Source: Octopus bimaculoides (lineage: Eukaryota). Taken from it: a stretch of 63,983 bases of DNA. This document shows positions 1-63,983 of this stretch, one piece after another; the stretch's first letter is position 1; the number at the start of each line of letters is the position of its first letter. A program made the position numbers and the translations under genes. Below the pieces are notes generated by a model, which saw only the letters and a program-made list of their open reading frames with translations, was not told the DNA's origin and searched no databases. The stretch lies in NCBI RefSeq assembly GCF_001194135.2, contig NC_068995.1:13693407-13757389 (forward strand), written 5' to 3'.

Positions 1-111
1 TCTTTTGAATTATGAACATATTTACATCATAAGGGTTTTTTCGTTGTAAGGCTTTCTTTTTTAGTTGATTTTCAGCTAGCAAGACTTATCGTAGATGGCA
101 TAATAAGTCAC

Positions 112-140
112 ACCCGGACAAGGTCGGGTTATACTGCTAG
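112..140 (+). mobile_element. Helitron-like 3' terminus (hairpin plus CTAG)
   Basis: ACCCGG-ACAAGG-TCGGGT hairpin followed 7 nt later by CTAG|T, the canonical Helitron 3' end geometry. Confidence 0.55.
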
Positions 141-700
141 TATATATATATATATATATAAACACTTCTCCAAAACCATGAAACTGAGATTTGTTTTGAC
201 TGGGTCAAGTTTCCAAACCTAAGCGGCAACAACAATTTTAATTAACCCTTTCATTAATGACAACCTTAATGTACAAGTCAGTATTATACTCTAAATTTTT
301 AATGCAAATATTTTCACTTATGGTGACCTGATACAAATTTGACTAAATTTTCAAATAACAAGATTCCTTAAAAATTATCAAAATTTGGTTTCAAATAATT
401 GCCAATTAATTGCTATTTTTACCAATTTTGTATAAACTTGTGTTATTTCTCAAGTATATAAAGCTGGTTGTTACATGGCACTTTTTATATGTTATTCATT
501 ATTTTTCAGATAATTTTGAGCATTCATGGAATAAGATATCGCATCTGGAAACAGTCACTAGAGTATATATTAAGGTCTTATATTTTCATTCATTTGTTCA
601 GTTTTTCTATAAAATCAAATTTTGTTTTCCAAATTGAATTCATTAATTATATTAGGAAGTGATTGCATTTAATTTACATTATTTTCCTTCAAATCTAGTT

Positions 701-2182
701 ATGAAAATGTTTTCTGGAGTTTATAACCAAAGTTGCTTAGTAAAATATGATAAACATTTGTATAAAATCAAATTAATGTATAAAGATACTAATCCCTTGA
801 CGAATGTTGAAGCTAGAACTGAAAACAGTGGTGAAATTGAAGAAGTTATTCGTGCTATATTAAATTTATTTCTGACAGATGCACAAGTGCCAAGTAAGAT
901 TCTTACCTTAAATTATTTGATTGATATTTCATTTAAGTTTTGGAAAATTACTCAAACGATAAATTTTTATTCAAATGGGAAGAAACTGAAATGTAAATTT
1001 TACATTAAGTTATCCATTTATTCTAATCAGTCAATGCATATTAATTATATGACTGTTAATAACATTAGTGATTGTAAAATGAAACAGAAATTTCCCTTGC
1101 CCCCCACTTCTTCCCCTTCCTCCTCAAACAGGTATTTCTGTAACAAAGGTCCTCTGGCAGATCTTAGGAATATGAAATTGAGAAAGAAGCATCATTTGAT
1201 TACCAGTGGAATTGATGCCTCATTCAAAGAACATTTCTTAAGCCACTCAAGCTACCTAGGAGAACATTTAGCTCATCTGAATATTCAAAATAACTCAACA
1301 GCTCTTAGAAGACTTGATCTGTTCTCTGGAAATGGCACTGAAAATTGCAATACATTATTTCTACATAGCCACAATGAAAATAATTTAAAACCAGCTCCTA
1401 AATTACACTCAAGTGCTCATCTTAATTCATTTAATTCATTATTATTTAATAAAAACCAAAATTACAGTATAGGTGACTTGTTAAAAATACAATTGCAGCA
1501 AAATGCTGCTAAGACAAAAGAGAGCAACTCTTTGCAATATTTTATCTTATTAATCAATCGGTGCAAATTATCTGAAGAATATGCTTCACAGTTTTGCAAA
1601 TACACAGAATATCATTTTTCTGCTTTTGACCGAGCACAAAAGATTAAGAGCTGCTTAAAAATTAAGACAGTTGTAATAAAATATTTAACATGTTGTTCTC
1701 TGAATTACCGCTCAAGAAATCAGATTACTGGAACCTACTTACGGAAAAACCAGTCTGCTAAAAAGAAACATATTTGGTTTAAAAAGAGGATGCAAGGACA
1801 ATCTCCAAGAGAAATAGTAAAGAAAACTTGTTGTATTAGGAAAATCTCTTTTAAGAATCAGATTAGAAAATGGAAATTGAAGAAGAATGATCAGAAAAGT
1901 TTGAAAACAGAAGAAGATTCAGAGAAGATAAAACTGGAAAATCTGAAGAAGTTGCAAAAGGAAGTGCCAGAGAAACTAAGCACAAAAGCTCCAAAGAGGT
2001 CAAGAAAGGAAGATCTGAAATTTAAAAAATTCAACAAAGGTAGTAGTAGTCGAAATACTGCCACTGATGTTCAGAATGAGATATTCTTCAGACCAAATGA
2101 CAGATATTCTGTTCAAATCCAAGAACTTCAAGAAGACCTTAAACTTCAATATTTGGCTAATTTGACAACAGAGTTGGATTGA
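701..2182 (+). CDS. Uninterrupted 493-aa ORF; N-terminal ~108 aa MAJIN-like, C-terminal third Lys/Arg-rich
   Basis: The frame is open for 507 codons (659-2182) in AT-rich DNA, far beyond chance. ATG at 701 follows a pyrimidine-rich ...TCTAG acceptor-like site by 2 nt. Motifs LYKIKLMY...EIEEVIRAIL...T-x11-W have the same spacing as human MAJIN VYKFKIRY...ELEDSVRVVL...T-x11-W (recalled). Coding status is high confidence; the identity is moderate. Confidence 0.8.
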   Translation: MKMFSGVYNQSCLVKYDKHLYKIKLMYKDTNPLTNVEARTENSGEIEEVIRAILNLFLTDAQVPSKILTLNYLIDISFKFWKITQTINFYSNGKKLKCKFYIKLSIYSNQSMHINYMTVNNISDCKMKQKFPLPPTSSPSSSNRYFCNKGPLADLRNMKLRKKHHLITSGIDASFKEHFLSHSSYLGEHLAHLNIQNNSTALRRLDLFSGNGTENCNTLFLHSHNENNLKPAPKLHSSAHLNSFNSLLFNKNQNYSIGDLLKIQLQQNAAKTKESNSLQYFILLINRCKLSEEYASQFCKYTEYHFSAFDRAQKIKSCLKIKTVVIKYLTCCSLNYRSRNQITGTYLRKNQSAKKKHIWFKKRMQGQSPREIVKKTCCIRKISFKNQIRKWKLKKNDQKSLKTEEDSEKIKLENLKKLQKEVPEKLSTKAPKRSRKEDLKFKKFNKGSSSRNTATDVQNEIFFRPNDRYSVQIQELQEDLKLQYLANLTTELD

Positions 2183-2427
2183 TTTAATGACAGAAGCTTT
2201 TGTTTTTCTTTTTGTTTTCATTTTGTCTAAATTTCTTTAACCAACAGCAAGAATATTTATTTCAAATGATTGTTATACTAGTAGTATAACAATCCATGAT
2301 TATTTTGAAAATTGTAAGATGGAATTGTATAATTTTTTGAGCCATTAGAACCTTGAGATGATGTAAAAGTCCATTTCAGTAGTATTAAAGGTGCAATCTC
2401 AAGAAACATCTAAAAGATTTTATAAAG

Positions 2428-2433
2428 AATAAA
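2428..2433 (+). promoter_or_regulatory. Candidate polyadenylation signal for the 701-2182 gene
   Basis: AATAAA about 250 nt after the stop codon; the motif is common in AT-rich DNA. Confidence 0.3.
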
Positions 2434-2515
2434 AAGGTTTGAATGGTACAACAATGCACTATAATACAAAAAATGGACTATATACCTGTTGTAATTTAGT
2501 TATCCATAGTCTGAT

Positions 2516-2544
2516 GATATTTCGGAATACAATTCCTTCTTCAG
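2516..2544 (-). ncRNA. Minimal hammerhead-ribozyme core (Penelope-type), probably degenerate
   Basis: Minus strand reads CTGAAGA-A-GGAAT-TGT-ATTCC-GAAA-TA-TC: conserved core, 5-bp stem II and palindromic ATAT stem III, but stem I has only 2 bp. Confidence 0.4.
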
Positions 2545-2787
2545 ATATTCTTAAATGGAGTCACTGCTTTTATATTCTTATGTCTTCTGCTTTGTGAGTT
2601 GTCTGTTATTTTTCACTTTATGTTAAAAAGTAAACAGTATTAACTATGGAGCAAAATCAAAAACATTATCTATAATATTATTCTGCTTTACTACATTGGT
2701 AAATTTTTAACAAATGTTAATACAGTTATTTGAAAAAAACTTTATCATCCTGTGTCTTGTTAGTTTTATGCCGTGTGTTGTTGGCCA

Positions 2788-2890
2788 TCTATATATATAA
2801 AGATGAGAATGTGTGTCTGTCTGTCTGTCAGTGTGAATCCCTAAAACTTGAGAACTACACAACCAATTTCATTCAAATTTTACACATGCC
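2788..2890 (+). mobile_element. Non-autonomous Helitron-like 5' end
   Basis: A|TCTATATATATAAAGATGAGAATGTGTGTCTGTCTGTCTG, a typical TC start with (TA)n and (CTGT)n; no matching 3' end found downstream. Confidence 0.5.
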
Positions 2891-5134
2891 TTTTTAACTT
2901 CTTGCCTAGTGTGAGCCTACAGTAATATCATATCTCCTCCACTATTGCAGTATTACGTGTCAAAAGTGAAACAATAACATTTCTCTATTGTAATGTCAGA
3001 TATTTTCTCTTTAATACTGAAACTATTTATGAAATTTCGAAATTATATTCTATGCATAAGGGCTATAACCCCTATGAAAATTCATTTATTTTTGCTGTTG
3101 ATGAAATTTTAACCATATATATTAGACACAAATGAAGTAATATTTCTAAAATTTCATCTTCTTAGCAGTTTCAAAGACCCCTTCATGCAGACTTAACACT
3201 CACAATTTAGTCATTTTATCTAAGCAAAAATTATATACTTAGATTGTGATTTCTGCAATGTGGTGCATAAATTGTCAAGTAAATGAGAAGCATCTTTGCC
3301 TCCACTGATTCAGTTGCAAAGTGTTCAGTAAAGTTATTTGGTTGCAAACCTCCTTTGAGTCTTTTTATTATCACTGGGTCACACACAATCCTCCCAATGG
3401 TAACATTGATATTTGTACACTGATTGAAAAGAAAGCAACCATTCATACAAAGAATGTTGTCTCCTATGGAAACCTGTTTGGCCATTGAGTTGTTTGTTGG
3501 TTGAAGAATTTGGGAAAATATTACCTGGCTTGGAAACAAATGAGGGGTGACAACAAGAAAGGCTTCTGGCTATAGAAAAATCTCTAACAAGTTTTGTCTG
3601 ACACAAGCAAGCATGGAAAAATGCATGTTGATGATGATATATATTTCATTTAATGGACACAGGATTTATATGTGAGCAACTATAAGTTTTTTGCTCAGAT
3701 TGTACAATAATCAAATGTGTTCGTGTAGCATGCTACCCTCCATTATGCAATTGTTCATTCTCAAAAAGAGCATGAAACCTAAAGTAACTCTTATAAATCG
3801 TGTGTTTATTAAATTATTCTTATCTCTCATTGGATGGAGTACTTTTTGTGTTGAACCTATCAACAATGGAACAGTACCCTATATATATATATTATTCATT
3901 TTCTCTCTTTCCTTCTGTCCATCTATATATATGATTACCATCAATGATGTTTTTACCTCTCTTTTTCCATGCCAAAATAGGATGGTTAATGCATGTTGAG
4001 GTAGTACTGCTCTTTTTTTTTTTTTATGCCAATCTCCTTGTTTACAGGTCAGGTACTTTATTCCACATTTTCTCAATCTTAATTCTCTAAACTACTAGAC
4101 TTTTTGTTTATCCAGTATATAAATACACCATTGTTGCCCAAGTGGTATCATTATGAAGTCTCGCAGGGACAAACACTCATGTACATATGTATACTTATAT
4201 GAGTGTGTGTAATGACTGACTGGCTTCTGTACAGTTTGTATCTATGAAATTTAACTTATAAGGCATTGGTCAACCTAATGCTATAATAGAAGACACTTGC
4301 CCAAGCTGGGATTAAACCCAAAATTAAGTGGTTGCAAGTAAAATTCTTAATCATGTAGAGTCAGAAAGAAGAGAATATTTGGTCTACCATTTATCAGTTC
4401 AGGTCACATGGATACTCTGATCAAGCAGAAACTATAAGTGCAAACGATGTTTGAGCAAGATTTATTTGATAGATGTCTTGTTCATGTTCCATTTTCATAT
4501 GGTCTCCTTTGCTAGCTGTTTCCCTTAATACCTATTAATTTTGAGCATGTCCTGGGCTCATTTTATCATTGAACCAGCACTTAAAGAAGTTATTCTTTTT
4601 ATCATCATCATTTGATATCCTCTTTTCCATGCTTGTAGGGGTTCAGGTGGAATTTGTTGAGACAGATTTTCGACAGCTAGATGCCCTTCCTATTGCCATC
4701 CCTTATCTGTTTTCAAACAAGATAATAATTTCCCCATGACCATATGTTTTTCATGGAAGAATGGAAACAAAAACCACTTCTATGACAGTGATGCTCATTT
4801 ATGACCGTTACATGATGTCAAGATAAGGGTACACACACATATCATCATCATTTATTGTCCATTTTCCATGCTGGCATAGGTTGGACAACTTAACTGGAGC
4901 TAATAAGGCTAAGGGGCCACACAAGGTTCCAGAGTTGTTTTGGCTTGGTTTCCCTTCCTTACGCCAACCACTTTACAAAGTATAGCGGGTACCTTTTACA
5001 TGGCACTGTGGTTTTAGGATATTAACTCTATAGTAGAGGACAGGTCTTCTTGAGTACAACAATGCACCATGTATCTTGGTTCTTTGTCATTTTTGTAAGG
5101 CTCAGCATTTTGAGATTGGTCTTATGTGATGTGC

Positions 5135-5350
5135 TTTCTTTATTGCCCCCAAGGGGCTAAACATAGAGGGGACAAACAAAGGAATTAAGTCGATTAGATC
5201 GACTCCAGTGCGTAACTGGTACTTAATTTATCGACCCCGAAAGGATGCAAGGCAAAGCCGACCTCGGCGGAATTTGAACTCAGAACGTAACGGCAGATGA
5301 AATACCGCTAAGCATTTCACCCGGCGTGCTAACGTTTCTGCCAGCTCGCA
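5135..5350 (-). mobile_element. tRNA-derived SINE, family B (~215 bp), well-preserved copy
   Basis: Head GCGAGCTGGCAGAAACGTTAGC with B box GAGTTCAAATTCC. Near-identical to 40707-40931. Many degraded copies, e.g. 5915-6125, 19150-19590, 27722-27845, 41900-42095, 45360-45490, 58240-58460. Confidence 0.85.
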
Positions 5351-6884
5351 GCCTTTCAATTTCTGTCTACCAAATCCACTTTGGTCTGTTCAGGAGGTGT
5401 TGAATTCAGAATGTAAAAGCTTGTAACTAAACACTTCTTGGCATTTTGTCTTTTGCTCTAACAATTCTGCCTGTCCAGCATCCTTAATTGTTTCTAATAT
5501 AGGCACAAGATCTGAAATCTGGAGAAGAATAGTTAATTAAATTTTCTCAGTACTTGAGTGGTACTTTATTTTATTGACCTTGGATTTGAACTCAGAAAGT
5601 AAAGAGCTGGAAGAAATGTCACTAAACACTATGTTTTAAGCTCTAATGATTCTGTCAAGACACTGCTCTTTACAGTAATGGTTTTTGATTTAACAAAAGA
5701 CCAGAAATTCTGAGAAGGGGTTAGTAGATTACATAGACTCTGGTACTTAACTAGCACTTTATTTTCTCAGGCCCAAAAGTTTGAAAGGAAAAGTTGACCA
5801 TGGTAGGATTTGAACTCAGAACACATGAAGAGCCAGGAGAAATACTGCAAGGTATTTTTTTCTGATGCTATAGCAATTGAGTTAGTTCTTTGCCTTATTG
5901 CATTCTGTGGTAATAATAATTTCAACTGTTGGCACAAGGCCAGCAATTTTTGTGGAGGGGGAGAAGTCGATTACATCAACCCCAGTGCTCAACTGGCACT
6001 TATTTTATTGACCCCTGAAAGGCAAAATTGGCTTCAGTGGAATTCAAACTCAGAATGTAAAGACAGACAAAATGCCGCTAAGTGTTTTACCTCGCATGCT
6101 AATGATTCTGCCAGCTTGCTGCTTTAGTAATAATGATAATAAACAATGAAAACACGAAGATAACAAAGGGAACTGGGTATTTTTATTCACATGTTATTGG
6201 GATCATATTTCAAATTCTTCATATATTCTTTAAAAAAAGGAAAAAAAAAAATAGTTATCTTTTGAGTTTGAATAAGTTGACAGCATCACACATTAAATGA
6301 TATACATGATAGAGAGTGATTTTGATGAGGAAACAAAAAAAAAGTTTTCCAAAAAAAAAAGATATATTTGTCTTACATTTGAGAAAAAAATTTTTTGTTT
6401 TGGCATGACATTACAAATGTAATTAGTAAATGTTCACATAATTTAAAAATATTAATATGAGGGAAAAAAATTTAATAGTTTATAAGTTATAAACTATTAA
6501 TATTTTGTTTTGTAAAGTGTTTCAGTATGACATTGGCTGAGTGGGCTTAGATTGAAAATTTGAAAATGCTATTCTTTTTCTTTTCTTTTTTCAAATTATA
6601 TTATTTTCATAATAATCGTTGCATAGGAGACAACCATCTCTCGGCTGTGAAAATAAGACTGGTTCCAGTGAATTTAATACTTATGTTAAACCACTACCCA
6701 TATATCTTCAATTAATCTATATAAGAGCCTAACTTACTCGGGGTGGATGTCAACTTTAGACTTGTAAAAACAAATGACTAGATTAAACAAAATCCTTAAA
6801 AATTCCCAGAGAGCAACTGAATTCACATACACATACATAAAAAAACTCAACCTAATGATACTTTAAATATTTCTCTGAGGTAAT

Positions 6885-6984
6885 NNNNNNNNNNNNNNNN
6901 NNNNNNNNNNNNNNNNNNNNNNNNNNNNNNNNNNNNNNNNNNNNNNNNNNNNNNNNNNNNNNNNNNNNNNNNNNNNNNNNNNNN
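6885..6984. other. Assembly gap (100 N)
   Basis: Run of N. Confidence 1.
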
Positions 6985-8119
6985 AAAAAGCAAGTGCCAT
7001 GTGCCCTAATTACGTCAAAATTCAAATTCTGGTTTGATTGCATTATAAGCAATATAATTTTAGAATATTAATTACCTAAATTATCAGAATATGCAAGAAT
7101 AAAATGCATAAATATTTTTGCTTTAATCCCTATACTTAAGGAAACTTACAGTAAATATTTAAAATTTGGTGTGGATTACTGAATTTATGTGCTTGAACAA
7201 CTCTCAGGCTTATTTTAGGATATAGAGCTAAAATCTTTCAGCAGTATTAAAATTTTAATATAAACGCATAAATTGATTGGTTTGACCAATATAGTTGATT
7301 GGCAAAATCATTAAGACTTTGGATAAGATACTTTAGTCAGGTGATGAAAGTATCCTTAAATCAGAAACCTGTCCTGACTGCTTGTAACAGAGGGGATTCT
7401 GCTAAAGACATTCAAAGTGTTAGGTGGTGGTGTAAAACTGGGTGACTGAGTAGGCTTTTGTAGGGGAATATGATTGCAAAATGCAAAGAACTGGAACAAA
7501 TACCACTAGAATCTGGTCTGACCTTTTAACAGTTCTGCTAATCCACCCTCATGGATTGATTCTTTTTCTATCAACTTTGAAAGAATAAAAGGCTAAGTTG
7601 ACCGTGGCAGGATGTGAACTTAGAACAGAGAGAGAGAGATGGAACAAGTACCACAAAGGACTAATGACTCTACGCTCAGTTCCATTCCACCAAAATCAAC
7701 TTCGTTTTTCATCCTTTCAGAGGTTAATTAAATACGCTGACAGTTACATCATGAGGTTGATTTAATAGACTAATATTGGTGTCTCCCAGGTTTCTCAAGC
7801 TGGATGCTACAGCTGAGAACACCAAAAAGATATTTTTAGTGTTCTTTATGCTTTAAGGGTGGATGAGGGTATAAATTCTTAGTCACAGTATTCCTGTTGG
7901 CAGTAGTGACTCTGCACCAGGTATTGTTAGTTTTGAAAGACATAATGAAAGAACATTGTCACAAATTCTATAATTAATGGGAATATGTGGCATATTTGCT
8001 ATTGCACTGGATACCTGTTGATAGAATATATATGCACTCTTTGGTTTCATGTACACAAGTTAATCTTGTGAGTCTCTCTGCAGTAGCTTGATTTGCAAAA
8101 AATAGCATACAAGTGTCTC

Positions 8120-8400
8120 TCATGAGGGAGGATAAAAAAAAAAAAAGTTCAGAGACCAGGGAGTTTCTCCAGATCAAGCCTCTAACTCTCTGCTTTGAGA
8201 GGTCACAGCTCTGGCCCTATAGATATGTGGTTATGCTGCCACAGGAAAGGATTGCAATAAAGATTCTTCAAGCCAAGTCAACTAGCAAGAGACTTAGGAG
8301 TAGACCTTGAACAACATGATTGGATAATACCCATAGTCTCTTAGTTGGTCATGCTTTGGAATCCAGCAGGGAAGTTTAATGATAGCACCCTAATGGAAGG
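8120..8400 (+). mobile_element. Degenerate RTE-clade LINE, ORF C-terminus
   Basis: Translates as SSETREFLQIKPLTLCFERSQLWPYRYVVMLPQERIAIKILQAKSTSKRLRSRP*TT*LDN, matching the RTE pattern ERSQLRWxGHVxRMxxERxxxxxLxAxPxGKRPRGRPRTRWxD, with stops. Confidence 0.75.
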
Positions 8401-9349
8401 GGTGCGTGAGGACTCTCCTCTCATAATTCTCCCAATGAATTGTGGGACAGCAACAAAAAGGGATGGATAATTGAAAGCTAAGTGGATCATAGCTAGAATG
8501 CCTTTCATTCAAGATTTGTTGCTTGATCAAAGCAGGCCAACTCAAACATACCAAAAAATGAGATTGCTGTTAGAAGCTGAATTTCATTAAATTATTTCAT
8601 TAATAGAATTAATTCTTTTGATTTGATGACATAATCATTTAGAGATAATCCAAATCTAGGAAAAAAAACTTTTAAACATCTGTTCAAATTTGAGCCCTTT
8701 ATTTTAAGTTTTTCAATCAAATTTATTTGATGTTCTTAAGGTCATTAATATTAAATCATTCTCAAATTAATTTGTAAGCCAAATTATTTTAATTATCATA
8801 ATAACATGCTTAGAGAGATATTAAATGCAGCCAAATTTGAGTCCAGGTAATTGTGAATTATTTTATTAAGAATTTTCAAATTTTAAATCCTACCCTCAAA
8901 ACTGTGAGCTAATTGATTTATTGCACTTGTTAGTACATCTAAGAAGTATTTATATAATGAGAGAGAGAGAGAGATGTGGTGATGGGATCATTAAGTGAAT
9001 GGATCAAGTTGGGACTATGATGTTGATTATTGCACTTCTGATTCAGATGACAATTAACTTTTGTTGGTTCATTGTCAACCTAGTTGTAGATTGATAGCAT
9101 AATGATGTAAACTTAAATGATAAGCAGTGACAACATGATTATTTTCAAGTGTTGTTTAGCACCAAATTAACACTAACTTCATAAATCTCTCATTAAAGAA
9201 TTTCCAACCATTACTACCTTACAACTCTCTCAAATATGACCTTCTGGTTTCAAGACTGTAGGACATAATTTGAAGATTTGAATACTATTTCTACAGGTCA
9301 AATGACTATGTAGACAGAGGTTCTGCTCCCTTGATACTCATATAAGAAA

Positions 9350-9990
9350 AAAATCTAAAACATTTTAGAAGAGATCAACTTCCAAATCAAACAAAAGCCT
9401 AAGTTAAAAGGAATGGATCTATAGCACATCTGTTAATAACTGGTTCAACTGAACAAAGAACAGAATTACAGATATTTAACTCACTTTGACAAAATAGAAT
9501 CTTACCTGTCAATTGGAAAATTTCTGATAAAAACACTAGAATTTATGAAAAGACCCTTACTATCAACAATCCATAAACAGTAACTTTTCTGTGAAATTCT
9601 CCCAAGTAAAATAAGTTAATGAAGAACTTTTGGATGTAAGTAGTTAGAACTATTATGGAGCCAAATTATGTGAACTAATGGGACTTCATTTACTGGGAAT
9701 GCTACATAAGTATATTCAACCACTTTGAGATGAGGTTACATGAGATGATGGCCTAACAGTTTCCTAATACATGAATAAGCAAGAATTTTTATGTCAAGGA
9801 AAGACTCAATAAATACTTTCAAGAAATTAAAACTCAGAACTTAAACACAGGAAAGCACTATGCCTATAGAGAACTTAACGAAGAACTGCTAAGATCCATA
9901 ATTCTGTAACGAATGCATAAAACAGAAACAAATTATATGCCTAATGTAAAACAAATCAAAAACTGTCATTTAACCCACCCTTCAGCCTAA
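9350..9990 (+). mobile_element. Penelope-like element reverse transcriptase relic
   Basis: Motifs in correct order across frameshifts: EWIYSTSVNNWFN (QWxNTxxVIxWF), HFDKIESYLSI (FDIxxFYPSI), LLDVSS*NYYGAKLCELMGLHLL at 9627-9695 (FDVTMGSYDGAExCELVGLYxL) and DDGLTV (YRDDGL). Confidence 0.75.
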
Positions 9991-10220
9991 ATGTAATATA
10001 AAATCTTATGAAACATTTTCCAGCTCACCATAAGTAGTATAAGTTCTTTAGTATGAAGAAGAGAAAAGTTAGCTACACTTACATATAGAACAAATAGCAT
10101 GCCATTTAGAATGAGAACCAAATAGCTAGTAACCCACAGTTTATGACTGAAAAGAGATGCAACAGAAACAGATCAGTAACATACTTGGTGTGTGTAAGTG
10201 TATATGTGTGTTTATATATA

Positions 10221-10535
10221 TCGTCATTTAATGTCTGTTGTCCATGCTGGCATGGGTTGGATGGTTTGACCAAGGGCTGTGCCAGACTCCAGTCTGATTT
10301 GGTATGGTTTCTACAGCTGGATGCCCTTCCTAACATTAACCACTCCAACAGTGTAATGGGCGCTTTTGCCTGCTACCAGCATGGGTGCCAGTTGCGTGAC
10401 ACCAATATCTGCCACGGCTATGATTTCACTTGGCTTGATGGGTCTTCTTCTCAAGCACAGCATATTGCCAAAGGTCTCAGTCATTTGTCTTTGCATTCAT
10501 GAGACCCAATGCTCGGAAGGTGCTTTTTATGTGCA
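10221..10535 (-). mobile_element. RTE-type 3'UTR repeat with (ATG)n tail, family E
   Basis: Shares CCATGC(T/C)AGCATGG and GGATGCCCTTCCTAAC motifs with 30127-30370, 38002-38196, 39950-40115, 48510-48745 and 56365-56547. Confidence 0.75.
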
Positions 10536-13500
10536 AGATGTATTTATCATTGAAAACTAATCAGGGTAATGTGTAGAACTTTTACGTTAGAAATACTCAG
10601 CATATACCCTTATCTTGCAATGTATATGAAAAGAATGCACTATCTTTGTTATGCACAATTGAAACCCAAAGCAGAAAAATATTAACATATAAATTTCACA
10701 ATAATAGATTATAGTAAAGTGGGCATTAAAATACTCAGTGTAATACCCACCAAAATTACTCCTATTGTAATCATTTAAATTATTCATTTCCAAGCAGAAT
10801 TAGTAGTTTGGATAACTGTTCTCATCACTAAAGCTGTAATTTTAATAACATTATTTCATGCTGCATACATCCCTGGGCATTTCCCTCTTGCCAGTTTTTA
10901 AAAATAACTGTACCACTCCTTATCTGCATAGTTCTGAAAAGTACCCAGGATGCCCCACAGAAAAATGCCCGATATAATCATCAATATCAGTGGGAGAAAT
11001 GAGATTGTTTCTCAGGGCAGACAGGGAAAACATACTATTGATGTATTAGTGACAACATAGCAGCACACAATATGCATCCACTCAATAGATTACAGTCAAC
11101 TACTAAAATAGACTGACTAATAAAAACTGCCTGACCAGTGTGAATGATAGGCACATACAAGAATGTAACTATTTGGATATCTGAATTAGTCTCCTAACTT
11201 GAGTAGCAGACAAATCATCAGTTTTAAATGATGTGTGTGTAGCAATATATGTAAAAGGGCATACAATTCTTAATACACCAGCCAAACTATTTGGAAGAAA
11301 TACATTTAAAGATGTCTGTAAATTTTTGGACTGGATGTTATTTTTTTTTTGCCTCAGTCATCCTTTTAAATAATAGTGTGACACCCAATTTAACTGGTTT
11401 TAGTAAGTACCCAGTATGTATTACAGAGAAATACAATATCATTACCATTATCGATTGGCTAAATGAAATCATATCCCAATGCAGACATCAAAATTGATTC
11501 CTATTGAAAAATTGGTTGATGTTACAGAGAAAATAATTAAATATAAGGATGACAAGACAGCAGCAATGCTGTAGTAAGCAATATTAGCTACATAACCAAT
11601 TATCAAAACAGCTTGACCAATGAAACGAGGCTGACTAATGAAAATGATAGGTATATATATAAACATGCAAATATCTGAATAAGTAAATTAGTCACCTGAA
11701 AGACTGCAAACCATAAAATATAACGATTAAATCCTCAGTTTAAATGTTTATACTCAAACAAATAGATAATTCTTAAAACACCAGATAAACTAAATGAACA
11801 AATTTAAAAGTGAAACATTTTATTAAACTAGGTAGAGATGTTTACTATCTAAAGAAAAATATTCTCAAATTTTAAGATTGGTTGTTATTTGCTGATTTGC
11901 CTCTTATTTTTTAAGAAGAGTTGGTGTCAAGAAGGGCATTCGGTTGTAAAACCGAATGCCCTATCTTGTATGTGCATATTCATCTAATCCATGCTGGTAT
12001 GGAAAAATGGATGTAAAACAAATGAATGATGTTAAACAATAATCTATCATAGCTAATAGAATATAAAAACAGGTATATTTTAGTATTTTTCAGAGAGGTT
12101 TGCTGTTATGATAATATTCAATCAGATTTTCATTTTGGTCTATGGCAATCCTCATTGTAACTGAATAATTGATACGGCTTGAGGAAATTCTCCAGGTGTG
12201 ATTGCATCACGAATGAGGATTATCTTATCTTTGAGATGGTTCTATGCTATTGGCTTGTCATTATGGTGAAACTTAGACTTTTGGCAAACCAAGAATTTAA
12301 GTCTGAAAATGTGGGGAAGGAGAGCAAGCATGAAGGCAACTTCTATTGATGATTTTGTCCTCTGTGAATGCTGCAGTGAGGATCTGTTTGGCACTTGCAG
12401 CAAAGTGTTGCACTGGTGCTTTATTTTGCTGCCACTTGAGGGGCAAACATAATTGCAGCAACTCTAGATAATTGTTGCTGTCATCAGTATCATTAAAGAA
12501 CAGTGTTAAGTGACTGTATTGAAACAAAAATGCCATGAACACACACAATTTTGGTGAATGTAATGAACTGACCACTTCATCAAATGGGAAGGAGGATTTA
12601 TCAGACCAGTGGATATTAGCGATAACTTTTGATTATCAAAGGAGCCAGTGAGCAAATTACAAATGTTATGGCTTATCTTTCATTTTTAAAGTTTGCATCA
12701 TCATCATCTTAAAAGTATACAAAATTGTGAATACTTTGTCTGCAGGTTAACTAGCAATACTACTTGGTGACTGTGCATAACTTCATCAACTGTCACTTCC
12801 TTCAGAGATGGACAATCAATTTCATTTTTACCCAAGTCACTTCCTATCTCCTAATGTATTTTTTAAAAAAATATTTTTTTTATTATTATTAATCATGCAG
12901 CTGTTGGTGACAGAAAAGGCTGGTGGCAAGACAATACTGAGATTTATGCAGTAACATAATTTCTACATGTGTATTGTTGTCCATGAGTAAGAGATTATAA
13001 TTGAACAGTATGAAGGTAAAACTTTACATATTGTAAAAGTTATTACGAAATATAAACTGGTGTAATATGTCATATTTTAAAACTAACAATCAATCCAAAA
13101 ATTTAGATATTTTTCTTATAAACTGTCCTAACTAGTTTCACTTTCACTATTTAAAAAATTGTATGTAAATGTGTACAAAGCACCTGCAGTACTCTTCTGC
13201 TGGTGCTACAACAAAACCCCATACATGCTGTGCTCCTTCTACAGTAATTGTTGAGGAAGAGAAGCTTCCCTAGTGTTGGTGCTATGAAAAATGCACCTAC
13301 TGTAAAGTGATTGGAAAAGTGATCAAAGCAAGCATAGGGTTATGAAGTTCCATTAGTTCTGGTTTGCTGGGGACTATTTAATCTCTCTAATGTGGTGCCA
13401 CCAGAAAATGCACCAACTGCACTCAGTAAAGTGGCTGGTGATAGGCAGGGCATCCAGTTGTAGAAAGCAAGTCAAAGGACATGTATGAGCGCTTGTCTTT

Positions 13501-13821
13501 GGGAACAGTGACCCCCAATACAAAAGGTCTTGGACGATGATGATTTAGCCAACCCATGCCAGCATGGAAAAAAAGATGTACAATATATATAATGTACACA
13601 AATACGAGTAAATATGAATGTGTGTGATTTTATTATCAAGATATCAAACAATAGAATGATTCAATTGGAATGCAAATTTTCTTTCTACTAATAAATATTG
13701 GTAGATGGAAACTGTGTAGAATCCCATCATATATATGGACAAACTTCTCTAGTATCAAGAGCATGATAAATTGCATCTATCCCATGCTGTAAAGTCAGTG
13801 CTGACATGAACAGCAGCCTAT

Positions 13822-13823
<2 letters not shown>

Positions 13824-13873
<50 letters not shown>
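13824..13873 (+). repeat. Poly(A) tract, 50 nt
   Basis: Uninterrupted A run. Confidence 0.95.
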
Positions 13874-13874
<1 letters not shown>

Positions 13875-16139
13875 GAATGAAAAGAATAGGCATGGACACT
13901 ACAGCCCCAGCACTGGCAACCAATCAGAGAACAGTACTCATCATCATCATTTAACATCTGTTGTCCATGCAGGAATAGGAAGGACTCTCTAGTCTTCTCA
14001 CTGACAACTTCTCAAGAGTCAAAACCCATTTATTATAAAAATATGCCATCAAAGATTTCTTCAAAGAAACCCAGTATTTAACTGGCACACTGTAATCTTA
14101 GTTACCAACATTCCATGCCTAAACCAAGCATATTTATTTCAATGAACCCCTTTGACAATATGGATTTGCACAAACTGGGAAACAATTAAACCTGCCCTAT
14201 TGCTTGGACTTACCCATACAATTCTACAAACATCAAAATATGACACGGTAGATGTTTCAGTATATTGTTACCAATACCATATACCCTAACACTACTCGAA
14301 GACAAAAACAGAACTAGGATCCAAGAGGAAAAAAAAAAAGAACCAAACAGCAGCACCAATCCCAAACCAAAGAACTCTCATTTGGAAAATCAAAAGATTA
14401 AACAAAAGAAATAAACTAATACACTACCAGCAGTAACAACTACAACTAATATTAAATAATAAAACTCAAATTCTACAAAATATTTCTAGAACATGATGGA
14501 AAGGGCTGCAGAGGAAGGTAAGATCATTGAAAGAAGTGCAACTCAAATATTAACCGAAAAATACAGGGCTGTTGTTTCACAAATTGGCTCACTGATCAAG
14601 GAAGACAATATTTTATTCAATGACGCTAAAAAAATAGGAAGAGATACTACAGGAACAATACTGCTCTGTCTTTGATGATTCCCACTGAAGCTGACTTATG
14701 CAGTATGAATGAAAACATGCTGCCACGTAATCCCTAACAACTTTCAGTACACCAGGCATCATAGCAGCAATGAAAGAAAATACAACACTACTCAACAGAA
14801 AGCCTTGATAAATTCCTAACTGGTGTTTGAAAGAGTGTTGAAATCGACTTCTATCTAAACAACAAGATGTTATTCAATGAGTAAAACAAAATATTATGCA
14901 GCTACTGAAATGAAATTGGAGTTTACCAACTTTGGGAAAGAGGATGTCCTTACACAATCATACTCTCTTCTCTCAAAAGAACCTCTCACAGAGAGTAAGG
15001 AGTAACTGTTGAAAACAGCCTCAGGAAGAGTATCCATATCACAAATAAAGTTGATATGGCTTGGAGGAGGAGCTCTGGGGTCCTCACAACATTCAAGGTT
15101 GGAGATTCAGATGTCATCATCTTTCAGTTGTCTACCTTCACAGTCTCCTTGTTTCCTGTGGTCTCTTCATCATTTTAATGTCTATTTTCCATGCTTGCAC
15201 AGATCAGACAAGAGTATGTAGCGACAGAGTTTTTTGTGGCTGGATGTCCTTCCTGTTGTTACCCACCCATTTGTTTCCAAGCGAGATAATAATCTCTAAG
15301 TCTAATGAACAAATAAACAGCCAGGATATGTAAACACCTGGATATGTTTGGACCATTAACAATTCCCTATATGACTGAGCTATGGTGTTCTAGAATATGA
15401 AATTTACTTGTTTACAAATGAAGTACTTTATCTCAGACATCTGGGCTGCAGTATATATAACTAAACATTACTGCTGTACAAATGGGGCCAAACACACATG
15501 ATGTACTTTTGGTCTATCATGGTCTGCCTGTGGCTATAGTAGATCCTTGTCAAAGTGTCATGACTTTGCTAATTTGCAGTTTCCTACAGCTTAATGACGT
15601 CATAAAAAGATGAACGACTTTGCTCTAAATCATGGTTGTGACATCCAAGATGACCTTTCATGATTTCTTCCATATCTAAGCTGCTATACAGCTTACGGGT
15701 ACTAACCCTAACCATCTACATTGACTAATTACTATAAGAATCAATAAATCCATGCTATAGTCATTAGCTAGTGATCAATATATATTATTTATTTATGCAA
15801 GACACAAATGTGACGATAAATAAAATCATTTATTTGACTTTTTAGTGACCAAAGATACGTGTCATCTGGTGACTGACCCTATTGGCTTTGTATTTGTGTG
15901 TTGAGGGGGTGGCATTCATGCATTTCTCAAGAGGTATTTTGTTGGATTAAGTGAAATATCTGAAGAGCTGAATCTAGGTTGTGGACTTGATTTACAACTT
16001 ATACCATGGCACTTGCTGAAGGATTCATTTAAAAATACCACCACCATCATCATCAAAGCAACTATTAGAAAAACAAAAATAGAAACAAAGCCTCTACATA
16101 GACTCAAGCGGCTAGAAATCGCAACCCCACCATCTTGGG

Positions 16140-16290
16140 GGAAAATAAAAAAGCAGGCAGAACATATTAGATAATGTGATCCTTCCAAGAACTACCTCTA
16201 AAAAAAGGTAGGGGGACAGTGAAGGATGGAAATGCCTTTGATAATAGGTCTGCTTGATCAGAGCAGACCATGGGTCTAAATAACAAAAAA
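16140..16290 (+). mobile_element. SINE-like repeat family D (3' end ...GACCTGGGGCTAAACAACAAC)
   Basis: Recurrent motif GCCTTTGATxATAGGTCTGCTxGATCAGxGCTGACCTGGGG, also at about 18070-18170, 26640-26830, 37170-37330(-), 50320-50500, 51040-51220(-) and 63290-63470(-); related pieces at 48165-48320 and 48985-49200. Confidence 0.6.
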
Positions 16291-16976
16291 AAAAACAGCA
16301 ACAATAGTAAGACACAAAAACAAAAAAAAACACACAAACTTTTGAAATGAGGTAAATTGCATGAAAAATGAAGTTAAAAAAATAGTTTTAAAATAATTTA
16401 AAAAAAACAAAAAAACTCAAAACCCTCACTGAGGGCAGACAAATAATAATTTGGAGTTAGAAAAGCCATACTGTGACCTGAAGTATAGAATATATTGGAG
16501 CAGATGAATCATTTTGGATGAGTTAGCATCTATATCTAAAACAAATTATATTTGATGAAGTTTTTGCTGAATGTGGCAAAATTGATCAGCAAAAGAAAGA
16601 AGTAGAAATGGCCATCATTGTCATCTTCAACATCATTATCATCTTTACTTATTATGACTTCAATTCCTGAAATATATAACTCTTTGTAATATTTTATGCA
16701 TAAATATATTTAGAAAGCGTAAAAACATTATTTTCTTTGGGATTCTTTTTGCTTTTTGAAGTTTTATAGAAATCATTGGAACAAAAAGAAAGAAAAATGA
16801 AAGCAAATTAACAAAAATATTCAGAAATCAAGAGAAAAATAAAAATTAATTTTTGGGGGGAGTGGGGAGGGAAACCCCACAAAGGAAATTATAAAAAAGG
16901 AACAAAAAATGATAAAATTTGAATTTCTTGGAAAATCTATAGAAGACAAAACAAAAAAAAAAAAAAAAAAAAAAAA

Positions 16977-17775
16977 NNNNNNNNNNNNNNNNNNNNNNNN
17001 NNNNNNNNNNNNNNNNNNNNNNNNNNNNNNNNNNNNNNNNNNNNNNNNNNNNNNNNNNNNNNNNNNNNNNNNNNNNNNNNNNNNNNNNNNNNNNNNNNNN
17101 NNNNNNNNNNNNNNNNNNNNNNNNNNNNNNNNNNNNNNNNNNNNNNNNNNNNNNNNNNNNNNNNNNNNNNNNNNNNNNNNNNNNNNNNNNNNNNNNNNNN
17201 NNNNNNNNNNNNNNNNNNNNNNNNNNNNNNNNNNNNNNNNNNNNNNNNNNNNNNNNNNNNNNNNNNNNNNNNNNNNNNNNNNNNNNNNNNNNNNNNNNNN
17301 NNNNNNNNNNNNNNNNNNNNNNNNNNNNNNNNNNNNNNNNNNNNNNNNNNNNNNNNNNNNNNNNNNNNNNNNNNNNNNNNNNNNNNNNNNNNNNNNNNNN
17401 NNNNNNNNNNNNNNNNNNNNNNNNNNNNNNNNNNNNNNNNNNNNNNNNNNNNNNNNNNNNNNNNNNNNNNNNNNNNNNNNNNNNNNNNNNNNNNNNNNNN
17501 NNNNNNNNNNNNNNNNNNNNNNNNNNNNNNNNNNNNNNNNNNNNNNNNNNNNNNNNNNNNNNNNNNNNNNNNNNNNNNNNNNNNNNNNNNNNNNNNNNNN
17601 NNNNNNNNNNNNNNNNNNNNNNNNNNNNNNNNNNNNNNNNNNNNNNNNNNNNNNNNNNNNNNNNNNNNNNNNNNNNNNNNNNNNNNNNNNNNNNNNNNNN
17701 NNNNNNNNNNNNNNNNNNNNNNNNNNNNNNNNNNNNNNNNNNNNNNNNNNNNNNNNNNNNNNNNNNNNNNNNNNN
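16977..17775. other. Assembly gap (799 N)
   Basis: Run of N after a poly(A). Confidence 1.
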
Positions 17776-17885
17776 TAAAAGATTTTAAATTTAAGAACAA
17801 ATGCAGTTAAAATGGCCCTTTCTTTTAATGCAAAATATTTTTAGGGAATTTACTTATATAAATAAAATCACCCAATATCTTCCAT

Positions 17886-17920
<35 letters not shown>

Positions 17921-18953
17921 ACATATATATACATACATACAAACATCTTTGTGTGTGTGTGTATATATAAGAATGTAGAAGTTATAGCAGTCTTCTTTTT
18001 AATATCAGCGGTCACTTGACCTGCAATAAACAGCAACCACAAATCAATTCTTGCCATAAAAAAAAAATGTTAGGCAAAAAGACAGGATGGTCATGGCTAC
18101 TGGAATGCCTTTGGTTATAGGTCTACTTGATCACGGCTGACTTAGGTGCTAAACGACAACAACCACCACCCAGAGTGGTATAAGCTCAGTCATGGGCAGA
18201 CTGTGGGTCGCACACCTAATTTCACAAGGAAAATAACATTTATTAAAATGTTTAAGTAGTGCGGTCCACCATGTCTCATGTGGCCTGCATCTTGAGAGAA
18301 GGTGTCCATAGCTGATAATCCAAGTGACTGATTAATTGGGATTACCTCAAATATCCTTCCAGATTTTAAAATTATCATTTTTTTCTGAAAGACTTTCACA
18401 ATCACTATGGATTTGAATTGTGACTTCAAAACAGGTTGTAGAGAAGTAATGACAAAAAGAAAAAAACAAAAACCCTACAAAAAAAACAAAAAACAAATGA
18501 TTTGATACAGTGCAGGTGGTGCTAGGAGATAAAGACTTATAAAAAAAAAAAAGAAAAAAATTATGGTGTGTGGCTTTCTTATTTTTCTGGATGAGATATT
18601 TTAGATGAAATAAAATGTTGTTGTTGAAGTAGAAGTGATCTCAGTTCGTTAGAAGCAGTAGTGAAACCAGGTTTTTGAGAGCAATCCTCCAACATCAACA
18701 ACATCAGCAGTAATAATCATATGTTAGCTGTCAGGTGAGCTGCAGAAGTGGTAGTAGTAATAATTATAATAATAGCAGAAGTAGTAGTAATAGTAGTGGT
18801 GGTGATGATAGTAGTGATGGTGGTGTTGATGTTAATATTTTTAAAGTAGTTTAAGTCGACAGCTCATTTCTGCAAGATTTGTGATTTTGCAAGTTTAACT
18901 GAAATGAACGCTTGTCAAAGAACTGGTAGAGGAGACAGGTGGCTGGTATAACG

Positions 18954-19073
18954 TCATGTTTTCAGCACAACTTGTAGATCAGCTGGTAAAGAGCAGATGA
19001 TAGTGTCGACATGTTGGTGAAGTTTCACAACACAGTTCCGGTCAACGGCTGATTGATTGTTGGCAGCAAATGT
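18954..19073 (-). CDS. DENND6: DENND6 terminal coding exon (in-window exon 16)
   Basis: ttctag|TFAANNQSAVDRNCVVKLHQHVDTIICSLPADLQVVLKT-TGA; compare human [25 protein letters not shown]. Confidence 0.93.
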   Translation of the reverse strand, partial: TFAANNQSAVDRNCVVKLHQHVDTIICSLPADLQVVLKT

Positions 19074-20475
19074 CTAGAAGAGAGATGGGGGGAAAAAAAT
19101 TAAATAAAACAATAGATCTTTCGGTAATGGTATTTTTTTTTAATGTTGGGTGCACTGGCAGAATCATTAGAGCTTTGGCAAAAAATACTTAGCTATATTT
19201 ATTCCAGCTTTTTACATTCTGAGTTCAAATCCTGTCATAGTCAACTTTGCTTTACATCCTTCTGGGGTTGATAAAATGAAGTACCAGTCAAATACTGGTG
19301 TCAATGCGATCAACTAACTTCATTCCCTCAAAATTACTGCCCTTGTATCTAACTCAGAAACCATTCTTATTATTATTAAAACTGGCCAAGCTGGGGAAAA
19401 TACTTAGTAACATTTTGTCTGTCTTCATGTTCTGAATTTGAATTCAGCCGAGGTTTATTTTGCCTTTCATTTTTTGTGGGGAGGGTCAATAAAATAAGTA
19501 CCAGTTGAGCACTAGGGTTGATGTAATTGACTTACCCCCACTCCCAAATTGCTGGCCCTGTGCCAAAAATTTGAAACCATTATTATTAACACAGGTCTTC
19601 TAACATCAGGTTCATTGCAAATTACTATCATGTTGGAAGAGATATGCAATATACATGAAAGAACAATTAGATCACTGGGAACCCATGACTTTATATTTTT
19701 TTTTATTGATTCGTTTTTTATGGCTTAACTCAAGGGAAGTAGGGTAGCATTCATGACCTTATTGCAGTGTCTCCAATTCTGACAGAGGGTAGAGAGAAGA
19801 ACCTTTCAGATCTGGGATTATATTCATATCTTAAATCTGTTAAAGTGCTTCAAACAGTGAGATTCTGTTAAAAGCATTCAGGTACCAGGTGGTGGTGTTA
19901 AACAGAGCAACACTCTATGTCTACAACCTAAGAACAGAACCAGTCCTCCAACAGGGTTCAATATTTCATTCACAAAGCCTGTAGAAAAAAGGCACTTGCT
20001 TAAAACTTTTGACACCACCCTTTGTTTTAAAGTGATATAAATTAACTTCATCAAAATTCCATATTAATTTATGTCTTTCATACCAGCTTAATGATGGCAC
20101 AGTTATTTTACATTTTGCATTATTTTCAAAATTAATTGAAAGCAAGGTAAAGTATTCCAATAGAAAGTGTAGTGGATTCTCACACCAGGAATAGTGTGAT
20201 TGTGAAACAAAGAACTTATTCCCACAGCCATCTAAGCTTGAATCCAACTACTTCATAGACGGCCAAAGAAGTGCATTTTGGACAGTTAAGCAGAATATCA
20301 TTTAGCTATATAAAACTCATGGAAAAATAAAAAAGATATCCAGTCTTAAAATATAATGAAACAGATGTTGTCAAAGTTATGAAGCAGAGTAATGAGGACT
20401 TGTGAAAAAGAAGCTAAGGTTCCTTGAGTCAGGAACCACAATAAAAAACAAATTAAATTTTATTTGTTGCATTAT

Positions 20476-20704
20476 TTAACGCTTTAGCATTTAAGCCAGC
20501 TATATCCAGCCCAAATATTTCATCTGCTTTATGCTTAAACTGGCCAGATCTGGCCTCTTGTAGCTGCACTACAATAACATTCTAAAAATAAAGATTCACA
20601 TTATTAAAATCTTGAAGCTACAAGATAATGTATAATTGGTTCAAAACAATGTGAATAAAATAAGCATTACATTCAACTAAGTAATCTGAATGCTAAAGAG
20701 TTAA
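20476..20704. mobile_element. piggyBac-type MITE, family P1
   Basis: TTAA-CGCTTTAGCATT...AATGCTAAAGAG-TTAA. Same ~220-bp body at 35124-35341, 45998-46207 and 59832-60061. Confidence 0.7.
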
Positions 20705-21208
20705 CATGTATTTTTTATATTATGAATTAGATGATAAGATTTCAATATAAATACAAGCACCAATTTTAGACGCAAAAGAACATCAGGTTTGGACATGAAC
20801 CATGAACCATCTTCACACACTGGGTATTATATAAATGTTACTTTCTACAATTTTAGCCATATATCTCCACAGGATAAATGGATCATCAGCAGGATAAGCT
20901 ATTTCATTAAAGTCAAATCCAATACAACAAAGTTCTCATCTTTGTCTATTGTTTGCAATGTGAAATAAACCCATGAATAAAATTTACAAATTTAGATGCT
21001 AAGCTTTTAACATGAATCATTAACCCACCATCTGCCTGAAAAAGAAAAGGCTAAGTCAGCTTTGGTAGGATTTGAAACGCAGAATGTAAAGGGACGTAAA
21101 TAAATATCACCCGAAGCTTGTTGAAAAATGTTACAGATGGAAGGAAACAATTGTTTTTTAGAAATGACAAGTTCAAATTCTAAAATCAAATGACTAATTC
21201 TCACAACC

Positions 21209-21242
<34 letters not shown>

Positions 21243-21252
21243 NNNNNNNNNN
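21243..21252. other. Assembly gap (10 N) at a (TA)n
   Basis: Run of N. Confidence 1.
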
Positions 21253-22992
21253 TACTATTTTCTTGTTTGTATAATACGAAACACAGTTGACACTTCCAAA
21301 TACAAAAAAGTTTGTTTACATATGTTGTATTATATTCATTTTTTTTCATTTTATCTAGTTTCAGCTCATGAGCTGTGGCCATGCTGGGGCACTGCCATTA
21401 ACAAAAATGAGCTTAGAGAAATAAGAGTGGCCAGTGGTATATAATTTGAACATTATAGACAATATATCTACATATATATTTCATGAGGAGCATGCAGAAG
21501 AGCAAGAACACAAATAATAATGTATCTATTCACTCTCAATATTATGTTCTGTAAGAATGTATTTAGAATGAATAGATATATTATACACACTCGTACACTC
21601 TTATGTATGTATATATAAAATAAGAGTTGGAATAGTTTTTATCAATAAAAAGAAAAAAAAAAGGAATATGTCGAAGGTGTTTCTGGAAACAAGCAGTATA
21701 TTACCACAGAATTATGGTAATGAAACAATTATGAAAGACATATAGAAGATATGTTTGAAGTAAAGATGTTTAAATATTGACCAATGTCATAATTCAAGCC
21801 TCACTACAGTCTCACTGTAGCCATTATGTAATGCAACTGAGCAAGGCATGTGATCTGTTTCTCTGCTGGCCATTACTCAATATTGTTAATCGACTACTCT
21901 TACTTACAGCTGACTGGATAGCAGTAGAAGGGCTTAGTCAGTTGGAAAAAGCAATCATTTAAAAAAATGTGTATGATGTCAGAAACTTATATAAACCAGT
22001 CCACTCATGTAAATGTAGGAAAATGTATTTAAGACAGTATTTAAATATAAAATCAATCAAAGATAGTGGATAAGAAATATATAATTATAAATGTATTGTT
22101 AGCCATTATCACATTTTATTCCTGCATGTGCACAAACTATCACACTGGATTTGAATAGGTACTCTTGTTTCTAAATTAAGGGTCAGAACATTATTATCAA
22201 TGGGGCGGGCAACTGATGCATACGTGTGTATCAGAGTGTTAGCTTAAAAATATAAGTTCCTTGTTTGAATCCAGTCATATCTAAGGATAAAAGAAAAAGC
22301 AGAACTTGGAAGCAATCAGAGATCAAACTGATGAAAGCATAGCTTAGATGTCATCACCATAACCATTGGCATCATCATTTAACACCTGTGTTCCATGATG
22401 GCATGTGTTGAACAGTTTGGCTGGATCCGATGTGTCCAAAGACTGCATTGTTTTACACTGTCTGTTTTGACATGGTTTCTATGGCCTAATGCCAACCACT
22501 TTGCAGCATGGACAGGGTGTTTTTCTGTTCCCCTTGCACTACTGAGGTTGCCATGCAGCTCACAGAAACTACAAGCCTTGGGATGATGGTGGTTTCAGCT
22601 TCACGCTAGTGGTTGAGAGATTGAACTACGAAAAGGGGAAGGGGCAGTGCGGGTTCTTGTAGGGGGATTTGTATGGATACTCATTTAGTAAGCAAAGGGG
22701 AGAGAAAGAGAAAATGAACTGAAGGAGTTGCAAGAGATAATGGTGATGAGGTGTCTTCATAAATACTTTATCTATAGATGTGAAGTTAAATAATCTGAGA
22801 AGAACTATAATCTTATAAAATTTCAGTAGGTGAAAATATGTAAGTCTTGATAAAAAGGAAAAATGGTTGTTCTGTTGTGATGTTTTTTGGAGTGGTAGCC
22901 ATGAATGTTATATATGAATATATGATCTGGTCAAGAAAAGGTATCTCAACAAAACATCATACTGTAGAGATGAAGAAGGAAAACAAACTTAC

Positions 22993-23067
22993 CAATTTTT
23001 CTCTTAATCTCAGAATTAAATCAACTATTTCAACTTCCTCTTTATCTCGTATCCAATCTTGGATATC
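22993..23067 (-). CDS. DENND6: DENND6 exon 15
   Basis: ag|DIQDWIRDKEEVEIVDLILRLREKL|gtaagt, 75 nt, phase 0/0. Confidence 0.96.
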
Positions 23068-23284
23068 CTAGAAATAATTAACAAGATGACAATTGGATAC
23101 ATAAAAAAAAAGAAAAAGTTTTGTTCATTAATAATAAATGTTTTCAAACATACATCCATGCATACAAACACATATACAGTATTTGAACTCAGAATGTAAA
23201 GAACTGGAAGAAAGGCCACTAAGCATTTTGTCTGATGACATGCTAACCAATGCCTTGATAATAGTAACAATAATAACTACTTAC

Positions 23285-23387
23285 CACATTACTTAAGGCC
23301 TCCATATGTAAAACTTGCAGTTTCTGATTGACTTCGTGTTGTCGGTGCCGATACCAGCCCTCAAAGTTGGCAGATTGGAAAAACCGT
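23285..23387 (-). CDS. DENND6: DENND6 exon 14
   Basis: ag|RFFQSANFEGWYRHRQHEVNQKLQVLHMEALSNV|gtaagt, 103 nt, phase 2/0. Confidence 0.96.
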
Positions 23388-23494
23388 CTAGGAAAGGAGA
23401 AAATAGCAATTTCTTTAATTATTGCACAAGAAATCATTGTTTTACAAGGGTAGGAATAGAGAAAGGGACATGGGGAAGAAAGTCGATTTGATCC

Positions 23495-23880
23495 AGCAAT
23501 TAGTTTTCGTACAAGACCTGGGTGACTTTGATCCTTCTGTATGGCTGTGAGAACTGGACTGACATGGAGAAAAGAATCAAGGTATTTGAGAACAAGCGCT
23601 TCAGAATGCTATTATACATCCCATTCACAGAGCACAAAATGAATGGTTTGCCTGGTATGGCCATGCATTCCACAATACCCAATCCGAAACCATACTTCAG
23701 GGCACAGTTGAGAGAAGGTAAAAAAGAGGCAGACAGAGAAAATTCGAGTTTGACAACATCAAGGACAGCACAGGTCACAACACAGAGACCAGTGGCAACG
23801 ACTGAGTATGGAAGCATCTAAAGTGGAACCCTAAAGACTGGCTGTATCAGTCAAGGGATGATGATGATGATGATAATGAT
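23495..23880 (+). mobile_element. RTE (BovB-like) LINE 3' fragment with (GAT)n tail
   Basis: ILLYGCENWT..MEKRIKVFENKRFRMLLYIPFTEHKMN, then frameshifted LAWYGHAFHNTQSETILQGTVERR*KRGRQRK: hallmark RTE C-terminal motifs. Confidence 0.85.
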
Positions 23881-23962
23881 TATATTTGCTTTTTATATTT
23901 GGTTTGCAAGATTCTTGATGTGAACTTGTGTGTTGAAATATATTCTGTTGTACCTTGGGAGA

Positions 23963-24162
23963 GTCATTATGCCAATAATAAACAGACTGGAGTAGAGAAA
24001 GTGTGTCCTTGATGAGGTTGTGAATAGCAATGAAAGGATTTTGTCAAACTTAGCTAAATGATTAAACCAAACAGTTAATTATTTGTCAATTGGTTAACCA
24101 ATTGACAAATAAAATAAAGTGAAATAAAACAAAGTGCATTTGTTTATTATTGACTTAATGAC
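23963..24162. repeat. Short foldback/MITE-like unit with 22-bp inverted arms and central 34-bp perfect palindrome
   Basis: Arms GTCATTATGCCAATAATAAACA and TGTTTATTATTGACTTAATGAC match at 20/22. Palindrome at 24079-24112. Sister copy at 27617-27910. Confidence 0.6.
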
Positions 24163-25105
24163 CATTCCAAGATATAAAGGTTTATTATATTAGTTATATC
24201 TTAACAGGACTCCATATGTAGATGTGTTGGGTAATCTGGTTTCTGTCTACATCTAACCCACCACTTCTATGAAAGTAAACAGTGACTAACCAGTGTGGGA
24301 ATCTCTCTGTGATTGTTTAATTTACTAGAAACAGTGACCACATCTCCTTTAAATTACATCTGTTCATTTTAAAAAAGGGAAGTACACATTAGGTAATTTA
24401 ATCTTTGGTACATTATCCCTTTCTTTTGTTTTTGCTCTCAACTCCTGATGGGAGCTCTGTTGTGGCATGCAGTATGTCTTGGGTCTTAGACATTTTAAAC
24501 TTGGCAAGGTCCATATTTCAACGAGAGAGAGAGAGAGATCTCAGTATTTAACTGGTACTTTATCAACTATCAACCCTGAAAGTATGAAAGGAAAAGTTGA
24601 CCTCAGTGGGACTTGAACTAAAAGCACCAACAACCAGAATAAATACCACAAGACATTCTATTACATGGCTCTTGTGTCTCTGCCAATTTACCACCTTGAT
24701 ACACAGGTCAGCTGAATCAGGGCTGGCCTGGGGATAAACAATAACACATTAACAATAACAAGAAAAATGATATTTTTTCTATGTGTAATATAGTTCAACT
24801 TAAACCACATTTAACAACATTGAACCAGAAATAAAGAAATAAGTTTATTTTGTCATTATATTACTGAAAGTCTCCATGGATAAGCCAAGCGAAAACAAAC
24901 GTTTACCAAGAGATCAACAGTTCATATCCAAACACCAATACTTTATTGTGTTCATGTCCAAGACATCTAAATTTTAACAACTGACTCCAGCAAGACACAA
25001 GTAAGTGTTGTGATTGCACTTAAACTGACAAGGGATAAGTAAGCAAGCAGTATTAATCCTTTTGACATCAGCCCAATTAAGATTGTTCCTGCTTCTATAA
25101 TCTCT

Positions 25106-25482
25106 GTGGAGGTGCAGTGGCCCAGTGGTTAGGGCAGTGGACTCGCAGTCATAGGATCGCGGTTTCGATTCCCAGACCGGGCTTTGTGAATGTTTATTGA
25201 GTGAAAACACCACGAGGCTCCGGCAGGGGATGGTGGCAAACCCTGCTGTACTCTTCCACCACAACTTTCTCTCACTCTTTCTTCCTGTTTCTGTTGTGCC
25301 TGTAATTCAAAGGGCCAGCCTTGTCACACTGTGTCATGCTGAATATCCCCGAGAACTACATTAAGGGTACGCGTGTCTGTGGAGTGCTCAGCCATTTGCA
25401 CTTTAATTTCACGAGCAGGCTGTTCCGTTGATCGGATCAACTGGAACCCTCGACGTCGTAAACGACGGAGTGCCAACAACAA
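25106..25482 (+). mobile_element. Full-length tRNA-derived SINE, family C, with 11-bp TSD
   Basis: A box TGGCCCAGTGG, B box GGTTTCGATTCC, (CAA)n tail; TSD CTATAATCTCT at 25095-25105 and 25483-25493. Confidence 0.92.
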
Positions 25483-25781
25483 CTATAATCTCTACTTTCT
25501 GTTTTAAAATGATCAGAATCAAAATCTTTCATCAAAAGGTTGGAAGGTAAAACTGACTTTGGTAATGAAGGAAAAAAATAATATTTAAGAAATCTGGTCA
25601 AAAACAGTGTGCTGATGTTTTAATTTTGAAAAAATAGCAATCATGAGAGAGAAATGATAAATAGTTTTTAAGTTTAGGATTCTGAGTTTGAATTTGCTGA
25701 CTTTTAAGATCTAAGTTTGTTCTTTGCAAACCATTTTATTTTAGCAAAATTTATTGTCTAATAGATAAAAAAAATACTTAC

Positions 25782-25891
25782 TTGTATAAACCTTCCCAAT
25801 CTCCTTTGATACCTGAAGTTAGTTGTGGACCAGACTGTTCCACCGTTTTCAAAAACTCATTGGCATCAAATGGCCGTAACCTGGGTGGAGC
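25782..25891 (-). CDS. DENND6: DENND6 exon 13
   Basis: tagcag|[36 protein letters not shown](K)|gtaagt, 110 nt, phase 0/2. Confidence 0.96.
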
Positions 25892-28008
25892 CTGCTAAGT
25901 TGAAGGCAGGAGTTAGAGAAATGATATTTGCATATTAAAGACAACTGAATTATAAGATAGACAAATCAAGTTTAATTACTGGCAGACACACACATGCAAA
26001 TATATACACAATACTGATTGATGTAGATAAAAATATAAGCTTCCCAGTGAACTGATATCTTAACAAAAAGTACCTTTAGCCCTTGAGAAAATCATAGATG
26101 TTACATTTACTTCTCTCATTTACATGACTTTGTACTTTTCTACAGTGCTTCTGGTCCTTGGAATGACTGGTCTTATGTTACCTCCCCTCACTTACCTCTC
26201 CTAGTTTCCCTAATCTTGAGTCTACTTTTCTAGATACAACACTAACAGCCAATCCCAATAGTTTTTCTCTCCAAAATACCAATGAAGCACTTTTCTAAAG
26301 CCCAAATAATAACAAAATTTAATTGCAGTCAAGTGGTAAGTAGTTAATTTCTTCACCTTATGTGATCAAGAACACCTGCCTGCCTGCTCTGTCTGCTTGC
26401 TTATTCATCTTCACAAGACACCATAGATTGCCTCTTTCCCCCATCAAGAACCTCTGTACCTATTCTCCATCTGAATGCCATGCAGAATAAGGCATCACAG
26501 TATCTCATCTGCTTCCATATTTCTACTCATTCTTAGAAAGGACCAATATGAATGTGTGTGTGCGTGCACTCTCTCTTTCTCACACGCACACACACACAGT
26601 GAGCCTTTTCTTTGAGCCAGTGATTAACCTCTACATGGTCACTTAAACTGCTTGAAACAGCAACCAAATCACTCTCGTCTCACCCTACTTTCTTAAAAAA
26701 AATTAAGGCTGCATTGAATGTAGTTCTAGATATAGTGTACGGAAAAAGAAGAAGAAAAAAAAAGACAGGATAGTGAAGGATGGCACCTTGATTACAGGAC
26801 TGCTTAATCAAAGCTGACCTGGGGTTAAACTATTGTATATTAAAAATAGCAACCAAATCCACCTTAAACAAGGTACAATGTATTAGATAATGAAGATAGA
26901 AAGCATTTCAAAGATGGGATGGCTATAACGAGTATGTCTTTGACTATACAACTTGCTCAAAAAAAGATGACATGGGATTAAACAAACATATTAAGGCACT
27001 GTTTCTCCACACGTTTTAAAAGTTTTAGCTCATGACCAAATAGGGAGAATGCTTCTTATTGAAGTAATTCACAAAGCTCGCAACTAATTTAAACAAGGGA
27101 GTGAAATCTGTTTTATGTAAGTCAGGCAAACCAGAGCAGACAGAGTTACGTCCCTTGGTCAAAGAGCACCAAAACTGCTGTACGGAGCAGTTTGCAAATT
27201 GATCTGTGGTCAGTTGTTGCAGTACCACAACTGCTCAGCCACATAATACAATTACCGAGTTCATTAATGAAACAATAGAAAATGTCCCCAATTTTCAACA
27301 AGAGTTGTATTTTTTGTTTTATTAACCAGCATCTAGTTAGTGTTTACGTTTGACACTTCTCAGTTACATCTTATCAAAATACTAACATGAATCAGAATTA
27401 ATAAAGTTGACTGAACTAACTTCAAACTCGTACAACTCGGGCCACAATTTAGAATGAAACATTAACCCCCCCCCCAAAAAACAAACAAACAAAAAAAAAA
27501 ACCTCAAAAAACCAAAAAGAGAGGAAACCCTGAAAATATTTCGTCTGTTTGGTTTGCAAGGTTCTGGATATGAACTCAGGTTTCGAAATAGATAATATTA
27601 TATCTCAGTGGGATAGGTCATTATGCCAATAATAAAGACACACACTGGTTGCATTTATTTTCTTTTGTTATTATTATTCAGTTACTTAACCATTCAATCA
27701 ATGAACTAATCGATTCTTTGCTTAATCGTTAAGGATGAAAAGTAAAGTTGACTTTGGCAGAATTTGAACTCAGAATGTAAAAATGGATAAAATGTTGCTA
27801 AGCATATTGTCTGATCTGCTGACGATTCTGGTACCTTGCTACCTTAGTTGACTAATCATATTAAAAGAAGTGAAATAGAATCAGTGTGCGTGTTTATTAT
27901 TGGCATAATATCGCACCTGAGATACAACAAAAACTGAAAATACTATCATAAAATAACAGAGAATTATTTGCTTAAGATGATATAACTCCAAATTCCACAA
28001 ACTCTTAC

Positions 28009-28062
28009 CTTGTGAGGAGAAATATTCCTTTGGAGTGGCATCAAACTGGCCATGTGTCGTTC
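28009..28062 (-). CDS. DENND6: DENND6 exon 12
   Basis: ccag|ERHMASLMPLQRNISPHK|gtaaga, 54 nt, phase 0/0. Confidence 0.96.
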
Positions 28063-28344
28063 CTGGAAATAAAGGAACAACGAAAAACACATTTAAAATT
28101 CTTTTCTTTTCTTTTTTTCCTTAGTTAATTTGACAAAGAGAAGGTGCAAATAAGGTGATACATTTGTATGTTTCTTTTTTGTGGTAGGGTTTTCCTAAAT
28201 TGCAAGTCGTGGAGATAAACTGAATGAGGTTAGCGGAAGAAATGGGGCATCGTGATGTTATTGTGTTTTTAAATGACAAAACTGTGTCCATCACACTGCA
28301 ACTGTTGTGGGTGTGTGTGTTTGTATGTATGAAGAGTGAAGGTA

Positions 28345-28665
28345 GGTGGCTTGGTGGTTAGGATATTAGGCCCACAATCATAAGGCCGTGAGTTCAATTC
28401 TGAGCGGCACATTGAGTCCTTAAGCAAGACACTTTATTTCACGTTGCTCAAGTCCACTCAGCTGGTAAAAATGAGTTGCACCTGTAATTCAAAAGGGGCC
28501 AGGCTTGTCACATTCTGTGTCACGCTGAATCTCCCTGAGAACCACGTTAAGGATATGAGTGTCTGTGGAATGCTCAACTGCTTTTACATTAATTTCATGA
28601 ACAGGTTGTTCCGTTGATCAGACAAACTGGAACCCTTGTTGTCGCAGCCAATGGTGTGCCAGTAT
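28345..28665 (+). mobile_element. Older family C SINE copy
   Basis: Diverged tRNA head, then TGTCACGCTGAATCTCCCTGAGAACCACGTTAAGG...CCGTTGATC as in 25106-25482. Confidence 0.8.
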
Positions 28666-29417
28666 AAAGTGTCAGTCCAGGAACTAATTAATTAGGCCAT
28701 TATCAAAATAAAGGACTTGATGTATTTAGTGCTTAGTTAAAATATTTACGAAAAGTTAATGATATTTTGACAACGATAGTTTTTCATTGAGAGTCCAGCC
28801 TCACCAAACTGACAAGGTCGGACTTGTCTGCTTGAGAAGACCTCACTCATTTCTATATTACTCTCAATGAACACACACACACACACACACAATTTCATCT
28901 TTGAGTCACAACACAAAGGAATGATTTTTTTTTTACAGGTTTGTTGCATGTATTTGTCAACAACAGCTTCCTCAGTAAATGTTTGACCTCAAAAAGTCTT
29001 CCAACAGGGTTGATACTTAAAAAGTGGTGTTTGTTAAAAAGTAACCCTTTTTTTTTCTGCAATAAAAATATATACAAACAAGGGTGTGTATGTATATGCG
29101 TAAATGCAATGTTTTAGTGTTGCTAATGAGTAAAAATTACAGAAAACAATTAAAATATTTACTGATTGTGAGATGCTAAATTCATTAATCATGCAAGTTT
29201 AGACTGGGGGCTTCAAATTTTCCAATAACAGCTCATTCAACTGCTTGAATACCCAGCCAACTTTAACATGATTAATACACACACACACACAAAACCAAAT
29301 GGTGATATTTTGAATGCATTTTATACACGTTTCTAGGAGTTATGTAAGATAGCCCTTACATAATACTACCTTCTTCAGTTGAATATTTTAAAGTGTATAT
29401 GTATACATACATATACA

Positions 29418-29448
<31 letters not shown>

Positions 29449-29523
29449 TGCTTAAGCATAGCAATACTAATAACCAACATACACATGCCTCAGCATTAGC
29501 CAAGTTCAGAGTGTAATAAGTGA

Positions 29524-29555
<32 letters not shown>

Positions 29556-30126
29556 NNNNNNNNNNNNNNNNNNNNNNNNNNNNNNNNNNNNNNNNNNNNN
29601 NNNNNNNNNNNNNNNNNNNNNNNNNNNNNNNNNNNNNNNNNNNNNNNNNNNNNNNNNNNNNNNNNNNNNNNNNNNNNNNNNNNNNNNNNNNNNNNNNNNN
29701 NNNNNNNNNNNNNNNNNNNNNNNNNNNNNNNNNNNNNNNNNNNNNNNNNNNNNNNNNNNNNNNNNNNNNNNNNNNNNNNNNNNNNNNNNNNNNNNNNNNN
29801 NNNNNNNNNNNNNNNNNNNNNNNNNNNNNNNNNNNNNNNNNNNNNNNNNNNNNNNNNNNNNNNNNNNNNNNNNNNNNNNNNNNNNNNNNNNNNNNNNNNN
29901 NNNNNNNNNNNNNNNNNNNNNNNNNNNNNNNNNNNNNNNNNNNNNNNNNNNNNNNNNNNNNNNNNNNNNNNNNNNNNNNNNNNNNNNNNNNNNNNNNNNN
30001 NNNNNNNNNNNNNNNNNNNNNNNNNNNNNNNNNNNNNNNNNNNNNNNNNNNNNNNNNNNNNNNNNNNNNNNNNNNNNNNNNNNNNNNNNNNNNNNNNNNN
30101 NNNNNNNNNNNNNNNNNNNNNNNNNN
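29556..30126. other. Assembly gap (571 N)
   Basis: Run of N between a (TA)n and an RTE 3'UTR repeat. Confidence 1.
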
Positions 30127-30370
30127 GTGCGGGTGGCACATAAAAGACACCATTTCGAGCGTGGCCGTTTTCGTGCGGGTGACACGTAAAAGCACCCACT
30201 ACACTCTCTGAGTGGTTGGTGTTAGGAAGGGCATCCAGCTGTAGAAACTCTGCCAAATCAGACTGGAGCCTGGTGTTGCCATCCGGTTTCACCAGTCCTC
30301 AGTCAAATCGTCCAACCCATGCTAGCATGGAAAGCGGACGTTAAACGATGATGATGATGATGATGATGAT
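30127..30370 (+). mobile_element. Young RTE 3'UTR and tail, family E
   Basis: Ends AACCCATGCTAGCATGGAAAGCGGACGTTAAAC(GAT)n; its first 30 nt are identical to the end of the RTE at 53668-53697. Confidence 0.85.
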
Positions 30371-30612
30371 GATATATATATATATTGAGAGAGAGAGACA
30401 CCATCATCATCATCATTTAATGTTTTCTATGCTGGCATGTGTAGGATGGGTTGACAGGAGCTGGCCAAGTAGAAGACTACACACACAGTGTGTGTGTGTG
30501 AAAAATGAGTTCAATAGCACAAAGACATATGTCATTGAAAAAAAAAAACACCAAGAAAAAGAAAAAAACAATTTTATAAAAGAGCAAAAAGTAAAAAAAA
30601 CATATAACTTAC

Positions 30613-30702
30613 TAAAGGAATCATGAAACTTTGCGTGAGTTCTAGGAAATATCGGCGTAACATTGCATTCTGAACTTCAACAGGTCTTTTAGTTTGTGCT
30701 CC
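30613..30702 (-). CDS. DENND6: DENND6 exon 11
   Basis: atag|[30 protein letters not shown]|gtaagt, 90 nt, phase 0/0. Confidence 0.97.
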
Positions 30703-30884
30703 CTATTTAGAAATGTTCAAAGATGGAATTTACAGAACATTACTTTTTACTGAGGAGTTAAACAACACAAAGCATTATAGTTTACTTGGCAGAAAAAGAA
30801 AACTGGGATTTTCTCGAAATGCAGACCCAAAATACTGAACAATGAAACAAATAGCAGTGCTGTATTCCTATATACATATACATA

Positions 30885-31262
30885 TGTGTGTGTTGGCACT
30901 CCGTCGTTTACGACATCGAGGGTTCCAGTTGATCCGATCAATGGAACAGCCTGCTCGTGAAATTAACATGCAAGTGGCTGAGCACTCCACAGACACGTGT
31001 ACCCTTAACGTAGTTCTCGGGGAGATTCAGCGTGACAAGGCTGACCCTTTGAATTACAGGCACAACAGAAACAGGAAGTAAGAGTGAGAGAAAGTTGTGG
31101 TGAAAGAGTACAGCAGGGTTTGCCACCATCCCCTGCCGGAGCCTCGTGGAGCTTTTGGTGTTTTCACTCAATAAACACTCACTACGCCCGGTCTGGGAAT
31201 TGAAACCGCGATCCTATGACCGTGAGTCCGCTGCCCTAACCACTGGGCCATTGCGCTTCCAC
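30885..31262 (-). mobile_element. Full-length family C SINE with 12-bp TSD
   Basis: Reverse complement of 25106-25482 (about 90-95% identical by eye); TSD TACATATACATA at 30873-30884 and 31263-31274; (CA)n tail. Confidence 0.92.
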
Positions 31263-31860
31263 TACATATACATAACAACATATATATCAGAACAACAAAC
31301 ATTTTAAGGCTATTTTTCCCTGGCTAAAAGTTGGAGTTAGCCTTGCATATCTCACAAGTCTTTTCCATACTTTTTTTTTATGGTTAGATGTCCTTCCTGA
31401 CATGAAACCTTTTGACTGTCTTCTACAACACACAAGGGAATGGCATATTTAAGTTAAAACAGAAATACACACAGTAAATACACAAACACACACATATATA
31501 AACATAAAGGTGTCAATGTGTGTATATGTGGAAAAAGGGTAACTGAAAAAATTGCAAAACTGCATACAAAACTAATGTATAAAAGATGAGGTTAATATAT
31601 AGAGGAATCTAAGTTATTTATTATTACAGTAACTTCTCTCAGAAAAGTGGATGTATAAGTTTTACAATTCTACACAGCAGCTAAAAGAAAGCCTCTTAGA
31701 TAGGATATTTCAAAATAACTACCATTAAAAAGACATTTAAAAAGAGATATTTCGAACAAAATATTTAATAACTTTCCCAAGCTACATGAATTGCAATGAA
31801 GATGACGACTGTAAATTAAATGTGTAAATGTTTGAAATAAATTATTATCAAGATTATAAA

Positions 31861-32055
31861 TCTTACTCTTTCCTTGTTTCAGTCATTTGACTGTGGCCAT
31901 GCTGGAACACTGCCTTTAGTCGAGCAAATTGACCCTAGGACTTATTCTTTGTAAGCCAACTACTTATTCTATTGGTCTCTTTTGGCGAACCGCTAAGTTA
32001 TGGGGACGTAAACACACCAAGCGATGATGGGAGACAAACACAGACACACAAGCAT

Positions 32056-32088
<33 letters not shown>

Positions 32089-32252
32089 CGACGGGCTTCT
32101 TTCAGTTTCCGTCTACCAAATCCACTCACAAGGCTTTGGTTGGCCAGAGGCTATAGTAGAAGACACTTGCCCAAGGTGCCACGCAGTGGGACTGAACCTG
32201 GAACCATGTGGTTCGTAAGCAAGCTACTTACCACACAGCCACTCCTGCGCCT
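31861..32252 (-). mobile_element. CORE-type tRNA-derived SINE, family A (~390 bp)
   Basis: Head AGGCGCAGGAGTGGCTGTGTGGTAAG, B-box-like CCAGGTTCAGTCCC, CORE-like GGCACCTTGGGCAAGTGTCTTCTACTATAGCCTC, internal (TA)/(TG) microsatellite, AAAGAGT-type tail. Confidence 0.88.
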
Positions 32253-33376
32253 TAGAAAAATATTTTCATCTCTACCATGTTTTAGATAAAACAAAATCCA
32301 TGGAGACGGGTGGTGTTCTGCATCATCAAGACTTGTATTACATGGGAAAAAAGCATCGTAATTAATTAGCAAAGTGAAGTTGCTGTGTGGATTGGAATAT
32401 ATAATATTCTGGGTAAAGATGACAGAAGGAAAATATAAGAAAGACAGCAGAGTTTTACACCCACTGTTTGAGAAACTGGTTGCAACTCTGAAGGACTTCC
32501 CACGGCAATTTCACTGTACAATTGTTGTTTTTACCAAATAATACTGTTTCAATGGGTTTAATCTCTGAGTAGGCATTGGGCATGGGTCTTTTACAACCTC
32601 CAGTTGACCACTTTGTGAGTGGAATTTGTTCGATGGAAACTGCAGAAGCTCATCGTATATGTGCGCCCATGTTTGTATTTGAAATAATACTGTTAGTTGA
32701 AACAGAAAAACCCTGTGTTATGTCAAAATGGTAACTTAACCAATCAATAAAATATAGATCAAGAAAACTCCTGGAGATCACTCTAACTAAAAACCGCTGA
32801 AGAAGGCAGTACCCTAGTATAGATACAGTCCAATGACTGAAGTCTGTAATTAGAAAAACAGCCTTAGCCCAGGATGTGAACACAGTAATGAATTGGATTT
32901 GAACCAGGTACTTTTATTTTTAAACTAAATATAATTACACACTAATCCACTAAGTATACGCATCAGAGGTGTAGTGTAGGTTTTGGTTACCCTGTGTAGT
33001 AGCCAAATTGTCCACCCACTTCTTTAAACGTAATGTGCCTTTGACAGCAGCAACCGCACACATATATAAAGTGGCCAACCTGTGTAAAACTGCATGCACC
33101 TCACAACCCACATTATGTCACTGGTCTTACTCTTCATTTAACAATAAAGTTTCAGAGTTAGAATCCAGTATCCTATTCCTGGATGTACACACTGAGGAAT
33201 AAGACACCAGATGATAACTAGAGCTCAGACGAATGAAAATATAGTCTATACTATATTTGTAAATATTGGAGATGAAAGTAAATGGAAACAAAGTACAGGT
33301 GTTAAATTATTTCTAGTGACGAAGTCAAAAATCTTTCCCCGAAATTATAATCTTACTGGCTGAAAATTAATCTTAC

Positions 33377-33441
33377 CTTTATAACTCGCTTTAAAATAAC
33401 TTTGTCTTTATTTAAAAATGTTTTGTATCTTGTATAAACAC
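33377..33441 (-). CDS. DENND6: DENND6 exon 10
   Basis: ctag|(G)VYTRYKTFLNKDKVILKRVIK|gtaaga, 65 nt, phase 1/0. Confidence 0.95.
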
Positions 33442-33683
33442 CTAGAATAGAGAGAAAGGTAAATACAAAAGTAACAATAAGAATTTATTCTTTTGATTAT
33501 TAGACGGAACATTTTTCAGATCCTGACAAGTCATCCAACTTAAGCTAGCATGAAGGATAGATGTTAAGATGAAGGATATATAATTAGTTACAGTTTCATG
33601 CTTTCTGAGCGTAAAACCAAGGCAGGAAGCCAAGTCGAATCACCAACCCAAAATACGAATATATGACAAAAAATAAGTTTTAC

Positions 33684-33752
33684 CTGGTTTTGAATCTAAT
33701 GTTTTCAAAGCTGTAGACTTCTTTAATTTGTTGAACTGTTTAGGGGAACTTA
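33684..33752 (-). CDS. DENND6: DENND6 exon 9
   Basis: gcag|(V)SSPKQFNKLKKSTALKTLDSKP|gtaaaa, 69 nt, phase 1/1. Confidence 0.95.
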
Positions 33753-35123
33753 CTGCAAAAATAAAACAAACAACAATAATATAAATATGAGAAGAAAGCA
33801 GATTTGAAGAACCAACTGAAAAGTTAATATTCCAAACTCTTATGTACACTTACAGGTATGAAGTAAATCACTTTTTACAATGGAATTCAAAGTAGCTAAA
33901 GCTATAATAATAGCATGTAGAATATTGGCTTAACGAGCCCTGTTATCTATAGCTTTAGCGACTAGGAGTTCCATCATTAAAAATGACTTAGTGTCATGTC
34001 TCTTGAATGAAAATTTACAGGTATGTCCAAAACTTTTACTGATTTCATTTCTTAAAACACTTTCTTCATTACTGTTCTACATTCAGGTTGGAAAATTTAT
34101 TTGTTAGAAAAATTACTTTTTTTACAGCTGATGCCCCTCTTACCTGAGAATTTTAGATTAAATTCAGGCTATCAAAAGTAAATGGATATGGGAAGGGGTG
34201 TGAACAGCCCCCCCCCCCAAAAAAACAACAACAAACAAACAAAAAAAACCTTACGTTAATATCTTTGCATTTGTCTTTTCTGCAATGCCACTAGCCTCAG
34301 ATAACTCAAAGACCCACTGCTCTACATCACTCTGATGTCAGCTTCCCCACTTTACTTCAATGCTGGCTACCTTACTTTTTCTTGAAACATGCCCCACCTT
34401 ATTTAATCCAAGCTGCTCCTCATAAATCAACCCAGAGCTTTACTACTTCGCTTTGACATCAGCCGTTCTGCTTTACCCCAACAACAGCTGCTTTAAGTAT
34501 TTCACAGAAACCCGATTCACCTTACTGACAAAATGCTCCTTCTAATTCTTGTCCAGAGATGACTGACCTCACTCCAGTATAAGTGATTCCACCATACTCT
34601 TGTACCATTACCCTAGAACAATGCAATGCCAGTTGTCCTACCTTGTACCAATATCAGTTGCCCAATCTTACCCCAATATCAACTGCCCTTTCAGTACTCC
34701 AGTTGCACTACTATACTCAATGGCAGTTGCCCTATTTTACTTTAGCTACAGCTGTTCCAGTTTTATTGATAACCACAAATAACAAACCCTCAGTAAACCC
34801 CCTCCTCCCAGAATATAAGCATTCATTTACTTTTTACACCTTCTACAAGTGGCTGTTACTTTATGAAGGACTGTAAAATATATTGAAAATATATGACAAC
34901 AGAAACTAGAAATAACAGAAAGTAAAGCTACGACAATGCTTTTGATACAGCATGCAAGGTTGACTAAGTGGTTGGCTAGGTATTGTTGAGGGAGAGAACA
35001 ATCTAAGGATATCTACAACATAAGAAATAACAATTCTCACCAGTGGTTCTCAAACAGTGCACTGAAGAACACCAGTGTGTTGCAAGGGGTATCTAAGTGC
35101 ATTAAACATTAAAAAAATATAAT

Positions 35124-35341
35124 TTAACCCTTTAGTGTTTATACCGGCCATATCCAGCCAAAATATTCTACCCGTTTTATCAGTCAGATATGGCCTTTCA
35201 TAGCTACCTTACAGTGTCATTTTAAAAATCAAAATCACATCATTGAAATCTCAAAACATTAGATAATAATTGATTGGTTTAAAGTGGTGTGAATACAGAA
35301 GCCTTACATTTGACAGAAGAATCTGAATACTAATGGGTCAA
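35124..35341. mobile_element. piggyBac-type MITE, family P1
   Basis: TTAA-CCCTTTAG start and diverged GGG-TCAA end; body as at 20476. Confidence 0.65.
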
Positions 35342-35464
35342 GGCATTAGAAATCCATATTAATTCCTGAGAGTCTTGAAAAAATATGTTAGTCATAATTG
35401 TTATACACAAGTATGATTATTAAAACAATAACCTAATATATATATATTTTCTAAGTGTTTAAAT

Positions 35465-35694
35465 TTAACCCTTTTGTTACCATATTTCTGTTGAGAAAGT
35501 CTGTGTTTCTTTCAATTAATTTAAAATATAACAAAGAATTTAGTAAAATAACTTATTTATCATTGAGCTCGTGTTAGGAACATAAATTGTGACTAAGGTT
35601 TGGTGGAAGATTTTAATTCAGAATTTTTGAAAACAAGATATTTATATTATAGAGCCAGAGGCAGTTTGAAGCAGGTTAGTATCAATAGAGTTAA
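35465..35694. mobile_element. piggyBac-type MITE, family P2
   Basis: TTAA-CCCTTTTGTTACC...ATCAATAGAG-TTAA; inverted sister copy at 50057-50275. Confidence 0.65.
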
Positions 35695-36329
35695 AATAGT
35701 TGTTTTTTTTTTTTTGTTTAAAAACTGTCCATGTGATGTGCACTAGTAATTTTTTATATTTGATCTCCAATGTGGCACAAATTCAAAATGACTAAGAACC
35801 ATTGTGTTTCACAAGTTGCACAGCTGAGGTAGATAAGAAGTGTCACAGTTAAAGTAACAGGTGATGAAATCATTGAAGTAACAGGTGTCACAACTGAGAT
35901 AAGAAGTTGATGTAGCCATGGTAACAGATATCAGAATATGGAATAAAAGGTGCCAAACTGGTTCAAGCTGACTTAAAAGATTTGACAGGTGAGACAAGAG
36001 TGACCACACTTGAAATAACAAGTGCCACATCAGACATAAAAGGTATCGATACTTGACTTAATAGGTGACATAAGTGAGATCTAATACTGTAGTTCATTCA
36101 GTACAAGAAATCTCAAACTTGGTAGTTAAAGAAGAAAGATAAATTAACGTTACACCAGAGATTGATATTTTAATTATAGCTGTTGTTGTTGTTGTTTTAG
36201 ATCTGAATGAATCCTGGTCAAGCAAATCGAAGGCTATGATTGAAGGTATTCTTGCTGTGACCAAGCCATATTTTTTTTCAGACACAATGTATCTAGGATT
36301 ACATCATTCAATGTATCCTTGCTGTAGAG

Positions 36330-36565
36330 CAGTGGTTCTCAACCAGGGTCTATATAAGATTTTACTGTTAAAATTTATGCGCAATGAATTGGTTACACTT
36401 CTATAATACACAAAATATTTTAGCATATTTTTATACAATTCCTAACAATATTCAATTATAAAAATGTAATATTTTTTTTTAACTATTTAAGACCAAGAGG
36501 GTGCACCCAAATGAAATAGGAATCAAGGGGTCAAAGGTTAAAAAAAAAATGGTTGGGAATCATTG
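36330..36565. mobile_element. hAT/Charlie-like MITE
   Basis: TIR CAGTGGTTCTCAACC / GGTTGGGAATCATTG; imperfect 8-bp TSD CTGTAGAG/CAGTAGTG; second copy at 49271-49523. Confidence 0.65.
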
Positions 36566-37422
36566 CAGTAGTGTATGATTTGAGGGTGATTGGGCTGCCA
36601 TTTCTAGCATGTGGAAGCAACTTTGTAGAGTTTTACCTCATTGGTTTCTGTGATCCTAGTTTATTGTTGATGTTGCTTATTCATATGTTAATTATATTTA
36701 GTGCTTAAAAATATATTAACAAATGGTTAACTATAGTGTTCTAAAGGTGACTCTAAATTTGCACAAAACTTAACAAAACTTACAAAAATTTGGTTCCTGA
36801 ATTTGGTTTTCTAGAGGATAGAAAAACAACAGATAGCTTATTATTGAGCATTAATTTAATTGAAAATTTATCACAGTTCATTGCTGTTTATAAAGTTTAA
36901 TTAAAAAAAAAAATTCTGAGAACCCATTATGTTTGTGTCTCCTACATCAAGAAGGATTTGTTGAGAGCCAGGGCTTAGTTCTCATTTCCATGGTATGAAG
37001 TTGATGAGTAAATCACAGTTGAAGCATCGTAGAATATACTGTTGTTCCCAGAGAGACACTGAAACACTAGCAATGGGTTTTGAAGTAGTTTTTACTTAGC
37101 AAAAAATCTAATACCTTATTCATATGGCCACCTTTCTACTCATTATTATTGTATTAAACCAGCAAGTAGTAGTTGTTATTGTTCAGCCCAAATTCAGCTC
37201 TGACTAAGCAGACTTATGATCAGAGGAGTTCCAGTTTCCAGATGTGACCATTCCATATTAGTTTTTCTAAACATTATCCAATATATCTTTGTTTTTTATT
37301 TTAAGTTAGCAGAAAGAGAACAAGAGTTATTTTCTATTTCTAACAAGCTCTCTTGTTGGTTCAATTCAATTAGTAACAGATGACAGAGGTAAAGTGAAAT
37401 AGGTGAGGAAATATAAACATAC

Positions 37423-37517
37423 CTGTTGCACACATCTCACCAATTCTGATGATATGAGGCCAATGTTGAAGGGTTTTGGCAAAGAAAGGATTTGTTACTC
37501 CTAATATGACAGGAGGT
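37423..37517 (-). CDS. DENND6: DENND6 exon 8
   Basis: ttcag|[31 protein letters not shown]|gtatgt, 95 nt, phase 2/1. Confidence 0.97.
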
Positions 37518-38001
37518 CTGAAAAAAAAAAAAAAAATCCAAAAATTTCAAGTAATACTTGGAAAAAGGATTAAAATTAAATGTGTGTTTACATTTAAATC
37601 TACATATAAGAGGTTTGTATGTACACACACGTATGTATGTATGTATAGTTTTTCATTGAAATAGTGATGATTGTATGCACGCGTGCACGCACACACACAC
37701 ATACATACAAATAGTGCCTCCGGTTAGACAAGTGTTTGTTGTTGAATAACTATATATAATTAGGTACATAACATGGTTTCACACCCAACTGAGTTTTGTC
37801 TCTCTTCAATTCAAAGTCACTGAGCAGTGCTAACTGACATCAATTTGGATTCCAGCATGAAATGAAAGAATGGATTTAATGACATAGCAGTTGCTCTCAA
37901 ACAGAAGTGTTTTTATATTCATAAATATTCACACACAGGCATACAAGCAATTTATATTATGCGTACATATACATTTTACAATTATTTATACATATTAACT
38001 T

Positions 38002-38196
38002 TGTGCCGGTGGCATGTAAAAGCACCCACTACACTCGTGGAGTGGTTGGCATTAGGAAGGGCATCCAGCTGTAGAAACTCTGCCAAATCAGATTGGAGCC
38101 TGGTGTAGCCATCTAGATCACCAGTCCTCAGTCAAATCGTCCAACCCATGCTAGCATGGAAAGCGGACGTTAAACTATGATGATGATGATGATGAT
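38002..38196 (+). mobile_element. 5'-truncated RTE 3'UTR and tail, family E
   Basis: Near-identical to the 3' part of 30127-30370, with (GAT)n tail. Confidence 0.85.
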
Positions 38197-39413
38197 ATAA
38201 TATTTATACAAATATAAATCTATGTTTTATAAAAACATTTATATGTGTGTGTGTGTGTATACAAATTCATACATACATCTTATATCTAATCCATATATTT
38301 AATCTATTTTCCTATGTTTGTTTACATTGGATGGGTTTTCTTCAGTGCAGTGTTTTACCACTTGCTATCAGCTTTCACCTCTCATGTCATCCTTCTCCAA
38401 ATATTTCTTCCACTTGGATTGCATTACCCAATTTATTATCCTCCATATGCATCACATGGCTCTATTAGCTAAGTCTTCTCCAGCTCAAAAAATGTCAGGT
38501 ATGTTCTTTAAGGCTTTGTTTACATGTCTCACTAGGAAGAGAGCATTGGAGCTACATCATCTTGGCATTAAACCCAAACTGTCATCTAAGATAATTTTCA
38601 TTTTAAATAGTTGTGCTATGACGCTTTCTGTTACTTTCATAACTTGGTCTGCCAATGTATTACTACTGAAGTTTGTTATGTGTATTTTGTGCATAGCTAT
38701 GTGGTTAAGAAGTTCACTCCCAAACCATATAGTTTCTGGTTCATTCCCACTGTGTGGCATCTTGGGCAAGTGGCTTCTAACATAGTCTTGAGCTCACCAA
38801 AACTTTATGAGTGGATTTGGTAGATGGAAGCTGAAAGAATCCCATTGTATACATACATATACAGACACATATATGCATACAAACACATGTGTCTGTATGT
38901 GTGTATCATTGCATTGATTGAACTATCAGATGTTGTTATCCATTACTGGTGGCAAGGCACTTCCATGCATTGTTGTAGCTTTCAAATGATGTCACCTTGC
39001 TGGCTAGGCCAAATATGTATGCATGCATACATGCATGTGTGAGCATGTGTGTGTCCAAGCCTCAACATTGCTTGATAGTTGTAAACAAGTGTCAGTCACA
39101 GAAGCAATTTCCTTTGTTTCCAATCTTCTGTGAAAAACACGTCTGACCATAGGGAAATATTACCTTACTTGGCATTGAGAGGGTTTGTGACAGCAAAGGC
39201 ATCAGGTTGTAGAAAGGCTGCTTCAATAAACGTCTGAGCCATTTAAGCATGATAAAGTGGGTACTGAAATGATTATAAATATCTCATTGCACGGTTTCTT
39301 AGATTCTATCCAACAAATGTCTCCTGTAACAGTGTCAGATTGCCTAATCTCTTGTGAGTGAAACTGGTACAAAGAAACTGTATAGAAGTCTCAACTATAT
39401 GTCTGTATATGTA

Positions 39414-39448
<35 letters not shown>

Positions 39449-39540
39449 CATCATCATCATCATCGTTTAACGTCCGCTTTCCATGCTAGCATGGGTTGGA
39501 CGATTTGACTGAGGACTGCCCATATATATATATATGTAAT

Positions 39541-39899
39541 AGGTGCAGGCGTGGCTGTGTGGTAAGTAGCTTGTTTCCCAACCACATGGTTCCGGGTTTA
39601 TTCTCCACTGTGTGGTACCTTGGGCAAGTGTCTTCTACTATAGCCTCGGGCCAACCAAAGCCTTGTGAGTGGATTTGGTGGATGGAAAATGAAATATACA
39701 TATATGTATATATTTGTGTGTTTCTGTCTGTGTTTGTCCCTCTTCCATTGCTTGACAACTGATCTTGGTGTGTTTATGACCCCCGTAACTTAGCAGTTCA
39801 GCAAAAGGGTCCAATAGAATAAGTCCAGGGGTCGATTTCTTCAACTAAAAGGCAGTGCTCTAGCATGGCCACAGTCAAAATGACTGAAACAAGTAAAAG
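39541..39899 (+). mobile_element. Family A CORE-type SINE
   Basis: Head, CORE segment, microsatellite and tail all present, in the opposite orientation to most other copies. Confidence 0.85.
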
Positions 39900-39905
39900 C
39901 ATAAA

Positions 39906-39938
<33 letters not shown>

Positions 39939-40454
39939 GTAAAAGGTACCTGTGATGGTGGCATGTAAAAGGCACCCACTATATTCTTGGAATGGTTGGC
40001 ATTAGGAAGGGCATCCAGCCATAGAAACCAAGCCAAAATCAGACTGGAGCCTGGTGCAACTCTCGGGCTTACCAGTTCCAGTCAAACCGTCTAACCATGA
40101 TGATGATGATGATGATGATAATGATGTGTGTGTGCATGAATGTTTACATCCCACCTGTCTTTGCAGGACATCACTGAAGCAAAATGGTAATGCTGTGTTT
40201 ACTTCCCATATAAACAATACATCCTGTGGTTCTGGCAACAGGAAGAGGATCCAGCGGCCATAGAATACAGCTTCAATAAGTCTTTAACCAATCTAAGCCA
40301 GCATAGTAAAGTGGATGTAAACCAAATGAAGGTACCGATATACATAACTGAGTTATATGCAATAAATCTGGTACTGGTATCTAGACATTTTCAAATATGT
40401 TGATAGCAAATCTAATATCCAAACCTACACACACATACACACATACCTTTTATT

Positions 40455-41065
40455 CTTATCTTTTACTTGTTTCACTCATTAGATTATGGCCTTGCTGGGC
40501 ACTGCTTAGAAGGGTTTAGTCAAATCAGTCAATCCCAGTACTTATTTTTAAGTTGATAGTAATTCTATTATTCACATTTGCTGAGCTACTAAGTTACAGG
40601 GACTTAAACATACCAACATAGGTTGTCAAACAACACGGAGGGAGGGACAAACACATGCACGTGTGCACACACACACACACACACAATGGGCTTCCATACA
40701 GTTTCTTATTTCTTTACTGCCCAGAAGGGGCTACACACAGAGGGGACAAACAAGGACAGACAAACAGATTAAGTCGATTACATCGACCCCAGTGCATAAC
40801 TGGTACTTAATTTATCAACCCCGAAAGGATGAAAGGCAAAGTTGACCTTGGTGGAATTTGAACTCAGAACATAAAGACAGACGAAATACCGCTAAGCATT
40901 TTGCCTGGCGTGCTAATGTTTCTGCCAGCTCTCCATACAGTTTCTGCCAACTAAATTCACTCACAAATCATGGTCTGAAGCTACAATGGAAGACACATGC
41001 TCAAAGTGTCACACAGTGAGACTGAACCTGAAACCATGCGGTTTCAAAATGAGCTTCTTACCATA
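40455..41065 (-). mobile_element. Family A SINE interrupted by a family B SINE (40707-40931)
   Basis: 14-bp TSD TCCATACAGTTTCT at 40693-40706 and 40932-40945. Confidence 0.85.
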
Positions 41066-41129
41066 CTAAAAGAAAAAAAAAAAGAAACGAATTCGTTTGA
41101 TAAACTGATGCTAACAATAGGTTACTTAC

Positions 41130-41225
41130 GGAGCCTGCGTTCGTGTTGTGTATTCTTTGAATTCGCTGTCATGAATTGTGAAATATGGTCGGTAGTCTAA
41201 ACAGTAACGTAAAGGAGATATCAAA
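41130..41225 (-). CDS. DENND6: DENND6 exon 7
   Basis: ctag|[31 protein letters not shown](P)|gtaagt, 96 nt, phase 2/2. Confidence 0.98.
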
Positions 41226-41382
41226 CTAGAAAAGACAGAATCAACTTGGCAGTGTTTATGATAAAACAGGACATTCAGTTTCAATGGAATAATCATCACA
41301 AGAAAATTCAACAATGGAAAAACAATAAATAAATAAAAAAAAAAACTAAAAGAATAATCCAAGAACAAAAATGATCACTAAC

Positions 41383-41444
41383 TTCACTAATGCTTGTACT
41401 GTATTGGATGTGACTGTGGGTGATGCTGCCATTACTGCTATCGG
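41383..41444 (-). CDS. DENND6: DENND6 exon 6
   Basis: tcag|PIAVMAASPTVTSNTVQALV(N)|gttagt, 62 nt, phase 0/2. Confidence 0.96.
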
Positions 41445-42279
41445 CTGAAGAACAACAGAAATATGAATGAAAATAAGGAATAAAGACATAGTAACGGCAC
41501 ATTCATTCATTATAACAAGAATCTATAAACTCATCAATAATCTGTGTGTGTGTGTGTGGTACAGTTTCTCAATGACACAGAGATCAGGTATGTGTGTGTG
41601 TGTGTGTGTGCATTGGACTATTTCTCAATGACATAGGTCAGATGTGAGTGGTTAGAGCTTCACTAATTCAATGCAAACTGGTAACTCGTGTCCTTCACTT
41701 CTGACCCATCAGAGACAACTATGCAAATGACTGAATCCTCTCAGGCATGTCTCTCCAAATCAAAGACTCACTCCAAGTTCAAATTCTGCCAAGGTCAATT
41801 TTGCCTTTCATCCAGATCTCAAATGAAACACTTTACTTGGTCTTTCCTCCACAGGACTAAAATTCCTTCCCTGCACTTTCTTTTCCTGTAAAAATATTAG
41901 TTTAAAATTTTGGCACAAGGCCAGCAATTTCAGGGGCGAGGGTAAGTGAATTACATTAACCCCAGTTCTTAACTGGTACTTATTTTAGCAAGGATGAAAG
42001 GCTAAGTTGATCTCAGTGAAATTTGAACTCAGAACACAAAGGCAGACGAGATGCTGCCAAGCATTTTGCCTGGTGTGCTAATGATTCTGCCAGCTCACTG
42101 TCTTTTTTTCCCCCTGCAAATATTGATCTGCAAATGTTGAGGATGAACATCAATCAACTGCATAGATTTCACAAATCTAGGAGAGACTGAAAATATCATG
42201 GGCACTGCCCCTTCTTTATGCCTGACTGGCAAAGAAAACAAGTAAAATAAATGAAAATGTAAAAAGAAATATACCATAC

Positions 42280-42340
42280 CTCTCCTATGATCACAAGCTC
42301 CCATAACATTTGTACATGTGCTAAAATGGGTTGGAAAGCA
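42280..42340 (-). CDS. DENND6: DENND6 exon 5
   Basis: ccag|AFQPILAHVQMLWELVIIGE|gtatgg, 61 nt, phase 2/0. Confidence 0.96.
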
Positions 42341-42417
42341 CTGGAAAATACAAGAGAAAAGAAACACTTCAAAAACAGTTCTTATATATGGGGAGAGAAA
42401 CAAATAATTTAATGATA

Positions 42418-42891
42418 TTAACCCTATAATGCCTAAATTAAAATAATGGATAAAAACATTACAGGCGAGTCTAAAACATGAAAGAAAAGAATATTTACAA
42501 CCACTAGATATTTAATTACAATTATTTACATGCAATTATGTTGTTGAAATGCAAAGAATTCTTACACTTGTCTAAACTTAAATATAGTTTTTGCATTTTT
42601 CTTAAAAAAAAAATTTATGTTTGTAACATCAAGAATTATTGATTTCAAATTCACCACAAGGTCAGCAATTTTATGAGAAGGGATAAGTCGATTCCATCAA
42701 CCTCAGTATTAAACTGGTACTTATTTCATTGACCCTGAAAGAATGAAAGTAAAGTCGACCTCGGTGAAATTTGAACCCAGAATATTGAGATGGATGAAAT
42801 GCTACAAAGTATTTTGTCCAGTGTGGTAATGATTCTGCCAGCCCGTCGCCTTAACATCAAGAATTATTAACAAAAGGTGTTATAGGGTTAA
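42418..42891. mobile_element. piggyBac-type MITE carrying a nested family B SINE (42641-42852)
   Basis: TTAA-CCCTATAA...TTATAGGG-TTAA; the SINE is flanked by 16-bp TSD AACATCAAGAATTATT at 42625-42640 and 42853-42868. Confidence 0.7.
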
Positions 42892-44487
42892 ATATTTTTA
42901 TTATCATTAGTCTTGTTTAACTATTTCATTACTATTAAGTCTTGTTTAAAAGTTGTATATCTTATTCTGGAAGTAGCTTGGCTTTGATATCAGAACAGCT
43001 CCTGGGAATAGCTTGGCTATAATATTTAAGCAGCTTCTGAGGGTAGCTTGGCTATAATTACTCTCTGAGAGTGTAACAAGCTGTCATTCATGAGCAAGTA
43101 CAGCTTGAAAGCATGTAAAATGCTTTTGTTAATTATAACTGCAAACAGGAATAGACACCTTCTCAGCCTCTTCACTCTTGACCAGTGGCATAGCTAGGGT
43201 AAACTACAGCCCCTACAAAATCCACGATATTATATAGTACTTATTTGTTACAAGTAATTAATGTTTTAAAACAATATTTCAGGAATAAATATTTTTACCA
43301 GGGTTCATTTACCTGCCAATTTGGTACAGCCTGTAATTCAAAATATATTTTTTTAATGTTTAATTTTACGAAACCTCCTTACTTTAACCGTTTAATGTAC
43401 CAGCTTCCCTGATTGAAACATTAAAAAAATCTAATGTGTGAAATGAGATGTAATAAAAAAAAAAACAAGTCTCATCTTTCTTGCTTTTGATGAGGTGCTC
43501 CACTTCAATCTGCACCCTCCTTCAATCAGTGTCCGGGGCATGTGGATCACCCAGGATGTGAGGAAAGAGGGCAAGAAAGAGGGTAGCACCAGTACCTAGT
43601 TGGTACTTATTACAGCTGAGTAGACTGGAGCAATGTGAAATGGAGTGCCTTGCTCAAGGACACAATGTACCAGCTAGACCAGAGATTGAGCCCAGAACCT
43701 TATGATCATGAGCTGATCAACCCAGCCACTGGGCCACACACCTTTGCTATCCGAGAGTGTACAGGAAGATACACCGGAGTGATTTACAGTTATTTTCAAG
43801 GGTACTGGGAATTGGAGTTGCATGGTAACCTCACTACTGCTGGTTGCACAAAAATGCACTCAGTACATGCTGTAAAGTGGATGGCATTTACAGCAGTAAA
43901 AACCATGCCAAAACAGACACTGGAACACAATGCAACCCATTGGGCCCATCAAATTTTGTCAAAATGTTCAAACCATGCTAGCATGGAACGTGGGTGTTAA
44001 ATGATGATTATGATGAGGATGATAACATTTCAAACTACTGTGCCATGACACAAAAGTGTGCTGCAGACAGTCCAGGTATGTTATGAGTTTTTCGGGTGAG
44101 ATGGAAAATGCCAAGATATTTAGAAAACTTCAGAGTTTTTAATCTACAACACAAGTACATGTGTATTACATTGTGATAGAGTGCAATGTGTGCCCCTGTC
44201 TCTGTGTTAAAACAGGTTCAAAACTTCCTATTTTATATAATAATAATACAGGGCATTTTGTCCACTGCTCTATTTAATTTCACCAATGAGACACTATACT
44301 GCTTTTCATGATGACGATACATATGCCATAGGTTAAAATTTCAGCTTGAATGAAAACTATTCAAACAGCAAGAGGAGGAATACAGTTCTTCCTGAAGAGA
44401 GATGATGTTGCTTGTGTAGTATCCACATTTAATATTCAGTTCTAATTTGAAAGATGTTACTCTTTTGCAAGGTAGTTGCCTGAATAT

Positions 44488-44504
44488 AGATCGGAAGAGC
44501 GTCG
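44488..44504 (+). other. Illumina adapter remnant (assembly artefact)
   Basis: AGATCGGAAGAGCGTCG exactly matches the start of the TruSeq adapter read-through and abuts an N gap. Confidence 0.95.
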
Positions 44505-44569
44505 NNNNNNNNNNNNNNNNNNNNNNNNNNNNNNNNNNNNNNNNNNNNNNNNNNNNNNNNNNNNNNNNN
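44505..44569. other. Assembly gap (65 N)
   Basis: Run of N. Confidence 1.
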
Positions 44570-44734
44570 TATATATAGTAAAAACACTTGCCCATGATAT
44601 AGAACACTGGAATTGAACTTGCAACCATGTGGTTAGAAGAGAACTTCAGAACGACACATCTATGCTTATAGGTTACTTGAGAATACAAACTTCAACCCAT
44701 TGGGCTGAAATAAATTAAGGTAATTGTTACTTAC

Positions 44735-44790
44735 CTAAAAATATCAGCTTCATGTAGTGTTGGTAGGATTGTGTGTGCAGGTAGAGTAGG
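44735..44790 (-). CDS. DENND6: DENND6 exon 4
   Basis: acag|PTLPAHTILPTLHEADIF(S)|gtaagt, 56 nt, phase 0/2; compare human VILPTVHEVDIFR. Confidence 0.94.
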
Positions 44791-45997
44791 CTGTGGAAAA
44801 GAAGAGAATTTACATGAAAGTTAATATCAATGTTTTTTTGTTTTTTTTACATTGACTTAAGGCTTGATATTTCAAGGGGAGGGTAAAATACAGTTAACTT
44901 ATTCAGACTCAGTTCATAACTAGTATATATTTTTCTGACCAACACAAGTGTGAAAAGATAATTTTTACCAAAAGTGTAATCAGATACAGGTTATAGAAAG
45001 ATATAAGCTGACTGTAAGTCATTATATAATCCCAATTCATCACCTAAAAAATTTCAGTTGCACAAAGTATTAGGAGTATAAGATATTTTTTGTTAATAAG
45101 CAAACTGGTAGAATTGTTAGAGCATTTAAAGTATTCATCCCAGCTCATTAAATTCTAAAACCAAATTCTGCCAACTTTCCCTTCATCCCTCAGGAGTCAG
45201 TAAAATAAAGAAGCAGTCAAATACTGGGGTTAATGGTACTGACTTACCCCTTCCTCCCAGAACTGTTCTCTTAACCAGAGACCATAATTTAGTTCTGCCA
45301 CTTTCTACAACAACTATTTCTGCTACTCTTGTATCATTAGGTCATTATTAATAATGATTTCAAATTTTGGCACAGGGCTGGAAATTTGGTGGGAGGGAGT
45401 ATGTTGATTACATTGACCCCAGCAGACTTTGAACTCAGAACATGAAGATGGATGAAATGCCGCTAAGCATTTTGCTTGGCATGTTGATGACTCTGCCAGT
45501 TTGCTGCCTTACCTCATTATTAATAATGACCTTCATCTCAGTCTGCAAATCACTAACCAGTTTGATCAATATATTTTGGGCTTGGATGATGTTGTTCTGG
45601 TCAAGCTCTAGGTTAACACAGATTGACCAAATTTGTGATTAAGGACAGTGCAGGATTCAGACTTGGTGAAGTCTCAAGCTATATAAAACTTGGAGGCCCC
45701 TCGATAAAGAAATTACACTAGAAGGTTTTACAAAAATTTAAAATATGTACATGTATGGCTAAGGAGAAATATTACTTAGTTTGGAAACAGGTGAGGTTTG
45801 GCTATAGAAAATGTCATTCAGCCGTAGAAAATCTGCTTCAATGAAATCCATCTGACCCATGCAAGCATGGAAAAATGGATATTAAAACAATGATGTGCCA
45901 TTCAATTATTTTGAGGTCTGTGAAAATTCTGAGGACCTTAAATAGTATTACTTAGTGTATTCCTAATTTGGTATCTTTTTTTCTAGCGATGAGATAT

Positions 45998-46207
45998 TTA
46001 AACCTTTAGCATTTAAACCAGCCATATATTCTACTTGTTTTGTGTTCAAACTGACCAGATCTCACACCTACCCTACAATGTCATTCTAAAAATATACAAT
46101 CACATCATTGCTATCTTGAAGCTACAAGATAATACATGATTAATTAAAAGTAATGTGAATAAATAAGCATTACATTTGACAGAGTAATTTGAATGCTAAA
46201 GGGTTAA
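45998..46207. mobile_element. piggyBac-type MITE, family P1
   Basis: TTAA-ACCTTTAGCATT...AATGCTAAAGGG-TTAA. Confidence 0.7.
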
Positions 46208-46678
46208 AATAGCATTATCCAATGTGTCCTTCCTTTTTAATATGGTGGTATTAGAGATGAGGGAGATTAGGCAGCATTTTTCTAACTGGCTCCTCCATTG
46301 GTGATGTTTGTATTAGGGGACTGATCTTCAAAACATTTTCAAAATGCTTTAGTCAGAAATATAAACCCTTTTGTCACTATATTTCTAATGAAATACACTG
46401 CCCTTCAAAGAAATGAAGAATTTTGTAAAATAACTTTGCCATTGTTAAATTTGGTGTTTGGAATTTAAATTAGCATGAAATCTTGATGAGAGATTTTAAT
46501 CTAGATGATTTTCAAACTTGAAGTTTATATTACAAAATCAGGAGAGGCTTTGGGTAGGTTGGAGTCAAAGGGGGTGAAAGTGATTTCTATTATTGAAAGG
46601 AAAAAGTTCATGCGCATCAAAACAGACAGCAAATTTGAAAGATATTCATGAATGAAATAATGATGGAGAGATTCATAC

Positions 46679-46744
46679 CATTAGAGGTACTCTTGGCTGG
46701 TTAATGATTCCTACAAGTTTATCCGACCGACATGGTACTCTCAG
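46679..46744 (-). CDS. DENND6: DENND6 exon 3
   Basis: ttag|LRVPCRSDKLVGIINQPRVPLM|gtatga, 66 nt, phase 0/0; compare human VRIPTCHDKPG. Confidence 0.92.
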
Positions 46745-49270
46745 CTAAAAATATATGAGAGGAGATGGGTTAATATTTGCTGTATCAAATACAGGAATTA
46801 TAGGTGTTTCAATCTGAGGAAATAATTGGATTTGATTAAAAAGAGAAACAATACTATCGCATGTATGTGTGTGTGTGTGTGTGTGTGTGAATTGCCTGCA
46901 AAAAAAAAAAGATGGGGAGGAGGAGAGGATGACTTCTTTTGGCTATACTCAAGATTATTTCCAAGGGACTGAATAATGTAGAACTGGTTACGTTGATGAT
47001 GATGATGAAGCCAAAAGACCAAAGAAGCTGTAGTACTCAATAACAAAGAGACAGAATAACCTACAAGAGATGGAAGTTGACAGATAGTCACATGATGTGC
47101 AATACAATATAAAACTGAGACAACAACTAAAAAAAAAAAAAAAAAAAAATTTCTTTACAGCAGACAGCTGCTCTATCATAATAATGATAGTGTAGAATAA
47201 ATAAAACCGAGGGTTCAGAAATAGAAGGGTAAAGAATTCTTTTTTTTTTTCAAAAATTGTAACAACAAAACTAAAAATTTGAAAAAACAAAAGACTATCT
47301 CTTGTTTTTTTTTAGACTCAAGCTCTCACCCTCCACCACTTGTTAGATAAGTAAGTTGATGAGATTAAAGGATTAAATTATTGTTTAACATTCTTTATAC
47401 CAACATGCCTGAAGCAGTTCCTGGTTCTATGATAAAATCGTTCCATTTTAAATGGTTGGAATTTAAATTTAAATCTTCCATCATAGTTTTATGCAAAAAC
47501 ATATTGTTACATTATGTTTAAAAAGCCATTTTAACAATGACAAAATTAATTTAATTTATTAAACACTTTCAGTTGTAATATGGTTACAAAAGTGTGAAAA
47601 TAATGTTTTCCTATGTATAAAAAAAACGAAGACTTTATTTTAGAAAAGAACCTCATAGTCTTATGCAATGATTTGAAAAGTATAGCTAGTACTTATTTTA
47701 TGAACCCTGGTGGGTCAAAATTAAATACTATGAGACATTTAAACTGATGCTATAACCAACATTTTTGGCCTAGTCACCGCCCTAAAAAATACAGAAATAT
47801 TACAGACAGATCAGATGAATAAGTGTTCCATACAACTAAATGCCAGAAATGGAATAGTAGGCCAACGTTAATGTAATTATCAGGAATTTAGGAAAACTGA
47901 TAACACTGGAGAGGAGAATAAGAAAAATAATGAGTGTGTTTTGTTTAGTATTTTTTCACGAATGCATCATCATACAGAAGCAGATAGAGGAAGGCTAAAC
48001 TGTATGGTGGTCAGAGAATGGCTGAGATATTTCTGTTTACAGAAAATTATAATATCAACAAAGTGGGCGGATGAAAATGCCTAATGTAAATATAAATGAA
48101 GGAGACTAATTGGAAGATGTAATACTGTTAAGGATGATATACTCTATCTAGAAGATGGGTTAGTACAATCACAGCTGGCATGTATCTTCAGAATCAGGGT
48201 TCACCTGAGGCACATCAACAACAAATATTCATAGGTAATGAAGGAGCCGCTAGTCAGTTGCTTGATTTGCAAGAAATAGTAACTAAATCTCCCTCAAACC
48301 ATACCCCATCATCATGCTGTTATGAAAAATGAAATGTAAATAACTCCTCAGCCACAAAAAGGCATTTAAGGGTTTGTGTTTAGTTCTGGTTTTATAGTGT
48401 TAAGCAGTTGAGTTGGGGCTAACCTGGAGTTAAACAGAGACAACTACAACTAAAATGAAGGGCAATAAATATCAATAAATAGTTTTAAAAAACTGCCACC
48501 ATCGCCATCATCATTTAACATTCATTTTCCATACTGACATGGGCTGGGCAGTTTGATCAGAACTGGCAAGCCAGAGAGCTGCATCAGGCTCCAATTGTCA
48601 GATTTGACATGGTTTCTATGGCTGGATGCCCTTCCTAATGCCAAACACTTTACAGTATGTACTGAGTACTTTTCACGTGATGATGGCACAGGTGCTTTTT
48701 ACCCGGTACCAGTATGGGTGCTTGTTACATGGCACCAGCACAGGTGCTTTTGGTGCTGTGTGTATTCTCAGTTTTAATTTAAAGCTACACCGAAGTAGAT
48801 AAAAGAAGGCTAAATTGAATGGTAGCTAGAGAAAAGGTTGGATAGTTCAGTATGAAGAATACATTTATATAAATATAATTTCAGCAGAAGTGTGCTGATG
48901 GAAATACCTAAAGTATATACAAATGAGGGAGTTCATTGGAAGAGTTAAAGATAAACTATATCTAGAGGAAAGGTAGTACAATGACTACTGGCATGTCTCT
49001 TCTGAATCAGAGTTGACCTGGGGTTCAGCCATAACAAATAAATATTCAAAGGCAATGAGGGAGCCTCTAGTCAGTTACTTGATTTGCAAGAAATAGCAAG
49101 TTAATCACTCTCAAAGCACATATCGCCTTCTTAAAAATGGAAGGACACAGTTAATGTCTGAAAAAAAAAAAGAAAGAAAAAAGGAGATATGGTGACTGAT
49201 ACACTCCAATAATTAACTCTCCGAACATGATACCCATTCCTGACAGGCATATTAAGGCTTATTGTTACAC

Positions 49271-49523
49271 CAGTGGCTGTCAACTAGGGTTCACATGACC
49301 CTTAGGGATCCATATAAGATTTTCCTGTTAAAATTTATGTGCAATAAATTGGTTATATGTCCAGAATAAACAAAATATTTTAACAATTTTTATAAAAATT
49401 CTAATAATATTTAATTATAAAAATATAATAGGATTTTTTAAAAAATTGAATAGGTCTGAGGGTCCAGTAGAATAAAATAGGGATCAAAGGGGTCCATAGG
49501 CAATAAATGGTTGAGAACCATTG
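49271..49523. mobile_element. hAT/Charlie-like MITE, second copy
   Basis: CAGTGGCTGTCAAC...GGTTGAGAACCATTG; body homologous to 36330-36565. Confidence 0.65.
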
Positions 49524-50056
49524 TTGAACACTAAAGTGTTCTTGTTTAGAAATATTGGCTAAAGCTAAGCTTCTGTTCTGGTTAGGTTAGCAGCCAAGTA
49601 CACTGGAAAACGTGCTGGTAGTACAAAATTTGGGAGAGATGGAAAAATGACACATTCCATAAACAGCGATAAAAGAAAAATGGTAAGAATTAAATGTTAA
49701 ATTATTGATGCCACAAAGACTCTTGATCACAAGGACCAGTCCTTGTGTTGTAGTGGTTAGTGTACCTCAATACTCCTCAAGAGCTATGCCAGCATAGTGC
49801 AAGCTCTGGGTAAGGCCTGCCATGCTGGATAGATCAAAGTATAGAGTCCAGGCTAATATAGATTGCCTCTTCCTAAGGTAAAAAATAGGTTTGTTTAGGG
49901 CCAACAACCCCTACTTAGATAAAAAAAAAAAGTGTAGTTACTGAAGCATTGATGACAATTCAAAACCATGTAGAGGAAGGCCTTCCCTCAGGGTCCAGAG
50001 TAAAGAACTGTGGAAACAAATTGCTGGTGGCTTATGCTCCCTAGGAAAAGAAGGGC

Positions 50057-50275
50057 TTAACCCTTTGGATACCAATCCTCTTGAGAGGTTCTATGACAAA
50101 TTTTACTATTTTAAAGTGGTCTAAATTATAATCCTCCATCAAAATTTTATACTAATTTGTTCTGGACCTCAGCTTAATAATGAGAAAATTATTTTACTAA
50201 ATTCTTTAGTATTTTAAAAATTAATTGAAACAAAGGCAGCATATGTTGACAGAAATATGGTAACAAAAGGGTTAA
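50057..50275. mobile_element. piggyBac-type MITE, family P2
   Basis: Perfect TTAA-CCCTTT...AAAGGG-TTAA termini. Confidence 0.75.
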
Positions 50276-50866
50276 GTAAGTAACAGAGAATACATAATAG
50301 TTTTAATCAGCTAAAACTAGCAGCCAAATTTCTTTCAAATTATGAATTATTGTATTAAAAATAAGGTAAGGATAAGTTGGCTTATGTAGTCCCCAGATAT
50401 AGTGCCTGAAAATACAATGGGATGGCTAAGGTTGGAGTGTCTTTTACCCAAGAGCTACTAATTCAGAGATCAACCTGGATTAAACAAGAAGAACAACAAG
50501 ATATTAACTAATAGATATTACAAACATGAGGATTAAAACAATTTCATTAAACAGGAGACTCGCTTTTATTTACAATGGATTAACTCTTTTGTTACAGATT
50601 TATGTATTTTAATTGCTGTTTAAAATAATTGAACATTTGGGAGGATTTAGCATAAATAACTTCCCCATTATAAAGCTAGTGTTAAAAATGGTTCTTCAAG
50701 AAATTTATGATGGAAGTTTTAACAGTAAATGTGAAAACGGATAGTTTTGTATCACAGGTGAGGCATACTGGTGAGGAAGAGGCTAGAAAGAAACAACTAG
50801 AGAAGAGAGGAACAAAGACCTGAAGAACTGAAAGTGTTCCAGTCTGTGGTTGATAAAATAGTCTAT

Positions 50867-50870
<4 letters not shown>

Positions 50871-50938
<68 letters not shown>
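50871..50938. repeat. (CA)n microsatellite
   Basis: About 34 perfect dinucleotide units. Many shorter (CA)n, (TA)n and (GAT)n tracts occur throughout the window. Confidence 0.95.
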
Positions 50939-50942
<4 letters not shown>

Positions 50943-51896
50943 TCAATCATTATACATGTCCAAACCCATTTTTTTTCTAGATACCTCACAATCTCAACTC
51001 TTTCGATGACTCATCTGTTTTAATGCTGCAGTTGTAGAGCTTTAACCCTGTGTCTACCCAGATTCAGCAGACCAAAGGCATTCCAGCCATGACCACCCTG
51101 TCTTGTTAGGAGTACCTAAGACTACATCATCTAATGTGTCGTTTTCATATTTAAGATAGTACAGGAAGATTTGAAGGAAATTTGGCTGCTATTTTGAGTG
51201 ACCATGTAGAGACTCCCAGCAGTCTCACTCAATGAGTCTCTTCAAATTATAACCACAGGACAAGCTGAACTCAGTATTGCAATCTAATAACAGTAAATTG
51301 ATGTTACCATGTGATACTTATTGACAGTTATGTGGACAGGGCAGAGCAGGGAAGGGCAGGGCCATCTGAGATTTTTGTTTTAATTAGGCTGTAGGTACAA
51401 TAAAGCATTGGTGATAGGTTTCAGCTTGCTGAAGATTCAAACCCTGAACTATATACATATAGGTATACACACCGATAACAACATTAAGTAACAAAGTTTA
51501 CCAGAGACACAGGCAACAGAAAGGCTTCCGTGAGAAGCTATTACTGTTACCAGCAATATCATCACTAATGAAATAGGTGAAGTGGTTTGTACCAGGGATT
51601 GAAACTGGGTCAAGTAGTGAATTAGCCGGCGCTATTAGCACTTGTCATAGTAGAGCATTTAGTCGGTAGATCTGGTGGAGCATTAAACATGTACTGTGGC
51701 ATCAAATTAATATTCTGAGTTCCAACCCCAACTGGGGTCAAATTATTATTTTCATCCTATTACTAGTCATATACTGGTTCACAACAGAGCTTATGTTACT
51801 GATATGATGTGCAGTATACACGTCAGGTGTAAAATGGTATTACGCAAATAAATGGTTGGTTGTGGTTACCTAAAAATTACCTATCACAGAAATATA

Positions 51897-52297
51897 TCTC
51901 TTTTACTCTTTTACTTGTTTCAGTCATTTGACTGTGGCCAGGCTGGAACACCGCCTTTAGTCGAGCAAATCGACCCCAGGACTTATTCTTTGTAAGCCTA
52001 GTACTTATTCTATCGGTCTCTTTCGCCGAACCGCGAAGTTACGGGGACATAAACACACCACCATCGGTTGTCAAGCAATGTTGGGGGGACAAATACAGAC
52101 ACACAAACATATACACACACACATATATATATATGACGGGCTTCTTTCAGTTTCCGTCTACCAAATCCATTCACAAAGCTTTGGTCGACCCGAGGCTATA
52201 GTAGAAGACACTTGCCCAAGGTGCCACGCAGTGGGACTGAACCTGAAACCATGTGGTTCGTAAGCAAGCTACTTACCACACAGCCACTCCTACGCCT
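51897..52297 (-). mobile_element. Family A CORE-type SINE, young full-length copy
   Basis: High identity to 31861-32252 and 59289-59696. Confidence 0.88.
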
Positions 52298-53229
52298 ATA
52301 TGTTAACACAGAACGCACACTATACTACTCAAACGTAGGTATTCACTGTTCGACTACTGACTGTTAAACCAACACACGTCGAAACAACACGGTAAACCAA
52401 CATGGTTGAACTAATACTGTCAACTACCACCCTTGTCACTAGTATCCTCATTCAGATGTACCAGACTAAGCAGCAAACGGTATTTAGTTAGACCTCTCTA
52501 TGTTGTGGAAAAACATAGCTATGAGGAAGTGCATGGCTAAGTGGTTAGGGTGCTGGACTCATGATTGTAAGATTGTGGTTTCGATTCCCTGACTGGGCAA
52601 TACATTGTGTTACTGAATAAAACCTTTTCACATTGCACTAGTATACTCAGCTGGCAAAGGTGAATAATCCTGCAACGGACCGGTGTCCCAACCAGGGAAG
52701 AATATATATGTTAGACAAAATGGGAAACTGGTCCTATGCTCCTTACAGAGTAATGTGGACTAACTATGTTGTGAGTTCAAATCCTGCCATTGTTGACTTC
52801 ACTTTTTATCTCTGCAGAGTTGTCATTGTTTTTTATTTCATGAGCAGACGTCATGAGGCAAGCCACATTGTCAAAGGCAATTGAAAAGTGACGGTTCCTT
52901 TTTCTTCTCAGAAACAATCTACCTGAGAATACATTTTTCACTGTGTACTTGTTTTAAAAATATGGCTGAGTGTGATATGTAGGAGTTTTGACTGTTATTT
53001 CTAGTATGTAGAGCAACTATGTAGAAGTTACTTTGTTGCTTCAAGCCCAGAAGGGTACCTCTCTCCATTAAATTAGTGCAAGTCAGACTAAGAACAGGGT
53101 GGAAAAAGTTCAGGGAGCTATTAACTCTGCTAGCAGAAAAAGGATTCTCTCACTCAGTGAATTGCAGATTGTATGATATTTGTGTGAAGTGTGATATTGA
53201 CTGAAGGGGAAACAGGGGCAGTGGATGTA

Positions 53230-53697
53230 GAAAATGTGTGAAGGTGGGGAAAAAAATAAGGTGAGAATACTCTGCTAGATGTGTACATGAATGACAGAGC
53301 ATAAAATGAGCTGAAGGGAAAACTGGGTTTCAGAAGAATTAGAGCTGGAATGAATATGTAACATACATAGAGAGTATGATGGTTGGGTAAAGAAATATCA
53401 AGTAAGACCTGGGCTGAGGTGGTGAGGCAAGACCTTCGTACATTGGGCCTCACCGAGGCGATGACTACTGACCGAGACCTTTGGAAATGTGCTGTGCGTG
53501 AGAAGACCCGGCAAGCCAAGTAAGATCGTTGCCAGTGCCCCTGGACTGGTTCTTGTGCGGGTGGCACATGAGATGCACCATTTTGAGCGTGGCCGTTGCC
53601 AGTACCGCCTGACTGGCTCCTGTAGGATTTTCGAGCGAGATCGTTGCCAGTGCCCCTGGACTGGCTTGTGCGGGTGGCACATAAAAGACACCATTTC
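53230..53697 (+). mobile_element. RTE LINE 3' end: ORF C-terminus plus tandemly repetitive 3'UTR
   Basis: 53404-53523 encodes KTWAEVVRQDLRTLGLTEAMTTDRDLWKCAVREKTRQAK* (RTE KTWxExVxxDLxxxGL...DRxxW). The upstream part is degraded. The UTR repeats GATCGTTGCCAGTGCCCCTGGACTGG. Confidence 0.85.
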
Positions 53698-54181
53698 NNN
53701 NNNNNNNNNNNNNNNNNNNNNNNNNNNNNNNNNNNNNNNNNNNNNNNNNNNNNNNNNNNNNNNNNNNNNNNNNNNNNNNNNNNNNNNNNNNNNNNNNNNN
53801 NNNNNNNNNNNNNNNNNNNNNNNNNNNNNNNNNNNNNNNNNNNNNNNNNNNNNNNNNNNNNNNNNNNNNNNNNNNNNNNNNNNNNNNNNNNNNNNNNNNN
53901 NNNNNNNNNNNNNNNNNNNNNNNNNNNNNNNNNNNNNNNNNNNNNNNNNNNNNNNNNNNNNNNNNNNNNNNNNNNNNNNNNNNNNNNNNNNNNNNNNNNN
54001 NNNNNNNNNNNNNNNNNNNNNNNNNNNNNNNNNNNNNNNNNNNNNNNNNNNNNNNNNNNNNNNNNNNNNNNNNNNNNNNNNNNNNNNNNNNNNNNNNNNN
54101 NNNNNNNNNNNNNNNNNNNNNNNNNNNNNNNNNNNNNNNNNNNNNNNNNNNNNNNNNNNNNNNNNNNNNNNNNNNNNNNNN
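53698..54181. other. Assembly gap (484 N)
   Basis: Run of N inside the RTE 3'UTR. Confidence 1.
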
Positions 54182-54560
54182 ATACATTAAGTGCTGACTA
54201 CATAAACAAACGATTCTGAAACAATTCTATCGGTGATAGGGTTAGGATTAGGGTAAAACAGCAAATTTAAAAAGAAAAAAGCAAATAAAACGAAGAAAAA
54301 AAAAAATGAAAAAAGCAAATAAAACGAAGCTATGGCTTAATCAGCCAAAGGAGTAAATATAAACAACTGAATATTTGTCAGTGATTGGTTGAAATTATCG
54401 AAATAAGACAATTTTTTACATGAAATAAATTCGAATACAAAAATATTTTTCTGTTCTATAACACAAAATAGATAAGTATACGAAGTTTGAAAGTCTTTCG
54501 GTACCAAAAACACTACGTAAAACATTAATGAAAAATGTGGCCCCCGTTTAAAAAAAAATC

Positions 54561-54787
54561 CAAGTTGTCTTCTATTATAGCCTCAGGCCAACCAAAATCT
54601 TGTGAGTGGATTTAGCAGACTGAAACTGAAAGAAGCCCATCGTATATATATGTGTGTCTTTGTGTCTGTATTTGTGTCCCTCACCACCACTTGAGAACCA
54701 GTGTAGGTGTGTTTACGTCCCTGTAACTTAGTGATTCACTAAGAGAGACCAATAGAAAGAAGCCCATCGTATATNNNNNNNNNNTCG

Positions 54788-54820
<33 letters not shown>

Positions 54821-55044
54821 CTTTGTGTCTGTATTTGTCCCCCCACCACCGCCTGAGAACCAGTGTAGGTGTGTTTACATCCCTGAAAATTAGTGGTTCA
54901 CTAAGAGAGACCAATAGAATAAGTATCAGGCTTTCAAAAAATATAAAAATGTTATTGGGGTTGATTTGTTCGTCTAAAGTTCTTCAAGACAAGTACCCTA
55001 GCATGGCCACAGTCTAATGACTGAAACATGTAACAGATGAAAGA
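54561..55044 (+). mobile_element. Headless family A SINE with internal ~127-bp duplication, spanning a 10-N gap (54775-54784)
   Basis: AGAAGCCCATCGTATAT...GAGACCAATAGAA occurs twice, at 54631 and 54758. Confidence 0.75.
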
Positions 55045-55370
55045 TGCTATACTGGAGAAGACTCATCCAACCCATGCAAACATGGGTTGGATAGGTGGAT
55101 GCATGATGATGGTGATGATGATAATTCTACAACTAACTGTTAAAAAGAAAATCTGTTGGCACATTAAAAAGACACAGGTATTCCAATTATTCTTACCTAC
55201 AATACATTTTAGGGAAGGTTTTGTAATTTAAATGCCAGAGTAGAAGTATCATAACAGAACAATGTACATTTGTACATTTCAGAAGGTCTCGAGTGATACT
55301 TGGCATGCATGTGTGTGTGTGTGTGTGGGGGGGGGGGCATGCATGTGTGATATCTGAAGAATATTCTCAC

Positions 55371-55450
55371 CTGTAAGATAGTTCCAAATATTGGTAAGTT
55401 TAATGTTTCACCAGGTGTCGGCGAAGGCCATTGATCTATATCATGACAAG
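55371..55450 (-). CDS. DENND6: DENND6 exon 2
   Basis: ttag|(A)[26 protein letters not shown]|gtgaga, 80 nt, phase 1/0. Confidence 0.96.
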
Positions 55451-56555
55451 CTAAAATGAAGGAAAAAGAATTTCGTTGCATACTATATTACAAAAATGTC
55501 AGAAGTAAAAAAAAGAAAAAGAAAAAAGAAAAAAAATAACCTTTTATGGAACAACTGCAAACATTTTAAGGCCATTTTTTCCTGTCAAATTTGGTGAGGT
55601 TTAATTTTACAGACTTTATGATTGCTTAATTGTGCAAATACTGGTTTCTTTTTGATGTAGTGTTTCACATTTCACAGCTAGATACCCTCTTATTGCTTAC
55701 ACTTTTTAGTCATGTCTTACAACACAAAGCGATACGATGTAACCATTTATAACTATAAATTAATTAATTTTTTTTTAATAAACTAGGAATGAATGAAGAG
55801 GAAGAATACAAATCTATATATTGAATATAAATATTGATTACGAGATTGTTTGGAACAATGCTGGCGCTATTGCTACACATACAGACATCCTTGACGGCAT
55901 CTAGAAAGAAAGCCATGCGGCAGATCTACAATACATTCACCCATTGAACTACATTTTTGTGGTGACCTCTCTAAATATCATCACTATCATCATCATCATT
56001 CTAACATTAACTTGTCCGTGTTTGCATGAGTTGGGTGGAATTTGTTGAGGAAAATTTTCTAGGGCTGGATGCCCTTCCTGTCTGTTGCTAAGCCCTCACC
56101 TGTTTCCATGTAAGGTTAATATTTCTCTATGTCCAGACATGTTTCCATGGAAGACTGGAACTGAAGCACATCACTTGTGATGATCGTAATACTCATTTAC
56201 AACTATCATGCAATGCCAAGACAAGGAGACACAAACACACATCTATAAATAGTGACATGAAGGGCATCTAGCCATAGAAAATCTACCTCAAGAAATTCTG
56301 TATGACCCATGAAAGCACGGAGAAGTGGATGTTAAATGGTGATTTTACATATATGTAAAAAGCACCTGTGCTGGTGACACATAAATGACACCCTGTACAC
56401 TCTGTAGAGTGGTTGGCATTAAGAAGGGCATCCAGCCGTAGAAACCAAACTAAAACAGATATCTGGAGCCTGGTGCAGCTCTCTGGTTTACCAGCTCTAA
56501 TCAAACTGTTTAACCCATGCCAGAATGGGAAATGGATGTTAAATGATATATATAT

Positions 56556-56945
56556 ATATTCTTTTACATGTTTCAGTCATTTGACTGTGGAGATGATGGA
56601 GTACCACCTTAAAGGGTTTTAGTCGAAGAAATTAACCCCAGTACTTATTCTTTGTAAGCTTAGAATTTATTCCATCAGTCTCTTTTGCTGAACTACTAAG
56701 TTATGGGGATATAAACACACCAATATCAGTTGTCAAGCAATGGTGGGAGGGAGGTACAAACAGACACAAAGACATACACATGTAAATATATATATATATA
56801 TCTATATATATACATATATATAAACACACACACACACAGAGGCTCCTTTCAGCCTGGGGCTAAAATAGAATATACTTGTCCAAGGTCCCACACAGTGGGA
56901 TTGAACCTAAAACCACTTGGTTGGGAAGCTACTTAATCACAAGGG
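56556..56945 (-). mobile_element. Family A SINE, diverged
   Basis: Tail, microsatellite and degraded head all recognisable. Confidence 0.75.
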
Positions 56946-58195
56946 CCACAACAAAACAGCGCTAGTGTCCTCCTTCAATAGTTTCAATATATAAACTACT
57001 AACTTAAGGGTGTTGGCAGAATAGTTACAGACAAAATGTTTTGCAATATTTAGTTATAATTCTTTACATTCTGAGTTCAACTTCACCTTTCATGGGTTAA
57101 TAACTGATTTAACTGACTATGACATAAAAAAAAAACTAAGTAAATATTAGAATAACTTAAGGGAGGGGGCTGGTAGAATCAGTTGAGCACAATGCAAAAT
57201 CCTTTGTGGTATTTGGTTTTGAGTTTTTATAATCAGAGATTGCTAGTGGCCAACTTTGCCTTCTGAGACCAATAAAATATGCACCAGCCAAATACTTGAG
57301 GTTGATTTAAACGGTTGCTCCTGCTCTGAAAATTAAGGTCTCATATGTATATAAAAAATCAATGTTAAAATTAATTCAAGATAGTGGAGTGGCAGAAACA
57401 GTTTCATTATATAATTTATGGTATTTTGCTACATTCCTGCTCTATGTTATGAGTTCAAACCCTGCTATGGTCAACTTCACTTTTCATGTTTTGCAAGTGG
57501 AATGTGATAAAATAATACTAAACATGTAATGGGTCAATAAAGGGATTGATAAAACTGACTTTCACTTCTCTCCCTGAATTTTTATCGTTGTGCTAACAAT
57601 AGAAATTGATCTAGAAACTAACTAATAAAAAATCTATTGAAACTAAATGAAGTAGCAGCTATCAGTAAAACTATTTAGGAAACAAATTTGCTGAAAGCAA
57701 TTCAAAATAAAATTAAAAAGACAAATAAAATTCCAGTGCAGAAGAGAGACATTTCACCAAGAAGTAGAAATCTTTTTAATACGAGTAGATTAGAAATTTG
57801 TAAAATGATTTCTTTTTAATTAAAGTCCGCTCTTGATGGTTCTACACTGACACGTCAGAAATCATTCCTCCCACAATGACTTTAATTCTATAGACAAGAT
57901 TAATCCACTATAATCTCTGCACCTAATGGCTTTAAAATATCCCCCCAACCACATCCCCACCCTAAAAAACAAAAAAAAAAAACAAAAAAAAAATCCATCA
58001 GAAAATTTTATTTTCCGGAAAAATCAAAAAAATAGTAGTAAGCTTCATTATCTTTTCTTTTTCTTTTATAGCTGAGGAACTTTTAGGTAAATTGGTATGA
58101 TTGGCAAGCTGATTTTGATCTTGTTCTCTTAAACCAGAGGATATATTTTTGAAATGAGAGAAAAACTCAGAGAAGAGTTTAAATTAATCAATCAT

Positions 58196-58237
<42 letters not shown>

Positions 58238-59288
58238 GGTGAGCTGGCAGAATTGTTAGCATGTCAGAGAAAATGTTTCGTGACATTCCAGCTCTTTATG
58301 TTTTTTTGTTCAAATACTCAAATACCACTGAGGGCAACTTTGCTTTTCATCCCTCCAGGGTCGATAAAACAAAGTACTGGGGTTGATGTAATTTGCTTTC
58401 AAGGCAGTGCTCCAACATGGCTAGAGTTCAATGAACGACACAAGCACAAGATAAAAGATCTCTTTGTTGTTGATTGATAGCAGTTCTGCCATTCGGGGGG
58501 GAAAAAGGACTGGGTGAAGTGGTTAACATCAGGGCCTGAGGTAAGGAGGTGGTGAAATCTATGTGAGTAGTGAGAAGCAGAGATATGAATTAAGTGGAAG
58601 AACCTGTGAAAAGGCGCATGGCCTAGTGGTTAGGGTTCAATTCCTGGACTGGATGGCATGTTGTGTTCCTGAGCAAAACACTTCACTTCATATTGTTCTA
58701 GAGCTGTGTGGGAATTGGCATGCCAAAGAATAGGCCTAATATTTCCTGTGCATGTTGTAAAAGGTGACAAAAAAGAGGTTGAGGTAGGATTTACACTCCA
58801 ACCTTGCAAAAATCCTCACCAGCAAGGACTACCCAAACAGACCCATGGATTGGAGGGTTGTTGCCTGAGTAGTGCAGAGATGTCATCTCCAAGAGTAGTA
58901 GGGAATCACTAAGAAATGGTGGATGCAGTGATGCTCTATTATAGCACATGCCACCACCACCATGTCTGTAGAGGTAGCATAAGACCAACCATTCCTTCAG
59001 AGCAAAACAGATGCTATTGTAGTAGCGGGAGAGATTCAATAGGTTATAGAGTAGAGATTCATGAATTTTCCTTTCTTCATCATATAATTTAACTTTTTGG
59101 TCTATCCTGTGTGTCACTTACAATACACAGGACATATTTCTTTGTATCCACACATCCTATGTGATACACATTCCCAATTTGTTTTCAACCACCAGAGTAA
59201 CTTGAGGACTTATAGAAAGAAAAGCTCTATACTACTCAGAACGTATGAGACAAGGAGTTAACTAAAAGTCTGAAAGCAAGCATGGATG

Positions 59289-59696
59289 TTTACTCTTTTA
59301 CCTGTTTCAGTCATCTGACTGCGGCCATGCTGGAGCACTGCCTTTAGTTGAGAAAATCGACCCCAGGACTTATTCTTTGTAGGCCTAGTACTTATTTTAT
59401 CGGTCTCTTTTTTTTTTGCCGAACCGCTAAGTTACGGGGACGTACACACACAAGTATTGGTTGTCAAGCGATGGTGGGGGAACAAACACAGACACACATA
59501 CGTATATATATATATATATATATACATATATACGACGGGCTTCTTCCAGTTTCCGTTTACCAAATTCACTCACAAGGCTTTGGTCGGCCCGAGGCTTTAG
59601 TAGAAGACACTTGCCCATGGTGCCGCGCAGTGGGACTGAACCCGGAACCATGTGGTTGGTAAGCAAGCTACTTACCACACAGCCACTCCTGCGCCT
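59289..59696 (-). mobile_element. Family A CORE-type SINE, young full-length copy
   Basis: CpG-rich; intact head AGGCGCAGGAGTGGCTGTGTGGTAAG and B-box-like CCGGGTTCAGTCCC. Confidence 0.88.
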
Positions 59697-59831
59697 ATAG
59701 GACAAACTTATGAGAATGTTTTGGACAAGCAAAGGGTCAAACAGACACACACACTTTATCTGTCTGTCTGTCTCTCTCTTTCACACACACACACACACAA
59801 AGATGAAATAACAAAACAATGCATTCTCCAC

Positions 59832-60061
59832 TTAACCTTTTAGCATTTAAACTGGCTGTATCCAGCCCAAATATTCTACCTGTATTATGTTCAAACCGGC
59901 CAGATTTGGCCCCTCTCTCTCACATCTATTCTACCATGACATTCTAAAAATAAGCAATCATATCAAATCTTGGATGTATGAGATAATGCATGATCAATTC
60001 AGAACAATGTGGATAAGCAAGCAGTACATTTGATAGAGAAATCTGAATGCTAAAGGGTTAA
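59832..60061. mobile_element. piggyBac-type MITE, family P1
   Basis: TTAA-CCTTTTAGCATT...AATGCTAAAGGG-TTAA. Confidence 0.7.
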
Positions 60062-60206
60062 AGGAAATCCATTCCCCTGCCCCACCAAGAAAGATGTAAA
60101 CTGTAAATGCTAAAAATTTTCAAATCAAATTTAGGAGTTTCTTTAATTATTTTCAATAATGAAATTAATGATTGTAATTATTGGAAGTGGATGAGTAATT
60201 ACTTAC

Positions 60207-60312
60207 CTGCTTCAACACTCGGTTCTCCGTTATCAAAATATTCTGGAGCAATAATGCGAACTAATTGAGAAAAAAGGTTTGGGAATGGAAGTTTGGAGAT
60301 TAGCACCACAGA
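60207..60312 (-). CDS. DENND6: DENND6 in-window exon 1 (internal exon of the gene)
   Basis: ccag|SVVLISKLPFPNLFSQLVRIIAPEYFDNGEPSVEA|gtaagt, 106 nt, phase 0/1. Confidence 0.97.
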
Positions 60313-62723
60313 CTGGAAAATAGAAAAACAAACAAGGATAAACTGATTATATTGAAGATAAGGATGTTGTACACACACACACACACATGTATATACATAC
60401 AAACAACTAGACATAGATATAACATACAGGTGTACACACAAACAATACTCTCTCATATATATATATAATACACAAACACACACATACATGACAGAGAGAG
60501 AACATTAGGTTGGAGGGAAGGAATCAAAATGTTGATGAGAACAAAAATGAATAGAATAAAGAAAATAGCTAAATTCATTAGAAAAAAAATCCCCTGATAA
60601 ATTGTATGAAAAAAAAAAACAACAACCAAAAAAATGCAGATGAAAACGTGATAGGAGAAATGGTATTTAGTACAGATATATCTACATTATCATGTCTAAA
60701 AGTTCAATGAAATATTATCATCTTTATCATGTTTCGCTGTTACACTTTCCCTGGAAATATCAGATGTATATGTAAGCAAGTACACACACACACACACACA
60801 TATATAATATACATACGCACATGTACATATACACACACACACACACACACACAAGTATATGTGTGTATGTGTATATAAAGTATATGGATCCATTATCAGT
60901 TTTGGTGATGACTGTTCCTGTCATTCAATCAACTGAACTGCTTATTCATTGTATTACTCATTACTAAGTGGCCGAGTATTCCATAGACATTTGCACCCTT
61001 TAATGTAATTCTCCGGCTGAGTCAGCATGCCACAGTATGAGACAAAGAAGCTGGACCTTTGAATTAAAGGTACAGTCAACACGATAGGCTTCCACGTAGC
61101 TTTCATCCACAAAATTTAACTTACGAAGTTAGGGCCCACCTGGGGCCATGACAGCAGAGACATGCCAAAACTGCTACACAGTGGAACTGAACTTGGGGCC
61201 TCAATGACTGAAAAGTGGACTTCTAAACTACTTGGTCAAATTTGCTCCCATTGTGTATGTGTGTGTAATATTTCTATACTGTTGCATACAGTTATATATA
61301 CACACACACACATAATGTATATACACTAATATGCCTATTTGCCAACCTACCTACCTATCTTATATCATCATCAATTAACATCTGTTTTCCATGCTAGCAT
61401 GGGTTGGATGGTTTGACGGGGGCTGGCTCAGCAGAAGATTTTACAAGGCTCCACTGTGTACTTGGGCAGGTTTTTGTGACTGGATGCCCTTCTATATACA
61501 AACCAACTTAGAGTGGACCTTATACATAGATACACAAATTATATGTATACACACACATACTCATACATACATACATACATACATACATAGAGAGGTAGTA
61601 AAGTTGAAAAACACAGTTAGGTTAGAGGTATATATTTACATGGTGCACAAAATACAGATTACAAAATAAAGAAAAAAAATGTGTTTCATGTATGTATATC
61701 TTTCAAGCCTAACTGTGGTTATCTACCTTACTACCCCTGAAATAGCTTGATAAGGATTGCTTCTATGGCCACTTTCAATGCTGAGGCCCTGGATGAAGAA
61801 GTTGGAGTTTAAGTTCACATCCATTTGAACACTGTTATCTATATTGAGCTTATTTTCCTCACCCATTCAATCTGTCTATGTATGTATGTATGTATGTATG
61901 TATGTATGCATGCATGTATCTGTCTATGACTATCCGTCTATCTATCTATGACTATCTGTGTTCATACAAACATATAGACACACATGTATTTGTGTGTGTG
62001 TGTGTGTGTGTGTGTTTATATTTATGCACATGTGTATTCATTGAATATTAATGCCATATGCATGCACTTTAAGTCATCATTAAATCATCTTTTAACCCAA
62101 CATTATAATTGCCTTTATTCATACTTCTGCCGCATTAAAACGTACATTATACAGAACAAGTATGAGAGGGGAGGGCACAGAAAACAGGTGTGAAGTGTGG
62201 AAGTGGGGGGGATGCAGCACAAACTAGGATAACAAAAAATAAATAAAAAAAAGGCAATAAACAAAATGAAAAAATATAATCAAGAATAGTATAGGATTCC
62301 AGAAAACGGTTTTGGTGGGGATTTTATTGATTAAGATAGAATATGAAATACTTCAACATATGAGAGGAAAGGTTTGGAGGTGTTAAGGGAATGACGAGGC
62401 TATGAGTTTTGAGGAAAGACAATGTTTTAAAATTTAGTTATTCTAATCAATCTATTAACTCTTTTGTTACAGTATTTCTGTAGAAGTACACTGCTTTTGT
62501 TTCAGTTAATTTGAAATTAATGAGGAATTAAGTAAAACAATTCTGTCATAATGAAACTGGGTGTTAGAATATAAATCATCGTGGAATTTTGATGGAAGGT
62601 TTGTAATTAGATCGCTTATGCAGGCTGGTTGACAAAACGTTGCATTCTTTTATTCTTTTGAGCCATGCGGTTGCAGTCATGCTGGAGCACCACCATGGGC
62701 AATATATATAATAAATTTTAGAT

Positions 62724-63225
62724 ACTCTCTCTCTTTTACTTGTTTCAGTCATTTGACTGTGGCCATGCTGGAGCACCACCTTTTGTCGAGCAAATCGACC
62801 CCAGGACTTATTCTTTGGATGCCTAGTACTTATTCTATCAGTCTCTTTTGCCGAACCGCTAAGTTACGGGGACATAAACACACTAATCTTTTATTTGTTA
62901 TAGTAATTAGAATGCAGCCATACTGGAGCACTCTCTTGAAGAATTTTATGTTGAATGAATCAATCCCAGCATTTCTTGGTATCTTTTTGCCAAACTGCTA
63001 TGCTACTGGGACATACATACACCAACACTGGTTGTCAAGCAGTGGTGGGGGACAAACACAAAGACACACACGCACACACATATACTGAGCTTTTTTCAGT
63101 TTATATCTACCAAATTCACTGGTTTTGGTTGGCCTGAGGTTGTAGTCGAAAACACTTGCCCAAGGTGCCACACAGTGGGTCTAAACCCAGAACCATGTGG
63201 TTGGGAAACAAACTTATTATTACAG
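62724..63225 (-). mobile_element. Family A SINE with an internal insertion of a related fragment
   Basis: Tail at 62724-62885, inserted segment at about 62886-63020, then microsatellite and head. Confidence 0.75.
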
Positions 63226-63983
63226 AGTCATTAATTTTCTTCATCAATGAAAACAAAAATGAAGCTTGTTGTCTTTTAGTCCTGATTAAGATCTGTTCAA
63301 AAGTATTCCAGGCATGACCATCCTGTCTTCTTTTGAGGGTTAGTAAATCAAAAACTACATTATTCAATGTGTCCTTCCTTTTTGTTTTTTTTAAAACTTT
63401 TTCAAGACAGAAGAGTTTAGTAGGGTTTAGCTGCTATTTGTAGGAGGTCAAGCAACTGTATAGAAAAGTAAAAATATGAGCTGAAAAGCTGTTATATAAA
63501 GTCTAATGTGAAATATGTGTACAACAATCTAGTAATTCTTTCTGAAGTGTGTAAGATAGGAAACAACCTAGCTAATTGAAGGTAATAAAAAATGCATTGG
63601 AGGTATGTAATTTATTAATCAAAATTCATTAACAATGTACATACAAATATGCTGACTTACCTACCTACCTACCTACCTACCTACGTATCTCTATTGGGAG
63701 GACAAGGAGCTTAGTTTTTTTTTTTATTTCATTTCTTTTTTCTCATTCCATTTTTTGCATCAACCTTCTTCACTCCCCCCCCCCATATTTTTCCTTATTT
63801 TGTTTACTGTCCAGTATCCTTGTTTTCAAAATCTATATAACGCATAAACAGAGCCTGAAAGATTGCTTTAAGATACAAGGCCTATTTTATAAATATACTT
63901 GTTCAAGTAGCATAAAAGTATGAAACTATTAGTAGCTCATTCGGTTGTGTATTTAAATTTTATATATATATATATATATATAT

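Follow-up and report, generated by a model that had tools for sequence, protein, structure and literature searches.

A single-exon octopus gene that very probably represents the MAJIN family

The 63,983-nucleotide stretch of Octopus bimaculoides DNA analysed here (the window) very probably carries, at 701..2182 of its forward strand, an octopus representative of the MAJIN family, encoded by an intron-free and fast-evolving protein-coding gene. During meiosis, MAJIN fastens the ends of chromosomes to the nuclear envelope. Homology of the N-terminal residues of the octopus protein to MAJIN is supported, and the initial annotation, which read this frame as a highly diverged cephalopod MAJIN, holds at that level. 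The features of the gene are collected in Table 1.

Reading frame and gene models

The open reading frame, whose position and start are as first annotated, runs from the ATG at 701 to the stop codon at 2180-2182 and encodes 493 residues, opening with MKMFSGVYNQSCLVKYDKHLYKIKLMYKDTNPLTNVEARTENSGEIEEVIRAILN...; residues 1-110 correspond to exactly 701..1030 of the window, and the PLPPTSSPSSS stretch remarked on in the initial annotation falls on residues 132-142. From stop to stop the frame extends over 508 codons, and the runner-up in the window over 160. The window has a GC content of 30%, and at the local base composition the probability of encountering no stop in 493 codons is ~8e-19. The frame is uninterrupted in all three octopuses compared, which are represented by the window, by L002 of O. 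sinensis (9392-10861) and by a contig of a third octopus (L001, 603-2069). Every indel that separates these coding sequences is a multiple of three, while the flanks carry indels of 1, 2, 10 and 35 nt. Scans of the window with Rfam and for tRNAs gave no matches.

Purifying selection on the gene is weak. Over the whole coding sequence the three octopus comparisons give a dN/dS of 0.5-0.7, with substitutions spread almost evenly across codon positions, and two of them show a lower ratio over the N-terminal domain (0.24-0.46).

Table 1. Features of the octopus MAJIN-family gene in the window
Feature	Position	Strand	Remarks
Complete single-exon CDS, probable MAJIN-family gene	701..2182	+	493 codons and TGA stop
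Predicted N-terminal MAJIN-type beta-grasp domain, residues 1-110	701..1030	+	Profile, hhalign, AF2 and Foldseek
Lineage-specific linker, residues 111-455	1031..2065	+	No significant similarity to relatives' linkers
PLPPTSSPSSS stretch	1094-1126	+	Within linker
Cys-rich predicted-helical stretch, ~residues 257-345	1469-1735	+	Within linker; octopus-specific
Strongly basic stretch, residues 346-455	1736-2065	+	37 K+R versus 11 D+E
Conserved C-terminal element, residues 456-493	2066..2179	+	..NEIFFRPNDRYSVQIQELQEDLKLQYLANLTTELD
Stop codon	2180..2182	+	Same position in window, L001 and L002
Existing annotated protein model of the octopus genome, P0002	1172..2182	+	336 aa; starts at Met158

In databases the gene is labelled only as a truncated "uncharacterized protein". 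The P0002 model leaves out the entire MAJIN-like domain, and the O. sinensis model LOC118766591 (P0003, 286 aa) shows the same kind of truncation. That both current models begin downstream of the domain would favour a reading in which the N-terminal 157 codons are untranslated 5' UTR, the real protein is the 336-residue model from Met158 and the MAJIN-like domain is a relic. We consider this highly unlikely, given that the interval 701-1168 is stop-free in all three species (P ~2e-6 per species at window composition), that its sole indel is one in-frame change of 3 nt, and that it is the best-conserved part of the locus, with 94.6-95.5% nucleotide identity versus 83-93% in the flanks. The interval moreover encodes a confidently folding domain with deep homologues that begin at the same Met, and the two models differ on where the protein starts, as expected from truncated transcript evidence.

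Relationship of the N-terminal domain to MAJIN

By itself the octopus protein has no MAJIN match in Pfam, either at full length or as residues 1-115 and even at E<=10, and nothing relevant in the PDB, so simple searches miss the gene, just as the initial annotation had anticipated of a sequence diverged beyond simple BLAST. Its identity to human MAJIN is 16-20%, and a single pairwise BLASTP comparison of the two gives E=4e-4. Its assignment to the family therefore runs through intermediate sequences, as the octopus protein alone falls short of every threshold in Pfam and the PDB. A profile built from the three octopus sequences (A1) and searched against 1.84 billion proteins found just seven matches (E=4.7e-7 to 3.3e-4), each of which aligns at its own N-terminus and then again at its own C-terminus. 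The relatives P0007 (Patella caerulea KAK6177680.1), P0008 and P0009 score 28.7, 27.9 and 28.2 bits, all above the 27-bit gathering score of the Pfam MAJIN family PF15077. Pfam MAJIN scores are 28-34 bits for the limpet protein and 14.6 bits for P0005, and the octopus protein has none.

The profile of the N-terminal family (A3) matched MAJIN alone in the PDB (6gnx/6gny/6j08), with E=3.8e-8 and the next match at 0.23. With a profile restricted to cephalopods (A4), MAJIN still ranked first, at E=0.09; hhalign of this profile gave a probability of 76.5% against human MAJIN alone and of 99.6% against human MAJIN together with P0006-9 (E=1e-23, 107 columns). The comparison with Pfam MAJIN and the MAJIN-TERB2 structures that had been proposed at the outset is significant (Pfam by way of relatives found with the octopus-only profile, PDB with the N-terminal family profile at E=3.8e-8, hhalign 99.6%), and no other family scored better.

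The residue correspondences on which the initial annotation had based its case, drawn from a human MAJIN sequence, also stand. That sequence is correct, agreeing with the PDB chain in the HMMER output. The YKxKxxY block lies at octopus residue 21 and human residue 23, and the E-I/L-E-E/D..R..L helix at 45 and 47, without gaps. A single insertion of 4 residues separates the helix from the Thr; past it, the T-x11-W, W-x7-F and W-x14-L spacings are preserved, in the same register in HMMER and hhalign, and the start Met lies at most two residues from the family start.

Structure prediction points to the same family: residues 1-110 are predicted, and in that sense shown, to form a MAJIN-type beta-grasp core. 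The AF2 model of residues 1-115 (pLDDT 78.6, pTM 0.73) has a beta2-alpha-beta3 layout with an inserted hairpin, in which strands at 10-16, 19-27, 66-68, 72-80 and 100-108 accompany a helix at 43-58; for the full-length protein, modelled from a three-sequence alignment, pLDDT is just 30.8. When the domain model was searched with Foldseek, the top seven matches were all MAJIN chains, from 6GNY, 6GNX and 6J08 (E=1e-5 to 1.5e-4, TM 0.58-0.72), and the first non-MAJIN match followed at E=0.059 and TM 0.23. The combined AlphaFold and Foldseek check suggested with the original reading therefore matches MAJIN specifically. Among the three octopus species 87% of the residues of this domain are invariant.

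Details of the predicted surface differ from those of the human protein. The human MAJIN core dimerises, is wrapped by a C-terminal peptide of TERB2 and shows a basic DNA-binding face, and human MAJIN is not stable in the absence of TERB2. For the octopus core, structure prediction gives the fold that makes up the groove in MAJIN. In human MAJIN, Arg14 forms a salt bridge to Asp191 of TERB2 (Dunce 2018, PMC6297230); all three octopus species have Cys12 in its place, and every other family member has Arg. By the hhalign alignment, F73 and Y75 of the human dimer interface become D75 and S77 in octopus, and both positions are variable in other relatives too. Among the basic residues (residue list from PMC6297230), human K24 and K26 are kept as K22 and K24, and the positions of human R28, K31, R34 and R81 are occupied by M, D, P and I.

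The low identity to human MAJIN and the lack of a direct Pfam or PDB match for the single sequence would also be compatible with a chance resemblance, in which a lineage-restricted orphan encoded by an AT-rich, K/I/N/F-rich genome happens to look like MAJIN. This reading is already contradicted, and we regard it as extremely improbable: each link in the chain is significant by itself in very large searches (1.84 billion proteins, Pfam gathering, PDB and hhalign), the predicted fold matches MAJIN and no other family, the domain is placed as in MAJIN and the protein begins at the corresponding point, and the same proteins have a second, independent motif in common at their C-termini.

Linker, C-terminal motif and tail

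In P0004-P0009, as in octopus, an N-terminal MAJIN domain is followed by a divergent linker and a C-terminal motif. The relatives resemble the octopus gene in being single-exon wherever genomic DNA could be consulted (L003, L005 and L009), and their proteins, like that of octopus, lack a classical hydrophobic helix. The nearest, P0004 and P0005, are 35-40% identical to octopus in the domain, and within the family the divergence of the N-terminal domain is greatest in octopus. The TR dipeptide (human Thr13-Arg14) is found in all relatives but is SC in octopus. An exhaustive search of 1.84 billion proteins revealed no second octopus-like match, and no MAJIN paralogues have been reported in metazoans (da Cruz 2020, PMC7227075). 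For synteny with the Patella locus, the adjoining Patella gene FARSB was compared with the window by tblastx and gave no match.

The 345-residue octopus linker has no significant counterpart among the linkers of the relatives (best E 0.44 in a six-sequence database), and a 'TENxxLF...LHNxxKP' resemblance to repeats of P0004 was set aside as not significant. Its charge reaches +9 to +13 per 40 residues, and the basic stretch at its end is the least conserved part among the octopus species, with 53% of residues invariant.

The C-terminal element that follows the linker is as well conserved as the N-terminal domain, with 87% of its residues invariant among the octopus species. It matches a family motif, DR[YFH]xVxxxExxE[ED]xKLQxLA, that takes the form DRYxVxxxELxEDLKLQxLA in octopus; D467, R468, E475, E478, K481, L482, Q483 and L485 are invariant across eight sequences, and the DRY...KLQxLA motif is conserved in relatives from limpet and other animals. 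An HMM of the non-octopus members matched a single place in the window, which is this motif (E=4e-9). The octopus DRY...KLQxLA end was not detectably covered by the Pfam MAJIN model. To see whether the motif might match the end of that model, constructs from which the linker had been deleted were compared with it; they gained 4-6 bits, with one alignment reaching profile position 219 of 238.

Beyond the motif, all relatives have an R/K-rich stretch and a short hydrophobic tail (as in RKRxSxLxxxxxxIVTPxKR and KKxRSFxxxxxxGYFLR), whereas the octopus protein ends eight residues past the motif and so is without the tail that its relatives keep. A six-frame search with an HMM of the relatives' C-termini, run over the window with its 62 kb downstream of the gene and over L002, recovered the known motif only and no displaced exon for the tail. 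Read in frame, the T-rich 3' flank gives FNVTEAFVFLFVFVLSKFL in L002, and L001 has a similar peptide. Read-through of the stop into this hydrophobic peptide was rejected on account of a 2-nt deletion in the window and of the frame-breaking indels of the flank; the sequence 3' of the stop, which differs among the octopuses by frame-breaking 2-nt indels, is non-coding.

As judged from its sequence, the octopus protein appears to be without the membrane anchor that defines MAJIN. The highest 19-residue Kyte-Doolittle average, from a scan with no full-length vertebrate positive control, is 1.07 and lies inside the N-terminal domain, so that no membrane helix was found, and over the last 63 residues the value is at most -0.23.

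Possible role in meiosis and significance

Vertebrate MAJIN (PF15077; 6GNX, 6GNY and 6J08 with TERB2) has its beta-grasp core at the very start, with the same motif register as in octopus, and in both proteins the core is followed by a long, poorly conserved linker with basic stretches (PMC6297230). The two differ in length (493 residues in octopus, about 250 in vertebrates), in the placing of the basic stretch, which is distal to the core in octopus and proximal in vertebrates, and in gene structure, the octopus gene being single-exon unlike that of vertebrate MAJIN. Vertebrate MAJIN also has a C-terminal transmembrane helix where octopus has none, and relative to it the octopus protein replaces Arg14 with Cys and the dimer-interface pair F73/Y75 with D/S. 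MJL-1 of C. elegans and Bqt4 of fission yeast are functional MAJIN analogues that join chromosome sites to LINC complexes (PMC9908027). They resemble the octopus protein as we interpret it in acting as adaptors in meiosis or at the nuclear envelope, in evolving fast and in having sequences that are difficult to recognise (PMC9908027). They are, however, single-pass membrane proteins with no discernible MAJIN homology, and the octopus protein is the reverse, with homology and no membrane segment.

The octopus protein may still serve in meiotic prophase as an adaptor that links the nuclear envelope with chromosome ends or DNA, a proposal in which we place middling confidence; that it acts inside the TERB1-TERB2-MAJIN complex is something we only infer. 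In such a role, DNA and a TERB2-like partner would both be ligands of the N-terminal core, with further affinity for DNA coming from the basic linker. The protein would be attached to the envelope by contacts with other proteins and not by a membrane helix of its own; the nucleoplasmic part of a SUN protein could be one such contact, and the conserved C-terminal motif might take part. Mouse MAJIN binds the nucleoplasmic domain of SUN1 through its N-terminal part and also through its C-terminal part (PMC7509418), which makes tethering without an anchor conceivable.

Alternatively, the gene might derive from MAJIN but have left its ancestral job. Selection on it would then be relaxed or altered, and its product would be a soluble nuclear protein that binds DNA or chromatin and not a telomere-envelope linker, or the gene would be heading to loss. 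The absence of both a transmembrane segment and the tail would fit this, as would the change of Arg14 to Cys in octopus only, the dN/dS of 0.5-0.7 with near-even differences over codon positions, the Cys-rich helical stretch and very basic linker that have no counterpart in relatives, and an N-terminal domain so diverged within the family that it has no Pfam match. We nevertheless find such a departure somewhat unlikely. The frame is intact in three species with in-frame indels only, the two elements common to distant relatives are the most conserved within octopus (87% invariant), and dN/dS in the N-terminal domain falls in two of three comparisons. Moreover, MAJIN relatives that pass the Pfam threshold are themselves without a classical hydrophobic helix, so that its absence may not mean lost function. 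One might speculate further that MAJIN in this animal branch is not a membrane protein and that the C-terminal DRYxVxxxELxEDLKLQxLA is an ancestral dock to the nuclear envelope or LINC, with or without a short tail; octopods, which have the motif only, would then have a minimal anchor-less linker, possibly without the canonical TERB2 contact. This extension we regard as doubtful.

The octopus gene does not amount to a new kind of system. The da Cruz et al. 2020 survey of TERB1-TERB2-MAJIN in animals reported an octopus TERB1-like protein and no cephalopod MAJIN or TERB2 (PMC7227075), a gap that the present gene would fill in part with a MAJIN member. Two annotations are corrected, since the models for this locus and for that of O. 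sinensis drop the sole recognisable domain, and the intermediate sequences make cephalopod members of the fast-evolving MAJIN family findable. For meiosis research, the gene offers a conserved C-terminal motif with a testable role and a natural MAJIN variant that appears to lack both the membrane anchor and the TERB2-contacting Arg.

Homology of the N-terminal domain to MAJIN

Residues 1-110 of the octopus protein, encoded at 701-1030, had been proposed to be a highly diverged cephalopod form of MAJIN, the meiotic telomere-nuclear envelope protein that partners TERB1 and TERB2, and one that simple searches would probably miss. The ORF and its text as first quoted are present exactly, and simple searches do miss it, as direct single-sequence tests fail: the octopus protein did not match Pfam MAJIN even at E ≤ 10, phmmer with a single octopus sequence found no match among all PDB chains, and the human MAJIN core scored 23 bits in pairwise BLASTP. 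A HMMER search of 1.84 billion representative proteins with a profile built from octopus sequences only (A1) retrieved seven matches, namely the window's own product and six relatives (P0004-P0009), with E from 4.5e-18 to 3.3e-4. Every match is double: profile positions 1-108 align to the very start of the target protein, and another stretch aligns to its C-terminus. Of the six relatives, scanned independently against Pfam MAJIN (PF15077), P0007 (Patella caerulea KAK6177680.1; 28.7 bits), P0009 (28.2 bits) and P0008 (27.9 bits) passed the gathering score of 27 bits and P0006 (17.9 bits) fell below it.

Among 177,635 distinct PDB sequences, an eight-sequence N-terminal family profile (A3) matched human MAJIN only (6GNX, 6GNY and 6J08; E = 3.8e-8 to 2.4e-7), in alignments that run end to end, and the following match has E = 0.23. 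A search with the cephalopod-type profile A4 (three octopus sequences, P0004 and P0005) ranked MAJIN top, yet at E = 0.09. Aligned by hhalign to human MAJIN alone, A4 gives a probability of 76.5%, and to human MAJIN with P0006-P0009 a probability of 99.6% (E = 1e-23, 107 columns). HMMER and hhalign return the same register as the residue alignment of the initial annotation, covering YKxKxxY, the helix and the T-x11-W, W-x7-F and W-x14-L spacings, with a single 4-residue insertion and start methionines at most two residues apart.

AlphaFold2, applied to residues 1-115 with the A3 alignment and no templates, predicts (pLDDT 78.6, pTM 0.73) a strand-strand-helix-strand-strand-(loop)-strand core, a modelled layout that agrees with the beta(2)-alpha-beta(3) beta-grasp with inserted hairpin of MAJIN (PMC6297230). 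In a Foldseek search of 350,542 PDB chains with this model, all seven MAJIN chains fill the top seven ranks (E = 9.5e-6 to 1.5e-4, probability 1.00, TM 0.58-0.72), and rank 8 has E = 0.059 and TM 0.23. Two of the checks suggested at the outset, HMMER profiles against Pfam and the PDB and a model searched with Foldseek, lead to MAJIN, the former through intermediates that pass PF15077. A resemblance arising by chance is extremely unlikely, and profiles, hhalign and model support homology of the octopus N-terminus to MAJIN with the same predicted fold, bearing out the proposed diverged cephalopod homologue in these two respects.

Coding status and gene models

The ORF extends for 508 codons from stop to stop, the runner-up across all frames of the 64-kb window having 160, and lies in AT-rich animal DNA with ~30% GC around it; at the local base composition, 493 stop-free codons have a probability of ~8e-19. 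Octopus sinensis is the closest match to the window in public data. In two nucleotide alignments, indels within the CDS are all multiples of three (3, 12, 9, 3, 3 vs 3, 3, 3, 3, 3), and those flanking it measure 1, 2, 6, 10 and 35 nt. The stop codon position is identical in all three octopus species, with frame-breaking indels 3' of it. Openness in three species, in-frame CDS indels and the shared stop support a coding ORF. Purifying selection on the octopus gene is weak, dN/dS being 0.5-0.7 over the whole CDS (0.24-0.77 in the first 135 codons) with substitutions near-even across the three codon positions. Among the three species residues 1-110 and 456-493 are best conserved (87% invariant in each) and residues 346-455 least (53%). 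The gene has a single exon in octopus, at the P0004 locus, in the P0008 contig and in Patella. A conserved polypyrimidine tract plus CAG (tcattatttttcag followed by ataat), 190 nt 5' of the ATG, could be the splice acceptor of a 5'-UTR intron; because the gene stands at the window's extreme left end, any upstream exon lies outside it. A (TA)n repeat lies just 5' of the conserved block.

The models annotated in this genome and in O. sinensis ('uncharacterized protein LOC118766591') start at different Met codons, and both are N-terminally truncated, without the sole recognisable domain. Both begin 3' of the MAJIN-like domain, as they would if the N-terminal part were untranslated, but the unannotated 701-1171 is the best-conserved stretch of the locus (94.6-95.5% nucleotide identity) and stop-free in every octopus species compared, and we consider that reading very improbable.

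Elsewhere in the window, copies of a ~400-nt interspersed repeat are 69-94% identical to one another, with more copies on the minus strand; their ORFs recurrently yield the peptide ...RLQSDL..FLQLDALPN.NHS..., and the repeat appears to be of SINE or TE type. Several assembly gaps adjoin simple TA/CA repeats or copies of this repeat, and long 'ORFs' at the gaps were rejected as artefacts of N runs.

Coordinates of features in the window and the comparison loci
Feature	Sequence	Position	Details
MAJIN-family ORF	window	ATG 701 to TGA stop 2180-2182	+ strand; 493 aa
ORF counterpart	L002, O. sinensis chromosome CM016874.1	9392-10861	open throughout
ORF counterpart	L001, Logan contig, run SRR11869391	603-2069	open throughout
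MAJIN-type core	octopus protein	residues 1-110	
Linker	octopus protein	between core and C-terminal element	345 residues
Annotated model	window	1172-2182	336 aa; starts Met158
Annotated model	L002	10001-10861	286 aa
Polypyrimidine tract + CAG	window; L001	499-512; ~400-415	
Post-stop T-rich stretch	window; L001; L002	2183-2240; 2070-2130; 10862-10920	
Tandem units of P0004	L003, its locus	~10585-10990	residues ~195-330
Region of the limpet MAJIN-family gene	L009, Patella caerulea JAZGQO010000010.1	15277-21248	
~400-nt repeat	window	31865-32252, 51906-52297, 59293-59696, 56568-56720, 62731-62883	
~400-nt repeat	L002, flank	1292-1692, 7090-7461	
Assembly gaps (N runs)	window	6885-6984, 16977-17775, 21243-21252, 29556-30126, 44505-44569, 53698-54181, 54775-54784	
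Simple repeat	window	141-160	(TA)n
Simple repeat	window	13824-13873	50-nt poly(A)
Simple repeat	window	50871-50939	(AC)34

Linker, C-terminal element and tail

The octopus protein is divisible into a core, a linker and a C-terminal element. The linker has no significant similarity to any relative's linker (best E 0.44, six-sequence database) and includes a P/S low-complexity stretch, with the PLPPTSSPSSS initially described at residues 132-142, and a Cys-rich stretch in which AlphaFold2 draws helices with very low confidence. Residues 346-455 are very basic (37 K+R vs 11 D+E; net charge up to +13 per 40 residues). The C-terminal element ends ...NDRYSVQIQELQEDLKLQYLANLTTELD, and all eight family sequences agree at D467, R468, E475, E478, K481, L482, Q483 and L485. 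It is the sole match in the window to an HMM of non-octopus C-termini (E = 4e-9), and likewise in O. sinensis. In a search for a vertebrate MAJIN counterpart of its DRY...KLQxLA motif, isolated C-termini did not match the Pfam MAJIN model, and scores of linker-deleted constructs against it rose only a few bits. In P0004, the nearest non-octopus relative, the linker carries 3-4 tandem ~40-aa units (IPTDIAGPTENLFGSVVGPVLLHNQEKPPDQSVINKHHT), and an extra partial copy of the DRF-V motif lies upstream of the real motif.

All other members have, C-terminal to the motif, an R/K-rich stretch and then a short, partly hydrophobic tail (for example RKRxSxLxxxxxxIVTPxKR and KKxRSFxxxxxxGYFLR); the octopus proteins end eight residues past the motif. 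In 19-residue Kyte-Doolittle windows, the usual value for a membrane helix is reached in no family member, octopus included, where the maximum (1.07) lies within the core and no value above -0.23 occurs in the last 63 residues. In two of the three octopus species, the T-rich stretch 3' of the stop, read in the frame of the stop, translates to hydrophobic sequence such as FNVTEAFVFLFVFVLSKFL. In the window a 2-nt indel disrupts this frame, and we therefore rejected a read-through membrane anchor and took the stretch as non-coding. By its sequence, the octopus protein is without the membrane anchor expected of a MAJIN.

Place in the MAJIN family and proposed role

Bivalves and gastropods are among the many animals in which da Cruz et al. 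2020 identified MAJIN, TERB1 and TERB2. The authors reported no paralogues, and Octopus bimaculoides occurs once in their tables, as a TERB1-like protein without a MYB domain; cephalopod MAJIN or TERB2 is absent from their listing (PMC7227075). Because of this, and because a full-text literature search for MAJIN with cephalopod or octopus returned nothing further relevant, we regard the octopus gene as a MAJIN-family member that had gone unrecognised, strongly diverged and atypical in its predicted architecture. In the limpet, the gene for the beta subunit of phenylalanyl-tRNA synthetase lies ~4 kb downstream of the MAJIN-family gene; tblastx found no trace of this neighbour in the 62 kb that follow the octopus gene.

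In mammals, the MAJIN core dimerises, the C-terminal peptide of TERB2 wraps around it, and it binds DNA via a basic sheet surface and via patches in the linker; MAJIN is anchored in the inner nuclear membrane by a C-terminal helix, and both its halves also bind the nucleoplasmic part of SUN1 (PMC6297230, PMC6361898, PMC7509418). Human Arg14 pairs with TERB2 Asp191 in a salt bridge (PMC6297230). Several signs suggest that the octopus protein no longer represents the ancestral MAJIN state. The tail is lost; at the positions of human Thr13-Arg14, the three octopus species all have SC where the rest of the family has TR, and the TERB2 contact expected of Arg14 is apparently gone with it; two of the six basic-surface residues that Dunce et al. 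mutated (PMC6297230) are kept and four are not; and the core is the family's most diverged by Pfam score, having none, unlike P0005 (14.6 bits) and Patella (28-34 bits). The main rival explanation is therefore a MAJIN-derived gene whose job has changed or is being lost, which we judge somewhat unlikely.

There is perhaps an even chance that the octopus protein is a meiotic adaptor that links chromosome ends or DNA to the nuclear envelope without a helix of its own. As such an adaptor, it would use its core to bind DNA and a partner peptide and its basic linker to strengthen DNA binding, and tethering to the envelope would come, in place of its own helix, from protein-protein contacts, possibly through the conserved C-terminal motif.
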